Shown here piece after piece: positions 1-64,000 of a stretch of 64,000 nt of DNA. Made by a program: the position numbers and the translations under genes. Position 1 is the stretch's first letter; the number at the start of each line of letters is the position of its first letter. Source of the stretch: Oscillospiraceae bacterium (GTDB lineage Bacteria; Bacillota; Clostridia; Oscillospirales; Oscillospiraceae); assembly GCA_051867595.1 (NCBI GenBank), contig JBJDYS010000001.1, positions 18,784 through 82,783 of the forward strand, written 5' to 3'. The notes beneath the pieces are model-generated. The model worked only from the letters and a program-made list of their open reading frames with translations, had not been told where the DNA came from and did not search any database.

Positions 1-556
1 CCGCCTCAAACTGCGGCTTGACGAGACAGACGACCTGTCCGTTCTCCGTCAGGAGCGTCCGCACCGCAGGCAGCACGAGATGAAGGGAAATGAACGACAT
101 ATCCATGACCGCCATGTCCATGCGCTCCGGGAACATATCCGGCGTAAGGCTGCGGGCATTCGTGCGCTCCATGACCGTTACGCGCTCATCGCAGCGCAGG
201 CTCCATGCGAGCTGGCCATAGCCGACATCCACCGCGTAGACGTGCCGGGCGCCCCGCTGCAGAAGGCAGTCCGTAAAACCGCCCGTCGAGGCCCCGCAGT
301 CCACGCAGGTATATCCCGCCGGGTCGATCGGAAACACCGTCAGCGCCTTCTGAAGCTTGAGGCCGCCCCGGCTGACAAAGGGAAGCTTTTCGCCGCGCAC
401 CTCGATCGCCGCGTCCGCCGCAACGGAGGTGCCGGGCTTTGTCTGTTTCTCTCCGTTGACATAGACGGAACCGGCCATAATCAGCGCTTTGGCCTTTTCG
501 CGGCTCTCGGCATGGCCCAGGTCGAATACCGCCTGGTCAAGTCTTATCTTCTGCAT
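1..556 (-). CDS. tlyA: TlyA-family rRNA (cytidine-2'-O)-methyltransferase; 3' end cut by the window edge
   Basis: Not in the ORF track because it is open at the edge. My translation from ATG at 556 reads [43 protein letters not shown]...[32 protein letters not shown], i.e. an S4-like N-terminus plus an FtsJ-type SAM motif. It overlaps the dxs stop by 20 nt. The order xseA-xseB-ispA-dxs-tlyA is canonical in Firmicutes. Confidence 0.85.
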
Positions 557-2399
557 TCATAATCTCCCCGACCGTCCGGGCGATGCCCTCACCGTCCAGC
601 CCGGTCATTTTACGCAAATCCTGCGGCGCGCCGTTTTCCAGGATGCCGTCGCCGAGGTCGATCCGGCGCACAGCCCGGGGCGAAAGGCCCGCTTCCGCCA
701 GCCCGGCCAGAAGCTTCTCTCCCATGCTTCCGGGACGGCAGACATCCTCCGCCGTCACGAGCCGTCCGGTTTTCCGGACGGATTTTATGATCTCCGAAAA
801 ATCCGGCGGAGAGAGGCGGTTGATCTTCACGACCTCCGCCGCAATCCCATTCTGTTTCAAAAGCGCCGCAGCTGCCAGCGCCTCATTGATCTCCACGCCA
901 TACGAGACGACGGTCACATCCGTTCCCTCGCGCAGGCAAACACAGGGCGCCGCAGAATGATCCTCCGTATAGCTGCCCTCCCCGCCGCGGGGATAGCGCA
1001 CCGCCACCGGCCCGGTCTCCTCCAGCACCGCCCGGCGCAGCATCGTACGCAGCTCGGCAAAGCTGGACGGCGAATAGACCGTCATCCCCGGCACGCTTGT
1101 GAGATAGGACACGTCAAACGAGCCCTGATGGGTCTGCCCGTCCTTTCCGACGATGCCGGCCCGATCCACGCCGAACACGGCATGAAGTCCCATCAGCGAA
1201 ACATCGTGGATGAGCATATCATAGCTTCGCTGAAGAAACGTGGAATACACCGCAAACACCGGAACCAGTCCCTGTGCCGCCATACCGCCCGCCATCGCGC
1301 AGGCGTGTTCCTCCGCGATGCCGACGTCGAAAAAGCGCTTCGGATGCGCCTGACGGAACGGAACAAGGCCTGTCCCCTCCGCCATCGCCGCCGTGATGGC
1401 CACAACGCGCTCATCCGCATCCGCAAGCTCCGTGAGCGTTTTTCCGAAAACGGCAGAGAAGTCCGTCCCGGACACTTTGGATTCCCCGCTCACCGGGTCA
1501 AAGGCGCCGACGCCGTGGAACAGATCCGGCGACTTCTCGGCCGGCGTGTAGCCGTGGCCCTTTTGGGTGATGACGTGTATGAGGCAGGGCTTTTTTTGCT
1601 CCCGCGCCCAACGCAGCGCCTGTTCAAGCTTCGGAATATCGTGCCCGTCCATAGGGCCAAGGTATTCAAAGCCGAAATCGTCGAACATATTGTCCGGGAT
1701 CACGCGTTCTTTGATCCAGCGCTTCACCCGGTGCGTGAACTGATATACGCGGGGCTGCCGATCGGCCACAACACCGCGATACCAGCGCTTGAAATTGATG
1801 TATTCGGGCTTTGTCCGCAGGCGGCCGAGCATCTGCGCGATCCCGCCGACGCCGCGGTTGATGGACATCCCGTTGTCGTTCAGGATGATAACGAGCGGTT
1901 CGCCGCTGTGCCCGGCGTCCGACAGTCCCTCAAAGGCCATTCCGCCGTTTAACGCGCCGTCGCCGATGAGCGCCACCACATCGTAATCCGCGCCCAGCGC
2001 CGTCCGCGCCCGCGCCATGCCCAGCGCGACGGAAATGGAGTTCGACGCATGACCGGCTATAAACGCGTCGTGTTCGCTCTCCGTCGGTTTCGGAAAGCCC
2101 GACATCCCGCCAAGCTCGCGAAAATTTTCAAAACCACCCATGCGTCCGGTCAGCAGCTTGTGCACATAGCACTGATGTCCCACATCAAAAACCAGGCGGT
2201 CTTTTGTCGTATCATACACACGGTGCAGCGCCAGCGTGAGCTCCACCGAACCGAGGTTGGAGGCCAGATGCCCGCCGCTCTTTGACAGGCTCTCCACGAG
2301 AAATTGCCGGATCTCGCCGCACAAAACATCAAGCTGCTCCGTGTTGAATGCCCGGATATCCTCCGGGCTGTTGATTTTATCCAGATAAACCATGTGCAT
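537..2399 (-). CDS. dxs: 1-deoxy-D-xylulose-5-phosphate synthase
   Basis: 620-aa ORF with typical Dxs sequence ([31 protein letters not shown], transketolase-like C-terminus). The GGAG Shine-Dalgarno fits the second ATG (2393) better, so the start could be 2393. Confidence 0.95.
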
Positions 2400-2437
2400 G
2401 GCTCCATAAATTTTCCAAGTCTTTTCAAGTCTTTATA

Positions 2438-2475
2438 TAATAACAAAATACACCTCATATTTCAAGGTGTATTTT
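2438..2475 (-). terminator. Hairpin with a T-rich tail after ispA
   Basis: On the minus strand: aaaatacacc-ttgaaatatga-ggtgtatttt followed by gttatt. A possible dxs promoter (TTGAAA-17-TATTAT) overlaps it. Confidence 0.4.
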
Positions 2476-2509
2476 GCATATATTCATATATTCCTGAATA
2501 TTCTGTTTC

Positions 2510-3325
2510 TCACATACTGCGCCCGGCCAGCTCCTCCGCCAGCGCGCGCAGAAAGCCGGTATCCGGGAAGCGCTCCAGAAGCGCAAGCGCTCTTTCCGTA
2601 TACATCTCCGTCATCGCGGCACATTTCTCCGCGCCGAGCAGCGCACAGAAGCCGTCGCCGTCCAGCATATCGTCCCGGCACTGAAACGCCATGCCGAGCG
2701 CTGCGCCGAAGGCGTCCGCGTCCGATATCACGGCTTCGCTGCCCCCCGCCGACGCCGCGCCCAAAGCACAGGCAGCGCCCATGAGGGTCGCGGTCTTTCC
2801 GTATTCCACCGCGCTCAGCGCTTCGACCGTTTGGCTGCTGTCCATGAGGTCGAGATACTGTCCGCCGCAAATCCCCGGAAGACCCGCCGCATGAGCCAGG
2901 ATCCGGCAGCAGCGAAAACGCTCCGCTTCGCCGATCTCCGCCGCGCAGACTGCGGCAAACGCCTCCGCCTGCAGGCAGTCACCGGCCAAAAGCGCGGTCG
3001 TCTCCCCGAAGCGCTTATGGCTCGTCGGCTGACCGCGCCGCTCGTCATCATTGTCCATGCAGGGCAGGTCATCGTGGATAAGGCTGTAGGTGTGCAGCAT
3101 TTCCACGCCGCAGGCAACCGGCATAGCCTTTGCCGCTTCCAATCCGCCCAAACGGGCAAATTCAAGGCAAAGCACCGGACGAATCCGCTTTCCCCCGGCC
3201 AGCAGGCTGTAACGCATGGCCTCGCGCAGCCCGTCCATGCCGTTCCCGGCCGGCAGAAAATAGCCCTTGAGCGCCGCATCCACGGCGTTTTTCAGTTCGT
3301 TATACCGCTCCGTCATGGCGCTCAC
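2510..3325 (-). CDS. ispA: Polyprenyl (farnesyl/geranylgeranyl) diphosphate synthase
   Basis: First DDxxD-type motif LIHDDLPCMDNDDERRG and second Asp-rich motif FQCRDDMLD. GTG start at 3325 overlaps the xseB stop (GTGA); an alternative ATG lies at 3316. Confidence 0.9.
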   Translation of the reverse strand: MSAMTERYNELKNAVDAALKGYFLPAGNGMDGLREAMRYSLLAGGKRIRPVLCLEFARLGGLEAAKAMPVACGVEMLHTYSLIHDDLPCMDNDDERRGQPTSHKRFGETTALLAGDCLQAEAFAAVCAAEIGEAERFRCCRILAHAAGLPGICGGQYLDLMDSSQTVEALSAVEYGKTATLMGAACALGAASAGGSEAVISDADAFGAALGMAFQCRDDMLDGDGFCALLGAEKCAAMTEMYTERALALLERFPDTGFLRALAEELAGRSM

Positions 3326-3540
3326 TCAAACGGAAGCTCTTCCGGCGAGCCGTCCGCGCTTTTGCGAAGCTGCACGACCTTCTGCTCGGCTTCGTCGAGA
3401 AGCTTTCCGCAGGATTTAATAAGGCCCGCTCCCTCCTCAAACAAACCGAGGCTCTCCGCGAGGGGCGCATCGCCGCGCTCCAGCAGCTTTACAATCTCCT
3501 CCAGCCGCGCCAGCGACTGCTCAAAGCTTTTTTCAGCCAT
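3322..3540 (-). CDS. xseB: Exodeoxyribonuclease VII small subunit
   Basis: 72 aa, MAEKSFEQSLARLEEIVKLLERGDAPLAESL is the typical XseB helix. It overlaps the xseA stop by 8 nt. Confidence 0.9.
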   Translation of the reverse strand: MAEKSFEQSLARLEEIVKLLERGDAPLAESLGLFEEGAGLIKSCGKLLDEAEQKVVQLRKSADGSPEELPFE

Positions 3541-4738
3541 GATCGATCTCCTCCACTTGACAGCCGAGCGTTCCCCCGGCCAGCTTTATATCGACCCGGT
3601 CGCCCACGCGGACATCGTCCACCGAGCGCACCGGCTTTCCCTCTCTGTCCTCGGCAATGGCATAGCCGCGGCTCAGAACCTTCAGCGGGCTGAGCGCATC
3701 GAGCTTCGCCGCCAGCTCCACATACGAGCGCCGGCACGCCGCCGTGCGCGCCTCCCCCGCCGCGGCCAGGGACGTTCTCGCAAAATCCAGCGACATACGC
3801 TTCGCGCCGAGATACACCTCCGGGTCGGTCAGTGCCGGACGCTCCGAAAGCTCCCGCAGCCGACGGGTGAGCATATCGAGCTTTTTCCCCATCGCCTGCT
3901 CAAGCCGGATGCCGTCCTGCGCGACGAGCGCCTTGACCTCCACCATATCCGGCCCCGCGATCTCGGCGGCATTCGACGGCGTCGCCGCCCGGCGATCCGC
4001 CACATAGTCCGCGATGGTCACGTCCGGCTCATGGCCCACCGCCGAGATGACCGGAAGCTCGGACTCATAGATCGCCCGCGCCACGCGCTCGTCGTTAAAG
4101 GCCCACAGATCCTCCATGGAACCGCCGCCTCGCCCGGTGATGATGAGATCCGCCACCTTCCAGCGGTTTGCATAGCGGATCGCTCCGACGATCTCCGGCG
4201 GCGCTTCAACGCCCTGCACCCGGACGGGCAGCAGCAGAATTTTCGCCGCAGGCCAGCGCTTTCCTAGGACGCGGATGATGTCGTGCACCGCCGCGCCTGC
4301 GCCGCTCGTGATGACCGCGATCTTTTTCGGAAAGGGCGGCAGGGGCTTTTTGTGCGCGGGGTCAAACAGACCCTCCGCCTCGAGCTTTGCCTTGAGCTGC
4401 TCAAAGGCCACCTGCAAGTCGCCCGTTCCCTCCGGCATCAGATCGGAAACATAGAGCTGGTACGCGCCGTCCCGCGGATAGACCGAGATGCGGCCCGCCG
4501 CCGTGACGCTCATGCCGCTCTCCGGGCGGAAACGCAGCTTCGACGCGCTGGAACGGAACATCACGCATTTCAGGCTCGCCTCGGCGTCCTTCATCGTGAA
4601 GTAGTGATGCCCGGAAGGGTATATTTTGTAGTTCGACAGCTCGCCCCGAACCGTCACGCGGCCCAGCATCGGGTCGGATTCAACAAGGGCTTTGATGTGC
4701 GCGTTCAGCTGCGAGACGGTCAGCGCCATCTCACTCAT
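3533..4738 (-). CDS. xseA: Exodeoxyribonuclease VII large subunit
   Basis: OB-fold N-terminus (LTVSQLNAHIKALVESDPMLGRVTVRGELSNYK) and catalytic core. I chose the ATG at 4738 (MSEMALTV...) because the longer track ORF would run through the nusB 3' end. Confidence 0.9.
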   Translation of the reverse strand: MSEMALTVSQLNAHIKALVESDPMLGRVTVRGELSNYKIYPSGHHYFTMKDAEASLKCVMFRSSASKLRFRPESGMSVTAAGRISVYPRDGAYQLYVSDLMPEGTGDLQVAFEQLKAKLEAEGLFDPAHKKPLPPFPKKIAVITSGAGAAVHDIIRVLGKRWPAAKILLLPVRVQGVEAPPEIVGAIRYANRWKVADLIITGRGGGSMEDLWAFNDERVARAIYESELPVISAVGHEPDVTIADYVADRRAATPSNAAEIAGPDMVEVKALVAQDGIRLEQAMGKKLDMLTRRLRELSERPALTDPEVYLGAKRMSLDFARTSLAAAGEARTAACRRSYVELAAKLDALSPLKVLSRGYAIAEDREGKPVRSVDDVRVGDRVDIKLAGGTLGCQVEEIDHG

Positions 4739-5216
4739 CGGCCTTGTTCTCCTCCGCCGTGGGTTCCTCGTGCAGGATCTCCGCACGGTAGAACCCGCCC
4801 AGCACGCCGTTTACAAAGGCGACGACATCGCCGTCCTCGTATCCTTTCATAAGCTCGACAGCCTCATCAATGGCCGCGGCGTCCGGCACGTCCGGCATAT
4901 AGAGGATCTCAAACATCGCCTGCCGCAGCACGGCAGCCGCGCTGCGGGAAATGCGCTCCGTGCGCCAGCCCTTGGCATACAGGCCGATCAGGCGGTCAAG
5001 CTCTTCCTGATGCGCGGCCACGCCCGCGACGCTCTCCTTGATATAGGCAAGATCCTTCTTCGAGGGTTTTTCGGCATACAGCTCGCCCTCGGCCTTCATG
5101 CTCTCATAATGCTCCGGCTCGAAAAAGGCATCGACGGCGGCTTCCGGGTCCAGGCCCGCAGAAACCACGGCAAACCCGAGCTGGATGGCGATCTCTCTTG
5201 CGGCAGTTCTTTTCAT
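4731..5216 (-). CDS. nusB: Transcription antitermination factor NusB
   Basis: 161 aa, MKRTAAREIAIQLGF..., NusB-like helical protein. Position between asp23 and xseA is typical for Firmicutes. Confidence 0.9.
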   Translation of the reverse strand: MKRTAAREIAIQLGFAVVSAGLDPEAAVDAFFEPEHYESMKAEGELYAEKPSKKDLAYIKESVAGVAAHQEELDRLIGLYAKGWRTERISRSAAAVLRQAMFEILYMPDVPDAAAIDEAVELMKGYEDGDVVAFVNGVLGGFYRAEILHEEPTAEENKADE

Positions 5217-5229
5217 CGTTCTGTCTCCA

Positions 5230-5268
5230 TAAAAAATACAACAAGGAGCCCCGCAGCAAGGGGGCTCC
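5230..5268 (-). terminator. Intrinsic terminator or attenuator between asp23 and nusB
   Basis: Minus strand: ggagcccc-loop-ggggctcc followed by ttgttgtatttttt. Confidence 0.5.
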
Positions 5269-5285
5269 GATTCAGTTTGCGGTTA

Positions 5286-5645
5286 TTATTTATCGAATAC
5301 AACGCCCGTGACATGGACGTTCACCACAGCGCACATACCCGTAACGGACTCCACCTCGCGGCACACTGCCTCCTGCACGCGCAGGGCAATGTCGGTGATG
5401 CTGCCGCCAAGCTTCACGTTGACCATAACGTCGATCGTGACCTTATCGTCGATAAAGCGAATTTTGAGTCCCTTTGTGTTGGTTTTGCGTCCGAACAGCT
5501 CCACGAGCTCCGGCGTGGTAGCCACACCAAAACCGGCAACGCCGTCCACCTCGGTCACAGCCGCGCTCACCATAACGGCGATCACGTCCTCCGCGATGTT
5601 GATGGTTCCTTTTTCCAGCTGCTTGGTGATATAGTTTTCCGCCAT
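5286..5645 (-). CDS. Asp23/Gls24-family alkaline shock protein
   Basis: MAENYITKQLEKGTINIAEDVIAVMVSAAVTEVDGVAG is the typical Asp23 N-terminus. AGGAGG lies 6 nt upstream of the ATG at 5645. Confidence 0.85.
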   Translation of the reverse strand: MAENYITKQLEKGTINIAEDVIAVMVSAAVTEVDGVAGFGVATTPELVELFGRKTNTKGLKIRFIDDKVTIDVMVNVKLGGSITDIALRVQEAVCREVESVTGMCAVVNVHVTGVVFDK

Positions 5646-5698
5646 AACGGCACCTCCTGTATTGAAGTCGTTCCGTGTCATTCTCACAATACAGGGTG

Positions 5699-5707
5699 AT
5701 TATATCA
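5699..5707 (-). promoter_or_regulatory. Extended -10 element (TGaTATAAT) upstream of asp23
   Basis: The minus strand reads gtgatataat about 50 nt upstream of the asp23 start. No clear -35. Confidence 0.35.
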
Positions 5708-5749
5708 CGAGCCGCGAAAAAAGAAAAGAAAAATCTCTCAAGTTTTGCG

Positions 5750-6301
5750 TCAGTCCTTCACTTCCACGATGTTCAGCTCCGTTGCGCCGAAATCCGTGGT
5801 GGAAATGACCGCCTCCGTGATCTGGGCCACCTGCACGTCGGTAAGGCCCTCCATCGGCGCCGGAACGGCAACCGTCACGCCCTCATCGGAGACGAGCGCC
5901 ACGCAGTCGGCAAAGTTCTTTGCCAGAAGCTCGTTTTCCAGCAGGCTCTCCTGCAGATCCCAGGCCGCCATGGCATTGATCTGGCGCATGGACTCGTCGA
6001 TGACCTCCTGTGATACGTCCTCGACGGCACAGGCCTGCTCAAGCAGTGACAGCGCCTCATCCCGGCTCGACTGCCGTGTCAGACGGGCCTTGTCAAAATA
6101 GGCATTCGTATTCGCCTGCGCCAGCGCGGCGGTGGCGAGGTAATCCTCATCCGCAGCCAGCATCGCCGCATCCTCCGCCGCCACCATGGCCGAATCGGCC
6201 GAACCCCAACGGCTGTTATACGACCAGTTCAGATAGACCGCCGCTCCCACAAAAACCAGCACCGCCGCAACGACGATGTTTCTCTTCATATTTCTTCTCA
6301 C
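5750..6301 (-). CDS. spoIIIAH: Stage III sporulation protein AH
   Basis: N-terminal TM segment (NIVVAAVLVFVGAAVYL) plus an extracytoplasmic domain. Last gene of the spoIIIA operon by position. GTG start preceded by GGGAGGGA. Confidence 0.75.
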   Translation of the reverse strand: MRRNMKRNIVVAAVLVFVGAAVYLNWSYNSRWGSADSAMVAAEDAAMLAADEDYLATAALAQANTNAYFDKARLTRQSSRDEALSLLEQACAVEDVSQEVIDESMRQINAMAAWDLQESLLENELLAKNFADCVALVSDEGVTVAVPAPMEGLTDVQVAQITEAVISTTDFGATELNIVEVKD

Positions 6302-6316
6302 GTTGGCTCCCTCCCA

Positions 6317-6646
6317 TTATTCGGATTTGAAAATTTGCACCTCATCGGCGCCCAGGCCGGTATAGCATTTCACGGCCCGGGTGATCTTCAGGCAGACAGA
6401 GGCGCTGTCCGCGCCGTCACATACGACCACCGCTCCGCTGTCCGACAGCAGAACCTGTGCCTCTCCCACCCCCTCGATCTGCGACAGCAATGCCGCCACG
6501 CGCAGTTCCTCCTCCCGGCCCGTGACCGTTTCCGCGGATGCGCTCCCCGTCGGCCACAGGATCAGCAGAAGCCCGACTGCCGCCACCAGCAGAACATACC
6601 GGAATTCCGACAGCTTCTTCAGAGGTTTCTTTCCTTTATCAGCCAT
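6317..6646 (-). CDS. spoIIIAG: Stage III sporulation protein AG (short form)
   Basis: MADKGKKPLKKLSEFRYVLLVAAVGLLLILWP (TM), then EEELRVAALLSQIEGVGEAQVLLSDSGAVVVCDGADS...ADEVQIFKSE, which looks like a ring-building motif. The start at 6646 overlaps the spoIIIAF stop. Confidence 0.7.
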   Translation of the reverse strand: MADKGKKPLKKLSEFRYVLLVAAVGLLLILWPTGSASAETVTGREEELRVAALLSQIEGVGEAQVLLSDSGAVVVCDGADSASVCLKITRAVKCYTGLGADEVQIFKSE

Positions 6647-7109
6647 CTTCCCTCCAGCTCTGCCGTTCGGCGGGAATGCCAAGCTCCCCTTCGATCAGCC
6701 GGGAAAGTCCGGCGTTATAAACGCCATCCACCTGTACGGACCACGGATACCACAACAGGGCTTCGTCATCCCAGCAGGCCTCCACCGACACGCTGTCCAC
6801 AGCCGCGGCGCTTTCCTCCGCTTTGCCCAATATATATGCGGCGCATTGTTCTTCTATGTATGTGCGTTCCAGCATTTTTCCCTCTTCCTCCCCGTTCTCC
6901 TGCAGGATGCGCGCCTGCTCCCGGTATTCCCCGAGGCCGACCGACAAAGCGTCCATGTCGAGTGTCAGGAGCGGCGACGCGATCGCCAGCGCGCATACGA
7001 TCCCGCATACCATTCGCGTCACGGCCTTCACCCGTCCCGCCGGAGCAAGCACCATGGCGATGCTGCTCAACAGCGACGCCGCAAACACGCCGCGCACCCA
7101 TTCCATCAT
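6639..7109 (-). CDS. spoIIIAF: Stage III sporulation protein AF
   Basis: MMEWVRGVFAASLLSSIAMVLAP... has two N-terminal TM helices. ATGA overlap with the spoIIIAE stop. Assigned mainly by operon position. Confidence 0.7.
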   Translation of the reverse strand: MMEWVRGVFAASLLSSIAMVLAPAGRVKAVTRMVCGIVCALAIASPLLTLDMDALSVGLGEYREQARILQENGEEEGKMLERTYIEEQCAAYILGKAEESAAAVDSVSVEACWDDEALLWYPWSVQVDGVYNAGLSRLIEGELGIPAERQSWREDG

Positions 7110-8173
7110 CCCGTCAGCACCTCCGTTCCCAGTACGACCGATACGAAAAGCATGATCCCCGCGCTCCCCAGGAGACCCAGCGCCATGCCATAGCAGGACG
7201 CGACATTGCCGATGAGCTTCGACAGGCGTCCGTCCGCAAACGGTTCGCTGACACAGGCCGCCGCCTTGAACAGCAGATAGTGCAGACCCAATCCGAGCAG
7301 CGGCCCGAGACATACCCCCAGCACCGCTGCGACGCCGAATACACCTACCGCGCCGCGCAGAAGCTTTGCCCCCGCGACATACGCATCCGCCGCATCGGCG
7401 ACGATCTTTCCGACCACGGGAAGCGCCGCCGAGATCGCGCTTTTGGCCACGCTCCCCGCGAGCTTATCCGCGTGACCTGCGATCACGCCGGAGAGGGTCA
7501 GGCACATGGTGAACACGGTCGTTAAGGCCGTCAGAAGCGCCGTGCAGACCCAGGACATGAGCTTCTCCGGGCCGCCCAGCGCGCCGTCCGGCATGGCGGC
7601 ATTGGCCGTGCTCACCGCGCCGTAGGCATAGATCATCGGTAAAATCACATGGCGTCCGACGGCTATGAGCATATCCAGAAACAGCGCCGAGACCGTATAC
7701 CGCGCCGCGCCGGAGGCTCCCTGTCCCACCGCCGCGGACGCGCCTGCCACGCAGGGCAAAAGCGCCCGCGAAAAATCCGAAAGCTCATCGAGCGCCGTCC
7801 CCACCTGCCCGAGGAAGGAGTTTATATCTCCCGCGCAGACGCCCATGATTGCGAGCGCCCCGCCGAGCAGCATATACCCCGGCGTTTTCCCGTCCGGACT
7901 GACGGCTCCGGCCACGGAGCACAGCAGCGTGACGGCCAGCGTCGTCAGCGCACTTTTGGCCGCGCCGGAAAGAAGCGTGCCGAGCTGTTCTTTGGCCCAG
8001 CTCAGCACCCGTTCAAACAGACTTGTCCCGGTCATCACATCCTGCACCGTCACATCACCGAGGATCGTCCGGGCGGATTCCGGCAGGGCCGCCTCCAAAC
8101 CGTCCGTATCCACCGCCAGCGCCGGGACGGAGAGGAGCAGCACCCATAGTACAAAAATCATCAGTCGTTTCAT
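7106..8173 (-). CDS. spoIIIAE: Stage III sporulation protein AE
   Basis: Signal-like N-terminus MKRLMIFVLWVLLLSVPALA and a polytopic membrane body. ATGA overlap with the spoIIIAD stop. The upstream part of the 486-aa track ORF overlaps spoIIIAD and is rejected. Confidence 0.85.
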   Translation of the reverse strand: MKRLMIFVLWVLLLSVPALAVDTDGLEAALPESARTILGDVTVQDVMTGTSLFERVLSWAKEQLGTLLSGAAKSALTTLAVTLLCSVAGAVSPDGKTPGYMLLGGALAIMGVCAGDINSFLGQVGTALDELSDFSRALLPCVAGASAAVGQGASGAARYTVSALFLDMLIAVGRHVILPMIYAYGAVSTANAAMPDGALGGPEKLMSWVCTALLTALTTVFTMCLTLSGVIAGHADKLAGSVAKSAISAALPVVGKIVADAADAYVAGAKLLRGAVGVFGVAAVLGVCLGPLLGLGLHYLLFKAAACVSEPFADGRLSKLIGNVASCYGMALGLLGSAGIMLFVSVVLGTEVLTG

Positions 8174-8556
8174 AGCATCTCGCTTATCATCTTCAGAAGA
8201 GAGCGTATCAGCGGCAGCGCCGTCACGAGCGCGCAGGCCGCCCCGCACAGCTCCACGGCAGAGGCGGCGGCGCTCTGTCCGGCATCCTTGCAGATATCCG
8301 CGGAAATACGCGTGACGATCCCCACGCCCACGCATTTCATCACCGGCCCGACCACTGCGGGGCTCAGCCCCGTCTGCTCCTTTACGAGCGTCAGCATCTC
8401 CGAAAATCCGGAAACAAGCTCCATCGCAAGCGCCGCCGCCATCAGGCTCACGGCCACGCTCACCGCAAGCCCCATTTCCGGCGCAGAGCGTTTGAGGAGC
8501 AGTGACAGGATCGCGCCGGTAATGCCTATGACCGCGGCTTTTAAAAGCAGCGTCAT
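8170..8556 (-). CDS. spoIIIAD: Stage III sporulation protein AD
   Basis: 128-aa membrane protein, MTLLLKAAVIGITGAILSLLLKRSAPE, about the size of B. subtilis AD. ATGA overlap with spoIIIAC. Confidence 0.85.
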   Translation of the reverse strand: MTLLLKAAVIGITGAILSLLLKRSAPEMGLAVSVAVSLMAAALAMELVSGFSEMLTLVKEQTGLSPAVVGPVMKCVGVGIVTRISADICKDAGQSAAASAVELCGAACALVTALPLIRSLLKMISEML

Positions 8557-8756
8557 CCGAGATCAAACAGGCTCTTTATCAGGTCAAAAAGACCCGCGAT
8601 TTCCTGCACGAGGATCACCAGCACCACCACAAGCCCCGCTATGGTCGTCATGAGCGCCTGCTCGTCCCTGCCGGAACGGCTCAGAAGCAGATTCAGCACC
8701 GCCACCAGAATCCCGACCGCCGCAATTTTAAAAATCAGATCAACATTCATGTGCAT
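8553..8756 (-). CDS. spoIIIAC: Stage III sporulation protein AC
   Basis: 67 aa with two TM helices, ...IFKIAAVGILVAVLNLLLSRSGRDEQALMTTIAGLVVVL, typical of SpoIIIAC. Confidence 0.85.
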   Translation of the reverse strand: MHMNVDLIFKIAAVGILVAVLNLLLSRSGRDEQALMTTIAGLVVVLVILVQEIAGLFDLIKSLFDLG

Positions 8757-8769
8757 CCTTCGTCATTCC

Positions 8770-9261
8770 TTACAGCAAAAGCACCGCCAGCATCACACCC
8801 GCCGCTGAGCAAAGCCCCACCCGCACGCGGCCCTGCTCCCGCAATGCCCGCTCCCGCGCACCGCGAAGCTGCGTCAGCCTATGGAGCGCGCTATCGACCG
8901 CGGCCACTTCTTCCTCCGCCCCGTAGCTGCCGAGCACATTTCCGAGCGACCGGAGGATGTCCCGTTCCTCCGGCGGCAGCGCCTCCATCTGCCGGTTCCA
9001 GCACACGGACAGGCTTTCCCCGTCTGCAAGTCCATCGCTCAGCGCCCTGCAGAAATCCCCGGCCGCACCGGGAAAGGACGACGCCCGCTCCGCGAAAAAA
9101 TCCGGAAGCGGCGTCCGAAAGCGGCCGATCTCAAACGTGAGAAGCTCGAGAAGCTGACAGAGCTCCGCGCAGCGTTTTACATTCCCGGAGAGACTGGCGC
9201 GGGCCGCCAGCCCGCACCACAGCCCGGCCGCCGCGAGCAGAAACGCACCGCACAGCTTCAC
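8770..9261 (-). CDS. spoIIIAB: Stage III sporulation protein AB
   Basis: 163 aa with N- and C-terminal TM helices. GTG start overlaps the spoIIIAA stop (GTGA). Assigned by operon position. Confidence 0.75.
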   Translation of the reverse strand: MKLCGAFLLAAAGLWCGLAARASLSGNVKRCAELCQLLELLTFEIGRFRTPLPDFFAERASSFPGAAGDFCRALSDGLADGESLSVCWNRQMEALPPEERDILRSLGNVLGSYGAEEEVAAVDSALHRLTQLRGARERALREQGRVRVGLCSAAGVMLAVLLL

Positions 9262-10124
9262 GTCAGCGTCCCCGCCCTGTAATGCCGGATGCCGTGCCAG
9301 TTCTCCACGGTCACATACCGGCTGAACGCCCCGGCCTCCAGCAGCATACGCCCGTTCGGACGGCGCCGGACATCCTCCATATCCGCCGCATGGATCGTCG
9401 CGAGCAGATACACGCCGCAGCCGACCGCGTGCAGGAGCGCCTGTGCATCCGCCGGATCCGTGATCTCATCCATGGCAATCACCGCCGGGTTCATGGCCCG
9501 CAGCAGCATTCCCGCCGCCAGAGCCTTGGGCGCACCGGTCATCACATCCGTATGCGGCCCCAGGTCAAACCGGCCGTCTCCCCCGATCTCGCTGCGCTCA
9601 TCCGCGACCGACACGACATACCCGCTCTCCGACAGACGCCGGATAATCTCCCGCAGAAGGGTCGTTTTGCCTCCGCCCGGCGGAGCCAGAATCAGAAGGG
9701 AGGAAAAACCGCCCGCCGTGATCCCGTTCCATATACCGTCCGCGCAGCCGGTCACAGCCCGCGGGATACGCAGGGACAGCGACGAGATCGCACGCAGGCC
9801 CGTCGTATCCGTTCCGCTCATGACCGCCGTGCCGCAGACGCCGACACGCACGCCGCCCGGCGCCGTGATATACCCCCGGCTGAGAGCGCTCTGCGCCGCA
9901 TGAAAGGATGACCTCGTCGCCGTTTCCAGCACGGCGCGCAGCTCGGCCTCCGTCACCGGCGCGTCCCCGAGGGCACGTTCCCGGCCCTCCAGCCGGGCCA
10001 TGAGCGGATAGCCGCACCGCAGGCGCAGCTCCTCACAGCGGGCTTTCTCCGGCCCGGAAAGGCAATCCGCCGCCCGACGCATCGTTCCCGGCAGCAGCGC
10101 AGCCGCCGCCTCCCATTCCGACAT
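9258..10124 (-). CDS. spoIIIAA: Stage III sporulation protein AA (AAA+/secretion-type ATPase)
   Basis: Walker A LLILAPPGGGKTTLLREI and Walker B-like VIAMDEI. The ATG at 10124 is preceded by GGGGGTGA. The longer track ORF (to 10187) lacks an SD. Confidence 0.9.
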   Translation of the reverse strand: MSEWEAAAALLPGTMRRAADCLSGPEKARCEELRLRCGYPLMARLEGRERALGDAPVTEAELRAVLETATRSSFHAAQSALSRGYITAPGGVRVGVCGTAVMSGTDTTGLRAISSLSLRIPRAVTGCADGIWNGITAGGFSSLLILAPPGGGKTTLLREIIRRLSESGYVVSVADERSEIGGDGRFDLGPHTDVMTGAPKALAAGMLLRAMNPAVIAMDEITDPADAQALLHAVGCGVYLLATIHAADMEDVRRRPNGRMLLEAGAFSRYVTVENWHGIRHYRAGTLT

Positions 10125-10144
10125 CCCATCACCCCCACGGGACA

Positions 10145-10173
10145 AGTCTATGGCCCGTCCCGCTCCGATATGC
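10145..10173 (-). promoter_or_regulatory. Candidate sigma-E-type promoter for spoIIIA
   Basis: Minus strand: GCATATC-N14-CATAGACT, compared with my remembered sigma-E consensus (ATATT ... CATACA-T). It sits very close to the SD, so confidence is low. Confidence 0.3.
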
Positions 10174-10208
10174 CTGCACCGCCGCATTTGACCGGACTTG
10201 TCTTTCGA

Positions 10209-10237
10209 TTGACATTAATTATTAAATGGTGTAATAT
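10209..10237 (+). promoter_or_regulatory. Sigma-A-type promoter for the ABC exporter operon
   Basis: TTGACA-17 nt-TAATAT in the AT-rich divergent intergenic region. Confidence 0.45.
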
Positions 10238-10352
10238 ACCATAGATTTGGCATACATGGCAGAATTTACAAATTGTTCTTATCTGCCCGCACAACATCCG
10301 ATATAATTATTCTGTATATTTGAAAGCATTGTTAAAGGAGCTGCATTTACCC

Positions 10353-12098
10353 ATGGGAAAGATCCTCACCAGGTACTGGGGAAAGTATAAAAAATCCCTG
10401 TTCCTGACGCCTATTTTCGTCCTTTTGGAGTCGCTGGTCACGCTGGCGCTCCCCACGCTCATGTCGAACATCGTGGACATCGGCGTGGCCTCCGGAGACC
10501 GGAGCTACATCATCCGCTGCGGTCTTTTCATGACCCTGCTCGCCATCATCAGCATGATTTCGGGCTTCATCAGCACATGGCACGCCTCCCGTGCCGCGAA
10601 CGGCTTCGGCTCGAACCTGCGCGTCGCCATGTTCCACCACATTCAGGAATTCTCCTTCGGCGACATCGACCGTTTCTCGACCGCCAGCCTCGTGACGCGC
10701 ACCACGAGCGACGTGCGTCAGCTTCAGAACTCCGTGCAGATGATGATGCGTACATTTATTCAGGCCCCGTTCCAGCTCATCGTCGCGGTCATCATCGTTA
10801 TGACGTACAGCTGGAAGCTCGCGCTCATCTACCTCATCGCGGTTCCCGTTCTCTTCATCGGCGTCATCAGCATGATGCGTATGGTTGACCGGCTCTTTGA
10901 GCTTGTCCAGAAAAAGCTCGACGCCATGAACGCCGATATTCAGGAGAACCTCATCGCCATCCGCGTTGTCAAGGCGTTTGTCCGCCAGCATCATGAACGC
11001 GAGAAATTCCGCAAGACCAACGATGAGCTCACCCACGCAAACCTGCGCGCCGTCGGCGTCATCATCGCCCTCAACCCCCTCGCAACGATCGTCCTGAACG
11101 CGGTCACGCTGTGCCTGTACTGGTTCGGCGGCAAAATGGTCGCCACCGGCGAGATCCAGTCCGGCCAGCTTCTCGCGGTCGTCAGCTATCTGACGCAGAT
11201 CATGATGAGCGTCATGATGTTCTCCATGGTTCTCATGCAGTACACCCGCAGCCTTGCCTGCGGCAAACGTATTGCCGAGGTTCTCGACACCGTACCCGAC
11301 ATCCGCTCCAAGCCTGACGCTCCTGAGCACATCATTGCACAGGATCACGGCTCCGTAATCTTTGAAAACGTCAGCTTCCGCTATGCGAAAACCGGCACCG
11401 GTGAGGAGGTTCTCAAAAACCTCTCCTTCTCCGCACAGCCCGGCGAGACCATCGCCATTGTCGGCGGAACCGGTTCGGGCAAGTCAAGCCTTGTGAACCT
11501 CATTCCCCGCTTCTATGACGCTTCGGAGGGCCGCATTCTCGTTGACGGAACCGATGTGCGCGATTACCGCATCGAAGATCTGCGGGACGGCATCGGCATG
11601 GTTCTGCAGAACAACGTCCTCTTCACCGGCACCATCCGCGACAACCTCCTCTGGGGCAAGGCGGACGCCACCGACGAGGAGATCATCGCCGCGCTGAAAA
11701 ACGCGCAGGCCTGGGACTTCGTCTCCGAGATGCCCGACGGCCTCGACACCTTCATCCAGCAGGGCGGCACGAACGTGTCCGGCGGTCAGAAGCAGCGCCT
11801 GTGCATCGCACGGGCCATGCTCAAGCACCCCGCCATTCTCATTCTTGACGACAGCACCAGCGCCGTGGACTCGGACACCGAGGGCCGCATCCGCGAAAGC
11901 TTCCATCGCGAGCTGAAGGACACGACCGTGTTCATCATCGCCCAGCGCATCTCCTCCGTCGTGACCGCCGATAAGATCATCGTTCTGGACAACGGCTGCA
12001 TCGAGAGCATCGGAACGCATGACGAGCTGATGCAGTCGAGCCCCATCTATCGGGACATCTACACTTCGCAGGTAAAGGAGGCGCTGTCCAATGGCTGA
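10353..12098 (+). CDS. ABC transporter ATP-binding/permease (exporter half-transporter, subunit 1)
   Basis: Six-TM ABC exporter fold plus NBD: Walker A GGTGSGKSS, signature VSGGQKQR, Walker B ILILDDSTSAVD. The ATG at 10353 follows AAGGAG. Confidence 0.9.
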   Translation: MGKILTRYWGKYKKSLFLTPIFVLLESLVTLALPTLMSNIVDIGVASGDRSYIIRCGLFMTLLAIISMISGFISTWHASRAANGFGSNLRVAMFHHIQEFSFGDIDRFSTASLVTRTTSDVRQLQNSVQMMMRTFIQAPFQLIVAVIIVMTYSWKLALIYLIAVPVLFIGVISMMRMVDRLFELVQKKLDAMNADIQENLIAIRVVKAFVRQHHEREKFRKTNDELTHANLRAVGVIIALNPLATIVLNAVTLCLYWFGGKMVATGEIQSGQLLAVVSYLTQIMMSVMMFSMVLMQYTRSLACGKRIAEVLDTVPDIRSKPDAPEHIIAQDHGSVIFENVSFRYAKTGTGEEVLKNLSFSAQPGETIAIVGGTGSGKSSLVNLIPRFYDASEGRILVDGTDVRDYRIEDLRDGIGMVLQNNVLFTGTIRDNLLWGKADATDEEIIAALKNAQAWDFVSEMPDGLDTFIQQGGTNVSGGQKQRLCIARAMLKHPAILILDDSTSAVDSDTEGRIRESFHRELKDTTVFIIAQRISSVVTADKIIVLDNGCIESIGTHDELMQSSPIYRDIYTSQVKEALSNG

Positions 12099-14085
12099 AA
12101 AACGCAAATCCATCCTGCAGCAGCTCAAAGAGCGTATCGCAGTCGACAGCGTTGACACGAACGACGCGCGCATCTACAAAAACGTCACCGGCGGCCCCGG
12201 TCCCGGCGGCGGACGTGATTTCCGCAGGCCCAAGGACACAAAGGGCACGCTTCTCCGCATCCTCGGCTATGCCGGCAAGAAAAAAGGCCTGTTTGTTCTG
12301 ATCCTTGTTCTGATGCTGGCCTCCACCGGCTGTTCCCTCGTCGCGAGCTATTACCTCAAGCCGCTCATCGACGACTACATCGTTCCGCTCATCACGCAGC
12401 CGGAGAAGGATTACTCCGCGCTCGCGATCCAGCTTCTCATCCTCGCCGGTATTTATCTCGCCAGCGCGGTGGCGACCTACTTCACCTCCCGCGCCTGCAT
12501 GACGCTGGCACAGTGGTCCACGAACGCCCTGCGTCGGGATCTCTTCTCGGCGCTGCAGGATCTGCCCATCACCTACTACGACCAGCATACACACGGCGAG
12601 CTTATGAGCCGCTTCACAAACGACGCCGATAACGTGCAGATGGCGCTGGAGCAGGGTCTTGTGCAGTTCATCTCCGGCATCATCACCTTCGTCGGCACGA
12701 TCGTGCTGATGATCCTCCTGAGCTGGAAGCTCTTCATCATCACCTTCATCACGATCGCCCTTTCCCTCATCCTGGTGAAGGGCGTCGGCAAGTACTCCAA
12801 GATCCTCTTCAAAAAGCAGCAGGCCGCCCTCGGCATCATGAACGGCAATATCGAGGAGATGCTGGACGGCCTCAAGGTCGTCAAGGCCTTCAACTACGAA
12901 GAGCGCGCCAAGGAGACCTTCGGCAGCCTGAACGACGAGTACCGCGAGAATTCGATCTACGCGATGTTCCTCGGCTCCGCCATCTTCCCCACGATGAACG
13001 CCATCATGAATATCTGCTACGCCGTGACGGCGGTTCTCGGCGGCTTCATGACCTTCGCCGGAAGCTTCTCCATCGGCAGTCTCGGCGTGTATCTGAACTA
13101 TATCCGTCAGGTCACGATGCCCATCAACATGATCTCGAACCAGGCCATCAACCTCTTCTCCGCCATCGCCGGCGCGGAGCGCATCTTCGCCGTCATCGAC
13201 CACGAGCCGGAGTCGGATGAAGGCACCGTTGCCCTCGTCACCGTGAACCGTGCGGACGACGGCACGTTCACCGAGACAGAAAAGGGCGAGCGCACCGGCT
13301 TCTGGGCCTGGAAGATCCCGCAGGAGGACGGCTCGTATGAGTTCCGCGAGGTGCAGGGCAACGTCCGGCTCGAGGATGTTTATTTCTCCTACGTTCCGGA
13401 AAAGCCCGTTCTGAAAGACGTCACCGTCTGGGCAAAGCCCGGCGAGAAGATCGCCTTTGTCGGCTCCACCGGCGCGGGCAAAACCACGATCACAAACCTC
13501 ATCAACCGCTTCTATGAGATCGACAGCGGCCGCATCCTCTTTGACGGCATCGACATAAAGGACATCAAAAAGTCCGCGCTGCGCCGCAGTCTCGGTATGG
13601 TTCTGCAGGACACGAACCTCTTCACCGGCACCGTCATGGACAACATCCGCTACGGCAAGCTCGACGCGACGGATGAGGAGTGCATCGCCGCCGCCAAGGC
13701 CGCCAACGCCCACGGCTTCATCACCCGTCTGCCCGACGGCTACAACACCATGATCACCGGAAACGGACAGAACCTCTCCCAGGGCCAGCGTCAGCTGCTC
13801 GCCATCGCACGCACCGCGGTCGCCCGTCACCCGGTCATGATCCTCGACGAGGCCACAAGCTCCATTGATACCCGCACCGAAAAGCTCATCGACAGGGGCA
13901 TGGACACCCTCATGGAGGGCCGCACGGTCTTTGTCATCGCGCATCGTCTCTCCACGGTACGCAACGCCAACGCGATCGTCGTCATCGAGCACGGCGAGAT
14001 CGTCGAACGCGGCAGCCATGACGAGCTGCTCGAGCAGCAGGGCCGCTACTATATGCTCTATACCGGCCAGAGCGAGCTGGATTAA
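12091..14085 (+). CDS. ABC transporter ATP-binding/permease (exporter half-transporter, subunit 2)
   Basis: Walker A GSTGAGKTT, signature LSQGQRQL, Walker B VMILDEATSSID. 8-nt overlap with the upstream paralog suggests a heterodimeric pair. Confidence 0.9.
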   Translation: MAEKRKSILQQLKERIAVDSVDTNDARIYKNVTGGPGPGGGRDFRRPKDTKGTLLRILGYAGKKKGLFVLILVLMLASTGCSLVASYYLKPLIDDYIVPLITQPEKDYSALAIQLLILAGIYLASAVATYFTSRACMTLAQWSTNALRRDLFSALQDLPITYYDQHTHGELMSRFTNDADNVQMALEQGLVQFISGIITFVGTIVLMILLSWKLFIITFITIALSLILVKGVGKYSKILFKKQQAALGIMNGNIEEMLDGLKVVKAFNYEERAKETFGSLNDEYRENSIYAMFLGSAIFPTMNAIMNICYAVTAVLGGFMTFAGSFSIGSLGVYLNYIRQVTMPINMISNQAINLFSAIAGAERIFAVIDHEPESDEGTVALVTVNRADDGTFTETEKGERTGFWAWKIPQEDGSYEFREVQGNVRLEDVYFSYVPEKPVLKDVTVWAKPGEKIAFVGSTGAGKTTITNLINRFYEIDSGRILFDGIDIKDIKKSALRRSLGMVLQDTNLFTGTVMDNIRYGKLDATDEECIAAAKAANAHGFITRLPDGYNTMITGNGQNLSQGQRQLLAIARTAVARHPVMILDEATSSIDTRTEKLIDRGMDTLMEGRTVFVIAHRLSTVRNANAIVVIEHGEIVERGSHDELLEQQGRYYMLYTGQSELD

Positions 14086-14106
14086 GAAAAGAGGACGAAC
14101 GTCAAC

Positions 14107-14703
14107 ATGGAAAACGTATTGGTCGTAAAAACCGCCTCCCTCGGGGACATCGTGGCTGAAAACGGTCTGATCACCGGCCGCGAACAGGAGGTTCTGGAGC
14201 TCATCGCCTCGGAAGGGCTGTTTCTGGCCCGTCCGACGGCGGAGGAAAGCCCGGAATACAAGCAGATCATCCCCTATGTCGCCATTGTGCGCGGCGGCGA
14301 GGTATTTGCCACGCGCCGTCTCAACAAGGGCGGCGAGGCGCGCCTCCACGGCCTGATGAGCCTCGGCGTCGGCGGTCACATCAACGAGATCGATGAGGCT
14401 GGCGGCGACTGGCTCATGAACTGCCTGCGCCGCGAGATCGAGGAAGAGGTCGACATCGAGGATTTCGGTACGCTGACCCTGCGCGGCCTCATAAACGACA
14501 ACGCTAACGACGTCGGCAGCGTCCACCTCGGCTTCTTCTTCACGCTGACCACCACAGGCAGCGTTTCCGTGCGCGAGACCGAAAAGCTCAAAGGCGGCTT
14601 TACGCCCCTTGCCTCCCTGTCGGAGGAAGCGGAGGGCATGGAGACCTGGAGCCAGATCATCACCCCGGAGCTTATACGCCTATGGACAGCTGGGAAACTT
14701 TAA
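14107..14703 (+). CDS. Nudix-fold hydrolase-like protein (degenerate Nudix box)
   Basis: [29 protein letters not shown] resembles a Nudix box with an insertion. The AGAGGA SD supports it as a real gene, but the family assignment is tentative. Confidence 0.5.
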
Positions 14704-15236
14704 AGCGCGAGTGCGCCGGCTGCGGGCGCTGTGAGCTGGGACGCACGCGCACGAACCTCGTCTTTGGCGTCGGAAACGAGAACGCCGACGTCATGTTCAT
14801 CGGCGAAGGCCCCGGCGAGCAGGAGGATTTGAAGGGCGAGCCCTTTGTCGGCCCGGCCGGACAGCTGCTCGATACCATGATGGAAATCATCGGCCTCGAC
14901 CGGACAAAGGTCTATATCGCGAACATCGTCAAGTGCCGTCCGCCCCGTAACCGCGATCCCCTGCCCAACGAGCAGGACGCCTGCATCGGCTGGCTCCACC
15001 GCCAGATCGAGCTTGTCAACCCGAAGCTTCTTGTTTTCCTCGGGCGCATCGCCGCGCAGGTATTCATCAAGCCCGATTTCCGCATCACCCGCGAGCACGG
15101 CCAGTGGTTTGAGGCCGCCGGCCGTCCGTGCATGGCGCTTTACCACCCGTCCGCACTGCTGCGCGATCCGTCGAAACGCCCGGAAACCTTTGTTGATCTA
15201 AAGCATTTACAGCAGGAGATTCAAAAACTGTCATGA
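14682..15236 (+). CDS. udg: Uracil-DNA glycosylase, family 4
   Basis: CxxCxxC N-terminus (CAGCGRCEL) and motif [24 protein letters not shown], hallmarks of family-4 UDG. Confidence 0.9.
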
Positions 15237-16138
15237 TCGAATTACACCCCGTATCGCTCGGGGATAAAGCCTGGATCGACCCCCTCGTTTGGGCCGAAGG
15301 CTCCTCGAGCGCGGACTTCAACTTCGGAAACATCTTCCTCTGGGATAAATCCTTCCATCAGCTTGTCGGACGGCTGAACGATCGCGTGATTGTTCTTCCC
15401 TGCTACGACGAAGCCCCGTTTTTCGCCTGGCCCGTCGGCACCGGCGATCTAGCCCCCGTTCTCGCGGAAATGGAGGCCTATGCCAGGGCGCACGGCTTCC
15501 CGTTCACGCTCCGCGGCGTGACAAAGGAACATCTTCCGCTGCTTCCGGAGCTGTTTGCGGGCCGAAACTATTCCATCGAGACCGAGCGCCCGCTCTGGGA
15601 CTACATTTACAGCGCCGAAAAGCTTGATACCCTCTCAGGCAAAAAGCTCCACGGCAAGCGCAACCACATAAACCGCTTCGAGGCGGAAAACAACTGGACC
15701 TTTGCGCCGCTCACGACGGCGGATTTTCCGGACTGCATGGCGCTGCTCGACAGGTGGAACGCCGCCAATCCCGAGGACAACGACATCGGCGCCAGCGACG
15801 AGTATATGGCGATCTGCCGTGCCTTTGAGCATTACGACGCGCTCGGCCTTTCGGGCGGCATCCTCCGCATTGACGGAAAACCCGCCGCCTTCACGCTGGG
15901 CGAGCCCGTCTGCGAGCACACCTTTGTCGTTCACTTTGAAAAGGCCTATGCCGACATAAACGGCGCATACACCATGGTGAACCGCGAATTTGTGCGCTAT
16001 ATCCGCAAAAAATATCCTTCGATCCTGTGGATCAACCGGGAGGACGACATGGGCCACGAATCCCTGCGTCAGGCCAAGGAAAGCTACCGCCCGGATCACA
16101 TGGTGGAAAAATATACGGTGCTTATTCAAGATGATTGA
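15233..16138 (+). CDS. DUF2156-like protein (GNAT-fold, related to the C-terminal domain of lysyl-PG synthase)
   Basis: Recognised from memory by the N-terminus ...DKAWIDPLV...SSADFNFGNIFLWDKSF and a length near 300 aa. ATGA overlap with udg. Confidence 0.65.
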   Translation: MIELHPVSLGDKAWIDPLVWAEGSSSADFNFGNIFLWDKSFHQLVGRLNDRVIVLPCYDEAPFFAWPVGTGDLAPVLAEMEAYARAHGFPFTLRGVTKEHLPLLPELFAGRNYSIETERPLWDYIYSAEKLDTLSGKKLHGKRNHINRFEAENNWTFAPLTTADFPDCMALLDRWNAANPEDNDIGASDEYMAICRAFEHYDALGLSGGILRIDGKPAAFTLGEPVCEHTFVVHFEKAYADINGAYTMVNREFVRYIRKKYPSILWINREDDMGHESLRQAKESYRPDHMVEKYTVLIQDD

Positions 16139-16976
16139 TGATCGGATCCGTTCCTGGAAAAAGGAGGACAGGCCGCAGCTCCGGGCGCTCTGGAAGCTCG
16201 CCTTCGGCGACAGCGACGAGTATATCGACTGCTTTTTTAAAAAATTTCTCCGTAAGGACGCCTGCGTCGTCGCGGAGGCGGACGGAAAGGTCGTCTCGGC
16301 CATGTATATTCTGCCCGGCGGGACATTCAATCCGTACCGCGAGAACCGCCTGACCGCCGGCTATACCTACGCGCTTGCCACGCTGCCGGAATACCGCGGT
16401 CAGGGCATCGGCCGCGCGGTATACCGGGCCGCCAGCGACAGGGCGCTCGAAACCGCGGACGCCGCCGCCGTTCTCCCCGCCGAGAGAAGCCTCTACCCTT
16501 TCTATGAAAACGCCTCCGGCGCAAAGCCTTTGAGCTATGTGCGCGAGGCACGTCTGACACGGGATACGTTGTCCGGGACAGCGCCCTGCGATGCAGTCCC
16601 CGTACCCGCCCTCCGGTACGCCGGTATGCGCGAGGAGCTTCTCGGCCGTATGCCCCACGTCACCTTCCCGATGGAATTTTTCGATCTCATGGAAGTGACC
16701 GGCATGGAGTTTTTCGTCCTCGCAAACAGTCTGGCCGCCGTGGAAACGGACGACGGCGGCGTGTGCCATATCCGCGAGCTGCTTGCCCCCGGCGAGGACG
16801 TACTGCGTTCGGTCGCCGGTATTTCCCGCAAATGTCCCGCCGGGGAATACATCGTCCGCACGCCGCTGTTTTTTGACGGCCCCGGCGAGAGCCGTCCCTA
16901 TGTGCTGGCCGCCATGAACCGCACGCTCTCTTATCCCATGCCGAACGACCTCTGGTGGGGATTTGGACTGGAATGA
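16131..16976 (+). CDS. GNAT-family N-acetyltransferase
   Basis: MIDDRIRSWKKEDRPQLRALWKLAFGD... and the acetyl-CoA motif LPEYRGQGIGRAVY. The start at 16131 overlaps the previous stop by 8 nt. Confidence 0.7.
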   Translation: MIDDRIRSWKKEDRPQLRALWKLAFGDSDEYIDCFFKKFLRKDACVVAEADGKVVSAMYILPGGTFNPYRENRLTAGYTYALATLPEYRGQGIGRAVYRAASDRALETADAAAVLPAERSLYPFYENASGAKPLSYVREARLTRDTLSGTAPCDAVPVPALRYAGMREELLGRMPHVTFPMEFFDLMEVTGMEFFVLANSLAAVETDDGGVCHIRELLAPGEDVLRSVAGISRKCPAGEYIVRTPLFFDGPGESRPYVLAAMNRTLSYPMPNDLWWGFGLE

Positions 16977-17004
16977 ACGCAAAATTTTTGCGAATTTAAT
17001 AGTT

Positions 17005-17034
17005 TTGAAACATTCTTGCACTTTCTTTTGTAAT
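17005..17034 (+). promoter_or_regulatory. Possible sigma-A promoter in the AT-rich spacer
   Basis: TTGAAA-18 nt-TGTAAT; a weak call. Confidence 0.25.
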
Positions 17035-17104
17035 ACTCGGCCGTTAAAATAATACTTGCAAGAGACAGTTTCATCTTTTTCATTTTGTCCTCAATCCATA
17101 AGAA

Positions 17105-17145
17105 ATCACCGGAGCGATGTCGCAACGCTCCGGTGATCTCTTTTT
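17105..17145 (+). terminator. Strong intrinsic terminator 18 nt upstream of the next start codon
   Basis: atcaccggagcg-atgtcgcaa-cgctccggtgat (12-bp perfect stem) followed by ctcttttt. Confidence 0.6.
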
Positions 17146-17162
17146 ATAGGAAGGAGTTTTTT

Positions 17163-18881
17163 ATGAAATTCAGAATCCTCCCCGCTCTGCTTTGCATGAC
17201 GCTGTGCTTTTTGCTCCTGCCCGGCTGCGCCTCGGGTGCGGCCGCACAAACGGCTCCTGCCGCTGACGAGACCGTACTCGCATTTTCCGGCAAGAGCCTC
17301 CAGATTGCCGGCTCCGGTGCGTCAATCGACGATGACGGCGCGGTATCCATCGACGCCGGCGGAATCTATCGCATCACCGGCACCTCCGGGAACGCCCGCA
17401 TTGAGGTCTCCGCGAACAACGATCTTGTCACGCTGATTCTCGACGGCTGCGACCTCACCTATGAGGACGACGAGGTGATCTATATCAAGTCCGCCGGATC
17501 AGCGGTCGTGGAGCTGGCAGACGGCACGGAAAACGTGCTGACAAGCGGCGTGGAGATCCTGCCTCTGGCGGACGAAACCGCCTCCGGCGCAGCGCTCCGG
17601 GCCAAATGTCCGCTGACGATCCGCGGCAGCGGCTCGCTGACGGTCAACGGTTTTCTGAATAACGGCATCGCCTCCAATGACGACATCACCGTCGAGAGCG
17701 GGCGCATAGCCGTCGCCGCCTCCAACGACGGCATCAAGAGCAAGACGGATATTTCGATCGGCGGCGGCACGATTGACATCACCGCCTCGCAGGACGCCGT
17801 GCAGGCCGACGGAGGCCTGACCGTCACCGGCGGTGAGCTGAACATCGTCTCCGGCGGCGGCGCAAACGAGACGGCCATGAAAACCAGCGATTCCGCCATG
17901 ATGGGCGGCCCCCGCCGCGACCCCTCCTCCGAGCAGACGACCGAAACCGCCTCCGATGATATGGGCGATTCCTGGGATTTTGACACCACCGACAGCGGCA
18001 GTCAGAAGGGACTTAAGTCCGAAACCGGCATCGTGATCGCGGGCGGCAGCATCACCCTCAACACCGCAGACGACGCCGTTCACAGCGGCGGCGATATTTC
18101 GATTTCGGACGGCACCCTCCTTATCCGCGCCGGGGATGACGGCATCCACAGCGACACCGCGCTCACCATCGACGGTGGCAGCATTGATATTCAGCTGGCC
18201 TACGAGGGTCTCGAAGCGCCCTCCATCATCCAGAACGCCGGGTATGTCAGCATCGTCGCCAAGGACGACGGTCTGAACGCAAACGGCGGCGGTATGTTCC
18301 CCTTCCCCTCCGGCGAAGCCTCCGGGGAAACGGACAGCAGCGATATGCCCCTGCTCCGCGTCACCGGCGGTACGCTGATCGTGGATTCCGGCGGCGACGG
18401 TCTCGACTCCAACGGCAATCTTTATGTCGAGGGCGGCCTTGTCTATGTCAGCGGCCCGTCCACCAACTGGGACGCGGCGCTTGATTCCGGCGAGCGCGGT
18501 GAGCTCATCTTCTCCGGCGGCACGGTGATGGCGGCGGGCTATTCCGGCATGATGGAATCGCCCGAGGCGGCCGATAACGCCCAGCCCGCCATCTACTACA
18601 CGCAGTCGGAATACTGCCCGGACGGCACATCGGTCACGCTCACGGATGCCGACGGCAATCTGATCTGCGAATACGCCTTTGCCCACAGCTTCAACTGCGT
18701 CGTCATCACCTCCCCGGATATTCAGGTCGGTCAGACCTATACACTCACGATGGGCGATAACATCGTTTCGATCGAAATGACGGACACGATCACCTCGAAC
18801 CGTATGCGCGGCGGCCCCGGCGGAAGCGGTGAACCCGGCGCAAGCCGTGAGCCCAGCGCAGAACCGAATACGCAGGCATAA
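17163..18881 (+). CDS. Secreted lipoprotein, Cthe_2159-like carbohydrate-binding beta-helix family
   Basis: Lipobox LLLPGC|A after MKFRILPALLCMTLCF. Repeated D-x-G-[IL]-x-S turns (NDGIKSK, QDAVQADG, DDAVHSGG, DDGIHSD, DDGLNANG, GDGLDSNG) match my memory of PF14262. The ATG at 17163 follows AGGAAGGAG. Confidence 0.7.
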   Translation: MKFRILPALLCMTLCFLLLPGCASGAAAQTAPAADETVLAFSGKSLQIAGSGASIDDDGAVSIDAGGIYRITGTSGNARIEVSANNDLVTLILDGCDLTYEDDEVIYIKSAGSAVVELADGTENVLTSGVEILPLADETASGAALRAKCPLTIRGSGSLTVNGFLNNGIASNDDITVESGRIAVAASNDGIKSKTDISIGGGTIDITASQDAVQADGGLTVTGGELNIVSGGGANETAMKTSDSAMMGGPRRDPSSEQTTETASDDMGDSWDFDTTDSGSQKGLKSETGIVIAGGSITLNTADDAVHSGGDISISDGTLLIRAGDDGIHSDTALTIDGGSIDIQLAYEGLEAPSIIQNAGYVSIVAKDDGLNANGGGMFPFPSGEASGETDSSDMPLLRVTGGTLIVDSGGDGLDSNGNLYVEGGLVYVSGPSTNWDAALDSGERGELIFSGGTVMAAGYSGMMESPEAADNAQPAIYYTQSEYCPDGTSVTLTDADGNLICEYAFAHSFNCVVITSPDIQVGQTYTLTMGDNIVSIEMTDTITSNRMRGGPGGSGEPGASREPSAEPNTQA

Positions 18882-18897
18882 CGCAAGGAGGTCGGCT

Positions 18898-21060
18898 ATG
18901 GCCGAGTATAAAACGGCGTGCCGCGGATGCCACGGCGGCTGTATGCACATTCTCACCGTCGAGGAGGGGTGCGTGACGAAGGTCCGCCCCGATCCGGACG
19001 GCCCGCTCAATCATGGGCGCGCTTGTGTCAAGGGCATGAGCATCCTTGAACAGATGTATCACCCGGACCGTCTCACCCATCCCCTGCGCCGCATCGGCCC
19101 GAAGGGCAGCGGTCAATGGGAACGCATCACCTGGGACGAGGCTCTCGACACGATCGCCGAAAAACTAAGCGGCTACATCCGCGATTACGGCGCGGAAAGC
19201 ATTGCGCTCATCTCCGGCACGGGCCGCCATCATCTGAGCCAGTTCTGGCGCTTTGCCAATGTCCTCGGCACGCCGAACGCGACCTCCTCCGGCGCGCTCA
19301 TCTGTCTCGGCCCGCGCAAAAATGCCGGCGAGCTCTGCTGCGGGCATTTCGCCGGTGTGGACTATTACGGCGATGTCCGTCCCGGCGGCATCCTCGTATG
19401 GGGCGCAAACCCCGCCATCTCCGGCGCGGACGGCGAGCTGACCTTTCTCATCAGAGACGCCGTCCGGGAGGGCATCCCGCTCCTCGTCGTCGACCCCAAG
19501 CCCAATGAGCTGACCCGCGCCGCGAAGCTGTGGCTGCCCCTGCGCCCCGGCACGGACGGCGCTCTGGCCATGGGCATCCTGAACATCCTGATTCAGGAAA
19601 AGCTCTATGACCGCGACTTTGTGGAAAACTATACCTACGGCTTTGACGCACTTGCCGCCCGGTGTGCGGAATACGGTCTTGCCCGTGTCGCGGAGATTAC
19701 CGGGCTTCCCCCCGAAAAGATCACAGAGGCCGCGCATCTCATCGCCTCCATAAGGCCCCTCGCGCTTGAATGGGGCACCGCCATCGAGCAGAGCACAAAC
19801 GCCCTGCAGACCTGCCGCGCCATCTTCATGATCCCGGCCCTGACCGGAAACTACGACGTTCCCGGCGGGTTTGTGGAGAGCATGGAGATCGCGCCGACGG
19901 CGGATATTCTCCTCGACCGGCTCAGCCCGGAGCAGATCGAAAAGTGCATCTCCGGGCCCTATCCGCTCTGCAACGGCACGGCCTCGCCGAAGCTCTTCGC
20001 GCACCCCTATTTCACGCTCGACGCGATCCGAACCGGAAAGCCCTATCCGATCCGCGCCCTCCTCTCCAGCGCAAACAACACGCTCCTTTCCGTTGCCGAC
20101 AGCCGCCACACCTTCGACTGTCTGAACGCTCTGGAATTTTTCGTGTATATGGACTTTTTCATGACTCCGACGGCGGAGCTTGCGGACATCATCCTCCCGG
20201 CCGCGCTGTGGCCCGAGGTGGACAGCGTGTTCTGTATGCCGGAATTCGGCGATGTCGCGGCTCTGTGTATGCAGAAGGTCGTGCAGGTCGGCGAATGCCG
20301 CGCCGATGAGGAGGTTTTTCTCGCGCTGTCCCAGCGCATGGGCCTCGATTACGGCGCGGACAGCCAGCGGGATATCCTCGACGGCATTCTCGCCGAGCTG
20401 GGACGCCGCCGCCCGGAATACGCCGGGATCGATTTCGAGCGCTTCAAAACGCTCGGCTGGATCGCGCCGGAGCGGGAATACCTCTCCTACCGCCAACGCG
20501 GCTTCCACACCCCGACCGGAAAGTTTGAGCTGTGGTCAACCATCCTGGAAAAGGCCGGCGCCGATCCGCTCCCGGCCTGGTACGAGCCGCCCGAAACGCC
20601 GGTCAGCCGCCCGGATATGCTCGCAGACTACCCTCTGATTCTGACCACCGGCAGCCGCACGATGCCGTTTTTCATTTCCAACAACCGGCAGATCAAATCC
20701 CTGCGCCGCCAGCATCCCTTCCCGCTTGTGTCCATGAGCGTCGCCACCGCCGCCCGGTACGGCATAAAGGACGGGCAATGGGTCTTTATCGAGACCGCCC
20801 GCGGGCGCATCACCCAGAAGGCACAGCTTCTTGCCGATATGCCAGACGGCATCGTCAACTGCGAAATGGGCTGGTGGTACCCCGAGGCGTCCGCGCCCGG
20901 CTATGGCTGGGACGAATCAAATGCCAACATCCTCACCATTTGCGCGCCGCCTCACGATCCCATCGGCGGTGCATACCAGACGCGCGCTCTGCTCTGCAAA
21001 ATCTATCCGAACCCCGACTGCCGCATTGAGGAGCGTTATCACGCCTGGATAAACGAATAA
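18898..21060 (+). CDS. Molybdopterin-dependent oxidoreductase (DMSO-reductase superfamily), cytoplasmic, substrate unknown
   Basis: N-terminal 4Fe-4S motif CRGCHGGC...C, no twin-arginine signal, typical MopB core and C-terminal beta-barrel (GDWVFIET-like: GQWVFIETARGRI). AAGGAGG lies upstream of the ATG at 18898. Confidence 0.9.
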   Translation: MAEYKTACRGCHGGCMHILTVEEGCVTKVRPDPDGPLNHGRACVKGMSILEQMYHPDRLTHPLRRIGPKGSGQWERITWDEALDTIAEKLSGYIRDYGAESIALISGTGRHHLSQFWRFANVLGTPNATSSGALICLGPRKNAGELCCGHFAGVDYYGDVRPGGILVWGANPAISGADGELTFLIRDAVREGIPLLVVDPKPNELTRAAKLWLPLRPGTDGALAMGILNILIQEKLYDRDFVENYTYGFDALAARCAEYGLARVAEITGLPPEKITEAAHLIASIRPLALEWGTAIEQSTNALQTCRAIFMIPALTGNYDVPGGFVESMEIAPTADILLDRLSPEQIEKCISGPYPLCNGTASPKLFAHPYFTLDAIRTGKPYPIRALLSSANNTLLSVADSRHTFDCLNALEFFVYMDFFMTPTAELADIILPAALWPEVDSVFCMPEFGDVAALCMQKVVQVGECRADEEVFLALSQRMGLDYGADSQRDILDGILAELGRRRPEYAGIDFERFKTLGWIAPEREYLSYRQRGFHTPTGKFELWSTILEKAGADPLPAWYEPPETPVSRPDMLADYPLILTTGSRTMPFFISNNRQIKSLRRQHPFPLVSMSVATAARYGIKDGQWVFIETARGRITQKAQLLADMPDGIVNCEMGWWYPEASAPGYGWDESNANILTICAPPHDPIGGAYQTRALLCKIYPNPDCRIEERYHAWINE

Positions 21061-21064
21061 AAAC

Positions 21065-21106
21065 ATCGCCGCGTTTCCGAATAAGGGGGAAATGCGGCGA
21101 TTTTTT
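21065..21106 (+). terminator. Intrinsic terminator
   Basis: atcgccgc-loop-gcggcgat followed by tttttt. Confidence 0.7.
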
Positions 21107-21117
21107 CCGGCACAGGC

Positions 21118-21146
21118 TTGTATTTGACCCGATGTTTTTGTATAAT
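21118..21146 (+). promoter_or_regulatory. Sigma-A-type promoter
   Basis: TTGTAT-17 nt-TATAAT with TG just upstream of the -10. Confidence 0.45.
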
Positions 21147-21201
21147 TTTTGTTTGGACACGGGGTAGAAATACCCTGAATATAGAAAGGAAGTATAAAAC
21201 A

Positions 21202-21606
21202 ATGAGTAGTATGTCCAAACAGAAAAAAACGACGCTCATCATCGTGGCCGTCGCGATCGTTCTGGTCATAGCCCTCCTTGTCGTCTGGGCAACCTTCCGG
21301 CCCGGTGCGCTTGAGGGAGTTAAGGAGATCACCGTGAACGTCACGCACACCGATGAGAGCACGTACACCAACACGTTCGAGACGACCGCAAAATATCTGG
21401 CGGAAGCGCTTGAACCCTATGACCTGCTCGACGGGGACGAAACCGAATACGGCCTGTTTGTCAAGACCGTTGACGGCGAGTATGCCAACGACGCCGAGGG
21501 CGCATACTGGATGTATGACGCAAACGGCACCATGGCCGAGTACGGCGTTGACACGCAGCCCATCGAGGACGGCGACGTTTACGACTTCTATATCATGACC
21601 TACTGA
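21202..21606 (+). CDS. DUF4430-like membrane-anchored extracytoplasmic protein
   Basis: N-terminal TM helix (TTLIIVAVAIVLVIALLVVWA), then about 100 aa ending ...GAYWMYDANG...DGDVYDFYIM, which matches the DUF4430 fold as I remember it. Confidence 0.65.
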   Translation: MSSMSKQKKTTLIIVAVAIVLVIALLVVWATFRPGALEGVKEITVNVTHTDESTYTNTFETTAKYLAEALEPYDLLDGDETEYGLFVKTVDGEYANDAEGAYWMYDANGTMAEYGVDTQPIEDGDVYDFYIMTY

Positions 21607-21607
21607 T

Positions 21608-22126
21608 ATGAAGCTCGCAGCGCGTGAGCTTGTCAGCCTGAGCCTGATCGCGGCCATCACCGTCGCCGCCAAGGAGGCCATGTCCTTCCTGCCGAACATC
21701 GAGCCGGTCACGCTGTTTCTCATGTGCACGGCGCTGGTCTACGGCTGGAAGGCCCTGTATCCCTGCTATATTTTCGTGCTGCTGGAGGGGCTTCTGTATG
21801 GCTTTGGCTGGTGGTTCTACTGTTATCTCTACATCTGGGGAATCCTGGTTGCCGTCGTCGTGCTTCTCAAACGCTTTGACCTGTCATGGACGGCGTGGAC
21901 GATCATCGCCGCGCTGTTCGGCCTGTTTTTCGGCACGCTCTGCTGCGTTCAGTCGCTGATCGTGGGCGGCTGGCAGCTCGCCTTTTCGTTCTTTGTCGCC
22001 GGCATCCCCTATGACCTTCTCCACTGCGCCGGAAACGCCGTGATCTGCGGCGTTCTGTTGAAGCCGCTCACGACACGGCTGCAGAAGCTGGCGCACCCTG
22101 AAACATCCATTCCGGAAAAGGAGTAA
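21608..22126 (+). CDS. ECF-transporter S-component-like membrane protein
   Basis: 172 aa with about 6 TM helices. The N-terminal AAKEAMSFLPNIEPVTLFLM motif is typical of ECF S components. Starts 2 nt after the DUF4430 stop. Confidence 0.55.
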   Translation: MKLAARELVSLSLIAAITVAAKEAMSFLPNIEPVTLFLMCTALVYGWKALYPCYIFVLLEGLLYGFGWWFYCYLYIWGILVAVVVLLKRFDLSWTAWTIIAALFGLFFGTLCCVQSLIVGGWQLAFSFFVAGIPYDLLHCAGNAVICGVLLKPLTTRLQKLAHPETSIPEKE

Positions 22127-22131
22127 TACCC

Positions 22132-22683
22132 ATGAACACTCTCGAACAATACGCCGCCGAAGCCGCGGCCGCCATGGAAGAACTCGTGGAAACGGCTAAG
22201 CTCCGCCCCGGCCAGATCGTGGTCGTCGGCTGCAGCACCAGCGAAGTCACCGGGCATAAGATCGGCAGCTTTTCCGCCCCGGAGATCGGACAGGCTCTGT
22301 TCGAGGGCATCCAGTCCGTGCTGAAACCACGCGGCATCTATCTCGCCGCCCAGTGCTGCGAGCATCTGAACCGCGCCATCATCACCGAAGCCGCCGCCGT
22401 GCCCGGCGCGGACATCGTAAACGTCGTTCCGCAGCCCAAGGCCGGAGGCTCTTTTGCCACGGCGGCATACCACGGCTTTGAGCAGCCCGTCGCGCTCGAG
22501 CATATCCGCGCCGACGCGGGCCTTGACATCGGATGCACCCTCATCGGTATGCACCTCAAGGAGGTCGCCGTCCCCGTCCGGCTCGCCCACAACCGCATCG
22601 GTGAAGCCTTGGTCTTATCCGCCCGTGTCCGACCGAAGTTCATCGGCGGTCAGCGCGCCGTCTATGACGACGACCTGAAATGA
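22132..22683 (+). CDS. TIGR01440/UPF0340 family protein (YwlG-like)
   Basis: GQIVVVGCSTSEV...YLAAQCCEHLNRAI...IGMHLK are conserved blocks of the UPF0340 family. Confidence 0.8.
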   Translation: MNTLEQYAAEAAAAMEELVETAKLRPGQIVVVGCSTSEVTGHKIGSFSAPEIGQALFEGIQSVLKPRGIYLAAQCCEHLNRAIITEAAAVPGADIVNVVPQPKAGGSFATAAYHGFEQPVALEHIRADAGLDIGCTLIGMHLKEVAVPVRLAHNRIGEALVLSARVRPKFIGGQRAVYDDDLK

Positions 22684-22738
22684 TTCTCCGCGAATAATCC
22701 CGGAACCATGGGCGGCGCCCATCAAGCAGTATTCCAAC

Positions 22739-22775
22739 CGCCCGAAGAAGTCCCGGATTTCTTCGGGCGATTTCT
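22739..22775 (+). terminator. Intrinsic terminator
   Basis: cgcccgaagaa-gtcccggat-ttcttcgggcg followed by atttct. Confidence 0.6.
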
Positions 22776-22855
22776 GTACGGATAGCGGACTTTTTCGTGT
22801 TCTATTGATAGAATTCAGCAAAAGTGTACGATAAATCAGGGTTTGGAGGAATCTT

Positions 22856-23461
22856 ATGACTTTATTTATCAACAAAACCGTGAGCAGCATATTCCAAATT
22901 ATTCTGTTTGCCATTGTTCCTTTTATTTGGTGGTTTGTAACGGCAAGAAAACAACAAAAATTCTCACAGTGGATTGGGCTGAAAAAAATTGATGGCGGTA
23001 CGAAAACTTTCGCGGCTACCAGTATATTATCTGTTGCTTTTTTATTATTCGGAGCGTTCACTCTATATTTGATAAGAGGTATTGAGACGGCGACTTCCGA
23101 ATTTGCGGGGCTTGGGGTAAACGCAATGCCGGCAATCGTTGTATATGCTGCCTTTAATACGGCCTTTCCGGAGGAAATTTTATTCAGAGGATTTCTGTTG
23201 AAAAGGATGACAAATAAAGTTGGCTTTACCACGGCAAATATAATACAGGCTTTATTATTCGGATTATTGCATGGCGTGATGTTTTTCTCGCTGGCAGGAG
23301 CGTTAAAGGTTGTTTTGATTATATTCTTTACAGGCGCTATTGCCTGGTGTATGGGATATATCAATGAAAAGTATGCCAATGGCTCCATTATTCCGAGCTG
23401 GATCATACATACAATTTCCAATTTATTTTCCGGAATTTGTGCGGCGTTTTCTATCATATAA
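22856..23461 (+). CDS. CPBP-family intramembrane glutamic endopeptidase (CAAX/Abi-like)
   Basis: Motif 1 FPEEILFRGFL, motif 2 LLFGLLH, and a C-terminal IIHTISN. The gene and its flanks are conspicuously AT-rich relative to the window. Confidence 0.85.
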   Translation: MTLFINKTVSSIFQIILFAIVPFIWWFVTARKQQKFSQWIGLKKIDGGTKTFAATSILSVAFLLFGAFTLYLIRGIETATSEFAGLGVNAMPAIVVYAAFNTAFPEEILFRGFLLKRMTNKVGFTTANIIQALLFGLLHGVMFFSLAGALKVVLIIFFTGAIAWCMGYINEKYANGSIIPSWIIHTISNLFSGICAAFSII

Positions 23462-23514
23462 AATTCAACATCCTGCCCAGGCCGCTATTCCCTGCGGTCT
23501 TTCCGTCTGCAAAC

Positions 23515-23555
23515 CGAAAAGAATCCTCCGTATGATTGACACCATACGGAGGATT
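23515..23555 (-). terminator. Intrinsic terminator of hslO (hairpin shared with the convergent CPBP gene)
   Basis: atcctccgtatg / catacggaggat stem. On the minus strand it is followed by tcttttcggttt. Confidence 0.55.
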
Positions 23556-23570
23556 TACTAATGGGATATT

Positions 23571-24458
23571 TTATTCCTTGTCGTTCTTCCCGGCCAGCGC
23601 CATCGCGCGAAGCTCGTCGTAGGTGAAAACGTACTTCGATCCGCAGAAATCGCAGGATATCTCCGCATCCTGTTTGGCCAAAACCATGTCGATGAGGTCC
23701 GCACGGTCAATGGTCGAGATGGCCTTAGCAAAGCGCTCGCGGCTGCAGTTGCATTTGTACGCCACCGGGTACTGCTCGGTGATGTGGTACTCAAAGCCCT
23801 TCAGAACCTGCGCGAACAGCGCCTCCGCGCCGTCCTCGTCGAGGATGGTCGTGAGCTGATCCATGAGGAAGATGTTGTCCTCAAGGCGCGTGATGAGCTC
23901 CTCCTCCGCCCCGGGCATGAGCTGCACGATGAAGCCGCCAGCCGCCTTGATGGACGTGTCCGTGTCCACCAGCACGCCCAGCGCACACGCGGACGGAACC
24001 TGCTCGCTCTCGAGCAGATACGCCGTGATGTCCTCGGCGATCTCCCCACTCACGAGCTCTACCGAGCCGATATACGGCTCTTTGAGGCCGAGGTCGCGGC
24101 TGACCACCAGCATACCGGTATGGCCCACGGCGCCGCCGACATCGAGCTTCCCGTCCGCACGAAGCGGAAGATTCACCGCCGGATTTTCCATGATACCGCG
24201 GACATTGCCGTCCGAGTCCGACACGGCGATGATCTGTCCGGCAGGGCCGTCGCCCTGCACGCGGATCGTGAGGCTCGCGTCCTCCTCCTTGAGCATATTC
24301 CCCATAAGCGACGCGGCGCACAGCGTGCGGCCCAAAGCCGCGGCAGCGGTCGGCGTGCAGTTATGGATTTCGCGGGCACGCTGTATCATATCGCGCGCGT
24401 CGATGACTGCCATTTTGATATATCCGTCCCCGGCTGTGGCCCGGATGATTCTGTCCAT
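23571..24458 (-). CDS. hslO: Redox-regulated chaperone Hsp33
   Basis: C-terminal zinc centre CNCSRERF...CDFCGSKY. AAGAGGTG lies upstream of the ATG at 24458 (MDRIIRAT...). Confidence 0.9.
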   Translation of the reverse strand: MDRIIRATAGDGYIKMAVIDARDMIQRAREIHNCTPTAAAALGRTLCAASLMGNMLKEEDASLTIRVQGDGPAGQIIAVSDSDGNVRGIMENPAVNLPLRADGKLDVGGAVGHTGMLVVSRDLGLKEPYIGSVELVSGEIAEDITAYLLESEQVPSACALGVLVDTDTSIKAAGGFIVQLMPGAEEELITRLEDNIFLMDQLTTILDEDGAEALFAQVLKGFEYHITEQYPVAYKCNCSRERFAKAISTIDRADLIDMVLAKQDAEISCDFCGSKYVFTYDELRAMALAGKNDKE

Positions 24459-24540
24459 AAATAACACCTCTTATAAGCTATTGTCTTCACGCGATTATAC
24501 CAAATCCCACGGCCGGTGTAAAGTCGATGCCGCCCGGAAC

Positions 24541-24574
24541 GTAAAGAAAGAGCCGTCCGGAAGGACGACTCTTT
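24541..24574 (-). terminator. Intrinsic terminator after the 976-aa gene
   Basis: Minus strand: aaagagtcgtcc-ttcc-ggacggctcttt (one G:U pair) followed by ctttac. Confidence 0.5.
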
Positions 24575-24586
24575 CCCACTATGTGA

Positions 24587-27517
24587 TTACTTGGAAGCTT
24601 CGCCGCTGGCGGAGGCCGCCGGCGCAGCCGGGCTGACGGTAAACGTACCGTCGGCGTTCTCGGTAACCGTGCCGATGATGGTGCTCGTCGCATCCACGGT
24701 GAGCTCCGCCACGGTGCACTCCTCGGTGACCGTCCAGACGGAACCCTCGGTCAGCGTGATGTAGGCAAAGCCGACCGCTTCCTCCCCCATCTCGCCGGAG
24801 GTGGCGAGGCTGGGATCGGCGTAGATGACCGTGCCGCTCCACTCGGAATTCACGAGCGTGGCATTCACGGCGTTGGTGTTCTTCGGCCCGACGTAGAAGT
24901 CGCCCACGAGCTCGCAGGTCTCGTCGGAAGCGCCGGTCACGTCCCACTTGGTGCGGCTGTTCTCATTCACGAAGGTGACATTCAGCTTGCCGCTGTTCTC
25001 GGCGGAGGCGATGAGGTTATCGGCCGGGGTGTAGATTTCCTTCTCCGCCTCGGTCAGGCTGTTCCACCACTCGGACTCCACGCCGTAGTTCGTGTAGTTA
25101 TCATTCGTCAGCAGGCAGGAATCGACATTCACGACCGCAGGAGAACCGTCGGAGTAGATGACCGCAAACTTGTTTCCGCCCGAATAACCGGGGGTCTTGG
25201 AGCGGTCGAGATACCACCAGGTGATGCCGCCCGCGTTATAGTGGGGGCTGTTCGCCGGGTCGATGAAGATGTTCATGCTGGAGCCGTAGGCATTGCCCTC
25301 CTCCACGATATACTGATACAGCGCAGCGTCGGCGCGGGTCAGATAATCGGCGTAGGACTCATTCGCGCCCTGAGGCTCAATGCCTGCCGCTTCCCCGATC
25401 TCGGCGATGAACTCATCGGGAGAACCGACAACATAGGCATCCTCCTCCGCCTGCGCGTCATAGCTTGCGGCGATGCGGCTGTTTTTGACCCACAGACCGG
25501 CGTCCTCGGTATTGGTGTTGCCGGAGGCACGAACCTTCAGGCCCATGCAGCCCTGCAGACGGCAGTTAAAGGCGAAGCCGTAGCCCGCCGAGGCGGAGCA
25601 GAGCGCCGCGTCAAGGTTGGAGGTGCAGTCAGAGTTGAACACATAGACCCAGCTCTCGGAATAGCCGATCGTGTAAACACCGGCGGAGCGCAGGCCATAG
25701 CACTTCGTGACGACCTGGTTCGCGACGATGGTGCCGCCGCCCTTATCGGTCGCCAGCGCGGTACCGGCATCCAGGCCGGACACGATGACGGTCACATCGT
25801 CGGGATGGTCGGTCAGAACCAGAACATTGTTGCCGTCCTCGTCCTGCCCCATCGCGGCATAGGAGTAATCGGGGATCTCCGTCGCCTCGGGATCGACGAT
25901 GTTCACAGAACCGTCCTCGTTGATGAGGTTCGTGCCATCGGTGTTCAGGAGAATCTGGCCTCCCTGGGAGACATAGGGGCCGTGACCGCCGGAGGACGCA
26001 GCGAAGATGTCACCGCCCTGAATGATCGCAAGTCCGCGTCCGGTGGCATAGATGGAGTTGTTGCGACCCAGGATCTGGGGCTGGTTCAGACGCAGAATGG
26101 AGGTATCATAGTGGATGTCGCTTGCTGCGATCTTGCCCTCGGTGCCGCCGTCGACATGGACCTGAGAACCGACGCCGTAGAAGTTGCCGGACTCGGACGG
26201 GCCGCGGCCGCTGGTGTAGCAGTACACGATCAGGTCATTGATGGTGTACTCACCGAGGCCCTGCGCGAATACGGACGCATGGTCGACATTGTCCGCCGAA
26301 TAGACGAGCTGACCGTCCAGCACAGAGCCGTCATCCGAGGTCTCGTCCACCATCTTGTAGAGGTAGGTGCAGTACATGATGACCGTACCGCGGGCCGGGC
26401 CGGAGGTGATATTGGCATAGTAGTTGTGCAGGCGGATGATGTCATAGTCCTCGCCGTAGACAAGGCCCTGCGTCTCATACATACCGTTGATGACTTCCGC
26501 CTTGGTCAGATACTCGACCTCGGTGGCCTGCGAGGAATAGACCTCCTTATACAGGCTATCACCGTTCTTATAGAACACACCCGTGGAAACGCCCAGCGCG
26601 TGGACATAGTCCGTGACGGAGGCGTTGGGATCCTCGACCTTATACAGATCGTCGGGCAGCTCGGCGCCGTCCGCCACTGCGCCGGGGATGATCTCGGTGT
26701 AGGCATAGCTCGTACCGCTTGTGGAGAAGGTACGGGTCTCCTTCTCACCCTCGGCCAGGGCCGTAAAGGCCGCATCAATGCCGGTGGATGCCGCGGAGAA
26801 GGTATAGTTGAAGGTGTAGTCCTGCACGAAATCGGTGACTTCGGTGGTCTTGCCGTCCACAGTGATCGAGGCGATCTTATAGCCCTCCGCCGCGCTGACG
26901 GTCAGGGTCGTGGAAAGGCCGTAAACTTCCGCAGGAACCGCATAGGTACCGGCCGGCGTAATGGAGCCGTTCGCGGTGTTCGCCACGACGAACGGCGTGC
27001 AGCCGGCGATGTCCCTGACCTCCTTGCCGTTCAGCGCCGCGGAAGCCGCCGCGGAAGAGCCCGGCTCGGTCATGACATAGCCGGAGCAGCTCAGCCAGGG
27101 AGCATCGGAGACCTCGACAGAAGCCGGGATGACCCACGCAACCGTGTTGTTGAAGTCGTGGATGGACGAGTCGGCAACATATCCCAGTTCCTCCGGGAAC
27201 AGCGCCCAGGAGCCATTGAGCTTGTTATTCGACATGACCGCTCCCCCGTTGCCGAGGGCATCGACGGTCTCGCCCGCCATATAGCCGGGCAGCAGCACGA
27301 CCATTTCGCTCTTGACGCTCTGGGGCGCCTGAATGACGGTGATGACCCCGTCCTCGACGGTATACATCCAGCCGCTCTGCTCGGCCGTGATCGGGCCGGA
27401 AAGCTCCACCACCGGCGGCGCAGCCGTCTCGCCGGACGCCTCACCGCTCGCAAAAGCGGATGCGCCCAGCATCAGAATCATCACAAGTGCCAGAATGATG
27501 CTCAGAAGTTTCTTCAT
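24587..27517 (-). CDS. Large secreted protein of unknown function (976 aa)
   Basis: Signal peptide MKKLLSIILALVMILMLGASAFA, AAGGAGG SD, and Gly/Asn/Thr-rich sequence compatible with beta-solenoid or Ig-like repeats. No LPXTG or SLH. The plus-strand ORF 25241..27583 is an antisense artefact. Confidence 0.8.
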   Translation of the reverse strand: MKKLLSIILALVMILMLGASAFASGEASGETAAPPVVELSGPITAEQSGWMYTVEDGVITVIQAPQSVKSEMVVLLPGYMAGETVDALGNGGAVMSNNKLNGSWALFPEELGYVADSSIHDFNNTVAWVIPASVEVSDAPWLSCSGYVMTEPGSSAAASAALNGKEVRDIAGCTPFVVANTANGSITPAGTYAVPAEVYGLSTTLTVSAAEGYKIASITVDGKTTEVTDFVQDYTFNYTFSAASTGIDAAFTALAEGEKETRTFSTSGTSYAYTEIIPGAVADGAELPDDLYKVEDPNASVTDYVHALGVSTGVFYKNGDSLYKEVYSSQATEVEYLTKAEVINGMYETQGLVYGEDYDIIRLHNYYANITSGPARGTVIMYCTYLYKMVDETSDDGSVLDGQLVYSADNVDHASVFAQGLGEYTINDLIVYCYTSGRGPSESGNFYGVGSQVHVDGGTEGKIAASDIHYDTSILRLNQPQILGRNNSIYATGRGLAIIQGGDIFAASSGGHGPYVSQGGQILLNTDGTNLINEDGSVNIVDPEATEIPDYSYAAMGQDEDGNNVLVLTDHPDDVTVIVSGLDAGTALATDKGGGTIVANQVVTKCYGLRSAGVYTIGYSESWVYVFNSDCTSNLDAALCSASAGYGFAFNCRLQGCMGLKVRASGNTNTEDAGLWVKNSRIAASYDAQAEEDAYVVGSPDEFIAEIGEAAGIEPQGANESYADYLTRADAALYQYIVEEGNAYGSSMNIFIDPANSPHYNAGGITWWYLDRSKTPGYSGGNKFAVIYSDGSPAVVNVDSCLLTNDNYTNYGVESEWWNSLTEAEKEIYTPADNLIASAENSGKLNVTFVNENSRTKWDVTGASDETCELVGDFYVGPKNTNAVNATLVNSEWSGTVIYADPSLATSGEMGEEAVGFAYITLTEGSVWTVTEECTVAELTVDATSTIIGTVTENADGTFTVSPAAPAASASGEASK

Positions 27518-27614
27518 GGGATATTCCTCCTTGTTTTTTGCTTTTTCATGCTGACCTTGGGATTATACCATAGTTCCCTGTGAAAGAATTTACAAGCTAG
27601 AAACATAATGATTA

Positions 27615-27657
27615 CTAAAAATGTTATATCCCCGGATGCGGCCAGCACATCCGGGGA
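27615..27657 (-). terminator. Intrinsic terminator after the thioesterase gene
   Basis: Minus strand: tccccggatg-loop-catccgggga followed by tataacattttt. Confidence 0.6.
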
Positions 27658-27665
27658 CATGAATT

Positions 27666-28139
27666 TCAGTTTTGTTCTTCCGTGACCATCGCGTCGAGGA
27701 GAAGCTGATGGATCTCCGGATAGCTTCGCTTCAGGGAGACGATATGCCCCTCCGCGTCGAGGAAAGCGTGACGGCTCTCCCCCAGCGTGCAAAGCTCGCC
27801 GGTATCCAGCTTCGTGATCCGGTACAGGATCGTCAGCTTCAGGCCGGTATACTCCGCGATGCGGCACTCGATCAGTACGCGCTCGTTGAAGTGTACCATG
27901 GACTTGTACTCCGTCGAAATGCCGAGCACCGGACTGTAAACGCCCATGCTCTCCATTTTCTCATAGCCGAAGCCGATCTGCTCCATGATATCCACGCGGG
28001 CCTCCTCCATCCAGTGGACGTAGTTGGCATGGTGGATGATTTTCATCTGGTCGGTCTCGTAGTAGTTTGCAAACCGCACATAGGGCTTTACCCGCAGCGG
28101 AGCGGCTTCTTCAAAGGTGATCTTTTTCCGTTCTTTCAT
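27666..28139 (-). CDS. Acyl-CoA thioesterase, 4HBT/YbgC (hotdog) family
   Basis: VRFANYYETDQMKIIHHANYVHWMEEARVDIMEQIGF is the typical hotdog-fold thioesterase N-terminus with the catalytic Asp. Confidence 0.85.
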   Translation of the reverse strand: MKERKKITFEEAAPLRVKPYVRFANYYETDQMKIIHHANYVHWMEEARVDIMEQIGFGYEKMESMGVYSPVLGISTEYKSMVHFNERVLIECRIAEYTGLKLTILYRITKLDTGELCTLGESRHAFLDAEGHIVSLKRSYPEIHQLLLDAMVTEEQN

Positions 28140-28156
28140 ATGTATTTCCCCCGGAT

Positions 28157-28183
28157 GAAAAGACCGCGCCGATTCCGGCGCGG
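28157..28183 (-). terminator. Hairpin plus T-tract between plsY and the thioesterase gene
   Basis: ccgcgccg-gaat-cggcgcgg followed by tcttttc, ending about 17 nt before the thioesterase ATG. Confidence 0.5.
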
Positions 28184-28194
28184 CCCGTAAATTG

Positions 28195-28860
28195 TCAGAA
28201 ACGATCCTCCCGCAGACGGCTGTCCGGCTGACGGCCCCAGTTGACCTTGGGTTCCTTCTTCGCCAGAAGCTTTCCGATGTTGCCGCGGTGACGCCAGAGG
28301 ATGAACAGGAACGTGATCATCACAAGGACGCCCGCAAGGCCCTTCATCTGCTCCGACTCCACGAAAATCCACGCGGCGATCATCCCGGTGAAGCCGCCGG
28401 AAAGGCTCGCCAGAGACAGGAACTGGCTCAGCGCCAGCACCGCGACAAACACGCCGGTCACGAACAGGCCGATGCGCCAGTCCGCCAGCCAAAGCGCGGT
28501 GAACAGGCAGGTAACGCCCTTGCCGCCGCGGAAATTACGCTGGATGGGATAGATGTCGCCCAGCACGACGCAGAAGCCCGCAAAGAGCTTTCCGATGACC
28601 GGGAAACCGCCTTCCCCGCCGGGAATTTTCATCAGCAGGCCGCCAATGATGACGGCGACTGCCGCCTTGACAATATCGCCGAGAATGACGGCAAATCCCC
28701 ATTTCCGGCCGAAATGACGCACGAAGGTGTTGTAACCGACGAAACGGCCCGGCCGGGAAATATCCTTGTGGAAGACATATTTTGCCAGAAGGATCGGGCT
28801 CGACAGCGTGCCGAGCGCATACGACACCGCGGCAATGAGAATCAGAAGCAGAGCGGTCAT
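28195..28860 (-). CDS. plsY: Glycerol-3-phosphate acyltransferase PlsY-like (divergent motif 2)
   Basis: About 7-TM protein directly after der (conserved der-plsY linkage) with FRGGKGVTCLF (KGGKG motif). The usual GSGNxGATN block reads GRFVGYNTF. ATGA overlap with der. Confidence 0.7.
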   Translation of the reverse strand: MTALLLILIAAVSYALGTLSSPILLAKYVFHKDISRPGRFVGYNTFVRHFGRKWGFAVILGDIVKAAVAVIIGGLLMKIPGGEGGFPVIGKLFAGFCVVLGDIYPIQRNFRGGKGVTCLFTALWLADWRIGLFVTGVFVAVLALSQFLSLASLSGGFTGMIAAWIFVESEQMKGLAGVLVMITFLFILWRHRGNIGKLLAKKEPKVNWGRQPDSRLREDRF

Positions 28861-30182
28861 TCCTTGTCTCCTTTTTGTCGGATCGTTATCCGAACCGGCG
28901 TTCCCTCCAGGCCAAAGGCGGCGCGGATACGGTTTTCGATGTAACGCTGATAGGAAAAATGGAACAGTTCCTTGCTGTTGCAGAAAATCACGAAATGCGG
29001 CGGCTTTACGCCGGTCTGGGTCATGTAATAGACCTTCAGGCGTCGGCCTCTGTCCGTGGGCGGCTGCTGCCGTGCCTGCGCGTCGGCAAGGACGTTGTTG
29101 AGCATACCGGTGGTGATCCGCATACTGGCCTGATCGTTCACGAAGTTCACCAATTCAAATATACGCTCCGCACGCTGCCCCGTCAAGCAGGAGATGAACA
29201 GAATCGGCGCATACGGCATGAACGACAGGTCGCGCTGCACCTCCTTACGCATACGCTCCATCGTGTTGGTTTCCTTTTCGATCAGATCCCACTTGTTCAC
29301 GACGATAATGCTCGCCTTCCCCGCCTCATGGGCAAGGCCCGCGATTTTGGTGTCCTGCTCGGTGACACCCTCGCGTGCATCGATCATGATGAGGCACACA
29401 TCGCTGCGCTCGATGGCCATCTGGGCGCGCATGACGGAGAATTTCTCCACACGCTCATTCACCTTCGACTTGCGGCGGATGCCGGCGGTGTCAATAAAGA
29501 GGTATTTTCCGAATTTGTTTTCAACGGGTGTGTCCACCGCGTCGCGGGTCGTGCCGGGCATATCCGCCACGATGACGCGCTTTTCGCCCAGAATGTGGTT
29601 GATGAGCGAGGATTTGCCGACATTGGGCTTTCCGATGACCGCGACCTTGATGCGGTCGTCCTCCTCCTCGAACTCCTCCTCCGGCGGGAAATACGCCACG
29701 CAGGCATCCAGCAGATCGCCGGTGCCGTGGCCGTGTACGGCGGAGACCGCGATAGGGTCGCCGAGGCCGAGGTTGTAGAACTCATAGATGCCCGGGTCAT
29801 TCGGCCCGATGGAATCCATCTTGTTGACCGCCAGCACGACGGGCTTTCCGCAGCGCTGGAGCATACTCGCCACATCCTGATCGGCGGCGGTGATGCCCGT
29901 TCCGATCTCCGTCACCAGGACGATGACCGTCGCCGCATCAATCGCCATCATGGCCTGTTCGCGCATGAAGAGAAGAATCTCGTTGTCGGTGTTCGGCTCG
30001 ATGCCGCCGGTATCGACGATGTCGAATTTGCGGCCCAGCCACTCGCATTCCGCGTACAGGCGGTCACGGGTCACGCCGGGCGTGTCCTCGACAATGGACA
30101 GACGCCGTCCGGCCAGACGGTTGAACAGGTGGGATTTCCCCACATTGGGCCGGCCAACGATCGCCACAAGAGGTCTCTGCAT
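28857..30182 (-). CDS. der: Ribosome-biogenesis GTPase Der (EngA)
   Basis: Two tandem GTPase domains (GRPNVGKS, DTGG, NKMD; GKPNVGKS, DTAG, NKWD) plus a KH-like C-terminus. Confidence 0.95.
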   Translation of the reverse strand: MQRPLVAIVGRPNVGKSHLFNRLAGRRLSIVEDTPGVTRDRLYAECEWLGRKFDIVDTGGIEPNTDNEILLFMREQAMMAIDAATVIVLVTEIGTGITAADQDVASMLQRCGKPVVLAVNKMDSIGPNDPGIYEFYNLGLGDPIAVSAVHGHGTGDLLDACVAYFPPEEEFEEEDDRIKVAVIGKPNVGKSSLINHILGEKRVIVADMPGTTRDAVDTPVENKFGKYLFIDTAGIRRKSKVNERVEKFSVMRAQMAIERSDVCLIMIDAREGVTEQDTKIAGLAHEAGKASIIVVNKWDLIEKETNTMERMRKEVQRDLSFMPYAPILFISCLTGQRAERIFELVNFVNDQASMRITTGMLNNVLADAQARQQPPTDRGRRLKVYYMTQTGVKPPHFVIFCNSKELFHFSYQRYIENRIRAAFGLEGTPVRITIRQKGDKE

Positions 30183-30262
30183 TTGGTTCCGCCTCCTTTC
30201 GATTTGTTATAGATAACACGCTAGGGACGACTTTCGCCGTCCCGAAAAAAGTTCGTATTTGC

Positions 30263-30295
30263 AAAAAAAGGGAGGAAATCTTAGGTTTCCCTCCC
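30263..30295 (-). terminator. Intrinsic terminator after rpmF
   Basis: Minus strand: gggagggaaa-loop-tttcctccc followed by ttttttt. Confidence 0.6.
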
Positions 30296-30305
30296 CCGTT
30301 TTTGC

Positions 30306-30494
30306 TCAGTCAGCAGCATCCACCGCGACAACCTCGCGTCCGTTATACTGGCCGCAGGAAGGGCACGCACGGTGAGGCATATGATACTCGCCGCAGTTGG
30401 GGCAGGCAACCAGCTTGGGAAGCTTCAGCTTCCAGACACTGGAACGTCTTTTGCTCTTTCTGGCGTGGGATACTTTTCTTTTAGGGACTGCCAT
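30306..30494 (-). CDS. rpmF: 50S ribosomal protein L32
   Basis: MAVPKRKVSHARKSKRRS... with a CxxC...CxxC zinc ribbon. Confidence 0.95.
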   Translation of the reverse strand: MAVPKRKVSHARKSKRRSSVWKLKLPKLVACPNCGEYHMPHRACPSCGQYNGREVVAVDAAD

Positions 30495-30497
30495 GGC

Positions 30498-31004
30498 TCA
30501 CACCTCCTGTATATCATCCAACAGCTGCGCGAGAGCAGCCATTCTTGGATCGGTTTGTTTGCGACAACCGCAGGGGCCGTCGTTCAGATTCTTGCCGCAG
30601 GTGCCGCACAGGCCCTTGCAGTCCTCCCGACACAGGAATTTCTGTTCCATGTTCAGGATGAAGCAGGTCTCCAGCACGTCGCTCACATCGACCCCGTCCC
30701 CGTCCAGGGGAAAGAGCTCGTCGTAATCGTCCTCGTCGGGATCGGCTTTCAGCGTCGCCTCAACAGGGACGGAGCGTTTTTGCGAAAACTCCGCGGTGCA
30801 GCGATCGCAGCGGACGGTCATGTCCGCTTCCACAATGGCGGTCAGCTCCAGGATACCCGCGGTATTTTTCACCTCGCCGGAGGCTGTCACCGGCCCGTCA
30901 AAACGGACAAGAGCCGGGAACGCAAGCCGTTCGCGGTCAAGCTCGCACCGAAACGGAACCCGTCCGCCCGGTACCTCGATTATCTCGTGCAGATCAAGAA
31001 ACAT
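30498..31004 (-). CDS. yceD: YceD/DUF177 family protein
   Basis: C-terminal CREDCKGLCGTCGKNLNDGPCGC, directly upstream of rpmF as in most bacteria. The start ATG at 31004 follows TGAGGT. Confidence 0.85.
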   Translation of the reverse strand: MFLDLHEIIEVPGGRVPFRCELDRERLAFPALVRFDGPVTASGEVKNTAGILELTAIVEADMTVRCDRCTAEFSQKRSVPVEATLKADPDEDDYDELFPLDGDGVDVSDVLETCFILNMEQKFLCREDCKGLCGTCGKNLNDGPCGCRKQTDPRMAALAQLLDDIQEV

Positions 31005-31032
31005 AGCGATAACCTCATACAGTCGCCAAAGT

Positions 31033-31061
31033 ATTATAAAATACCCGTGCCTTATTGTCAA
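31033..31061 (-). promoter_or_regulatory. Consensus sigma-A promoter for yceD-rpmF
   Basis: Minus strand: TTGACA-17 nt-TATAAT, both hexamers perfect. Confidence 0.6.
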
Positions 31062-31083
31062 CCAGAATTTTTCATGTTATGAT
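31055..31083 (+). promoter_or_regulatory. Sigma-A promoter for rlu; the predicted TSS coincides with the ATG
   Basis: TTGTCA-17 nt-TATGAT with an upstream TG. The -10 ends 6 nt before the ATG at 31090. The -35 overlaps the divergent -35. Confidence 0.45.
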
Positions 31084-31089
31084 GCCGAT

Positions 31090-32070
31090 ATGAGAGAATT
31101 TTTCGTTACAAGAAACGACGCGGGACAGCGGCTCGACCGCTTCGCCGCCAAATGCGCGCCGAAGCTCCCGTCCTCCCTCCTGCAGCGCTACTTCCGCACG
31201 AAGGACATCAAGGTGAACGGCCACTGGGCCAAACCCGATGTCCGGCTCGCGGAGGGCGATGCCGTACGGCTGTATGTGCCGGAGGAGTTTTTCGGCGAGG
31301 CGGAGCGCCGGGAGGAATCCGGCTGGCTCAAAACCCTGCGCCCCAAATTGGATATAGTATACGAGGACGGGAACATTCTCCTTGTGAACAAGCGTCCGGG
31401 GGTGCTGTGCCACGCCGCCGGAGGCTGGTCCGCCGACACGCTGATCGCCCATATCCAGGCGCACGCCTATCAGGCCGGGCAGTGGGATCCCGCGAAGGAA
31501 AACAGCTTCGCGCCCGCGCTGTGCAACCGCATCGACCGCGGCACGGGCGGCATCGTCATCGCCGCCAAGACCGCCGAAGCGCTGCGTATCCTCGACGATA
31601 AGATCCGCTCACGCGAGATCGACAAGGAATATCTCTGCGTCTGCCTCGGCACGCCCTCTCCGCCCACCGGCACGCTGACCGACTGGCTTTTCAAGGACGC
31701 CGTCAAAAACCAGGTGTTCGTCAAGCCCCGGCAGGAGCCGGGCGCAAGCATCGCCGTCACGGACTACGCCGTTCTCGGCAGCCGGAACGGCCTGTCCCTT
31801 GTGGAATGCCGCCTGCACACCGGGCGGACACACCAGATTCGCGTACAGATGGCCCACGCCGGGCATCCCCTCCTCGGCGACAGCAAGTACGGCGTCGAGA
31901 AGATGAACCGCCGGTACGGCGAGAGCCGTCAGCTTCTCTGGAGCTATAAGCTCACGTTTTCTTTTACCACGGACGCGGGCGCTCTGCAATACCTGAACGC
32001 TCGGGTTTTCACGGTCCGAAACGTGCCGTTTGCCGAAAAATACTTCCCTGACGCCGCGCCGAAACGCTAG
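31090..32070 (+). CDS. RluA-family 23S rRNA pseudouridine synthase (RluC/RluD-like)
   Basis: S4-like N-terminus (QRLDRFAAK...) and catalytic block NRIDRGTGGIVIAAKT...HQIRVQMAHAGHPLLGDSKYG. No SD upstream. Confidence 0.9.
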   Translation: MREFFVTRNDAGQRLDRFAAKCAPKLPSSLLQRYFRTKDIKVNGHWAKPDVRLAEGDAVRLYVPEEFFGEAERREESGWLKTLRPKLDIVYEDGNILLVNKRPGVLCHAAGGWSADTLIAHIQAHAYQAGQWDPAKENSFAPALCNRIDRGTGGIVIAAKTAEALRILDDKIRSREIDKEYLCVCLGTPSPPTGTLTDWLFKDAVKNQVFVKPRQEPGASIAVTDYAVLGSRNGLSLVECRLHTGRTHQIRVQMAHAGHPLLGDSKYGVEKMNRRYGESRQLLWSYKLTFSFTTDAGALQYLNARVFTVRNVPFAEKYFPDAAPKR

Positions 32071-32105
32071 TTTCTGTTACTTTCTGTCATAATTCGAGTT
32101 TCCTA

Positions 32106-32134
32106 TTGACAAAGATTTTGGAGCTTGCTAGAAT
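32106..32134 (+). promoter_or_regulatory. Sigma-A-type promoter at the head of the pot leader
   Basis: TTGACA-17 nt-TAGAAT. Confidence 0.55.
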
Positions 32135-32140
32135 TAACCG

Positions 32141-32479
32141 TCTCAATTGGAAACATCGAAAGAGTCTTTCCAAAGCAGGATGCGACCGCCGCTTTTTCGG
32201 AAGCGGCCAAGGCCAGACGGACAGCCGGGTCGAATGCCGATTTCCCGCCCGCGTGCGGTGGCAGCTTCTGTTGCCTTATTGATTGAGTTAGAAGCTCAAG
32301 TTTTATAAGTTGGTATACTTTATAACCATGTGCCTGGGGCATACAAACTTGTGAAATGGTCAATAAGAGTAGTAAAAGTAATCTTTGCTATATAGACTCT
32401 AAAAACCAATGGGATTGTGAATACCGCCGATTGCCTGTGTTTGTGTGTATTATCTGCGGAACAATATCCGATCATACAA
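32141..32479 (+). ncRNA. Candidate structured leader or sRNA upstream of potA (unclassified)
   Basis: Non-coding stretch between the promoter and terminator. The GC-rich first half has local stems (ttggaaa/tttccaa; ccgcttt-ttcg-gaagcgg). The AT-rich second half has an extended -10 (TGgTATACT at 32311-32319). I recognise no known riboswitch signature. Confidence 0.3.
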
Positions 32480-32510
32480 GTGGAGTATGCCAAAGCATAC
32501 TCCACTTTTT
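32480..32510 (+). terminator. Intrinsic terminator 20 nt upstream of the potA start
   Basis: gtggagtatgc-caaa-gcatactccac (11-bp perfect stem) followed by ttttt. Confidence 0.7.
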
Positions 32511-32530
32511 ACATTTTCCGGAGAGACGCC

Positions 32531-33649
32531 ATGAAAAAGATCATTGAACTCAAAAACATCACCAAATCCTTTGACGGCGAGGTCGTCCTGAACAACATCA
32601 GCCTCGATATCTACGACAACGAGTTCATCACGCTGCTCGGCCCCTCCGGCTGCGGTAAAACCACCACCCTGCGTCTGATCGGCGGCTTTGAGACGCCGGA
32701 TTCCGGCGACATCATATTCATGGGCCAGCGCATAAACGACGTTCCCGCGCACAAGCGGAATGTGAACACCGTCTTTCAGCGGTACGCGCTCTTCCCCCAC
32801 CTGAACGTATTTGAGAACGTCGCGTTTCCCCTGCGCGAGAAAAAGGTGCCGAAGGACGAGATCGAGCAGCGCGTGGAGGAAATGCTCTCCATGGTCGCCC
32901 TCAAGGGCTTTGAAAAGCGCAACGTCACCCGTCTTTCCGGCGGCCAGCAGCAGCGCGTCGCCATCGCCCGTGCGCTCATCAGCCATCCGCAGGTGCTGCT
33001 CCTCGACGAGCCGCTCGCCGCGCTTGATCTCAAGCTGCGTAAGGATATGCAGCAGGAGCTGAAAAACATCCAGAAGGCCACCGGCATCACCTTCATCTTC
33101 GTCACCCACGATCAGGAGGAGGCGCTCTCCATGTCCGACACCATCGTCGTCATGTCCGAGGGCCGGATCCAGCAGATCGGCACGAGCGTCGATGTATACA
33201 ACGAGCCGGAAAACGCCTTCGTCGCGGACTTCATCGGCGAGTCGAACATCCTCGACGGCGTGATGGAAAAGGACTACACCGTCAGCTTCTCCGGCCAGAC
33301 CTTCCCCTGCCTCGACGCCGGCTTTGCCCCGAACGAGCCGGTCGATGTGGTCGTCCGCCCGGAGGACGTCGATATCGTCGCCCCGGAAAAGGGTATGCTG
33401 CAGGGCGTCGTCACCTCCGTCACCTTCATGGGCGTTCATTACGAGGTCATCGTGGACATCGGCGGCTTCAAGTGGATGATCCAGACCACCGACTTTGTGG
33501 ACGTGGACGAGAAGATCGGCCTGTATATCGAGCCGGACGCGATCCATGTTATGAAAAAGAGCGAATACTCCGGTATGTACGGCGATTATTCCTCCTTCTC
33601 GAACGAGCTCGACGAGCTCTCCGATGCGGAAGCCGAGGTTGACGAATGA
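32531..33649 (+). CDS. potA: Spermidine/putrescine ABC transporter ATP-binding protein
   Basis: Walker [10 protein letters not shown], signature [13 protein letters not shown], Walker [12 protein letters not shown], and a TOBE-like C-terminus. The start at 32531 follows GGAGAG. Confidence 0.95.
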
Positions 33650-34539
33650 AGCGCGCCGCCCTCAAGCCGAAAAAGCGCGGCATTTCGCTGTATAACCTCG
33701 CGCTCGCACCCTACTCCGTGTGGGCCGTTCTGTTCATCATCGTGCCGCTCATCTTTGTCGCCTACTATGCCTTCACGGACGACAGCTTCCGCTTCACCAC
33801 GGCGAACATCACCCGCTTTTTCACCGCCACCTCCCAGATGACGATGGATAACGGCGCCACGCAGGAGGTTCACACCTATCTGCTGATCTTCTGGCGTTCG
33901 CTGAAGCTTGCCATCATCTCGACCGCCATCTGCCTTCTCGCCGGTTATCCCATCGCCTATATCATCGCACGGGCAAGCCCCAAGGCGCAGAAGCTCATGA
34001 TTACCCTCATCATGATCCCCATGTGGATGAACTTCCTCATCCGCACCTACGCGTGGATGACCATCCTGCAGGACACCGGCATCTTCAACAACTTCCTCGG
34101 TCTGTTCGGTCTGCCTCCCGTCCACATCATCGGCACGGAAGCCGCCGTCGTCATCGGCATGGTATACGACTACTTCCCGTACATGATCCTGCCGCTGTAC
34201 TCCATCATGGCCAAGATGGACACCCGCCTATTTGAGGCCGCGCGCGACCTCGGCTGCTCGAATTTCGGCGTTCTGCGCCGGGTCATCCTGCCGCTGAGTA
34301 CGCCGGGCATCCTCTCCGGCATCACGATGGTGCTCATCCCCTCGATCAGCACCTTCTATATCTCCCAGAAGCTCGGCAACGGCAAATTCTTCCTCATCGG
34401 CGACGCCATCGAGGGCCAGTATCTGTCGAACAACCTGCATTTCGCCGCCGCCATCGCGTTCATTATGATGGTCGTGCTGCTCGCCGCCATGGCGCTCATG
34501 CGCTATCTCACCGGCAAGCGCGTTTACGGAGGTACCTGA
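33646..34539 (+). CDS. potB: Spermidine/putrescine ABC transporter permease
   Basis: Six-TM BPD-type permease with an EAA loop ([21 protein letters not shown]). ATGA overlap with potA. Confidence 0.9.
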
Positions 34540-34540
34540 C

Positions 34541-35338
34541 ATGAAGACTGCATCGAAAATCTATACCGCGCTGGTGTTCGTCTTTCTGTTTGCGCCGATC
34601 GCCATTCTGCTGGTGTTTTCCTTCAACGAAGCCAAGAGCCTTTCCGTGTTCTCCACCTTCTCCTTCAAGTGGTACCGGGAGCTTTTCCGCGACAGCGACA
34701 CCCTCGCGTCCGTGAAAAACACGCTCATCCTCGCAGTGTCCGCCTCCGTCATCTCCACCGTCATGGGCACGGCCGCAGCCGTCGGCATCAACAAGCTGCG
34801 AAACCGTTTCCTGCGTTCGGCGATGGACACCGTGACGGACATCCCCATGACGAACCCGGACATCATCACCGGCATCTCCCTGATGCTCATGTTCGTGTTC
34901 GTCGGCACCCTGTTCGGAACGCGCACCAGCCTGAGCTTCTGGACGATGCTCATTTCGCACATCACCTTCTGCCTGCCGTATGTCATATTGCAGGTGCTGC
35001 CGAAGCTGCGCCAGATGGATCCCGCGCTGCCCGAGGCCGCCATGGATCTCGGCTGCACGCCGCTCAGGGCGTTTTTGAAGGTTGAGCTTCCGGAGATCAT
35101 GCCCGGCATCGTGACCGGCCTGATTATGGCGTTCACCCTGTCGCTCGACGACTTCGTCATCAGCTACTTCACGCAGGGCAACGGCTTCCAGACCCTGCCC
35201 ATCCGCATCTACAACATGACCAAAAAGACCGTTACGCCGAAGATGTATGCCCTCGCGACCATCATTTTCTTTGTCATACTGGCTCTGCTCCTCATCTCGA
35301 ACCTCATCGACCGGGACGAGACCGAAAAGCAGTCCTGA
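34541..35338 (+). CDS. potC: Spermidine/putrescine ABC transporter permease
   Basis: BPD-type permease with an EAA loop (PEAAMDLGCTPLRAFLKVELP). Confidence 0.9.
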   Translation: MKTASKIYTALVFVFLFAPIAILLVFSFNEAKSLSVFSTFSFKWYRELFRDSDTLASVKNTLILAVSASVISTVMGTAAAVGINKLRNRFLRSAMDTVTDIPMTNPDIITGISLMLMFVFVGTLFGTRTSLSFWTMLISHITFCLPYVILQVLPKLRQMDPALPEAAMDLGCTPLRAFLKVELPEIMPGIVTGLIMAFTLSLDDFVISYFTQGNGFQTLPIRIYNMTKKTVTPKMYALATIIFFVILALLLISNLIDRDETEKQS

Positions 35339-35376
35339 CCATATGAAAGCATCACTGATTCCAGGAGGTTGACCCC

Positions 35377-36492
35377 ATGAAAAAGACAATTTCCCTGCTC
35401 CTCGTGTGCGCGCTGCTCGCGGCTGCACTCCTGTGCCTGACCGGCTGCGGCTCGTCCGATACGCTCACGCTCAACGTATACAACTGGGGCGAATATATTT
35501 CCGACGGCTCCGAGGACACGCTCGACACCATCGCCGCCTTTGAGGACTGGTACGAGCAGACCTATGGCACCAAGGTCAAGGTCATCTACGACACCTACGA
35601 CAGCAACGAGACCATGTATAGCCGCATCAGCAGCGGCGCCGTCAATTACGACGTCATCATCCCCTCCGACTATATGATCGCGCGCATGGCGAGCGAAGGG
35701 ATGCTCCTGCCGCTGAACTTCGACAACATCCCCAACTACCAGTACATTAACGACAGCTTCCGCGGCCTGTTCTATGACCCGGACAACACCTACTCCGTGC
35801 CCTACACCTACGGCATCGTCGGCGTTATCTACAACGCCAATGTCGTGGACGAGGCGGACGCGCAGGGCTGGGAGCTTATGTGGAACGAGAAGTACGCCGG
35901 GCAGATCCTCCAGTTCAACAACTCCCGCGACGCCTTCGGCACCGCCATGTATAAGCTCGGCCTCGATGTGAACAGCACCGATCACGCGGTTTGGGACACC
36001 GCGCTCGACGAGCTTCTCACCCAAGCCCCGCTCGTGAAGAGCTACGTCATGGACGAGATCTACAACATGATGGAGTCCGGCGAGGCCGCCGTCAGCTCCT
36101 ACTACGCCGGTGACTACTTCACGATGCTCGACGCGCAGGCCGACGACGTCGATCTGCAGTTCTACTATCCGGAGACCACCAACTATTTCGTCGACGCCAT
36201 GTGCATCCCCACCTGCTGCCAGAATCAGGAGCTGGCGGAGATCTTCATCAATTATATGCTCTCCGAGGAGCCCGCCATTGCGAACGCCGAGTATATCTGG
36301 TACGCCTCCCCCAACTCGCTCGTCTATGAAAACGAGGACTACATCGACGAGATCGGCGAGGACGCCATGGCGATTCTCTATCCCGACATCGAGAACTTCT
36401 CCCGGAATTTCAACACCTACGCCTACCGCAACCTCGACGCGGACACGCTCGGTTACATCAACACCCTCTGGGAGACGCTCAAGATCAACTGA
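35377..36492 (+). CDS. potD: Spermidine/putrescine-binding lipoprotein
   Basis: Lipobox LTGC|GSS and a PotD-like body (LNVYNWGEYI..., ...IPSDYM...). Confidence 0.9.
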   Translation: MKKTISLLLVCALLAAALLCLTGCGSSDTLTLNVYNWGEYISDGSEDTLDTIAAFEDWYEQTYGTKVKVIYDTYDSNETMYSRISSGAVNYDVIIPSDYMIARMASEGMLLPLNFDNIPNYQYINDSFRGLFYDPDNTYSVPYTYGIVGVIYNANVVDEADAQGWELMWNEKYAGQILQFNNSRDAFGTAMYKLGLDVNSTDHAVWDTALDELLTQAPLVKSYVMDEIYNMMESGEAAVSSYYAGDYFTMLDAQADDVDLQFYYPETTNYFVDAMCIPTCCQNQELAEIFINYMLSEEPAIANAEYIWYASPNSLVYENEDYIDEIGEDAMAILYPDIENFSRNFNTYAYRNLDADTLGYINTLWETLKIN

Positions 36493-36510
36493 ACCAAAAC
36501 TGAAAAACTG

Positions 36511-36541
36511 CCGCCGCGGAGCTGTTCCGCGGCGGTTTTTT
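36511..36541 (+). terminator. Intrinsic terminator of the pot operon
   Basis: ccgccgcgga-gctgt-tccgcggcgg followed by tttttt. Confidence 0.8.
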
Positions 36542-36645
36542 AAACTTTCTGTTAAGTTCTTCCCCGCCTTATTGTCCCTCATTTTTGAATATGTTATATT
36601 GATTAAAGCATTTTTATGTAATCCTTTTGCATCGAGGTCCTGTTC

Positions 36646-39600
36646 ATGTCTAAATTCAGCGTCCGCAAACCGCTGACCGTCTTTGTGGTTGCCCTGGCGG
36701 TTCTCATCCTCGGCGTCGTCGCCTTCGTAAAGATGACGCCTGACCTGCTGCCCAATATGGACTTCCCCTATGTCGTCATTATGACGTCCTATCCCGGCGC
36801 AAGCCCGGAAACCGTGGAGGAGGAAGTCTCCAAGCCTCTCGAGCAGTCCATGTCCACGCTCGAGCATATCGTATCCGTATCCTCCACCTCCAGCGAGAAC
36901 GTATCCATCGTGATGCTGGAGTTCGAGGAGGATGTCAACATGGACACCGTCGGCGTGGATATCCAGCAGAACATCGCTTCGCTGAGCGGCACGTGGAGCG
37001 AGGAGATCGGCACGCCTTATGTTCTCAAGATCAACCCGTCCCTCCTGCCCGTCGAGGTCGCCGCCGTCTCGATGGAGGGCATGGACAACATCGAACTGTC
37101 GGACTTTATAAACGACACCATTCTGCCCCGGCTGGACGGCGTTACCGGCGTGGCCCGCATCAGCGCCGTCGGCTCAGTCGAACAGCAGGTTCATGTCTTT
37201 ATCAGCGAGGATAAGATCGACGCCGTCAACGCCCGGATGACCGACAGCGTCAATCAGCAGCTCGACGACGCCGTCGCGGAGCTGGAGGACAGCCGTGCGG
37301 AGCTGGAGGACGCGCAGGAGGAACTGGAAAGCGCGCAGAACCAGATTTCCAGCGGCTCAAACACCCTTGCCACGCAGACGGCGGAGGCGGAATCCACGCT
37401 GAACCAGAAGCAGCTCTCCGCCCTGCAGACCCGCATCGAGCTGCAGCAGCAGATCGTCGAGCTGACCGAAACCCGCACGCAGCTTGCCAGCACGCTGGAG
37501 ATGGTGACGCCGCTTCAGGAGTCCGTCACCGCGCTGGAGGCCCGAGAGGCCGAGCTGAACGACCGCATCGCGGAGCTCAAGGCCTCGTCAGATGAGCTGG
37601 CCGAAGCCGAGGCCGAGCTGCAGACGCTCAAAGACCGCCTCGCGGAGCTGGAGGCGGCTATGGAACCCTCGGATCCGGAGCCGGATCCCGCCGCAGATCC
37701 CGAGGCGTCCGATCCGGATGATCCCACCGACACGCTCGATGATATTACGGAGTCGGAAGAATATGTGAACACGCTCGCGGCGATTGCCGAACTTGAAGCC
37801 CGTATCGTCGAGCTGAGCGCGGGAGCCACGGCCGATGCCGCCGAGCTGGCCGCCGCCGAGGCGGAGCTGGCCGCCGTGCAGGCCCAGCTCGTCTCCATGG
37901 ACGCGACGCTCGAGAGCCTTGACACGAATCGCAGCGGTCTTGCCGATAAGATCGCCGAGATGCAGGCCGGTCTCGCGCAGGCCGACGCCGGCATCGAGTC
38001 TCTGAACGAGGCGCTCACACAGCTTGACGAGGGCTCGATCCAGATCAGCGAAGCGCTGGCGACCCTCAGCTCCACCAAATCCACGAGCCTGATTCAGCTC
38101 GCGGACACCGCAGCGCAGATCGCCGTCAATTCCGCCACGATCAATTCCGCGCTGGAGCAGATCGATTCCGGCCTTGAGCAGCTCGAGGATTCCCGCGAGG
38201 ACGCGCTCGCCTCCGCGGATCTCTCCGGCAACATCACGATGAAAAACATCGCCGCTATCCTCTCGGCACAGAATTTCTCCATGCCCGCAGGCTATGTGAC
38301 CGAGGACGATGTCAGCTACATGGTCTCCGTCGGCGACGAGCTGACCGAGGTGGAGGAGCTTGAAAATCTGCTGCTGTTTGACACCGGCGAGGACGCGATC
38401 GGCCCCGTATATCTGAAGGACGTGGCCGACATCTTCGTCACGGATACCTCCGACAGCACCTACGCGAAGCTGAACGGCGAAAACGGCCTCATCCTCACCT
38501 TTGAAAAGCAGTCGAACGCCGCCACCGCCGAGGTCACGGATGCGCTCAGCCAGCGTTTTGAGGAGCTCGAGGAAACCTACCCCGGCCTGCATTTCGTTTC
38601 CCTGATGGATCAGGGCGAATATATCCACATCATCATAAACGCCATCCTGCAGAGTCTTCTGACGGGCGCGCTTTTCGCCATCATCGTGCTGTTCCTGTTC
38701 CTGCGGGATATCCGCCCGACCTTTATCACGCTCGTTTCCATTCCGCTGAGCGTGGTGTTCGCGATCGTCCTGATGTACTTCACCGGCGTTTCGCTCAACA
38801 TGATCTCGTTGTCGGGACTGGCGGTCTCTGTCGGAATGCTGGTGGATAACTCCATCGTCGTCATTGAAAACATCTACCGCCTGCGCGCCAAGGGCGCCAC
38901 GGCCGTTCAGGCAGCAGTCGCGGGCACCAAGCAGGTCGCCGGCGCCATCACCGCCTCGACCCTGACGACCATCTGCGTTTTCCTCCCGATCGTATTCGTG
39001 GAGGGCATCACGAGGCAGCTTTTCACCGACCTCGCCCTCACTATGGGCTACTCCCTCCTCGCGAGCCTGATCGTCGCGCTGACGCTTGTGCCGGCCATGT
39101 CCCGCGGTATGCTGAAGAAGCAGCGGGAACCGAAGCTCACCGATGGCAGGCGCTCCACGGACAGCCGCTTTTACCGCGCCTACCGCCGCTCCATTTCCTG
39201 GTCCCTGCGGCACAAATGGATCGTTCTGCCCCTCGCGCTGATCCTGCTCGTCGGCAGCGCTGCGCTGGAGCTCTCCCGCGGTTTCAGCTTCATGCCGGAG
39301 CTGGATTCCAACACCGTCAACGTCACGATCACCATGCCGGAGGATATTTCCCGTGACGACGCCGTTGCCATGGCGGACGAAGTTCTCGCCCGGATCGAGA
39401 CCATCGACAATGTCGAGAACATCGGCGCGATGATGGGCGGCTCAGGCCTTACCAGTTCCGGCACAAGCTACGACGTCACGGCCTATGTCACGCTCCCGGA
39501 GGATGCCTCCGGCGCAGCCGCCGGACGGCAGATCCGCGATCTCTGCGCGGATCTCGACTGCGAGGTGAGCTGCGATTCCCAGACCATGAATATGGGTATG

Positions 39601-40722
39601 CTCACCGGCTCCGGCGTTGAGATTCTCCTCTATGGCAACGATATGGAGGATCTGCAGTCCGCCGCGCAGAGTATTGCCGACGCGCTGGAGGAGGTTCCCA
39701 CCCTTGAAAACGCGGACTCCGGCCTGGAGGAGGCGCAGCGCGCCGTCCATGTCCGCGTCGATCGAAACGCCGCCATGGAAAAGGGCTACACCGTCGCCCA
39801 GCTCTATATGGAGATCGCCGGTGCCCTGACCGACTCCACCACCGCCATGTCCCTGGATATGGACGGCATCACGGCGGATGTTCTCGTCGAGACCGGAGAC
39901 AGCATGACGCAGGAGCAGCTGGCCGCGCTCTCGTTTGAGTATACCGATTCCGAGGGCGAGACACAGCACTTCCAGCTGCAGGATGTCGCCACGCTCGAGG
40001 ATACGGTCAGCCTCGCCTCCATCCACCGCGATAACCAGCGCCGCTATATCAGCGTCACCGCCTCGGTGAAGGAGGGACAGAACGTCACCCTCGCCACGAA
40101 CGACGCCGAAAAGGCCGTTGCCGCGCTGGAGCTTCCCGCCGGTGTGACCTACGAATTCGCCGGTGAAAACGAGACGGTCATGGAGGCCGTCAGACAGCTC
40201 GGCCTGATGCTTCTGCTCGGCATTATCCTCGTTTACTTCATCATGGTCGCGCAGTTCCAGAGCCTCAAAAACCCGTTCATCGTCATGTTCACGATTCCCC
40301 TGGCCTTCACAGGCGGCTTCCTCGCCCTTCTCCTCTGCGGCATGGAGGTGAGCGTCATCTCCCTCGTCGGCTTCGTTATGCTGACGGGCATCATTGTGAA
40401 CAACGGCATCGTGCTCGTGGACTATGTGAACCAGCTCCGCGCCGCCGGCATGGAGCGCCGCGATGCGCTGATCGAGGCCGGTGCGACCCGTCTGCGTCCC
40501 ATTCTCATGACCAGCCTGACCACCATTCTCGGCCTCATCATCATGGCCCTCGGCCGCAACGCCGGCACTGCATTCATGCAGCCCATCGCCGTCGTGTGCA
40601 TCGGCGGTCTGCTGTACGCCACGCTGATGACCCTGTATGTCGTGCCGTGCATCTACGACATCATGAACAAGAAGCCGATCGTCGTCGTCAAGGATGAGGA
40701 CATGGAATACAACGAGCTGTAA
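36646..40722 (+). CDS. RND-superfamily efflux transporter permease with a large coiled-coil insertion (1358 aa)
   Basis: AcrB-like N-terminus (RKPLTVFVVALAVLILGVVAF...PDLLPNMDFPYVVIMTSYPGASPE), two 6-TM bundles, and a conserved GxxxD-type TM4 region. It is about 300 aa longer than typical RND pumps. Confidence 0.9.
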   Translation: MSKFSVRKPLTVFVVALAVLILGVVAFVKMTPDLLPNMDFPYVVIMTSYPGASPETVEEEVSKPLEQSMSTLEHIVSVSSTSSENVSIVMLEFEEDVNMDTVGVDIQQNIASLSGTWSEEIGTPYVLKINPSLLPVEVAAVSMEGMDNIELSDFINDTILPRLDGVTGVARISAVGSVEQQVHVFISEDKIDAVNARMTDSVNQQLDDAVAELEDSRAELEDAQEELESAQNQISSGSNTLATQTAEAESTLNQKQLSALQTRIELQQQIVELTETRTQLASTLEMVTPLQESVTALEAREAELNDRIAELKASSDELAEAEAELQTLKDRLAELEAAMEPSDPEPDPAADPEASDPDDPTDTLDDITESEEYVNTLAAIAELEARIVELSAGATADAAELAAAEAELAAVQAQLVSMDATLESLDTNRSGLADKIAEMQAGLAQADAGIESLNEALTQLDEGSIQISEALATLSSTKSTSLIQLADTAAQIAVNSATINSALEQIDSGLEQLEDSREDALASADLSGNITMKNIAAILSAQNFSMPAGYVTEDDVSYMVSVGDELTEVEELENLLLFDTGEDAIGPVYLKDVADIFVTDTSDSTYAKLNGENGLILTFEKQSNAATAEVTDALSQRFEELEETYPGLHFVSLMDQGEYIHIIINAILQSLLTGALFAIIVLFLFLRDIRPTFITLVSIPLSVVFAIVLMYFTGVSLNMISLSGLAVSVGMLVDNSIVVIENIYRLRAKGATAVQAAVAGTKQVAGAITASTLTTICVFLPIVFVEGITRQLFTDLALTMGYSLLASLIVALTLVPAMSRGMLKKQREPKLTDGRRSTDSRFYRAYRRSISWSLRHKWIVLPLALILLVGSAALELSRGFSFMPELDSNTVNVTITMPEDISRDDAVAMADEVLARIETIDNVENIGAMMGGSGLTSSGTSYDVTAYVTLPEDASGAAAGRQIRDLCADLDCEVSCDSQTMNMGMLTGSGVEILLYGNDMEDLQSAAQSIADALEEVPTLENADSGLEEAQRAVHVRVDRNAAMEKGYTVAQLYMEIAGALTDSTTAMSLDMDGITADVLVETGDSMTQEQLAALSFEYTDSEGETQHFQLQDVATLEDTVSLASIHRDNQRRYISVTASVKEGQNVTLATNDAEKAVAALELPAGVTYEFAGENETVMEAVRQLGLMLLLGIILVYFIMVAQFQSLKNPFIVMFTIPLAFTGGFLALLLCGMEVSVISLVGFVMLTGIIVNNGIVLVDYVNQLRAAGMERRDALIEAGATRLRPILMTSLTTILGLIIMALGRNAGTAFMQPIAVVCIGGLLYATLMTLYVVPCIYDIMNKKPIVVVKDEDMEYNEL
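37240..38226 (+). other. Coiled-coil hairpin insertion inside the first extracytoplasmic loop of the RND protein
   Basis: Residues about 200-527 are A/E/L/Q-rich heptad-like sequence (AELEDSRAELEDAQEELESAQ...). An acidic, Pro-rich turn interrupts them near the midpoint (EPSDPEPDPAADPEASDPDDPTD, about 37660-37750). Confidence 0.7.
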
Positions 40723-40794
40723 CACCCCGCTCTTGACAAATCCCTCATTTCATTGTTTACTAAGGCAAAGAAAGAAAGCAAAGAGGATAAATCC

Positions 40795-41397
40795 ATGTAT
40801 ATTACCTGTTTAGACCTTGAAGGCGTTCTCGTTCCGGAAATCTGGATTGCCTTCGCCGATGCCGCCGGCATCCCGGAGCTGCGCCGCACCACCCGTGACG
40901 AGCCCGATTACGACAAGCTCATGAAATACCGCCTGAACCTCCTCAAAGAGCACGGACTCGGCCTCCGGGAGATTCAGGACGTCATCGCCACCATCGACCC
41001 GATGCCCGGCGCCAAGGAGTTTCTCGACGAGCTTCGCTCCATAACGCAGGCCGTCATCCTGAGCGACACCTTCACGCAGTTTGCCCAGCCGCTTATGAAA
41101 AAGCTCGGCTGGCCCGCCATCTTCTGCAACGAGCTGATCGTCGCGGACAGCGGCGAGATCACGGGCTATAAGCTCCGCTGCCAGCAGACCAAGCTCACGA
41201 CCGTCCGTGCCCTGCAGTCCTGCGGCTTCGAGACCATCGCGAGCGGTGACAGCTTCAACGACCTGGCCATGATTAAGGCGAGCAAGGCCGGTTTCCTGTT
41301 CCGCAGTCCCGAGAGCATCCGGCAGGACAATCCCGACATTCCCGCCTGCGAGACCTATGACGAGCTGATGGCGCTCATCAAAGCCGCCATGACCTAA
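40795..41397 (+). CDS. thrH: ThrH-type HAD phosphatase (phosphoserine phosphatase / homoserine phosphotransferase)
   Basis: MYITCLDLEGVLVPEIWIAFA...TTRDEPDYDKLMKYRL... is near-colinear with Pseudomonas ThrH as I remember it. Contains the HAD DxD motif. Confidence 0.8.
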   Translation: MYITCLDLEGVLVPEIWIAFADAAGIPELRRTTRDEPDYDKLMKYRLNLLKEHGLGLREIQDVIATIDPMPGAKEFLDELRSITQAVILSDTFTQFAQPLMKKLGWPAIFCNELIVADSGEITGYKLRCQQTKLTTVRALQSCGFETIASGDSFNDLAMIKASKAGFLFRSPESIRQDNPDIPACETYDELMALIKAAMT

Positions 41398-41402
41398 ACG
41401 AC

Positions 41403-41437
41403 AAAAAACGCGCTGTGGATATCCACAGCGCGTTTTT
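41403..41437. terminator. Bidirectional intrinsic terminator
   Basis: aaaaaa-cgcgctgtgg-atat-ccacagcgcg-ttttt between convergent genes. Confidence 0.7.
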
Positions 41438-41454
41438 CCGTTTTTGTGCGGGTA

Positions 41455-42129
41455 TCAGCCGTTGTAAGCCGCCACGACCGAGGCAAGATCCGCCGCGACC
41501 TGATCTTCGGTCGCGACCTCGATGAGGTTGATGTCGCCGTCAAACAGGCCGTCAATGGCAAAGTTTCCGGCCGCATCGACCGTGCCGGTCACGGTCAGGA
41601 CAAACTCGTCGCCTTCCATGTTCTGGCCGGTCTTTTCCATCTTGAAGGTGAGGTCATCCGCAATGACGAGCGTGTTCACGCCGTCGGTGTAGGTGCCGGG
41701 CGCCACGCCCTCGCCGGAGGGCTCGCCGGACGCATCGACCTTACCCATGGCAAACACCGCCTCGACAGACGCCAGATCGCCGGCCTTCTGGTCGTCGGTC
41801 GCCATATCAAATACATTCAGCTCGCCGTCAAACAGACCGGTCAGCGTGAAGACGCCGTCCTCGGTGACGGTACCGGTAACGGTCAGGGAGAACGCGGCGC
41901 CGTCCATATTTTCGCCGGTCTTTTCCATGATGAAGGTGAGGTTATCGTTGATGACCAGCGTATTCACGCCGTCGGTATAGGTGCCGGCAATGCCGCCCTC
42001 TGCCGAGGCCTCGCCGGAGGGTTCGCCGGAAGGTTCGCCGGACGCAGGCTCCGCAGACGCAAACGCGCCGACAGACAGAAGCAGGCAAAGCGCAAGGATC
42101 AGGGTCAGGATCTTGGACATACTCTTCAT
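41455..42129 (-). CDS. Secreted protein with two tandem copies of an ~88-aa domain (unknown function)
   Basis: Signal peptide MKSMSKILTLILALCLLLSVGAFA and an AGGAGG SD. See the repeat feature. Confidence 0.75.
   Translation of the reverse strand: MKSMSKILTLILALCLLLSVGAFASAEPASGEPSGEPSGEASAEGGIAGTYTDGVNTLVINDNLTFIMEKTGENMDGAAFSLTVTGTVTEDGVFTLTGLFDGELNVFDMATDDQKAGDLASVEAVFAMGKVDASGEPSGEGVAPGTYTDGVNTLVIADDLTFKMEKTGQNMEGDEFVLTVTGTVDAAGNFAIDGLFDGDINLIEVATEDQVAADLASVVAAYNG
41458..41994 (-). repeat. Intragenic tandem domain duplication
   Basis: Unit 1 is GTYTDGVNTLVINDNLTFIMEKTGENMDGAAFSLTVTGTV...LFDGELNVF. Unit 2 is GTYTDGVNTLVIADDLTFKMEKTGQNMEGDEFVLTVTGTV...LFDGDINLI. Confidence 0.8.
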
Positions 42130-42248
42130 GGTAAGTTCCTCCTATATGTTTATGACAACACTTTAACACAACCTGCTCCCGGTTTCAAGAGCAATCCGTA
42201 TCGGTTGTGTCCGTTTTGAATATACGTCACTATATAATGCGGTATTCA

Positions 42249-42277
42249 TTGACTTTCCGATTTGGATGTAATATACT
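42249..42277 (+). promoter_or_regulatory. Sigma-A-type promoter for pyrG
   Basis: TTGACT-17 nt-TATACT, about 35 nt upstream of the pyrG ATG. Confidence 0.5.
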
Positions 42278-42311
42278 TTTGTGTTGTGTCATGGCATAGA
42301 AAGGGATAACT

Positions 42312-43916
42312 ATGTCCAAATTCATTTTTGTAACCGGCGGCGTCGTCTCCGGCCTTGGCAAGGGCATCACCGCCGCCTCCCTCGGACGCCTGCTGAAAGC
42401 CCGCGGTCTCAAGGTTGCCGCCCAAAAGCTCGACCCGTACATCAACGTCGATCCGGGCACCATGAGCCCCTATCAGCACGGGGAGGTCTATGTCACCGAG
42501 GACGGCGCGGAGACCGACCTTGACCTCGGCCACTACGAGCGCTTCATCGACGAGGATCTGAACAAGTTCTCGAACCTCACCACCGGCAAGGTCTACTGGA
42601 ACGTACTCAACAAGGAGCGCCGCGGCGAATACCTTGGCAGCACGGTTCAGATCATTCCCCACATCACGAACGAGATCAAGGAATTCATTTACAGCGTCGG
42701 CCGCAAGACCGAGGCAGATGTGGTCATCACCGAAGTCGGCGGCACCATCGGCGACATTGAGAGCCAGCCCTTCCTCGAAGCCATCCGTCAGGTGGGACTT
42801 GAGGTCGGCAAGGAAAACGCGCTCTATATCCACGTCACCCTTGTGCCCTTCCTGCGCGGCAGCAACGAGCACAAAACCAAGCCCACGCAGCACTCCGTCA
42901 AGGAGCTGCAGGGCATGGGCATCCACCCGGACATCATCGTGCTTCGCTCCGACGAGCCGATCGAGGACGAGTCGATCTTCCAAAAGGTGGCGATGTTCTG
43001 CAATGTGCAGCCGGAATGTGTCATTGAAAACCGTACCATCGGCGTATTGTATGAATGTCCGCTGATGCTGGAGGAGCAAAATTTCTCCTCCATCGTATGC
43101 AAAAAGCTCGGCCTCTCCGTCGGCGAACCGGCGCTCGACGACTGGCGCGCCATGGTGGCTTCTGTCCACAACCTCTCGAAAAAGGTCACGATCGCCCTTG
43201 TCGGCAAGTATGTCCAACTGCACGACGCGTACCTCTCCGTTTCCGAGGCGCTCAAGCACGCAGGCTACGCGAAGGGCGCCGAGATCGACATCCGCTGGAT
43301 CGACTCGGAGACCGTTACGGCGGAGAGCGCCGGAAAGCTCCTCGGCGATGTGGACGCCATCCTCGTCCCCGGCGGCTTCGGCAGCCGCGGCATAGAGGGC
43401 AAGATCCTCGCCGCGCAGTATGCCCGCGAGCATAAGCTCCCGTACCTCGGTCTCTGCCTCGGTATGCAGATCGCGGTCATTGAGTTTGCCCGCCACGCCG
43501 CCGGTCTCACCGGCGCAAACTCCCGTGAGTTTGACGAGAGCGCTCCCTACCGCGTCATCGACTTCATGCCCGGTCAGAACGACGAGATCGACAAGGGCGG
43601 CACACTGCGCCTCGGCGCGTATCCCTGCGCGGTGCAGCCGGGTACACTTTTGGAAAAATGCTACGGCGCTTCGGAGATCTCCGAGCGGCACCGTCACCGC
43701 TACGAATTCAACAACGAATACCGCGACGCTCTCACGAAGGCCGGTCTCGTGATCGGCGGCGTCTCCCCGGACGGACGTCTTGTCGAGACCGTTGAGGTCG
43801 CGGATCACCCGTTTTATATCGGCGTGCAGTATCACCCCGAGTTCAAGAGCCGGCCCAACCGTCCCCACCCTCTGTTTGTGGGTCTCGTGAGCGCCGCGCT
43901 CGACCGAAACAAATAA
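42312..43916 (+). CDS. pyrG: CTP synthase
   Basis: [25 protein letters not shown]..., with a GATase C-terminus (GLCLGMQ, HRHRYE). Confidence 0.97.
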
Positions 43917-43934
43917 CGGAAGGAATGATTTTCC

Positions 43935-45773
43935 ATGTGCGGAATCGTCGGCTTTGTCGGCACACAGGACGCCGCCCCCATCCTGCTGGACGGGCTGGAG
44001 CGTCTCGAATACCGCGGATATGACTCGGCCGGCATCGCCGTGCTCTCCCCGGCCGGGGCCTTGCAGGTGCAGAAATGCAAAGGCCGGCTTCAGGAACTGC
44101 GCGGCAAGCTCGCCGCCCAGCCGCCCATCACCGGCTGCCTCGGCATTGGCCACACCCGCTGGGCCACCCATGGCGAGCCGAACGACATAAACTCCCACCC
44201 CCATGTCAGCGAAAACGGCAGGGTGGCCATCGTACATAACGGTATCATTGAAAACTATGTGCAGATCAAGGACTTTCTGCTCTCCAAGGGCGTGACCTTC
44301 CAGTCCGATACCGACTCTGAGGTCATCGCGCAGCTTCTCGAATACTGCTTCAACAACTGCGACGACATCATGCAGGCCGTGTATCAGGTTCTCGAAAAGA
44401 TCGAGGGCGCCTACGCGCTCGGCATCATCTGCTCCGATGACCCCGACCGGCTGATCGCCGCCCGCAAGGATGCGCCGTTGCTGATCGGCTACGGCGACGG
44501 ATGCAGCTTCATCGCCTCCGACGTCACCGCAATCATTGCCCACACCCGGACGGTCTCCTATATGGACGACGGCGAGGTCGCCGTCCTCACAAAGGACAAG
44601 GTCGAGGTCTTTGACGAGTACCGCCGCCCGGTGAAAAAGAAAAGCCACTATATCGACTGGGATGTCTCTGCGGCGGAAAAGGGCGGCTATGCCCATTTCA
44701 TGTTCAAGGAGATCATGGAGCAGCCCGAGGCCATCCGCAAGACCATCTCCCCGCATCTGCGGGACGGACGGATCGTGTTTGACGACCTCAGCCTGACCCC
44801 GGAGTTCATCCGCTCCCTGTCACGCATCCATATCATTGCCTGCGGCTCCTCGTACCATGTCGGTATGCTCGGGCAGTACAACCTACAGCGCCTTCTTCGC
44901 ATCCCGGTATCGGTCTCTCTCGCTTCGGAGTTCCGCTATTCCGACCCGCTCGTGGATGAACGGGATCTCGTCATCGTCATCAGTCAGTCCGGCGAGACGC
45001 TGGACTCCATGGCGGCCCTGCGCGAGGCAAAGGCCCGCGGCGCGCACATCCTCTCCATCGTGAACGTGGTCGGAAGCTCCATCGCCCGCGAATCGGACGA
45101 TGTGATCTATACCTGGGCCGGCCCGGAGATCGCAGTCGCCACGACGAAGGCATACAGCACGCAGCTCATCCTTCTCGATCTGCTGGGTCTTTACTTTGCC
45201 GACCTCATCGGCACGGTCACGCCGGAGGAATACCGCGCGATCATCGACGCGGCGCAGGCCCTCCCGGCACAGATGGAGACCATCCTCGCCGATACCGACC
45301 CGTACCAGTACCTCGCCTCGCAGTACTTCAACCGCGAGAGCGTGTTCTTCATCGGCCGCAACCTCGACTACGCGCTTGGTCTGGAAGGCTCGCTGAAGCT
45401 CAAGGAGATCTCCTACATCCACTCCGAGTCCTACGCCTCCGGCGAGCTGAAGCACGGCACGATCTCCCTGATCGAGGACGGCACGCTCGTCATCGCGCTG
45501 GCCACCTATGCTCCTCTGTTTGACAAGGCGCAGTCGAATGTCGTGGAGGTGCAGGCCCGCGGCGCGGATGTCATCGCGCTCACGACGGAGAGCCTGCGCG
45601 AACGGATGGAAAAGACCACGGAGCAGCTGCTCGTCATCCCCGACACGCACACGATCCTCCAGCCGAGCCTCGGTGTGATCCCGCTGCAGCTTTTCGCGTA
45701 TTACATCGCCCTGCAAAGAGGCTGTGATATAGACAAACCCAAGAACCTGGCCAAATCCGTTACGGTCGAATAA
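43935..45773 (+). CDS. glmS: Glutamine--fructose-6-phosphate aminotransferase
   Basis: MCGIVGFVG N-terminal nucleophile, two SIS domains, C-terminal ...AKSVTVE. Confidence 0.97.
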   Translation: MCGIVGFVGTQDAAPILLDGLERLEYRGYDSAGIAVLSPAGALQVQKCKGRLQELRGKLAAQPPITGCLGIGHTRWATHGEPNDINSHPHVSENGRVAIVHNGIIENYVQIKDFLLSKGVTFQSDTDSEVIAQLLEYCFNNCDDIMQAVYQVLEKIEGAYALGIICSDDPDRLIAARKDAPLLIGYGDGCSFIASDVTAIIAHTRTVSYMDDGEVAVLTKDKVEVFDEYRRPVKKKSHYIDWDVSAAEKGGYAHFMFKEIMEQPEAIRKTISPHLRDGRIVFDDLSLTPEFIRSLSRIHIIACGSSYHVGMLGQYNLQRLLRIPVSVSLASEFRYSDPLVDERDLVIVISQSGETLDSMAALREAKARGAHILSIVNVVGSSIARESDDVIYTWAGPEIAVATTKAYSTQLILLDLLGLYFADLIGTVTPEEYRAIIDAAQALPAQMETILADTDPYQYLASQYFNRESVFFIGRNLDYALGLEGSLKLKEISYIHSESYASGELKHGTISLIEDGTLVIALATYAPLFDKAQSNVVEVQARGADVIALTTESLRERMEKTTEQLLVIPDTHTILQPSLGVIPLQLFAYYIALQRGCDIDKPKNLAKSVTVE

Positions 45774-45786
45774 GAAGGAGAGAGAC

Positions 45787-47220
45787 ATGAACAAACCGAT
45801 TTACGAAAATCCCCTGTGCGCCCGTTACGCTTCGCGTACCATGCAGCATATCTTCTCCCCTGACTTCAAATTTTCCACCTGGCGCCGTCTCTGGATCGCC
45901 CTGGCAGAGTCCGAAAAGGAGCTGGGCCTGCCCATCACCGACGAGCAGCTCGACGAGATGCGCGCCCATATCGACGACATCGACTATGACAGGGCCGCGG
46001 AGTATGAAAGCCGCCTGCGCCACGACGTCATGGCGCACATCCGCACCTACGGTGATCTCTGCCCGACGGCAAAGCCCATCATCCACCTCGGCGCCACAAG
46101 CTGCTATGTCGGCGATAACACCGACATCATCCAGCTGCGCGAGGGCCTTCTGCAGGTGCGTAAACTCCTCGTGAACGCCATCGCCGCCATCGGCGACTTT
46201 GCCCGCACGAACCGCGATGTCCCGACGCTCGCCTACACCCATTTTCAGGCCGCCCAGCCCACCACGGTCGGCAAGCGCGCCTGCCTCTGGCTTCAGGATC
46301 TCGTCATGGATCTCGACCGCCTCGAATTCGAGCTTTCGCATCTGCGGCTGCTCGGATGCAAGGGTACGACCGGCACCGGCGCGAGCTTCCTCGAACTCTT
46401 CGGCGGCGACGCCGAAAAGGTCTACGCCCTCGAGGACAAGATCGCCGCGAAGATGGGCTTTGACGCCTGTATGCCCGTCTCCGGCCAGACCTATTCCCGC
46501 AAGGTGGACTCCTATGTTCTGAACGTCCTCGCGGACATCGCGCAGAGCACCTGCAAGATGGCGACCGATATCCGCCTGCTCGCGCACATGAAGGAATTTG
46601 ACGAGCCGTTCGAGACCGAGCAGGTCGGCTCCTCCGCCATGGCCTATAAGCGCAACCCGATGCGCTCGGAGCGCGTCTGCTCCCTGTCCCGCTATGTGCT
46701 GAACGCCGTGCGAAACACCGCCGACACCGCCGCCTCCCAGTGGCTGGAGCGCACGCTCGACGATTCGGCGAACCGCCGCATCACGCTGCCCGAGGCCTTC
46801 CTCGCCACCGACGGTGCGCTGACCCTCATCATCAACGTCATCCGCGGCGGACGTATCTATCCGAAGGTCATGGAAAAGCACCTCAACGAGGAGATGCCCT
46901 TCATGGCGACCGAGAACATCCTCATGCACGCCGTCACCCTCGGCGGCGACCGTCAGGAGCTGCACGAGCTCATCCGTCAGCACTCCCAGGCCGCGGCTGC
47001 AAAGGTCAAGCTCGAGGGCGGTGAGAACGATCTTCTCTCCCGGCTTATGGCGGATCCCGCGTTCCACCTGACCGAGGCCGATCTCGCGAAGGTGCTCGAC
47101 GTGCGGAAGTTCGTCGGGCTTGCCCCCGAGCAGACGGACAAGTTCCTCGCTCAGTTTGTCGATCCCATCGTTGCCAAATACGCCGCCGAGCTCGGCGTTG
47201 AGGCCACTACGAACGTATAA
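45787..47220 (+). CDS. purB: Adenylosuccinate lyase
   Basis: Fumarate-lyase signature GSSAMAYKRNP; 477 aa. Confidence 0.95.
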   Translation: MNKPIYENPLCARYASRTMQHIFSPDFKFSTWRRLWIALAESEKELGLPITDEQLDEMRAHIDDIDYDRAAEYESRLRHDVMAHIRTYGDLCPTAKPIIHLGATSCYVGDNTDIIQLREGLLQVRKLLVNAIAAIGDFARTNRDVPTLAYTHFQAAQPTTVGKRACLWLQDLVMDLDRLEFELSHLRLLGCKGTTGTGASFLELFGGDAEKVYALEDKIAAKMGFDACMPVSGQTYSRKVDSYVLNVLADIAQSTCKMATDIRLLAHMKEFDEPFETEQVGSSAMAYKRNPMRSERVCSLSRYVLNAVRNTADTAASQWLERTLDDSANRRITLPEAFLATDGALTLIINVIRGGRIYPKVMEKHLNEEMPFMATENILMHAVTLGGDRQELHELIRQHSQAAAAKVKLEGGENDLLSRLMADPAFHLTEADLAKVLDVRKFVGLAPEQTDKFLAQFVDPIVAKYAAELGVEATTNV

Positions 47221-47249
47221 TCATCCCATCCCAAAAGGAGCTTAAACTT

Positions 47250-48524
47250 ATGATAACAGCAGTTGTTGGTATTAACTGGGGCGACGAGGGCAAAGGCCGC
47301 ATGGTCGATCTGCTCGCGAGCCGGTATGATATTGTCGCCCGCTATCAGGGCGGCAACAACGCCGGTCACACCGTCGTGAACGAGCGGGGCAAGTTCATCC
47401 TGAACCTCCTCCCCTCCGGCATCCTGCGTCCCGAGACCGTGAACGTCATGGGCCCCGGCATGGTCATCGACATCGAGCATCTGCATAAGGAGCTCGGCAC
47501 GCTGAACGCGCAGGGCGTTGAGGTCGGCGCAGAGCACCTTCGCATCAGTGACAAGGCGACGATCTGTATGCCCTATCACCCCCTGCTCGACGGCCTCGAA
47601 GAGGATCGCATGGGCTCGAAAAAGCAGGGCTCTACCCGCCGCGGCATCGGCCCTGTGTACTCCGATAAGTATATGCGTAAGTCCATCCGCATCGGCGACC
47701 TTCTCTTCCGCGACGTGCTGCGCGAGCGTCTTGCCGACATCGTGGAGTGGAAAAATCTCACCGTCGAAAAGGGCTACGGCCACGAGCCGCTGAGCGTCGA
47801 TGCGATGTACGACTGGCTCATGACCTACGGCGATCCCCTGCTGCCGCATATCTGCGACACCACCGTCCTGCTCTCTGAGGCAGACGACGCCGGCAAGTCC
47901 ATCCTGCTTGAGGCCCAGCTTGGTGCGCTGCGCGACCTCGACTACGGCATTTTCCCCTACACCTCTTCCTCCTGCACGCTGGCGGCCTATGCCCCCATTG
48001 GTGCAGGCATCCCCGGCCGCACGCTCGACAACAGCGTCGGCATCATGAAGGCCTATTCCTCCGCCGTCGGCGGCGGCCCGTTCGTCTGCGAATTCTCCGG
48101 CAGGGAAGCCGAGGAGCTGCGCGAGGCCGGCGGTGAATACGGCGCGGCGACCGGCCGTCCCCGCCGTGTCGGCGGCTTCGACGTGGTCGCCTCCCGCTAC
48201 GGCGTTCAGCTTCAGGGCGCGACCGAACTGGCCGTCACAAAGCTCGACGTGCTGTCCGGCATGGAGAAGATTCCCGTCTGCACCGCCTATGAGCTGGACG
48301 GCGAAAGGATCGACACCTTCCCCCTCGAGCCGGCGCTCGAAAAGTGCACGCCTGTCTATGAGTATCTGCCCGGCTTCTCCGGCGACATCACCGGCTGCCG
48401 CAAGTTCAGCGAGCTGCCGCAGGCCGCGCAGGACTATGTCAAGTACCTTGAGGATGTCGTGAAGTGCCCCATCAAGTATGTTTCCGTGGGCGCTGACCGC
48501 GACCAGTATATCGAAATGTTCTAA
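47250..48524 (+). CDS. purA: Adenylosuccinate synthase
   Basis: VVGINWGDEGKGRMVD P-loop, GGNNAGHTV, TRRGIGP. Confidence 0.95.
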   Translation: MITAVVGINWGDEGKGRMVDLLASRYDIVARYQGGNNAGHTVVNERGKFILNLLPSGILRPETVNVMGPGMVIDIEHLHKELGTLNAQGVEVGAEHLRISDKATICMPYHPLLDGLEEDRMGSKKQGSTRRGIGPVYSDKYMRKSIRIGDLLFRDVLRERLADIVEWKNLTVEKGYGHEPLSVDAMYDWLMTYGDPLLPHICDTTVLLSEADDAGKSILLEAQLGALRDLDYGIFPYTSSSCTLAAYAPIGAGIPGRTLDNSVGIMKAYSSAVGGGPFVCEFSGREAEELREAGGEYGAATGRPRRVGGFDVVASRYGVQLQGATELAVTKLDVLSGMEKIPVCTAYELDGERIDTFPLEPALEKCTPVYEYLPGFSGDITGCRKFSELPQAAQDYVKYLEDVVKCPIKYVSVGADRDQYIEMF

Positions 48525-48534
48525 GGAGGTTCCC

Positions 48535-49269
48535 ATGAGGGATTATCAGAAAGAATTTGACGGCCGTGTGGCCTTTATCAAAAAGCTTGTCGCGGAAAGC
48601 GGCGCAAACGGTATTGTTTACGGAAACTCCGGCGGCAAGGATTCCGCCCTGGTGGGCATTCTCTGCAAGGCTGCCTGTGAGAACACCGTCGGCATCATCA
48701 TGCCCTGCTCCTCCAAGCGCAATTTCGGCATCGACATGGAGGACGGCAACGCCGTCGCCAGGCAGTTCGGCATCGAAACGCGCACGGTGGATCTGACCCC
48801 GATCCGCGAGACCGCCGCGGAGGTCATCGGCGGCGTGACCGACATAAACGCCCTCTCCCTCGCCAACATCGCGCCGCGCCTGCGTATGATCACGCTCTAC
48901 ACCGTCGCGGGCAGCGAAGGCCGTCTCGTCGCCGGAACCGGCAACCGCAGCGAGGCCTATATGGGCTATTTCACCAAATGGGGCGACGGCGCGTATGACT
49001 TCAACCCCATCGCCGACCTGACCGTGACGGAAATTTTCGAGTTCCTGGCCTGGCTCGACGCGCCCATGTCCATCCGCACCAAGGCTCCCTCTGCCGGTCT
49101 TTTCGAGGGTCAGACGGACGAAACGGAAATGGGCATCACCTACGCCGCCATCGACAAGTTCCTCCTCACCGGCGAGGTGTCGGACGAGGACAAGGCGATC
49201 ATCGACCGCTTCCACAGCCGCAGCGAGCATAAGCGCTGCCCCGCCGCGACCTATACGGGCGAGGAATGA
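48535..49269 (+). CDS. nadE: NH3-dependent NAD+ synthetase
   Basis: PP-loop GNSGGKDSALV. The ATG at 48535 follows AAGGAGG. Confidence 0.9.
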   Translation: MRDYQKEFDGRVAFIKKLVAESGANGIVYGNSGGKDSALVGILCKAACENTVGIIMPCSSKRNFGIDMEDGNAVARQFGIETRTVDLTPIRETAAEVIGGVTDINALSLANIAPRLRMITLYTVAGSEGRLVAGTGNRSEAYMGYFTKWGDGAYDFNPIADLTVTEIFEFLAWLDAPMSIRTKAPSAGLFEGQTDETEMGITYAAIDKFLLTGEVSDEDKAIIDRFHSRSEHKRCPAATYTGEE

Positions 49270-50027
49270 GAGAATATGCGGCAAAGCAGCTCGGTGACGC
49301 CGTTGCCCGGCTGTATGTGGACGCCTGCCTTCACCTGCCCGCGCACGTGAAGGAAAAGCTCTATGCTTTCGGCAATCCCTACATCATCGAAAACTTTGAG
49401 AAAAACGGCATCATCCCCCTCTGCCAGGACACCGGTATGGCGGTGGTGTATCTGGAGGTCGGACAGGACGCGCACATCACCGGCTCTATTCCCGACGCCA
49501 TCAACGACGGCGTGCGCCGCGCGGTGAAAAACGGCTATCTCCGCTCGTCCATCGTCGCCGATCCCCTGCGGCGGACAAACACCGGCGACAACACCCCGGC
49601 AACCATCTACACCGACATCGTCCCCGGCGACACCGTCAAGGTCACCGTCGCGCCCCGCGGCTTCGGCTGTGAGAACAAGGCCCGCGTGGCCATGCTCGCA
49701 CCGGCGGACGGTCTCGAGGGTGTGCGGAGCTTTGTGCTGGAAACCGCCCGTCTGGCCGTGCCGGACGCCTGTCCGCCCGTCATGATCGGCGTCGGCATCG
49801 GCGGAAACTTTGACCGCGTGGCGTACTACTCCAAAAAAGCCGTTCTGCGCGTCGGGCCGAACCCCGATCCGTACTACGCCGCGCTGGAGGAGGAGCTCTT
49901 CGCCGAGGTCAAAACATTCGCCATCGGCGTGAACATTATCCAGGCCCCGACCCACATCGCCGGGCTTCCCTGCGCCGTCTCGATCGGCTGCCACAGCCTG
50001 CGAATCGCATCGGAGGTGCTGGCATGA
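49266..50027 (+). CDS. Fe-S hydro-lyase, fumarate hydratase/tartrate dehydratase alpha subunit
   Basis: PLCQDTGMAVVYLEVG block of class-I fumarase alpha. ATGA overlap with nadE. Confidence 0.85.
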   Translation: MREYAAKQLGDAVARLYVDACLHLPAHVKEKLYAFGNPYIIENFEKNGIIPLCQDTGMAVVYLEVGQDAHITGSIPDAINDGVRRAVKNGYLRSSIVADPLRRTNTGDNTPATIYTDIVPGDTVKVTVAPRGFGCENKARVAMLAPADGLEGVRSFVLETARLAVPDACPPVMIGVGIGGNFDRVAYYSKKAVLRVGPNPDPYYAALEEELFAEVKTFAIGVNIIQAPTHIAGLPCAVSIGCHSLRIASEVLA

Positions 50028-50554
50028 CGCACAATATCCAAACGCCGCTCTCCGCCGAGGTCGTCCGTACCCTCCGCGCCGGAGACGAGATCCGCATCAC
50101 CGGCGTCATCTACACCGCCCGCGACGCGGCGCATAAAAAGCTCTGCGAGCTTCTCGCGGCGGGTGAGCCGCTGCCCGTTGAGCTGCGCGATCAGATCATC
50201 TACTACACCGGTCCGGCTCCCACGCCTCCCGGCTATGCCATCGGCTCCTGCGGGCCGACCACGTCCTACCGCATGGATCGCTATACGCCCGCCCTGCTCG
50301 GCGAGGGACTGCGCGGCATCATCGGCAAGGGCCGCCGCGGACAGGCCGTCATCGACGCGATCGTCGAGCACACCGCCGTGTATTTCTCCGCAGAAGGCGG
50401 CTGCGGCGCGCTTCTGGCAAACTATGTCAAGGCCTGCGAGGTCGTGGCTTTTCCCGAGCTTGGCACCGAGGCCATCCACCGTCTCGAGGTCGAGAACTTC
50501 CCTGTCACTGTTTTCTGCGACTGCACGGGCGCGATCTACTCGCCCTACCTATAA
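50024..50554 (+). CDS. Fe-S hydro-lyase, fumarate hydratase beta subunit
   Basis: GVIYTARDAAHKKL...YYTGP...GPTTSYRMD...IGKG, typical of the beta subunit. Overlaps the alpha stop. Confidence 0.85.
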   Translation: MTHNIQTPLSAEVVRTLRAGDEIRITGVIYTARDAAHKKLCELLAAGEPLPVELRDQIIYYTGPAPTPPGYAIGSCGPTTSYRMDRYTPALLGEGLRGIIGKGRRGQAVIDAIVEHTAVYFSAEGGCGALLANYVKACEVVAFPELGTEAIHRLEVENFPVTVFCDCTGAIYSPYL

Positions 50555-50572
50555 AAGAAAGAGAACACGATC

Positions 50573-51745
50573 ATGGACTATCTGAAGGAATCGCTCAAAA
50601 AGCATTATGAATGGCGCGGCAAGCTGGACATCCGCTCCAAGACCCGCGTCGATAACGCCGAGGCGCTGTCCCTGGCGTATACCCCCGGCGTCGCCGCGCC
50701 CTGCCTTGAGATTCAGAAGGACGTCTCCAAGAGCTACGAGCTCACCGGCCGCTGGAACACCGTCGCCGTCGTCACGGACGGCACGGCCGTGCTCGGTCTC
50801 GGCGACATCGGCCCGGAGGCCGGTATGCCGGTCATGGAGGGCAAATGCGTTCTGTTTAAGGAGTTCGGCGGCGTGGACGCCGTGCCTCTGTGCGTCCGTT
50901 CCAAGGATGTGGACGACATCGTGAACACCGTGCGCCTGCTCGCGGGCAGCTTCGGCGGCGTGAACCTCGAGGACATCGCCGCTCCCCGCTGCTTTGAGAT
51001 CGAGCGCCGACTCAAGGAGGTCTGCGACATCCCCATCTTTCACGACGACCAGCACGGCACCGCCATCATCGCCCTGGCCGGTATTCTGAACGCCCTCAAG
51101 GTCGTCGGAAAGAAGCTTGAGGACATCACCGTCGTCATCAACGGCGCAGGCGCGGCCGGTACGGCCATCGCGCGGCTTCTGGTCTCCGCCGGTGCGGGCG
51201 ACGTCATCGTCTGTGACCGCACGGGTGCCATTTCCCGCGGCCGTGAGAAGCTGAATGAAGCGAAAGCCGACCTCGCCGGTGTCACGAATAAGCAGAACAA
51301 AACCGGCGCTCTCGCCGAGGTTCTCGTCGGCGCGGATGTGTTCATCGGCGTGTCCAGCCCCGGCGCTGTCACCGGCGCGATGGTGCAGACCATGGCAAAG
51401 GACGCCGTCATCTTCGCCTGCGCGAACCCGACGCCCGAGATCTTCCCGGAGGAAGCGCTCGCCAACGGCGCCGCCGTCGCCGCCACGGGCCGCAGCGATA
51501 TGCCGAACCAGCTCAACAACGTCCTCGCCTTCCCCGGCGTGTTCCGCGGCGCGCTGGATGTCCGCGCTTCGGACATTAACGACGCGATGAAGGTCGCCGC
51601 CGCTCATGCGCTGGCCGGTCTCGTCAGCGACGAGGAGCTCTGCGCCGAGTACATCATCCCCAAGCCCTTTGACCCACGCGTCAAGGACGCGGTCGCCGCC
51701 GCGGTGGCACAGGCCGCCCGCGATTCCGGCATCGCACGAATCTGA
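50573..51745 (+). CDS. NAD(P)-dependent malic enzyme (short form)
   Basis: LAYTPGVA...VVTDGTAVLGLGDIGP...NLEDI...FHDDQHGTAI...NGAGAAG motifs. Confidence 0.9.
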   Translation: MDYLKESLKKHYEWRGKLDIRSKTRVDNAEALSLAYTPGVAAPCLEIQKDVSKSYELTGRWNTVAVVTDGTAVLGLGDIGPEAGMPVMEGKCVLFKEFGGVDAVPLCVRSKDVDDIVNTVRLLAGSFGGVNLEDIAAPRCFEIERRLKEVCDIPIFHDDQHGTAIIALAGILNALKVVGKKLEDITVVINGAGAAGTAIARLLVSAGAGDVIVCDRTGAISRGREKLNEAKADLAGVTNKQNKTGALAEVLVGADVFIGVSSPGAVTGAMVQTMAKDAVIFACANPTPEIFPEEALANGAAVAATGRSDMPNQLNNVLAFPGVFRGALDVRASDINDAMKVAAAHALAGLVSDEELCAEYIIPKPFDPRVKDAVAAAVAQAARDSGIARI

Positions 51746-51759
51746 AAAAACTTCTCCTG

Positions 51760-51789
51760 CGCCGCCGCGCTTTTGCGGCGGCGTTTTTT
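51760..51789 (+). terminator. Intrinsic terminator after the malic enzyme gene
   Basis: cgccgccgc-gctttt-gcggcggcg followed by tttttt. It ends 8 nt before the next ATG. Confidence 0.75.
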
Positions 51790-51796
51790 GAAACGT

Positions 51797-54331
51797 ATGA
51801 AAAGACTGACTGTCGGCATACTCGCACATGTGGACGCGGGCAAGACCACCCTCTCGGAGAGTATGCTGTATCTGACCGGGACAATCCGAAAGCTGGGACG
51901 CGTCGATCATCGCAATACGTTCCTTGACACGCATACCCTCGAACGCGAGCGCGGCATCACGATCTTCTCCAAGCAGGCGCGCCTCTCCACGGGCGACATG
52001 GAAATCACGCTTCTCGACACGCCCGGACACGCCGATTTCTCCGGCGAGACGGAGCGCACGCTCCCCGTCCTTGACTACGCGATCCTCGTCATCAGCGGCA
52101 CGGACGGCGTGCAGGCGCACACGGAAACGCTCTGGGCACTGCTCGAACGGTATCATGTCCCGACCTTTGTGTTCGTGACGAAAATGGACGCCTCCCATCA
52201 CACGCAGGCGGAGCTCATGGATGATCTGCAGGCGCACCTCAGCGACCGCTGTCTCGACCTCCGCGAACGGGATGACGAAACCCTCGCCATGCTCGACGAG
52301 GGTTTGCTGGATCGTTATATGGACACGGGAACCGTCACCGACGGCGATATTACCGCGCTGATCCAAAACCGACGGCTGTTCCCGGTCTGTTTCGGCTCCG
52401 GCCTCCGGCTCACGGGCGTCCCGGAATTTCTCGAGACGCTCGCGCGCTTCACCACAGAGCCTGCCTACCCCGAGGCCTTCGGCGCGCTGGTCTATAAAAT
52501 CGCCCGCGATCTGCAGGGGACGCGCCTGACCTATCTGAAGGTCACAGGCGGATCGCTCTCCGTGCGCGATACCATTCGCTGCCGCACCGCTGCCGGCGAG
52601 GAGATCGAAGAAAAAGCGGCGCAGCTTCGGCTCTATTCCGGCCAGAAATTTGAAACAGCCTCCACTGTCCCCGCCGGATGTATCTGCGCCGTCACGGGCC
52701 TGACCGGCACATGGCCCGGGCAGGGCCTCGGCGCGCAGGAGGACGCGCTTTCGCCCCTTCTCATCCCCGCGCTCAGCTACCGTCTGACCCTGCCGAAGGG
52801 CGTGGAGGCCCGGACGATGCTGCCGAAGCTGCGCGAGCTCGAGGAGGAAGAACCGCTTCTGCGCGTCGTGTGGCAGGAGCAGCTCAGCGAGATCCAGCTT
52901 CAGCTCATGGGCGCGGTGCAGATCGAGGTCGTCAAAAGCCTCATACGCGAGCGTTTCGATGTGGACGTGCAGATCGGCTCCGGGCGCATTCTCTACCGCG
53001 AGACGATCGCAGACACCGTCGAGGGCGTCGGACATTTTGAGCCGCTGCGCCATTATGCGGAGGTGCATCTGCTCATCGAGCCGGGCGAGCGCGGCAGCGG
53101 AATCCTATGCCGAAGCGCGCTGTCTGAGGATGTGCTCGACCTCAGCTGGCAGAGGCTCATCCTCACGCATCTCGAAGAAAAACAGCATCTCGGCGTTCTC
53201 ACCGGCGCTCCGCTGACCGATGTCGTCATTACGCTCATTGCCGGGCGGGCGCATCTCAAGCACACCGAGGGCGGCGATTTCCGGCAGGCAGCCTACCGCG
53301 CCGTGCGGCAGGGTCTCATGCAGGCGCAAAGCGTCCTTCTCGAGCCGTACTATGCGTTTCGGCTGGAGGTGCCGGCGGAGCATATCGGCCGCGCCATCAG
53401 CGACATTCACGCCATGGGCGGTGAGCACGGCTCCCCGGAGACGCTCGGTGACCGCATGGTCATTTCCGGCACCGCGCCGGTCTCTGCCATGGCGGAATAC
53501 GGCGCCGAGGTTGCCGCCTATACCCGCGGGCGCGGACGCTTTTCCGTCCGCGTGGAGGGCTACCGGCCCTGCCGCAACCAGGACGCCGTTGTCGCGGAGC
53601 TCGGCTATGACCCGGAAGCCGATACGGCGAACACGCCGGACAGCGTGTTCTGCGCCCATGGCGCGGGCTTCAACGTCAAATGGCGCGACGTGCCGGAGTA
53701 TATGCACCTCGACAGCGGCCTGAAACGCGCCGCCGACCCCGTCCCGGAGGTTCGCATTCGCCCCCACAGCCTCGACATCGACGAGCGTGAGCTGGAGGCC
53801 ATCATGGAGCGCGAATTTGGCCCCATTCGCCGCAAGGTCTATTCCGCACCGACGGTCAACAGCGCGATCGGCGTGGAGTATCAGGCCCGGAAAAAGCCCG
53901 AGCGCATCATCGTGGACGGATACAATGTGATCTTTGCATGGGATGAGCTCAAAGCGCTCGCCGAAAAGAACATCGACTCCGCCCGCGCACGGCTCATCGA
54001 CCTCCTCGCAAGCTACCGCGGCTATACAAAGTCCGAGCTTGTGCTGGTGTTTGACGCCTACCGCGTCCCCGCCGGGCAAGGCTCGAAATACGACGACGCA
54101 AAGCTCCATATCGCCTACACCAAGGAGGGCGAGACGGCCGATATGTATATCGAGCGGCTCGTCGCCGACATCGGCAAAAACGAGTCCGTCCGCGTCATCA
54201 CCTCCGACCGTCTCATCCGGCTGTCGGCCATGCGTACGGGCGTCCGCCTCACCTCGTCCAAAGAGTTTGAGGCCGAGGTCGCCTGGGTGATGGAGCAGAT
54301 CGACGCGATCGTGAAGAAATCGCAGGAATGA
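51797..54331 (+). CDS. Fusion protein: TetM/EF-G-like translational GTPase plus a C-terminal YacP/Rae1-type NYN nuclease domain
   Basis: One uninterrupted frame. G1 AHVDAGKT, G2 RGITI, G3 DTPGH, G4 variant TKMD (52178-52189). EF-G-like domains II-V follow over about 630 aa, then the NYN domain. Confidence 0.85.
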   Translation: MKRLTVGILAHVDAGKTTLSESMLYLTGTIRKLGRVDHRNTFLDTHTLERERGITIFSKQARLSTGDMEITLLDTPGHADFSGETERTLPVLDYAILVISGTDGVQAHTETLWALLERYHVPTFVFVTKMDASHHTQAELMDDLQAHLSDRCLDLRERDDETLAMLDEGLLDRYMDTGTVTDGDITALIQNRRLFPVCFGSGLRLTGVPEFLETLARFTTEPAYPEAFGALVYKIARDLQGTRLTYLKVTGGSLSVRDTIRCRTAAGEEIEEKAAQLRLYSGQKFETASTVPAGCICAVTGLTGTWPGQGLGAQEDALSPLLIPALSYRLTLPKGVEARTMLPKLRELEEEEPLLRVVWQEQLSEIQLQLMGAVQIEVVKSLIRERFDVDVQIGSGRILYRETIADTVEGVGHFEPLRHYAEVHLLIEPGERGSGILCRSALSEDVLDLSWQRLILTHLEEKQHLGVLTGAPLTDVVITLIAGRAHLKHTEGGDFRQAAYRAVRQGLMQAQSVLLEPYYAFRLEVPAEHIGRAISDIHAMGGEHGSPETLGDRMVISGTAPVSAMAEYGAEVAAYTRGRGRFSVRVEGYRPCRNQDAVVAELGYDPEADTANTPDSVFCAHGAGFNVKWRDVPEYMHLDSGLKRAADPVPEVRIRPHSLDIDERELEAIMEREFGPIRRKVYSAPTVNSAIGVEYQARKKPERIIVDGYNVIFAWDELKALAEKNIDSARARLIDLLASYRGYTKSELVLVFDAYRVPAGQGSKYDDAKLHIAYTKEGETADMYIERLVADIGKNESVRVITSDRLIRLSAMRTGVRLTSSKEFEAEVAWVMEQIDAIVKKSQE
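53897..54328 (+). other. NYN (YacP/Rae1-like) domain portion of the fusion ORF
   Basis: PERIIVDGYNVIFAW..., LVLVFDAY, GETADMYIE and RVITSDRL reproduce the acidic motifs of YacP-type PIN/NYN nucleases as I remember them. Confidence 0.7.
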
Positions 54332-54335
54332 CAGC

Positions 54336-55091
54336 ATGAACCATGAAAGCAATTCTTTTATCCGGCGCATCGGGGATCTTGCCGACCGCTGCGAGCGGCA
54401 GGGCGTCGTCACCGCGACCGGCTTTCTGACCCCGGCGGAGCAGTACGAGCTGCGCTCATGGGCCGCGTCGCACCCGGAGGTGAGCCTTCTTCTCTCCGGC
54501 GGACAGGACGGCTGCGAGAGGCAGTGCGCGTTCTTTCTCCCCTTTTGGATGGAACCGGATGAGCTTGACCTGTCCGAATACATCCACGCGGTACGCATGG
54601 AGGCCCATTTCGGCAGACCCGGACACCGGGACTACCTGGGCGCGGCGCTCGGCCTCGGCATTCAGCGGGAGTGGCTCGGCGATTTACGCATCCGCGACAC
54701 GACGGCGTATGTGTTCTGCCTGCCGTCCGTGGAGCCGCTTCTCCTCGACGAGCTGACAAAGGCGGGCCGCGTCGGCATCAAGATCGCCTCCTGCCCGCTG
54801 TCCGACGTTCCTCCGCCGGAGCGCACAGTAAAGCGGGTGAGCTTCACGGTCAAAAGTCCCCGGCTCGACGCCGTGGCCGGTTCGATGTTCGGCCTTTCCC
54901 GCACGGCGGCCGCCGAGCTTATCCGCATGGGTGCGGTAAGCCTGAACTATTCGGTCTGCGACAAGATCGACGCACCCGTCAAGGAGGGCGACGTCATCTC
55001 CATGCGCGGCCACGGCAAGGGCGTCCTCACCGATTTCGGCGGACGCTCACGCAAAGACCGCCTCTTTCTGGAAGCGGAAATATACCTCTGA
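54336..55091 (+). CDS. ylmH: YlmH-like RNA-binding protein with a C-terminal S4 domain
   Basis: 251 aa with N-terminal FLTPAEQ and HRDYLGAALGLGI motifs, and an S4 domain (RLDAVAGSMFGLSRTAAAELIRMGAVSLN). Starts 4 nt after the fusion ORF. Confidence 0.8.
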   Translation: MNHESNSFIRRIGDLADRCERQGVVTATGFLTPAEQYELRSWAASHPEVSLLLSGGQDGCERQCAFFLPFWMEPDELDLSEYIHAVRMEAHFGRPGHRDYLGAALGLGIQREWLGDLRIRDTTAYVFCLPSVEPLLLDELTKAGRVGIKIASCPLSDVPPPERTVKRVSFTVKSPRLDAVAGSMFGLSRTAAAELIRMGAVSLNYSVCDKIDAPVKEGDVISMRGHGKGVLTDFGGRSRKDRLFLEAEIYL

Positions 55092-55100
55092 CATACGAAA

Positions 55101-55126
55101 ACGCCCGATGTGTCGGGCGTTTTTTT
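55101..55126 (+). terminator. Intrinsic terminator
   Basis: acgcccga-tgtg-tcgggcgt followed by tttttt. Confidence 0.8.
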
Positions 55127-55204
55127 GCTTTCATTTCAGCCGACATGACCAAAAGTCATGTTCTGCAATCCGTCCGCAAAGCGCCACAAAATGTTTGTAC
55201 GGAT

Positions 55205-55233
55205 GCATCATTTTTCCAAAAGCGCACAAACTA
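55205..55233 (+). promoter_or_regulatory. Candidate forespore (sigma-G/F-type) promoter for spoVA genes
   Basis: GCATC-17 nt-CAAACTA, compared with my remembered sigma-G consensus GnATR-N17/18-CAtnnTA. Confidence 0.3.
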
Positions 55234-55253
55234 CCGCCATGGAAACAAAACGA

Positions 55254-56258
55254 ATGGGAAAACAGACCGTCTTTCTGACGAAACAGCCGTCTGTTCTGGC
55301 GGCCGCCTGCGCCGGCGGCCGAAAAGAGAGCCAAGGCCCTCTGCGTAAGTATTTCGACCATCTGAGCCAGGATTCGCGCTTCGGGTCAAAAAGCTGGGAA
55401 AAGGCGGAGAGCGCCATGCTCCGACAGTGCTTTGCCACCGCCTGCGACAAGGCAAAAATCAAACCGGAGGACATCGAATATGTCTTTTCCGGCGACCTAT
55501 TGAACCAGTGCGCCGGGTCGGCCTACGCCATGCGGGACTGCGGCGCGCCGTATTTCGGGCTCTACGGCGCCTGCTCGACGATGGCGGAAAGCCTCTCTCT
55601 TGCCGCGATGATGATCGACGGGGGATTCTGTCAAACGGCTGCCGCCGCCACAAGCTCACATTTCTGCTCCGCAGAACGGCAGTACCGCTTCCCGCTGCAA
55701 TACGGCAGTCAGCGTCCGCCCTCCGCGCAGCGAACCGTCACGGGTGCGGGCGCGATCATCCTCGGCAACGACGGCCCCGGGCCGTATATCACCTGCATCA
55801 CCACGGGCATTATCGTCGATGCGGGCATCACGGACATGAACAATATGGGCGCGGCGATGGCGCCTGCCGCTTTTGAGACCCTCTCCGCGCATTTCCGCGA
55901 CACGGGACGCACGCCCGACTACTACGACGCCATCGTCACGGGCGACCTCGGCGTGGTCGGCTCGGACATCCTGCGCGAGCTTTTCGCCATGGACAAGATC
56001 GACCTCGGGGTACAGTATATGGACTGCGGACGGCTCATCTATTATATCGAAAAACAGGATGCTCACAGCGGCGGCTCCGGCTGCGGATGCTCGGCCTCCG
56101 TCCTGTGCGGACATCTGCTCCACGGCATGGCGGCCGGGCAATGGAACAAGCTCCTCTTCGCCGCCACCGGCGCCATGATGAGCCCCACCACCAACCAGCA
56201 GGGCGAGAGCATTCCTTCCATCTGCCACGCGGTGGCCATCGAAAATCAAAGGGTGTGA
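55254..56258 (+). CDS. spoVAD: Stage V sporulation protein AD
   Basis: Thiolase-like fold. MGKQTVFLTKQPSVLAAACAGGRKESQGPL aligns with the B. subtilis SpoVAD N-terminus as remembered. An alternative ATG at 55239 lies too close to the putative -10. Confidence 0.85.
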   Translation: MGKQTVFLTKQPSVLAAACAGGRKESQGPLRKYFDHLSQDSRFGSKSWEKAESAMLRQCFATACDKAKIKPEDIEYVFSGDLLNQCAGSAYAMRDCGAPYFGLYGACSTMAESLSLAAMMIDGGFCQTAAAATSSHFCSAERQYRFPLQYGSQRPPSAQRTVTGAGAIILGNDGPGPYITCITTGIIVDAGITDMNNMGAAMAPAAFETLSAHFRDTGRTPDYYDAIVTGDLGVVGSDILRELFAMDKIDLGVQYMDCGRLIYYIEKQDAHSGGSGCGCSASVLCGHLLHGMAAGQWNKLLFAATGAMMSPTTNQQGESIPSICHAVAIENQRV

Positions 56259-56261
56259 CCT

Positions 56262-56630
56262 ATGGAAACGGTATCCATGTTTCTGCGCGCATTTCTCGTC
56301 GGCGGCGCGTTCTGCCTCATCGGACAGCTTCTCATCGACCTGACGAAGCTGACGCCTGCCCGTATTCTCACGATGTACGTCGTCGCGGGCGTTATCCTGA
56401 GCGCCGTCGGCGTGTATGAGCCGCTCGTCGAATGGGCCGGCTCCGGCGCGAGCGTGCCGCTGACGGGCTTCGGCCATCTTCTCGCGAAGGGCGTCAAGGA
56501 CGCCATCGCCGAAAAGGGCTGCCTCGGCATCTTTACCGGCGGCTTCACCTCCGCCGCAGGCGGGATATGCGCCGCGATCGTCTTCGGCCTCATCATCGCA
56601 CTGCTGTTCAAAAGCAAGGAAAAATACTGA
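56262..56630 (+). CDS. spoVAE: Stage V sporulation protein AE (SpoVAC/SpoVAEB family membrane protein)
   Basis: FLRAFLVGGAFCLIGQLLIDLTKLTPARIL...VPLTGFGHLLAKGV, typical of SpoVAEb. Confidence 0.85.
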   Translation: METVSMFLRAFLVGGAFCLIGQLLIDLTKLTPARILTMYVVAGVILSAVGVYEPLVEWAGSGASVPLTGFGHLLAKGVKDAIAEKGCLGIFTGGFTSAAGGICAAIVFGLIIALLFKSKEKY

Positions 56631-56644
56631 ATCCGACGCAAAAA

Positions 56645-56676
56645 ATATCCGGCCCCTATTCGGGCCGGATATTTTC
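56645..56676. terminator. Bidirectional intrinsic terminator
   Basis: atatccggccc-ctattc-gggccggatat flanked by an A-run and a T-run. Confidence 0.7.
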
Positions 56677-56685
56677 GGTTTTGTC

Positions 56686-57324
56686 TTACCTCACAATGAC
56701 CTGACATTCCGCCTGCACGCTGCCAACGCTGGCATAGACATAGCAGTACTGGCCGCTTTCACCGACGACGGTGACAAGGCCGGTATCATCCACCGTGGCG
56801 ATGGAATCATCGGAGCTCGACCATGTGATGACCGTGCTCTCCATGAGCGGATACGCCGTCGCCTCAAGCTGCACCGTCGAGCCTTTCCCCTCCGTAAAGC
56901 CGTCGGACATATCGCGGCCCGAGCAGGTGATGGAGATCGACGTAATGGCCGGCGTGGGCGTCGGAGACGGGGTCGGCGTGGGCGTCGGCGGGGGAACGGG
57001 CGTCGTCTCGACCGTCACATCCACGATATTTTCTTCCGCGGTCGAGGGCTTGACATCCCCTACGCGCTTGTTGACATTCACCGAGACGATCGTGATAACC
57101 GCCGCAATCACGCAGACCAGCAGGATCCCGCCGATCAGCATCTGCCAGTTCATGTCCTCGGCCGCCTTGCGCGCCGCCTCCGTACCGCGCACGGCGCTGT
57201 CGCTCTCAGGCATGGTGCGGCGGACTTCCTTGGGCTTTTTCGTGCCGCAATAGGGACAGCGGCCCCGTACAGACGGATACTCGCGGTGGCATCGGCCACA
57301 GACCGTGTTGGGCAAAAACTTCAT
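56686..57324 (-). CDS. Zinc-ribbon / TM / Pro-Thr linker / Big_2 (Ig-like) domain protein
   Basis: CGRCH...CPYCG ribbon, TM helix LIGGILLVCVIAAVITIV, TPVPPPTPTPTPSPTPTP linker, and a C-terminal Big_2-like domain (VITWSSSDDSIATVDDTGLVTVV). AAAGGTG SD. Confidence 0.75.
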   Translation of the reverse strand: MKFLPNTVCGRCHREYPSVRGRCPYCGTKKPKEVRRTMPESDSAVRGTEAARKAAEDMNWQMLIGGILLVCVIAAVITIVSVNVNKRVGDVKPSTAEENIVDVTVETTPVPPPTPTPTPSPTPTPAITSISITCSGRDMSDGFTEGKGSTVQLEATAYPLMESTVITWSSSDDSIATVDDTGLVTVVGESGQYCYVYASVGSVQAECQVIVR

Positions 57325-57349
57325 CGTGTTCACCTTTCTATCAAGCAGA

Positions 57350-57369
57350 ATTGTAACATCGGTTACAAT
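57350..57369. repeat. Perfect 20-bp palindrome (8-4-8) between promoter and SD of the Big_2 gene
   Basis: ATTGTAAC-ATCG-GTTACAAT. Confidence 0.9.
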
Positions 57370-57387
57370 CATTACATTCCTGCTACA

Positions 57388-57416
57388 ATAATACAACCGT
57401 GCAAGCCCGCTGTCAA
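57388..57416 (-). promoter_or_regulatory. Sigma-A-type promoter for the Big_2 gene
   Basis: Minus strand: TTGACA-17 nt-TATTAT. Confidence 0.5.
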
Positions 57417-57436
57417 CATACCAAATGTTAATTTTT

Positions 57437-58792
57437 TCAGATCGTCAGCGTACCGGAATCGTCCTCCAGAAGAATGAGGATCTTTTCCTGCGCCCCGGTC
57501 AGAGCGTTCACATAGATCACATACCGCCGGTCCTCCTGCGAACGGCAGACGAACTCATAGCACAGCCGCTCCTCCCCGCCCGGGGAGGGGATCAGCGCCA
57601 GATTCTGCGCCCGGATGGTCAGCGCCGGGGAGATTTCCTCCCGCGCCTGCTGCACCGTAATCTCCGGCTCCGGAAGCTCGCGGTCAAAATGGCAGCTCAG
57701 ATACCCCGTCGCGTCGTAATCCATCACAGCGCCGGTATCGAGCGCCACGGAGACCTTGACGAGGTCGGGATAGCAGATGATGCCGTCCTCGGCGTACTCA
57801 AAATTCACGGTCAGCACACCGTTTTCGATGATGTGATAGCTCTTTTTCAGCCCGGGAAGCCCCTGCTGATTGACAAAGATTTCGGCGGTTTTCAGCGCCT
57901 CCTCCGTCTGCACGCGCACAGACCCGGGAAGCCGCGAGCAGATCGCACTCATGACAAAGCCGCCCTGCTTCGTCACATAGACCGTGTATTCACCGCTGTC
58001 CGTCCGCCCGGCATAGCACCGGCACGGAATATCGCCGTCCATCTCACCGAGCTCCGTGAGCGCGCTTTCCTCGAGGCCGAGAAATTCCGCCGCCGTCCGT
58101 CGGGCCGTGTCCGCGCTGACATCCTCCTGCCCCTCCAGATATTTCGGGCTGCTGCTCGTCATGCTCTCGGAAAACGGCCCGTCATAAATCAGCGTCGGAA
58201 GCTCGGGAAATTCCTCCTCGATGCTCTGAAACGCCGTTCCGGCCAAGGGGGCCTGTTCCCCGTCCGCGCCAAGCTGCTTCGCCGCGCCGTACACCTCGTC
58301 CATCGTGAGCTTTCCGCTCAGCATCCGCGCCTGCATATCCTGCAGGTTCAGGCTCATAACCCCCGCCGCATCGGCCAGGCTCTGCAGATTTTCAAGCTCC
58401 TCATCGGAGTATCCGCCGTTATCTCCCACCGTGCGCGAGAGCGTGCAGGCATAGTCGCCCACCTTGGCGAGAAAGCTCGACACGTTCTCAAGCTCCACGC
58501 TCGAGAACGGCAGCTCGCCCATCATGGTCTGCGCCGTCACCGCGCGGCCGAACATCTGTGTGCAAAGGGCGCTTTCGAGCGTCGGATCGGTTACATAGAC
58601 GCTCTTTTCAAGGGTATTGGACAGCTCGGAAACACTGTTCACGAGCTCGTCGAACGCCCGCTGCGTGCTGCTCCGGGCGTACAGTTCGAGATTCCGCGCC
58701 CGGTTATAACCGTTCAGCGCCAGCACGCCCGTCACGACCAACGCCGCAGACAGGAACGTGATGATGCGGACCGTCGTCCGTTTTTTGAACAT
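57437..58792 (-). CDS. ypeB: Germination protein YpeB
   Basis: N-terminal TM helix, a YpeB-like region (ARNLELYARSSTQRAFDELVNSVSELSNTLEKS) and C-terminal PepSY-like repeats. The ATG at 58792 follows GAAGAGGTG. Confidence 0.85.
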   Translation of the reverse strand: MFKKRTTVRIITFLSAALVVTGVLALNGYNRARNLELYARSSTQRAFDELVNSVSELSNTLEKSVYVTDPTLESALCTQMFGRAVTAQTMMGELPFSSVELENVSSFLAKVGDYACTLSRTVGDNGGYSDEELENLQSLADAAGVMSLNLQDMQARMLSGKLTMDEVYGAAKQLGADGEQAPLAGTAFQSIEEEFPELPTLIYDGPFSESMTSSSPKYLEGQEDVSADTARRTAAEFLGLEESALTELGEMDGDIPCRCYAGRTDSGEYTVYVTKQGGFVMSAICSRLPGSVRVQTEEALKTAEIFVNQQGLPGLKKSYHIIENGVLTVNFEYAEDGIICYPDLVKVSVALDTGAVMDYDATGYLSCHFDRELPEPEITVQQAREEISPALTIRAQNLALIPSPGGEERLCYEFVCRSQEDRRYVIYVNALTGAQEKILILLEDDSGTLTI

Positions 58793-58850
58793 AAAAAACA
58801 CCTCTTCCCGGTTAGCTTGTCCGGAAAGAGGCATTTATGCTCGTATGAAA

Positions 58851-60323
58851 TTATGACAGGCGTTCCAATCCGTTCCGCAGACGGCGCAGCGTTTCCTCTT
58901 TGCCCAGAATCCGGCAGATCTCCACCGCGCCCCCGGGTGTGACCGCCGTGCCGGTCACGGCAATGCGAACAGGCCACATGAGCTTTGCGTTTTTGACCTC
59001 GAGACTCTCCGCCAGACCGACCAGCGCGTCGTGGATATGCTCGTCGTCCCAGTCCTCAACCGCTTCGAGCACCGGAATCGCCGCGGTCAGCATCTCCTTC
59101 GACACGGCCTCGTCGGTCTTGGATTTTTTGTGGACATAGAGCGCATTGTCGTAATCGGGCAGCGCGTCGAAGAAGCCGAGCTTTGCGGGAATATCCGTCA
59201 GCACCTCGGTGCGCTGCTGCAGGAGCGCAGCAATCGCCGCCGGGTCGATGGCGGGATTTTTGACCGCCTGCCGGATGTACGGCTCCGCGATTTCGGCGAA
59301 CTTCTCCGGCGCCATGGCGCGGATATACTCGCTGTTGAAGTAGGTGAGCTTTTCGATATCGAAGATCGCCTGGCTCTTGGAGATGCCGGCGAGGTCGAAT
59401 GCCTCGGCCAGCTCCTGAATGTTGAAAATTTCGCGCTCGCCCTTGGGCGCCCAGCCGAGCAGCGCGACATAGTTCACGACCGCCTCGCGCAGATAGCCGC
59501 GCTCAAGCAGATCCTCATAGGACGGATCCCCATGGCGCTTGGACATCTTGTTGTGCGCGTCGCGCATGACCGGCGAGCAGTGGACGTACTTGGGCACCTC
59601 CCAGCCGAAGCCCTCGTACAGGAGGTTATACTTCGGGGAACTGGCAAGGTACTCGGAGCCTCGGACGACATGGGTGATGCCCATCAGGTGGTCGTCGATG
59701 ACGTTCGCGAAGTTGTAGGTCGGCAGCCCGTCGCGCTTGATGAGCACCTGATCGTCCAGATCCTTGTTCGGCGCGGTGACATCCCCGAAAATCTCATCGT
59801 GGAAGGTCGTGAAACCCTCTGCGGGAATCTTCTGGCGGATGACAAAGGGCATACCCGCGTCGAGCTTTGCCTGCACCTCGTCGGCGCTCAGGCTGCGGCA
59901 GGGATCCTCCGTGCGCTCGAAATGGCCGCTGTCCTCCTCGGACTCGGCCTTCTCGCAGAAGCAGTAATACGCATGGCCCCGGCGCACAAGACGCTCGGCG
60001 TAGGGCAGATACAGACTGCGGCGCTCGGTCTGCACATAAGGGCCGACCGGGCCGCCCTTGTCCGGGCCTTCGTCCCAGTCAAGACCGCAGTCGCGCAGCG
60101 TGTTGTAGATGACCTCGGTTGCGCCCTCCACCAGACGGTTCTGGTCGGTATCCTCGATGCGGAGCAGGAATTTGCCCCCGAAATGCCGCGCAATGCACCA
60201 GGTATACAGCGCCGTGCGTAGGTTTCCGACGTGCATATAGCCCGTGGGACTCGGCGCAAAACGGGTACGCACCTCGCCCTTGGGGATGCGCGCCTCGAGC
60301 TCGTCAAAAAATTTCTCGTCCAT
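58851..60323 (-). CDS. gltX: Glutamate--tRNA ligase
   Basis: RFAPSPTGYMHVGNLRTAL (HIGH) and KMSKRHG (KMSKS). Confidence 0.95.
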   Translation of the reverse strand: MDEKFFDELEARIPKGEVRTRFAPSPTGYMHVGNLRTALYTWCIARHFGGKFLLRIEDTDQNRLVEGATEVIYNTLRDCGLDWDEGPDKGGPVGPYVQTERRSLYLPYAERLVRRGHAYYCFCEKAESEEDSGHFERTEDPCRSLSADEVQAKLDAGMPFVIRQKIPAEGFTTFHDEIFGDVTAPNKDLDDQVLIKRDGLPTYNFANVIDDHLMGITHVVRGSEYLASSPKYNLLYEGFGWEVPKYVHCSPVMRDAHNKMSKRHGDPSYEDLLERGYLREAVVNYVALLGWAPKGEREIFNIQELAEAFDLAGISKSQAIFDIEKLTYFNSEYIRAMAPEKFAEIAEPYIRQAVKNPAIDPAAIAALLQQRTEVLTDIPAKLGFFDALPDYDNALYVHKKSKTDEAVSKEMLTAAIPVLEAVEDWDDEHIHDALVGLAESLEVKNAKLMWPVRIAVTGTAVTPGGAVEICRILGKEETLRRLRNGLERLS

Positions 60324-60366
60324 ATATTATTTCTCCTGTTCGGTCGTTTATCCTTTTTGCATTATA

Positions 60367-60395
60367 ATGTTATTTTATTTGTACCCGCTTGTCAA
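60367..60395 (-). promoter_or_regulatory. Possible gltX promoter whose -35 overlaps the trpS -35
   Basis: Minus strand: TTGACA-17 nt-TAACAT. Confidence 0.3.
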
Positions 60396-60418
60396 GGGCT
60401 TATGGAATGTGGTATCAT
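60389..60418 (+). promoter_or_regulatory. Sigma-A-type promoter for trpS
   Basis: TTGTCA-18 nt-TATCAT with an extended TGg. Confidence 0.45.
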
Positions 60419-60440
60419 ATTTAAATGTGAAAAAGATGAT

Positions 60441-60458
60441 ACGGCGCCGCGGCGCCGT
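60441..60458. repeat. Perfect 18-bp GC-rich palindrome in the trpS 5' UTR
   Basis: ACGGCGCCGCGGCGCCGT, 14 nt upstream of the ATG. Confidence 0.9.
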
Positions 60459-60472
60459 GGAAAGTGTGTATT

Positions 60473-61489
60473 ATGGACGAAGCGAAAAAAGTAATGCTCT
60501 CGGGCATCAAGCCCTCCGGCGATCTGACCCTCGGCTCCTATCTCGGGGCGATCAAGAACTGGGCCGAACGCGCCGAGCAGTTTGACTGCTATTATTTCAT
60601 GGCGGATCTGCACGCGCTGACCACACGCCAGAATCCCGCCGATCTGCGCCGCCGCACGCTGGAGCAGCTTGCCCAGTATGTCGCCTGCGGCCTTGACCCG
60701 GAAAAGAACACCCTCTTTATCCAGTCCCATGTCCACGCTCACGCGGAGCTCGGCTGGATCCTCAACTGCTACACCATGTTCGGCGAGCTGTCGCGTATGA
60801 CCCAGTTCAAGGACAAGAGCCAGAAAAACGCCGACAACATAAACGGCGGTCTGTTCACCTACCCCGCCCTGATGGCGGCGGATATCCTGCTGTACCAGCC
60901 GGACTATGTCCCCGTCGGCGACGACCAGAAGCAGCACGTCGAGCTTACCCGCGACGTGGCGCACCGCTTCAACAACCTCTACGGCGACGTGTTCAAGATC
61001 CCCGAGCCGTATATCCCCAAGGTCGGCGCACGCGTCATGGATCTTTTGAACCCGACGAGCAAGATGTCCAAGTCCGACGACATCGGCAACGGCCGCGTCG
61101 TCATCATGGAAAAGCCCGAGGACATCATGCGGAAGTTCAAGCGCGCCGTCACCGACAGCGAGACCGGCGCAAACTGCGTCCGCTACGACGCGGAGAATAA
61201 GCCCGGCGTCGCGAACCTCATGCAGATCTACTCCGCCTGCACCGGCCGGAGCTTTGACGCCATCGAGGCCGAATTTGCCGGACAGGGCTACGGCGCTTTC
61301 AAGCTCGCCGTCGGCGAGGCCGTCGTCGAGATGCTCCGCCCCATCCGCGAGGAAGCCGAACGGCTCATCAAGGACAAGGCCTATCTGGAAACGCTCTGCA
61401 AGCAGGGCGCGGACAAGGCAAGCTACATCGCAAACAAGACCCTCCGCAAGGTCTACAAGAAAGTCGGTCTGGTCGCGGCGGTCAGGTGA
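60473..61489 (+). CDS. trpS: Tryptophan--tRNA ligase
   Basis: SGIKPSGDLTLGSYLGA (HIGH-equivalent), GDDQKQH, KMSKS. Confidence 0.95.
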   Translation: MDEAKKVMLSGIKPSGDLTLGSYLGAIKNWAERAEQFDCYYFMADLHALTTRQNPADLRRRTLEQLAQYVACGLDPEKNTLFIQSHVHAHAELGWILNCYTMFGELSRMTQFKDKSQKNADNINGGLFTYPALMAADILLYQPDYVPVGDDQKQHVELTRDVAHRFNNLYGDVFKIPEPYIPKVGARVMDLLNPTSKMSKSDDIGNGRVVIMEKPEDIMRKFKRAVTDSETGANCVRYDAENKPGVANLMQIYSACTGRSFDAIEAEFAGQGYGAFKLAVGEAVVEMLRPIREEAERLIKDKAYLETLCKQGADKASYIANKTLRKVYKKVGLVAAVR

Positions 61490-61745
61490 GCAAAATAACG
61501 CCCAGCATAATCAGAAGATCCGTATCGCCGCTTTCGCGATACATTAAATACAACACAAGAGCCAATAAGAGGTCGTCGGTCTCCATGCCGGCGACCTCTG
61601 TTTTTTGAAAGAGATCTCCCAGGTCGAGGATCGGACGGCGTCCGTTCCGCATTCCCTGCGGCTTTGGCCGGGTATTCGTCTGGGTTCCCGGGGACTCGGC
61701 CGGCTCCTCCGGTTCCTTCGGTTTGTACGCTCCACTATACGCCAT
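61482..61745 (-). CDS. Small hypothetical protein A (87 aa; Pro/Glu-rich N-terminus, hydrophobic C-terminus)
   Basis: GGGAGGAGG lies 5 nt upstream of the ATG at 61745. MAYSGAYKPKEPEEPAESPG...DDLLLALVLYLMYRESGDTDLLIMLGVILLT. Its stop overlaps the trpS stop convergently. Confidence 0.5.
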   Translation of the reverse strand: MAYSGAYKPKEPEEPAESPGTQTNTRPKPQGMRNGRRPILDLGDLFQKTEVAGMETDDLLLALVLYLMYRESGDTDLLIMLGVILLT

Positions 61746-62133
61746 GCCGGCCTCCTCCCAGCTCACCCATGACCAGGCCCGCGATATGCACCATTCTCGC
61801 CACCTCCAGAGCCCGGTCGAGCTTTCCCTGTTTTTCCGGGCGCAGATACGGCCTCATCGCCGTCAGAAGCGCCGTGGAACGGCTGCCGGTTTTCCCGGCG
61901 GCGAACGCCTTTGTCAGCGCGGAGAGTATGCGCCCCTCGCTTGGGATACCGGACGGCGGCGGATTGGACGTCTCCGCTGCGGGTGTCTCCTCTCCCGGGG
62001 ACGCGCTGTCCCCGTTCGGCGCGCTCTCTCCCCCGCTTTGCCCCATCAGCCCCTGGGCAAGCTGCGCGATCTTCGCCATCTGCTCCGGGTCGGACAGGAC
62101 GGACTGCATCAGCGAGCCGAGATCACCGTCCAT
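61735..62133 (-). CDS. Small hypothetical protein B (132 aa)
   Basis: MDGDLGSLMQSVLSDPEQMAKIAQLAQGLMG..., a low-complexity middle, and a conserved-looking C-terminus LTAMRPYLRPEKQGKLDRALEVARM. 11-nt overlaps on both sides. Confidence 0.55.
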   Translation of the reverse strand: MDGDLGSLMQSVLSDPEQMAKIAQLAQGLMGQSGGESAPNGDSASPGEETPAAETSNPPPSGIPSEGRILSALTKAFAAGKTGSRSTALLTAMRPYLRPEKQGKLDRALEVARMVHIAGLVMGELGGGRHGV

Positions 62134-62368
62134 GACTGTCCGCCGCCTTTTTCACCTGACCGATAAACGACTGCCCCTCCGGGGTGCTCAGCACATCCTT
62201 CAGCAGCGCCGACAGGGCGTCCATATCCCCTGTGCGGGCAGCCTTTTCGAGCGCCGCGCCATCAATCCGCGAAGCGAGCTTTTCCCCGGCGCCGCTTTTT
62301 GCCAACGCCTCCAGCGCAGCGGTGTTTTTCCCGGCCAGGGCCTGCTTTGCCAGTTTCTCCATATCCAT
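62123..62368 (-). CDS. Small hypothetical protein C (81 aa, helical and Ala/Lys-rich)
   Basis: AGAGGGGG SD 7 nt upstream of the ATG. MDMEKLAKQALAGKNTAALEALAKSGAGEKLASRIDGAALEKAARTGDMDALSALLKDVLS... Confidence 0.55.
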   Translation of the reverse strand: MDMEKLAKQALAGKNTAALEALAKSGAGEKLASRIDGAALEKAARTGDMDALSALLKDVLSTPEGQSFIGQVKKAADSHGR

Positions 62369-62437
62369 AAAAATACCCCCTCTGCCGAACCATTCTATGC
62401 CGGTTCGCCGGAGGGGGTTCCTGTTTCGTTTGATGGA

Positions 62438-64000
62438 TCAGCTGTCCATCCACTCAGACAGCCGCTCGAAGATCGCCGCGACCTCGGCACGGCTCGCGTA
62501 AGACGTGGGCTTGAAGCTGCCGTCCGTGTAGCCGCTGATGACGCCGATGTTCTTCATCGCGTAGACCGCATCGAGCGCATAGGACGATATGCTGGAGTGG
62601 TCCGTAAACTTGTTGGATGTACTCGTAGACAGCGTCTTGCCGCTGTAATTCTTCAGGTAGCGGTACAGCATGACACAGATGTCCTGCCGGGTGATACTGC
62701 TGTTCGGGGCAAAGGTCGTCGAGGACTGGCCGTTCATGATGCCGTAGATGTACGCCCACTGGGCATAGCCCGTATAGTATGCGCCGTTCGGCAGATCGGT
62801 GAACTTGCCCTCGTACACATACAGGAGCTGCTTGCTTCCGTCGGGCATCCACTTGCGGATATAGCCCTGCGTACTGCTGTACTGAACACGGTACCAGGTA
62901 CCGCCGTCGATGCCGACGGACACCTTGGAGAGGGTCTGCACGTGCTTTCCGCTGCTGCCGGTGAGGGCTTTGACATAGCTCTCATCGTCGGTGGTCGTCG
63001 CGTCGCGGATGCAGATATTGTAGCCGTTCGTGACGCCGAGGACACCCGACCAGTTTTCCAGATCACTCCAGGTCGTTCCCTGCTGCTGTGCAATGAAACG
63101 GCCGAGGACGGTGACAAACATACCGCGGGTCATCTTGGTGTTCGGCGAGAAGGTCGTTTTGGATGTGCCGGAAAACAGGCCGTTCGTATACACAAATGCG
63201 ACATTGCCCGCAAACCACTGCGTACTCACGTCCGTGAAGGGCAGCGAAACGACAAAGCTGGCCGAGATGGTGTGATCGCCGGTGACATTGCTGAAGGTGT
63301 AGCTCGTCACCTTGCCGACGCTCTTGCCGTCCACGAGGACGTCGGAGATCTGGAAGCTGTCCGCAGGCGTTATCTTGAACGTCACGCTCTTGCCGTTAAG
63401 AACGCTGGTCTTTCCGCTCGGCGTGATGGTGCCTCCGCTTCCGGCGCTCGCTGTGATCGTGTAGAAGGTGCCGATCGTAATGTTCAGCTCCGTCACGTCG
63501 CTGTTGAGGCTCGAATTGCTGACCGCGATGGCCTTGATCGTGACGGGCCCGTTGATCTTGATGCCGGCGCTCGTCATCTTCGAGTCCTTGGTCGTCGGGG
63601 TCGTTCCGTCCGTGGTGTAGTAGATCTCGTCCCCGGCGTCGTTCACAAGACGCAGCATCGTGCCGACGGATACTACACTGCCGGAGATGGCGCCGCTCAC
63701 GGCCTCGGCATAGGGCTTCTGCGCCTTCTCCACCGTGACCTCATAGGTCAGGGTGTAGCTTCCGGTATAGGGCTTTCCGCAGACGGCGATGGCCTTGACG
63801 GTCGTCGTGCGCGTCAGGGAAAACGGCCCGGTGTACTTGGTGCTCTTGGTCGTCGGCGTGGTTCCGTCCGTGGTGTAGTAGATGACCGCACCGGAGACGC
63901 TGTGACGCAGCTCCACAACCTTCGCCGTACCGTCGGCGTTCATCGTCATGGAGATGATGGGCGCAGGCGCATAGCCGCTCTCTTCGAGGTTCACAGCCGA
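62438..64000 (-). CDS. Cell-surface protein with three C-terminal SLH domains; 5' end beyond the window
   Basis: Three SLH modules ([26 protein letters not shown]..., [25 protein letters not shown]..., [32 protein letters not shown]...). Also an SH3-like segment and repeated [11 protein letters not shown] modules (chitobiase/hexosaminidase C-terminal-like). The ORF stays open to position 64000. Confidence 0.85.

Follow-up and report, generated by a model that had tools for sequence, protein, structure and literature searches.

A TetM/EF-G-like translational GTPase with a tethered Rae1-type NYN endoribonuclease, a candidate ribosome surveillance factor of Clostridia

The window analyzed here, a stretch of 64,000 nucleotides from an Oscillospiraceae bacterium, encodes a protein in which a TetM/EF-G-like translational GTPase and a Rae1/YacP-type NYN endoribonuclease share one reading frame. 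Based on sequence comparisons and the analogy with stand-alone Rae1, we propose, with moderate confidence, that the fusion is a ribosome-associated surveillance factor, that is, a GTPase-docked Rae1-like mRNA endonuclease that would act on stalled or collided ribosomes and feed tmRNA or RqcH-YlmH rescue. The domain fusion itself has already been catalogued by the bioinformatic surveys of Atkinson 2015 (PMC4342817) and Matelska et al. 2017 (PMC5499597). The initial annotation knew of no experimental description of such a fusion, and we likewise found no experimental work on any member in the literature; the architecture, however, had been reported.

Architecture of the fusion protein

The features discussed in this work are the following, in window coordinates.

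51759 to 51789, + strand: upstream intrinsic terminator, of the malic-enzyme gene; GC-rich stem of 10-11 bp, 4-nt loop, T6 run
51797 to 54331, + strand: fusion ORF, 844 aa plus stop; TetM/EF-G-like translational GTPase with a C-terminally tethered Rae1/YacP-type NYN endoribonuclease
51797 to 52456, + strand: G domain, aa 1-220 (Pfam GTP_EFTU); G1 AHVDAGKT, G2 RGITI, G3 DTPGH with catalytic His78, G4 TKMD
52478 to 53581, + strand: EF-G-like domains II, III, IV, and V, aa 228-595 (Pfam, conservation profile, AF2 pLDDT above 90)
53582 to 53716, + strand: C-terminal mini-module, aa 596-640; conserved 45 aa after domain V, with a helix, a beta-hairpin, and a helix
53717 to 53902, + strand: flexible charged tether, aa 641-702, about 62 aa, with one short conserved helix, ELEAIMEREFGPIRR (aa 665-679)
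53903 to 54328, + strand: NYN_YacP nuclease domain, aa 703-844, homologous to B. subtilis Rae1 residues 4-141
54336 to 55091, + strand: ylmH homologue, 251 aa, 4 nt past the fusion stop (Pfam YlmH_RBD and S4)
55097 to 55131, + strand: closing intrinsic terminator of the two-gene unit; 12-bp stem, 4-nt loop, T-run (terminator scan and sequence read)

The frame is unbroken over its 844 codons, as the initial annotation had stated, and its product is 100% identical to P0001, named [quoted passage not shown]. The Pfam models matched are GTP_EFTU (aa 3-218, E 1.5e-48), EF-G_D2 (228-305), EFG_III (334-394), EFG_IV (396-511), EFG_C (513-595), and NYN_YacP (704-843, E 5.1e-39, 134 bits against a cut-off of 24.6), and the motifs found are AHVDAGKT, RGITI, DTPGH, TKMD, IVDGYN, VFDAY, ETADMYIE, and ITSDR. 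The GTP_EFTU match and the motifs confirm the complete translational GTPase recognized at the outset. The EF-G/TetM-like part had been given as about 630 aa; its domains are present, but the body ends at about aa 595 and is followed by the mini-module and the tether.

The G' insert of the G domain is short, as in Tet proteins, and the alignment with EF-G splits at this region. The conservation profile, motif counts, and comparison with TetO and T. thermophilus EF-G indicate that the tip loops of domain IV, GVGHFEPLRHYAEVH (aa 411-425) and GRAHLKHTEGGDFR (aa 483-496), are family-specific. The mini-module carries the motif GYDPEAD..N..DSVFC.HGAGF.V.W..VPEYMH, in which S616, F618, and G622 are invariant among 90 sequences, and it is modeled by AF2 with a pLDDT of about 92-94; a search of the PDB for sequence homologues of this module returned none. 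Taken together, homology and the structural model identify residues 1-640 as a five-domain EF-G/TetM-type translational GTPase with a small conserved C-terminal module.

The AF2 model of the whole fusion has a mean pLDDT of 90.2, with disorder (pLDDT below 50) only at aa 647-662 and 676-698 and a tether helix at aa 663-674. The tether is always present, with 61-75 aa in the clade of the window and 59-151 aa family-wide, and its central motif is conserved. The link between GTPase and nuclease is thus predicted to be a charged, disordered stretch at least 60 aa long. The nuclease domain aligns with Rae1 (PDB 5mq8/5mq9) at E 1.6e-18, with 35% identity over Rae1 residues 4-141, and covers positions 1-142 of the 166 in the Pfam YacP profile, the last ~24 being missing.

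Conservation of the catalytic centers

Across 90 sequences, down to 39% identity, the GTPase residues D13, G15, K16, T17, T55, D74, P76, G77, K129, and D131 are invariant, and the catalytic H78 is at least 90% conserved. The nuclease residues D707, Y709, N710, D753, Y755, T775, D782, and D804 are also invariant. All four acidic motifs of Rae1 are kept, and D707 and D782 align with its D7 and D81, whose double mutation (D7N D81N, the published catalytic mutant) abolishes activity (PMC10351889). As judged from these alignments, residues 703-844 are a Rae1/YacP-type NYN endoribonuclease retaining all catalytic acidic residues, in agreement with the initial assignment, and selection maintains both catalytic centers. 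The G4 motif TKMD, noted at first as unusual, is indeed present, but it is a trait of the clade of the window, occurring in 117/118 close homologues, while NKMD, the canonical form, prevails in the wider family.

Relationship to Tet proteins and EF-G

The NCBIfam model tet_protect matches the fusion with E 2.2e-120, although its 402.8 bits are about half of the cut-off of 775, and EF-G models score nearly as high. The EF-G model TIGR00484 gives 264 bits against a cut-off of 659. The best full-length PDB sequence match is TetO (E 4.1e-70 over aa 1-592), and the best Foldseek matches are EF-G, EF-G2, and EF2, with E about 1e-51. The fusion shares with TetM and TetO (PDB 3j9y, 4v6v) the five-domain layout with a short G' region and probably the ribosome docking site. 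It differs from them in domain IV, where the tetracycline-displacing loop III with YSPVS (in TetO, YYSPVSTPADFR) is replaced by the family's invariant AHLKHTEGGDFR, with HLKHTEGG at this place; in its longer and different C-terminal module and its nuclease; and in being chromosomal rather than on a mobile element. With EF-G and EF-G2 (PDB 1dar, 4v9h, 1wdt, 8dmf) it shares the fold and the catalytic His in G3, and the domain-IV tip residue H573 of T. thermophilus EF-G is kept as H486. The full G' insert of these factors is missing, domain-IV loop I is 4 residues shorter than in T. thermophilus EF-G and has another sequence, and the mini-module, tether, and nuclease are additions. Identification as a tetracycline resistance protein was rejected on the basis of the sub-threshold tet_protect score, the missing YSPVS loop, and the chromosomal housekeeping context.

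Distribution of the family

Hundreds of independent assemblies, from Oscillospiraceae, Lachnospiraceae, and other Clostridia, carry the fusion. With the linker and NYN domain as the query, about 293 clusters at 50% identity reach E<=1e-30, and the architecture is shared by >120 clusters at 90% identity, whose identity to the fusion is 63-100%. Relatives in species-representative genomes number at least 418. The fusion is full-length at 80 species-representative genome loci, and the NYN domain lies in the same ORF in 94/120 metagenome stretches holding the domain-IV signature of the family. An assembly artifact or frameshift was consequently rejected. Unfused GTPases of the same family, ending a few residues past the mini-module, exist naturally (L103, L149, L205, L132), which implies that the GTPase has a function of its own that may not depend on RNA cleavage.

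Gene context and expression signals

The product of the downstream gene has an N-terminal domain, an RRM-like domain, and an S4 domain, and aligns over all three with B. subtilis YlmH, the RqcP-like S4 factor of bacterial RQC (8s1p_V, residues 28-249, E 3.9e-32). An AGGA sequence precedes ylmH inside the 3' end of the fusion ORF, and the two genes are probably co-transcribed and translationally coupled. The B. subtilis gene sits in the ylm/dcw region (PMC11317155), whereas here ylmH belongs to a terminator-bounded operon with the GTPase-nuclease. The YlmH paper makes no mention of a GTPase-nuclease neighbor (PMC11317155), and we found the fusion-ylmH link in no paper.

The initial annotation had described a YlmH-like S4 gene 4 nt downstream and terminators bracketing a two-gene module, and the domain matches and terminator scan uphold both. 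The linkage with ylmH holds in the Oscillospiraceae clade of the window, in which ylmH lies downstream on the same strand at 64/77 informative genome loci (it is missing in 13/77) and persists while upstream synteny is lost. In the wider family it adjoins the fusion at 2/120 metagenome loci, once in divergent orientation (L151). YlmH coupling is a trait of the clade of the window and not a family-wide feature. Other clades have other neighbors: in the abundant "Eubacterium sp." clade, and confined to it, an RlmB-like 23S rRNA methyltransferase gene overlaps the fusion by 4 nt, with prfA-prmC-rpmE upstream, and in another clade an ABC-F protein ("ribosomal protection-like") adjoins it. Most family members lack a conserved neighbor.

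The flanking genes in the window are glmS, purB, purA, nadE, fumarase, malic enzyme, and spoVAD/spoVAE, with neither mobile-element nor rRNA-processing genes among them, and the GC3 of the fusion gene is in line with that of its neighbors. The terminator scan places the two terminator-like hairpins with their T-runs at 51759-51784 and 55097-55124, and the upstream one folds at -31.6 kcal/mol (z -3.86). The fusion ATG lies 7 nt past its T-run, not 8 as first given, and lacks an SD-like sequence, as had been observed. This spacing leaves no room for a promoter. Of 79 related loci, 25 show a terminator-like hairpin no more than 80 nt from the ATG, and most (54/79) have an SD.

Comparison with Rae1 and collision nucleases

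Experiments have shown that stand-alone Rae1 cleaves mRNA endonucleolytically and in a translation-dependent manner when ribosomes stall and collide (PMC12407103, PMC13622287). It works on collided ribosomes in a global, collision-dependent role, feeding trans-translation (PMC13622287), and its cleavage site lies 12 nt upstream of the codon in the A site of the stalled ribosome (PMC13622287, PMC12407103), so the earlier notion of Rae1 acting at the A site is outdated. The fusion has in common with B. subtilis Rae1 the NYN_YacP fold and sequence family and, presumably, nuclease action on the ribosome. Rae1, however, stands alone with about 170 aa, whereas the fusion nuclease forms the C terminus of a chain of 844 aa, lacks the final YacP model positions, and would be recruited through the GTPase. 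SmrB of E. coli, MutS2/RqcU of B. subtilis, and Cue2/NONU-1 of eukaryotes are collision sensors at stalled or collided ribosomes that feed tmRNA or RQC (PMC13622287). The likeness to them may be one of logic, a ribosome-recognition or NTPase module covalently linked to an endonuclease. The folds on their side, an SMR nuclease and a MutS ATPase, are unrelated to the NYN nuclease and translational GTPase of the fusion, which presumably binds at the factor-binding site and not at the disome interface.

Alternative explanations

It is possible, though unlikely, that the fusion is a ribosome biogenesis or turnover factor, whose GTPase would "test-drive" immature, damaged, or hibernating ribosomes while the NYN domain trims or cuts rRNA. 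Comparable cases in eukaryotes are Nob1, a PIN nuclease that the GTPase eIF5B stimulates, and EFL1, which acts on 60S subunits. A role in rRNA/tRNA maturation was the first prediction for YacP, based on its operon with Mini-III and YacO/RlmB (PMC5499597), the RlmB-like gene overlaps the fusion in one clade, and a YlmH role in ribosome biogenesis was left open (PMC11317155); yet translation-dependent mRNA cleavage is the sole experimentally shown activity of the YacP family (PMC12407103, PMC10351889, PMC13622287), the RlmB-like neighbor is limited to that clade, and the window gene has no rRNA-processing genes nearby. Rather more doubtful is a gene-specific post-transcriptional regulator that would cut a few mRNAs at programmed stall sites, like Rae1 on spyA, bmrX, and fliY; the GTPase would then merely improve ribosome affinity, and the ylmH neighborhood would have no mechanistic meaning. 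The known Rae1 targets, a few short ORFs on which stalling depends on the peptide and the stop codon (PMC12407103), and the restriction of ylmH linkage to one clade agree with such a role, against which stand the global action of Rae1 in recent data and a ylmH linkage that persists after the synteny around it is lost and also when the orientation changes.

An antibiotic ribosome-protection protein with an added RNase, an idea suggested by Atkinson 2015 (PMC4342817), would remove tetracycline-like drugs or others bound at the A site, and its nuclease would add to the resistance. Both NCBIfam and the PDB give Tet ribosomal protection proteins as best matches, relatives such as P0276 are named "TetM/TetW/TetO/TetS family" in some databases, and one clade has the ABC-F neighbor. 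We nevertheless regard this role as improbable, given the low tet_protect score with EF-G models nearly as good, the replaced drug-displacing loop, the native composition and housekeeping context of a chromosomal gene without mobile elements nearby, and the breadth and apparently vertical inheritance of the family. The least credible proposal is a toxin or anti-phage effector that stops translation by cutting mRNA or rRNA on ribosomes upon infection or stress, its level held low by a weak start behind the tight terminator. NYN and PIN nucleases commonly occur as toxins, and the strong terminator 7 nt upstream together with the missing SD suggests very low expression in the window. Conversely, neither the fusion nor the YlmH homologue has a PADLOC match, the gene context in the window contains no antitoxin-like partner, defense island, or mobile element, the gene is single-copy at a stable chromosomal position across many species, and most relatives do have an SD.

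Proposed function

For the surveillance reading, we counted the ribosome-related neighbors in several clades (ylmH, RlmB-like, ABC-F) in its favor, and the clade-specific ylmH link, the unfused GTPases, and the missing ~24 YacP positions against it. Delivery of an mRNA nuclease to stalled ribosomes by a GTPase, as first suggested, is still the best-supported reading, although its premise of cutting in the A site is not retained. The GTP-bound GTPase would dock, as TetM and EF-G do, at the factor-binding site of a stalled or collided ribosome with an accessible A site, and docking would raise the local concentration of the tethered nuclease. Because domain IV would fill the A site, the nuclease would have to cut elsewhere on the mRNA path, possibly at the ribosome edge (the entry channel or the disome interface), which is the region cut by stand-alone Rae1. 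Tens of angstroms separate the factor-binding site from either end of the mRNA channel, and for this reason the architecture does not fix the cleavage site; ribosome binding, RNA substrate, and cleavage position are all inferred for the fusion. GTP hydrolysis would then free the factor and might contribute to loosening or splitting the ribosome as well, while the truncated mRNA would turn upstream ribosomes into non-stop complexes for tmRNA.

YlmH acts with RqcH on 50S-peptidyl-tRNA complexes (PMC11317155). In the clade of the window, such products may be passed to RqcH/YlmH alanine tailing, a handover suggested by YlmH co-expression and inferred from gene linkage only. Across gut and rumen Clostridia, the family appears to be a vertically inherited, chromosomal housekeeping factor.

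Domain architecture and catalytic residues of the fusion

The initial annotation described a single 844-codon frame joining a TetM/EF-G-like GTPase to an NYN nuclease, with ylmH 4 nt downstream, terminators bracketing the pair and no SD sequence in front of it. All of these elements are present, and their positions in the window, followed by the Pfam domains of the fusion protein, are as follows.

51759-51784, + strand: terminator-like hairpin upstream of the fusion, found by scan (strong fold, z -3.86)
51797-54331, + strand: fusion ORF, 844 codons without interruption, as read from the sequence
54336-55091, + strand: ylmH, 4 nt downstream of the fusion, with YlmH_RBD (36.6 bits, cut-off 23) and S4 (26.2 bits, cut-off 22.8) domains
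55097-55124, + strand: terminator-like hairpin after ylmH, found by scan
Residues 3-218 of the fusion: GTP_EFTU (E 1.5e-48), followed by EF-G_D2, EFG_III, EFG_IV and EFG_C (to residue 595)
Residues 704-843 of the fusion: NYN_YacP (PF05991; Pfam 134.4 bits, cut-off 24.6, E 5.1e-39)

The profile score places the C-terminal domain in the NYN_YacP/Rae1 family, and the domain also matches the structure of Rae1, the YacP endoribonuclease of B. subtilis (5mq8, E 1.6e-18), aligning with its residues 4-141. The acidic residues D707, D753, D782 and D804 of the fusion face D7, D53, D81 and D104 of Rae1, where the numbers D53 and D104 are our own count on the alignment. Among 90 family members, 39-76% identical to the window protein, residues D707, Y709, N710, D753, Y755, T775, D782 and D804 are invariant, so that the expected catalytic aspartates are retained. 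Of these, D707 and D782 take the place of Rae1 D7 and D81, and the Rae1 D7N D81N double mutant is catalytically dead (PMC10351889).

The GTPase part is conserved to the same depth. The invariant positions in the 90 members include D13, G15, K16 and T17 in G1, T55 in G2, D74, P76 and G77 in G3, and K129 and D131 in G4, while the catalytic His78, which follows the DxxG motif, is conserved in at least 90% of them. Together with domain II and the EF-G domains III-V, the G1-G4 motifs and this histidine assign the protein to the EF-G/EF2 branch of the trGTPase superfamily. The conservation of the catalytic residues in both the GTPase and the NYN domain indicates that both enzymes are under purifying selection.

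The G4 motif TKMD (52175-52186, residues 127-130), which had been called unusual, departs from the NKMD found in most of the wider family but is the rule among close homologues, where 117 of 118 carry it. Judging from these alignments, TKMD is a trait of the clade in which the lysine and the aspartate are retained, and does not signal decay; the change from Asn to Thr is one fixed at the clade level. SRP-type GTPases have TKxD at G4.

Two signatures of the family, both near-invariant, are found in domain IV. The first, GVGHFEPLRHYAEVH, matches the position of EF-G loop I and is 4 residues shorter, and the second, GRAHLKHTEGGDFR, retains the histidine that aligns with H573 of T. thermophilus EF-G. 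Domain V is followed by a conserved module of 45 residues (GYDPEAD..N..DSVFC.HGAGF.V.W..VPEYMH) that AF2 models confidently (pLDDT about 92-94). A search of the PDB sequences with residues 596-703 gave no homologue, the top match being HEXIM1 at E 1.1, which is noise; a resemblance between the VPEYMH motif and the C-terminal helix of TetM, which we take to be possible, is not claimed here. Beyond the module lies a charged tether with predicted disorder at residues 647-662 and 676-698 (pLDDT <50), inside which a single short conserved helix, ELEAIMEREFGPIRR, is embedded. The tether is always present, with a length of 61-75 residues in the clade and 59-151 residues family-wide. The AF2 model of the whole fusion (mean pLDDT 90.2, pTM 0.72) has a five-domain GTPase part, and Foldseek searches with it returned only EF-G-type matches, the closest being EF-G, EF-G2 and EF2.

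Distribution of fused and unfused proteins

The window protein is identical to a protein of a GenBank MAG annotated as "NYN domain-containing protein [Oscillospiraceae bacterium]", and with clustering at 90% identity the same architecture is found in over 120 clusters, whose identity to the query spans 63-100%. When each species was represented by one genome, at least 418 relatives came up; the best 80 are all full-length and fused and belong to Oscillospiraceae, Ruminococcaceae, Christensenellales and other Clostridia of gut and rumen. When the linker and NYN domain (residues 590-844) were used as query against 1.84 billion representatives, 293 clusters were recovered at E<=1e-30; among the best 150 of these, 78 are proteins of 815-1200 residues that match C-terminally, the remainder being mostly fragments. 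Through P0261, a more distant member with 39% overall identity, an 862-residue protein of "Eubacterium sp." was reached that is listed in 467 collection blocks, including a contig of 3.4 Mb. The fusion family is abundant in gut Clostridia of human, ruminant and rabbit.

Metagenomes were scanned for DNA encoding the domain-IV signature KHTEGGDFR, which gave at least 120 stretches. The NYN domain lies in the same ORF in 94 of the 120 stretches listed and in the next frame or gene in about five or six. At least four of the listed stretches (L103, L149, L205 and L132) encode natural unfused GTPases of about 640-790 residues, which contain KHTEGGDFR and end a few residues past the ...Y.H of the mini-module. 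No NYN gene was found within more than 4 kb downstream of L103 and L149; none was found after L205 and L132 either, where the absence is less certain because the flanks span only 780 and 386 nt. That unfused forms exist shows the GTPase core to have a function independent of the nuclease, perhaps in sensing stalls or in splitting subunits.

An assembly or frameshift artefact, which the initial annotation had named as a refuting condition, was rejected, since hundreds of independent assemblies contain the frame in fused form. The isolated split cases L009, L104, L113, L170 and L181 have the look of frameshifts or of infrequent splits. In the species representative L009 (6001-8550) the fusion is divided into ORFs of 512 and 333 residues in different frames, a frameshift that reflects an assembly error or a pseudogene. 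The only short close match that resembled a stand-alone Rae1, P0262 (171 residues), was rejected as such: it lacks the VDGYN that opens the NYN domain and its first ~40 residues are no continuation of the family linker, which points to a chimeric or misassembled gene call. The 64-kb window itself encodes no further protein of the NYN, YlmH or translational GTPase type.

Two papers had already described the architecture (Atkinson 2015, PMC4342817; Matelska et al., PMC5499597). The initial annotation knew of no experimental description, and our literature search found no experimental study of the fusion and no paper tying it to YlmH or to ribosome-associated quality control (RQC). In the family, two known kinds of protein are combined, a Rae1-type nuclease and a Tet/EF-G-like GTPase.

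Expression signals

The ATG of the fusion lies 7 nt past the T-run of the upstream hairpin and has no SD sequence. The promoter scan gave no sigma-70-like site between this terminator and the ATG, and the Rfam scan gave no leader or riboswitch upstream. Besides the window (51759-51796), the loci with such a hairpin include L001, L002, L006, L008, L012, L013, L016, L028 and L037 among others; in 25 of 79 related loci, a terminator-like hairpin lies no further than 80 nt ahead of the ATG. With a hairpin this close, transcripts of the fusion would have to read through the terminator, and the level of expression would stay low. L001 and L002 possess an SD sequence (GAGG), and the window copy is unusual in combining the hairpin with the lack of one.

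A different arrangement is found in 10 of the 79 loci (L042, L044, L049, L050, L055-L059 and L078), in which a TTGAT(T/A) box resembling a -35 element is accompanied by an extended -10 element (TGnTAnAAT-like), the end of which is 6-8 nt from the ATG, and no SD sequence is present. From these signals, the 10 loci look like sources of leaderless mRNAs for the fusion factor.

The sole Rfam match above gathering score in the window, SpF59 sRNA / ldcC RNA (RF02440, 67.1 bits), lies elsewhere, at 32183-32240 on the + strand, upstream of the ORF at 32417-33649.

Genomic context and the association with YlmH

The product of the downstream gene aligns from end to end with B. subtilis YlmH (8s1p_V, residues 28-249, E 3.9e-32) and has the three-domain layout of that family with a terminal S4 domain. 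Neighbours were counted by tblastn in the 80 closest species-level loci, as longest-ORF calling picked antisense ORFs in high-GC loci. Downstream on the same strand, ylmH was found in 64 of 77 informative loci, directly adjacent in 49 and beyond 0.1-2 kb of unrelated inserted sequence in 15; the 13 loci lacking it are all among the more distant ones (56-62% identical). The upstream malic-enzyme gene is retained only in the two closest loci, which indicates that the ylmH link persists where synteny in general has been lost. Among the 120 stretches listed from the broad metagenome sample, just 2 have ylmH next to the fusion. The coupling that had been proposed is therefore real at the clade level but does not characterise the family.

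Several variants of the arrangement were observed. One of the two metagenome cases, L151, carries ylmH 52 nt upstream on the opposite strand, a divergent arrangement unlike the window operon. Several rabbit-gut Oscillospiraceae (L005, L007, L014, L019 and L053) have a gene of ~285 codons between the fusion and ylmH, whose product contains a WHELGHV motif (HExxH-like) and is a putative metallopeptidase. The intervening gene encodes a small membrane protein or lipoprotein in L012 and L028, and a product of ~240 residues in L015 and L022. Directly after the operon terminator of the window lie spoVAD and spoVAEB-like genes (55158-56630, + strand), so the host is probably a spore-forming Oscillospiraceae; spoVAD remains near ylmH in many related loci.

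Other clades have other neighbours. In the "Eubacterium sp." clade of the very abundant 862-residue orthologue (L081-L083, 8001-11365), rho-rpmE-DUF1385-prmC-prfA lies upstream of the fusion, and a gene for an RlmB-like 23S rRNA 2'-O-methyltransferase overlaps the fusion stop by 4 nt, an adjacency that recalls the yacO-yacP pair of B. subtilis in reversed order (PMC5499597). In a Firmicutes MAG (L085, 6001-10199), the fusion is followed after 42 nt by an ABC-F "ribosomal protection-like" gene (NF000355, 382.8 bits, cut-off 380), which encodes another A/E-site ribosome factor. No relevant neighbour was seen beside the fusion in two other clades, and ORF clustering around the 120 listed metagenome loci gave no neighbour conserved family-wide. 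Stand-alone Rae1 is a single domain of ~170 residues, typically encoded in the mrnC-yacO-yacP operon, whereas in the window the nuclease forms the C-terminus of an 844-residue protein whose gene has malic enzyme and ylmH as neighbours, an RlmB/YacO-like neighbour being confined to the "Eubacterium sp." clade.

A possible role in ribosome rescue

The protein is a conserved, complete translational GTPase joined to a likewise complete and conserved Rae1-type nuclease by an ever-present flexible tether, in an operon with ylmH in the window's clade. The mechanism of Rae1 was revised in 2025-2026. Its cleavage falls outside the A site, at the tail of the stalled ribosome, 12 nt upstream of the codon in that site (PMC12407103). 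Over 87% of Firmicutes have Rae1, which produces substrates for tmRNA where ribosomes have collided (PMC13622287). In the alanine tailing that RqcH carries out on 50S-peptidyl-tRNA complexes, YlmH is able to take the place of RqcP (PMC11317155). The general idea that a GTPase delivers an mRNA nuclease to stalled ribosomes stays plausible, although the A-site cleavage on which it had been premised is outdated.

In the mechanism that we propose, the GTP form would bind a ribosome that has stalled or collided, docking at its factor-binding site, and the tether would allow the nuclease to reach mRNA outside the A site, in the entry channel or at the disome interface, as for free Rae1. GTP hydrolysis would then release the factor and perhaps destabilise the ribosome, with the products passing to tmRNA and, in the window's clade, also to RqcH/YlmH. 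Taken as a whole, we give this mechanism about an even chance. A more ambitious version seems unlikely: the GTPase would recognise the collided or stalled ribosome, and GTP hydrolysis would both position the tethered nuclease at the disome interface and dissociate the ribosome, producing the 50S-peptidyl-tRNA for the co-expressed YlmH acting with RqcH. Such a self-contained rescue machine that cuts and splits would be the functional counterpart, built on a GTPase, of MutS2/SmrB or of the eukaryotic Hbs1-Dom34 and Cue2, and the natural fusion would show the working place of Rae1-type nucleases on the ribosome.

Drug protection has in its favour the resemblance of the GTPase to Tet proteins, and we consider it very improbable. 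The fusion scores 402.8 bits in tet_protect (NF012153), below the cut-off of 775 and with EF-G models scoring almost as well, and 256.9 bits in the specific TetM/W/O/S model against a cut-off of 1100. In Tet proteins, the motif Y-S-P-V-S in loop III of domain IV displaces tetracycline. The TetO loop GLYYSPVSTPADFR lies opposite GRAHLKHTEGGDFR in the alignment, so YSPVS is missing; GRAHLKHTEGGDFR stands in place of the TetO segment YYSPVSTPADFR and is near-invariant across the family (168 matches). Genes that confer tetracycline resistance in this way usually lie on mobile elements. The context of the fusion is chromosomal and housekeeping (glmS, purB, purA, nadE, fumarase, malic enzyme, spoVAD and spoVAE); a scan of 10 flanking genes (~13 kb) showed none from mobile elements, and the composition of the gene is native. 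Score, replaced loop, flanks and composition all argue against a tetracycline protection protein. An EF-G identity was rejected: the score in TIGR00484 is 263.9 bits against a cut-off of 659.4, the alignment is interrupted at the G' region, where the fusion is about 57 residues shorter, and loop I reads GHFEP----LRHY against FIRQTGGRGQY in T. thermophilus EF-G, 4 residues shorter.

A toxin or defence effector is the least credible reading, and a known defence protein was rejected because PADLOC returned no match. A factor for rRNA maturation or ribosome turnover finds its main support in the RlmB-like neighbour of the "Eubacterium sp." clade and in the old prediction for YacP; we hold it to be improbable. 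That the protein is a gene-specific regulator like Rae1, beside which ylmH would stand without meaning, appears quite improbable.

Fusion proteins of this kind are sometimes annotated as TetM-family resistance, and showing a housekeeping role matters for resistome surveys. For the ribosome-rescue field, the proposed GTPase-docked nuclease is of interest because the fusion gives access to the recruitment of Rae1-type nucleases: a natural and widespread fusion to a factor-site GTPase makes the way in which Rae1 finds the ribosome, and its seat there, directly testable. The clade-specific operon with ylmH hints, in addition, at a bacterial link between nucleolytic and RQC rescue.
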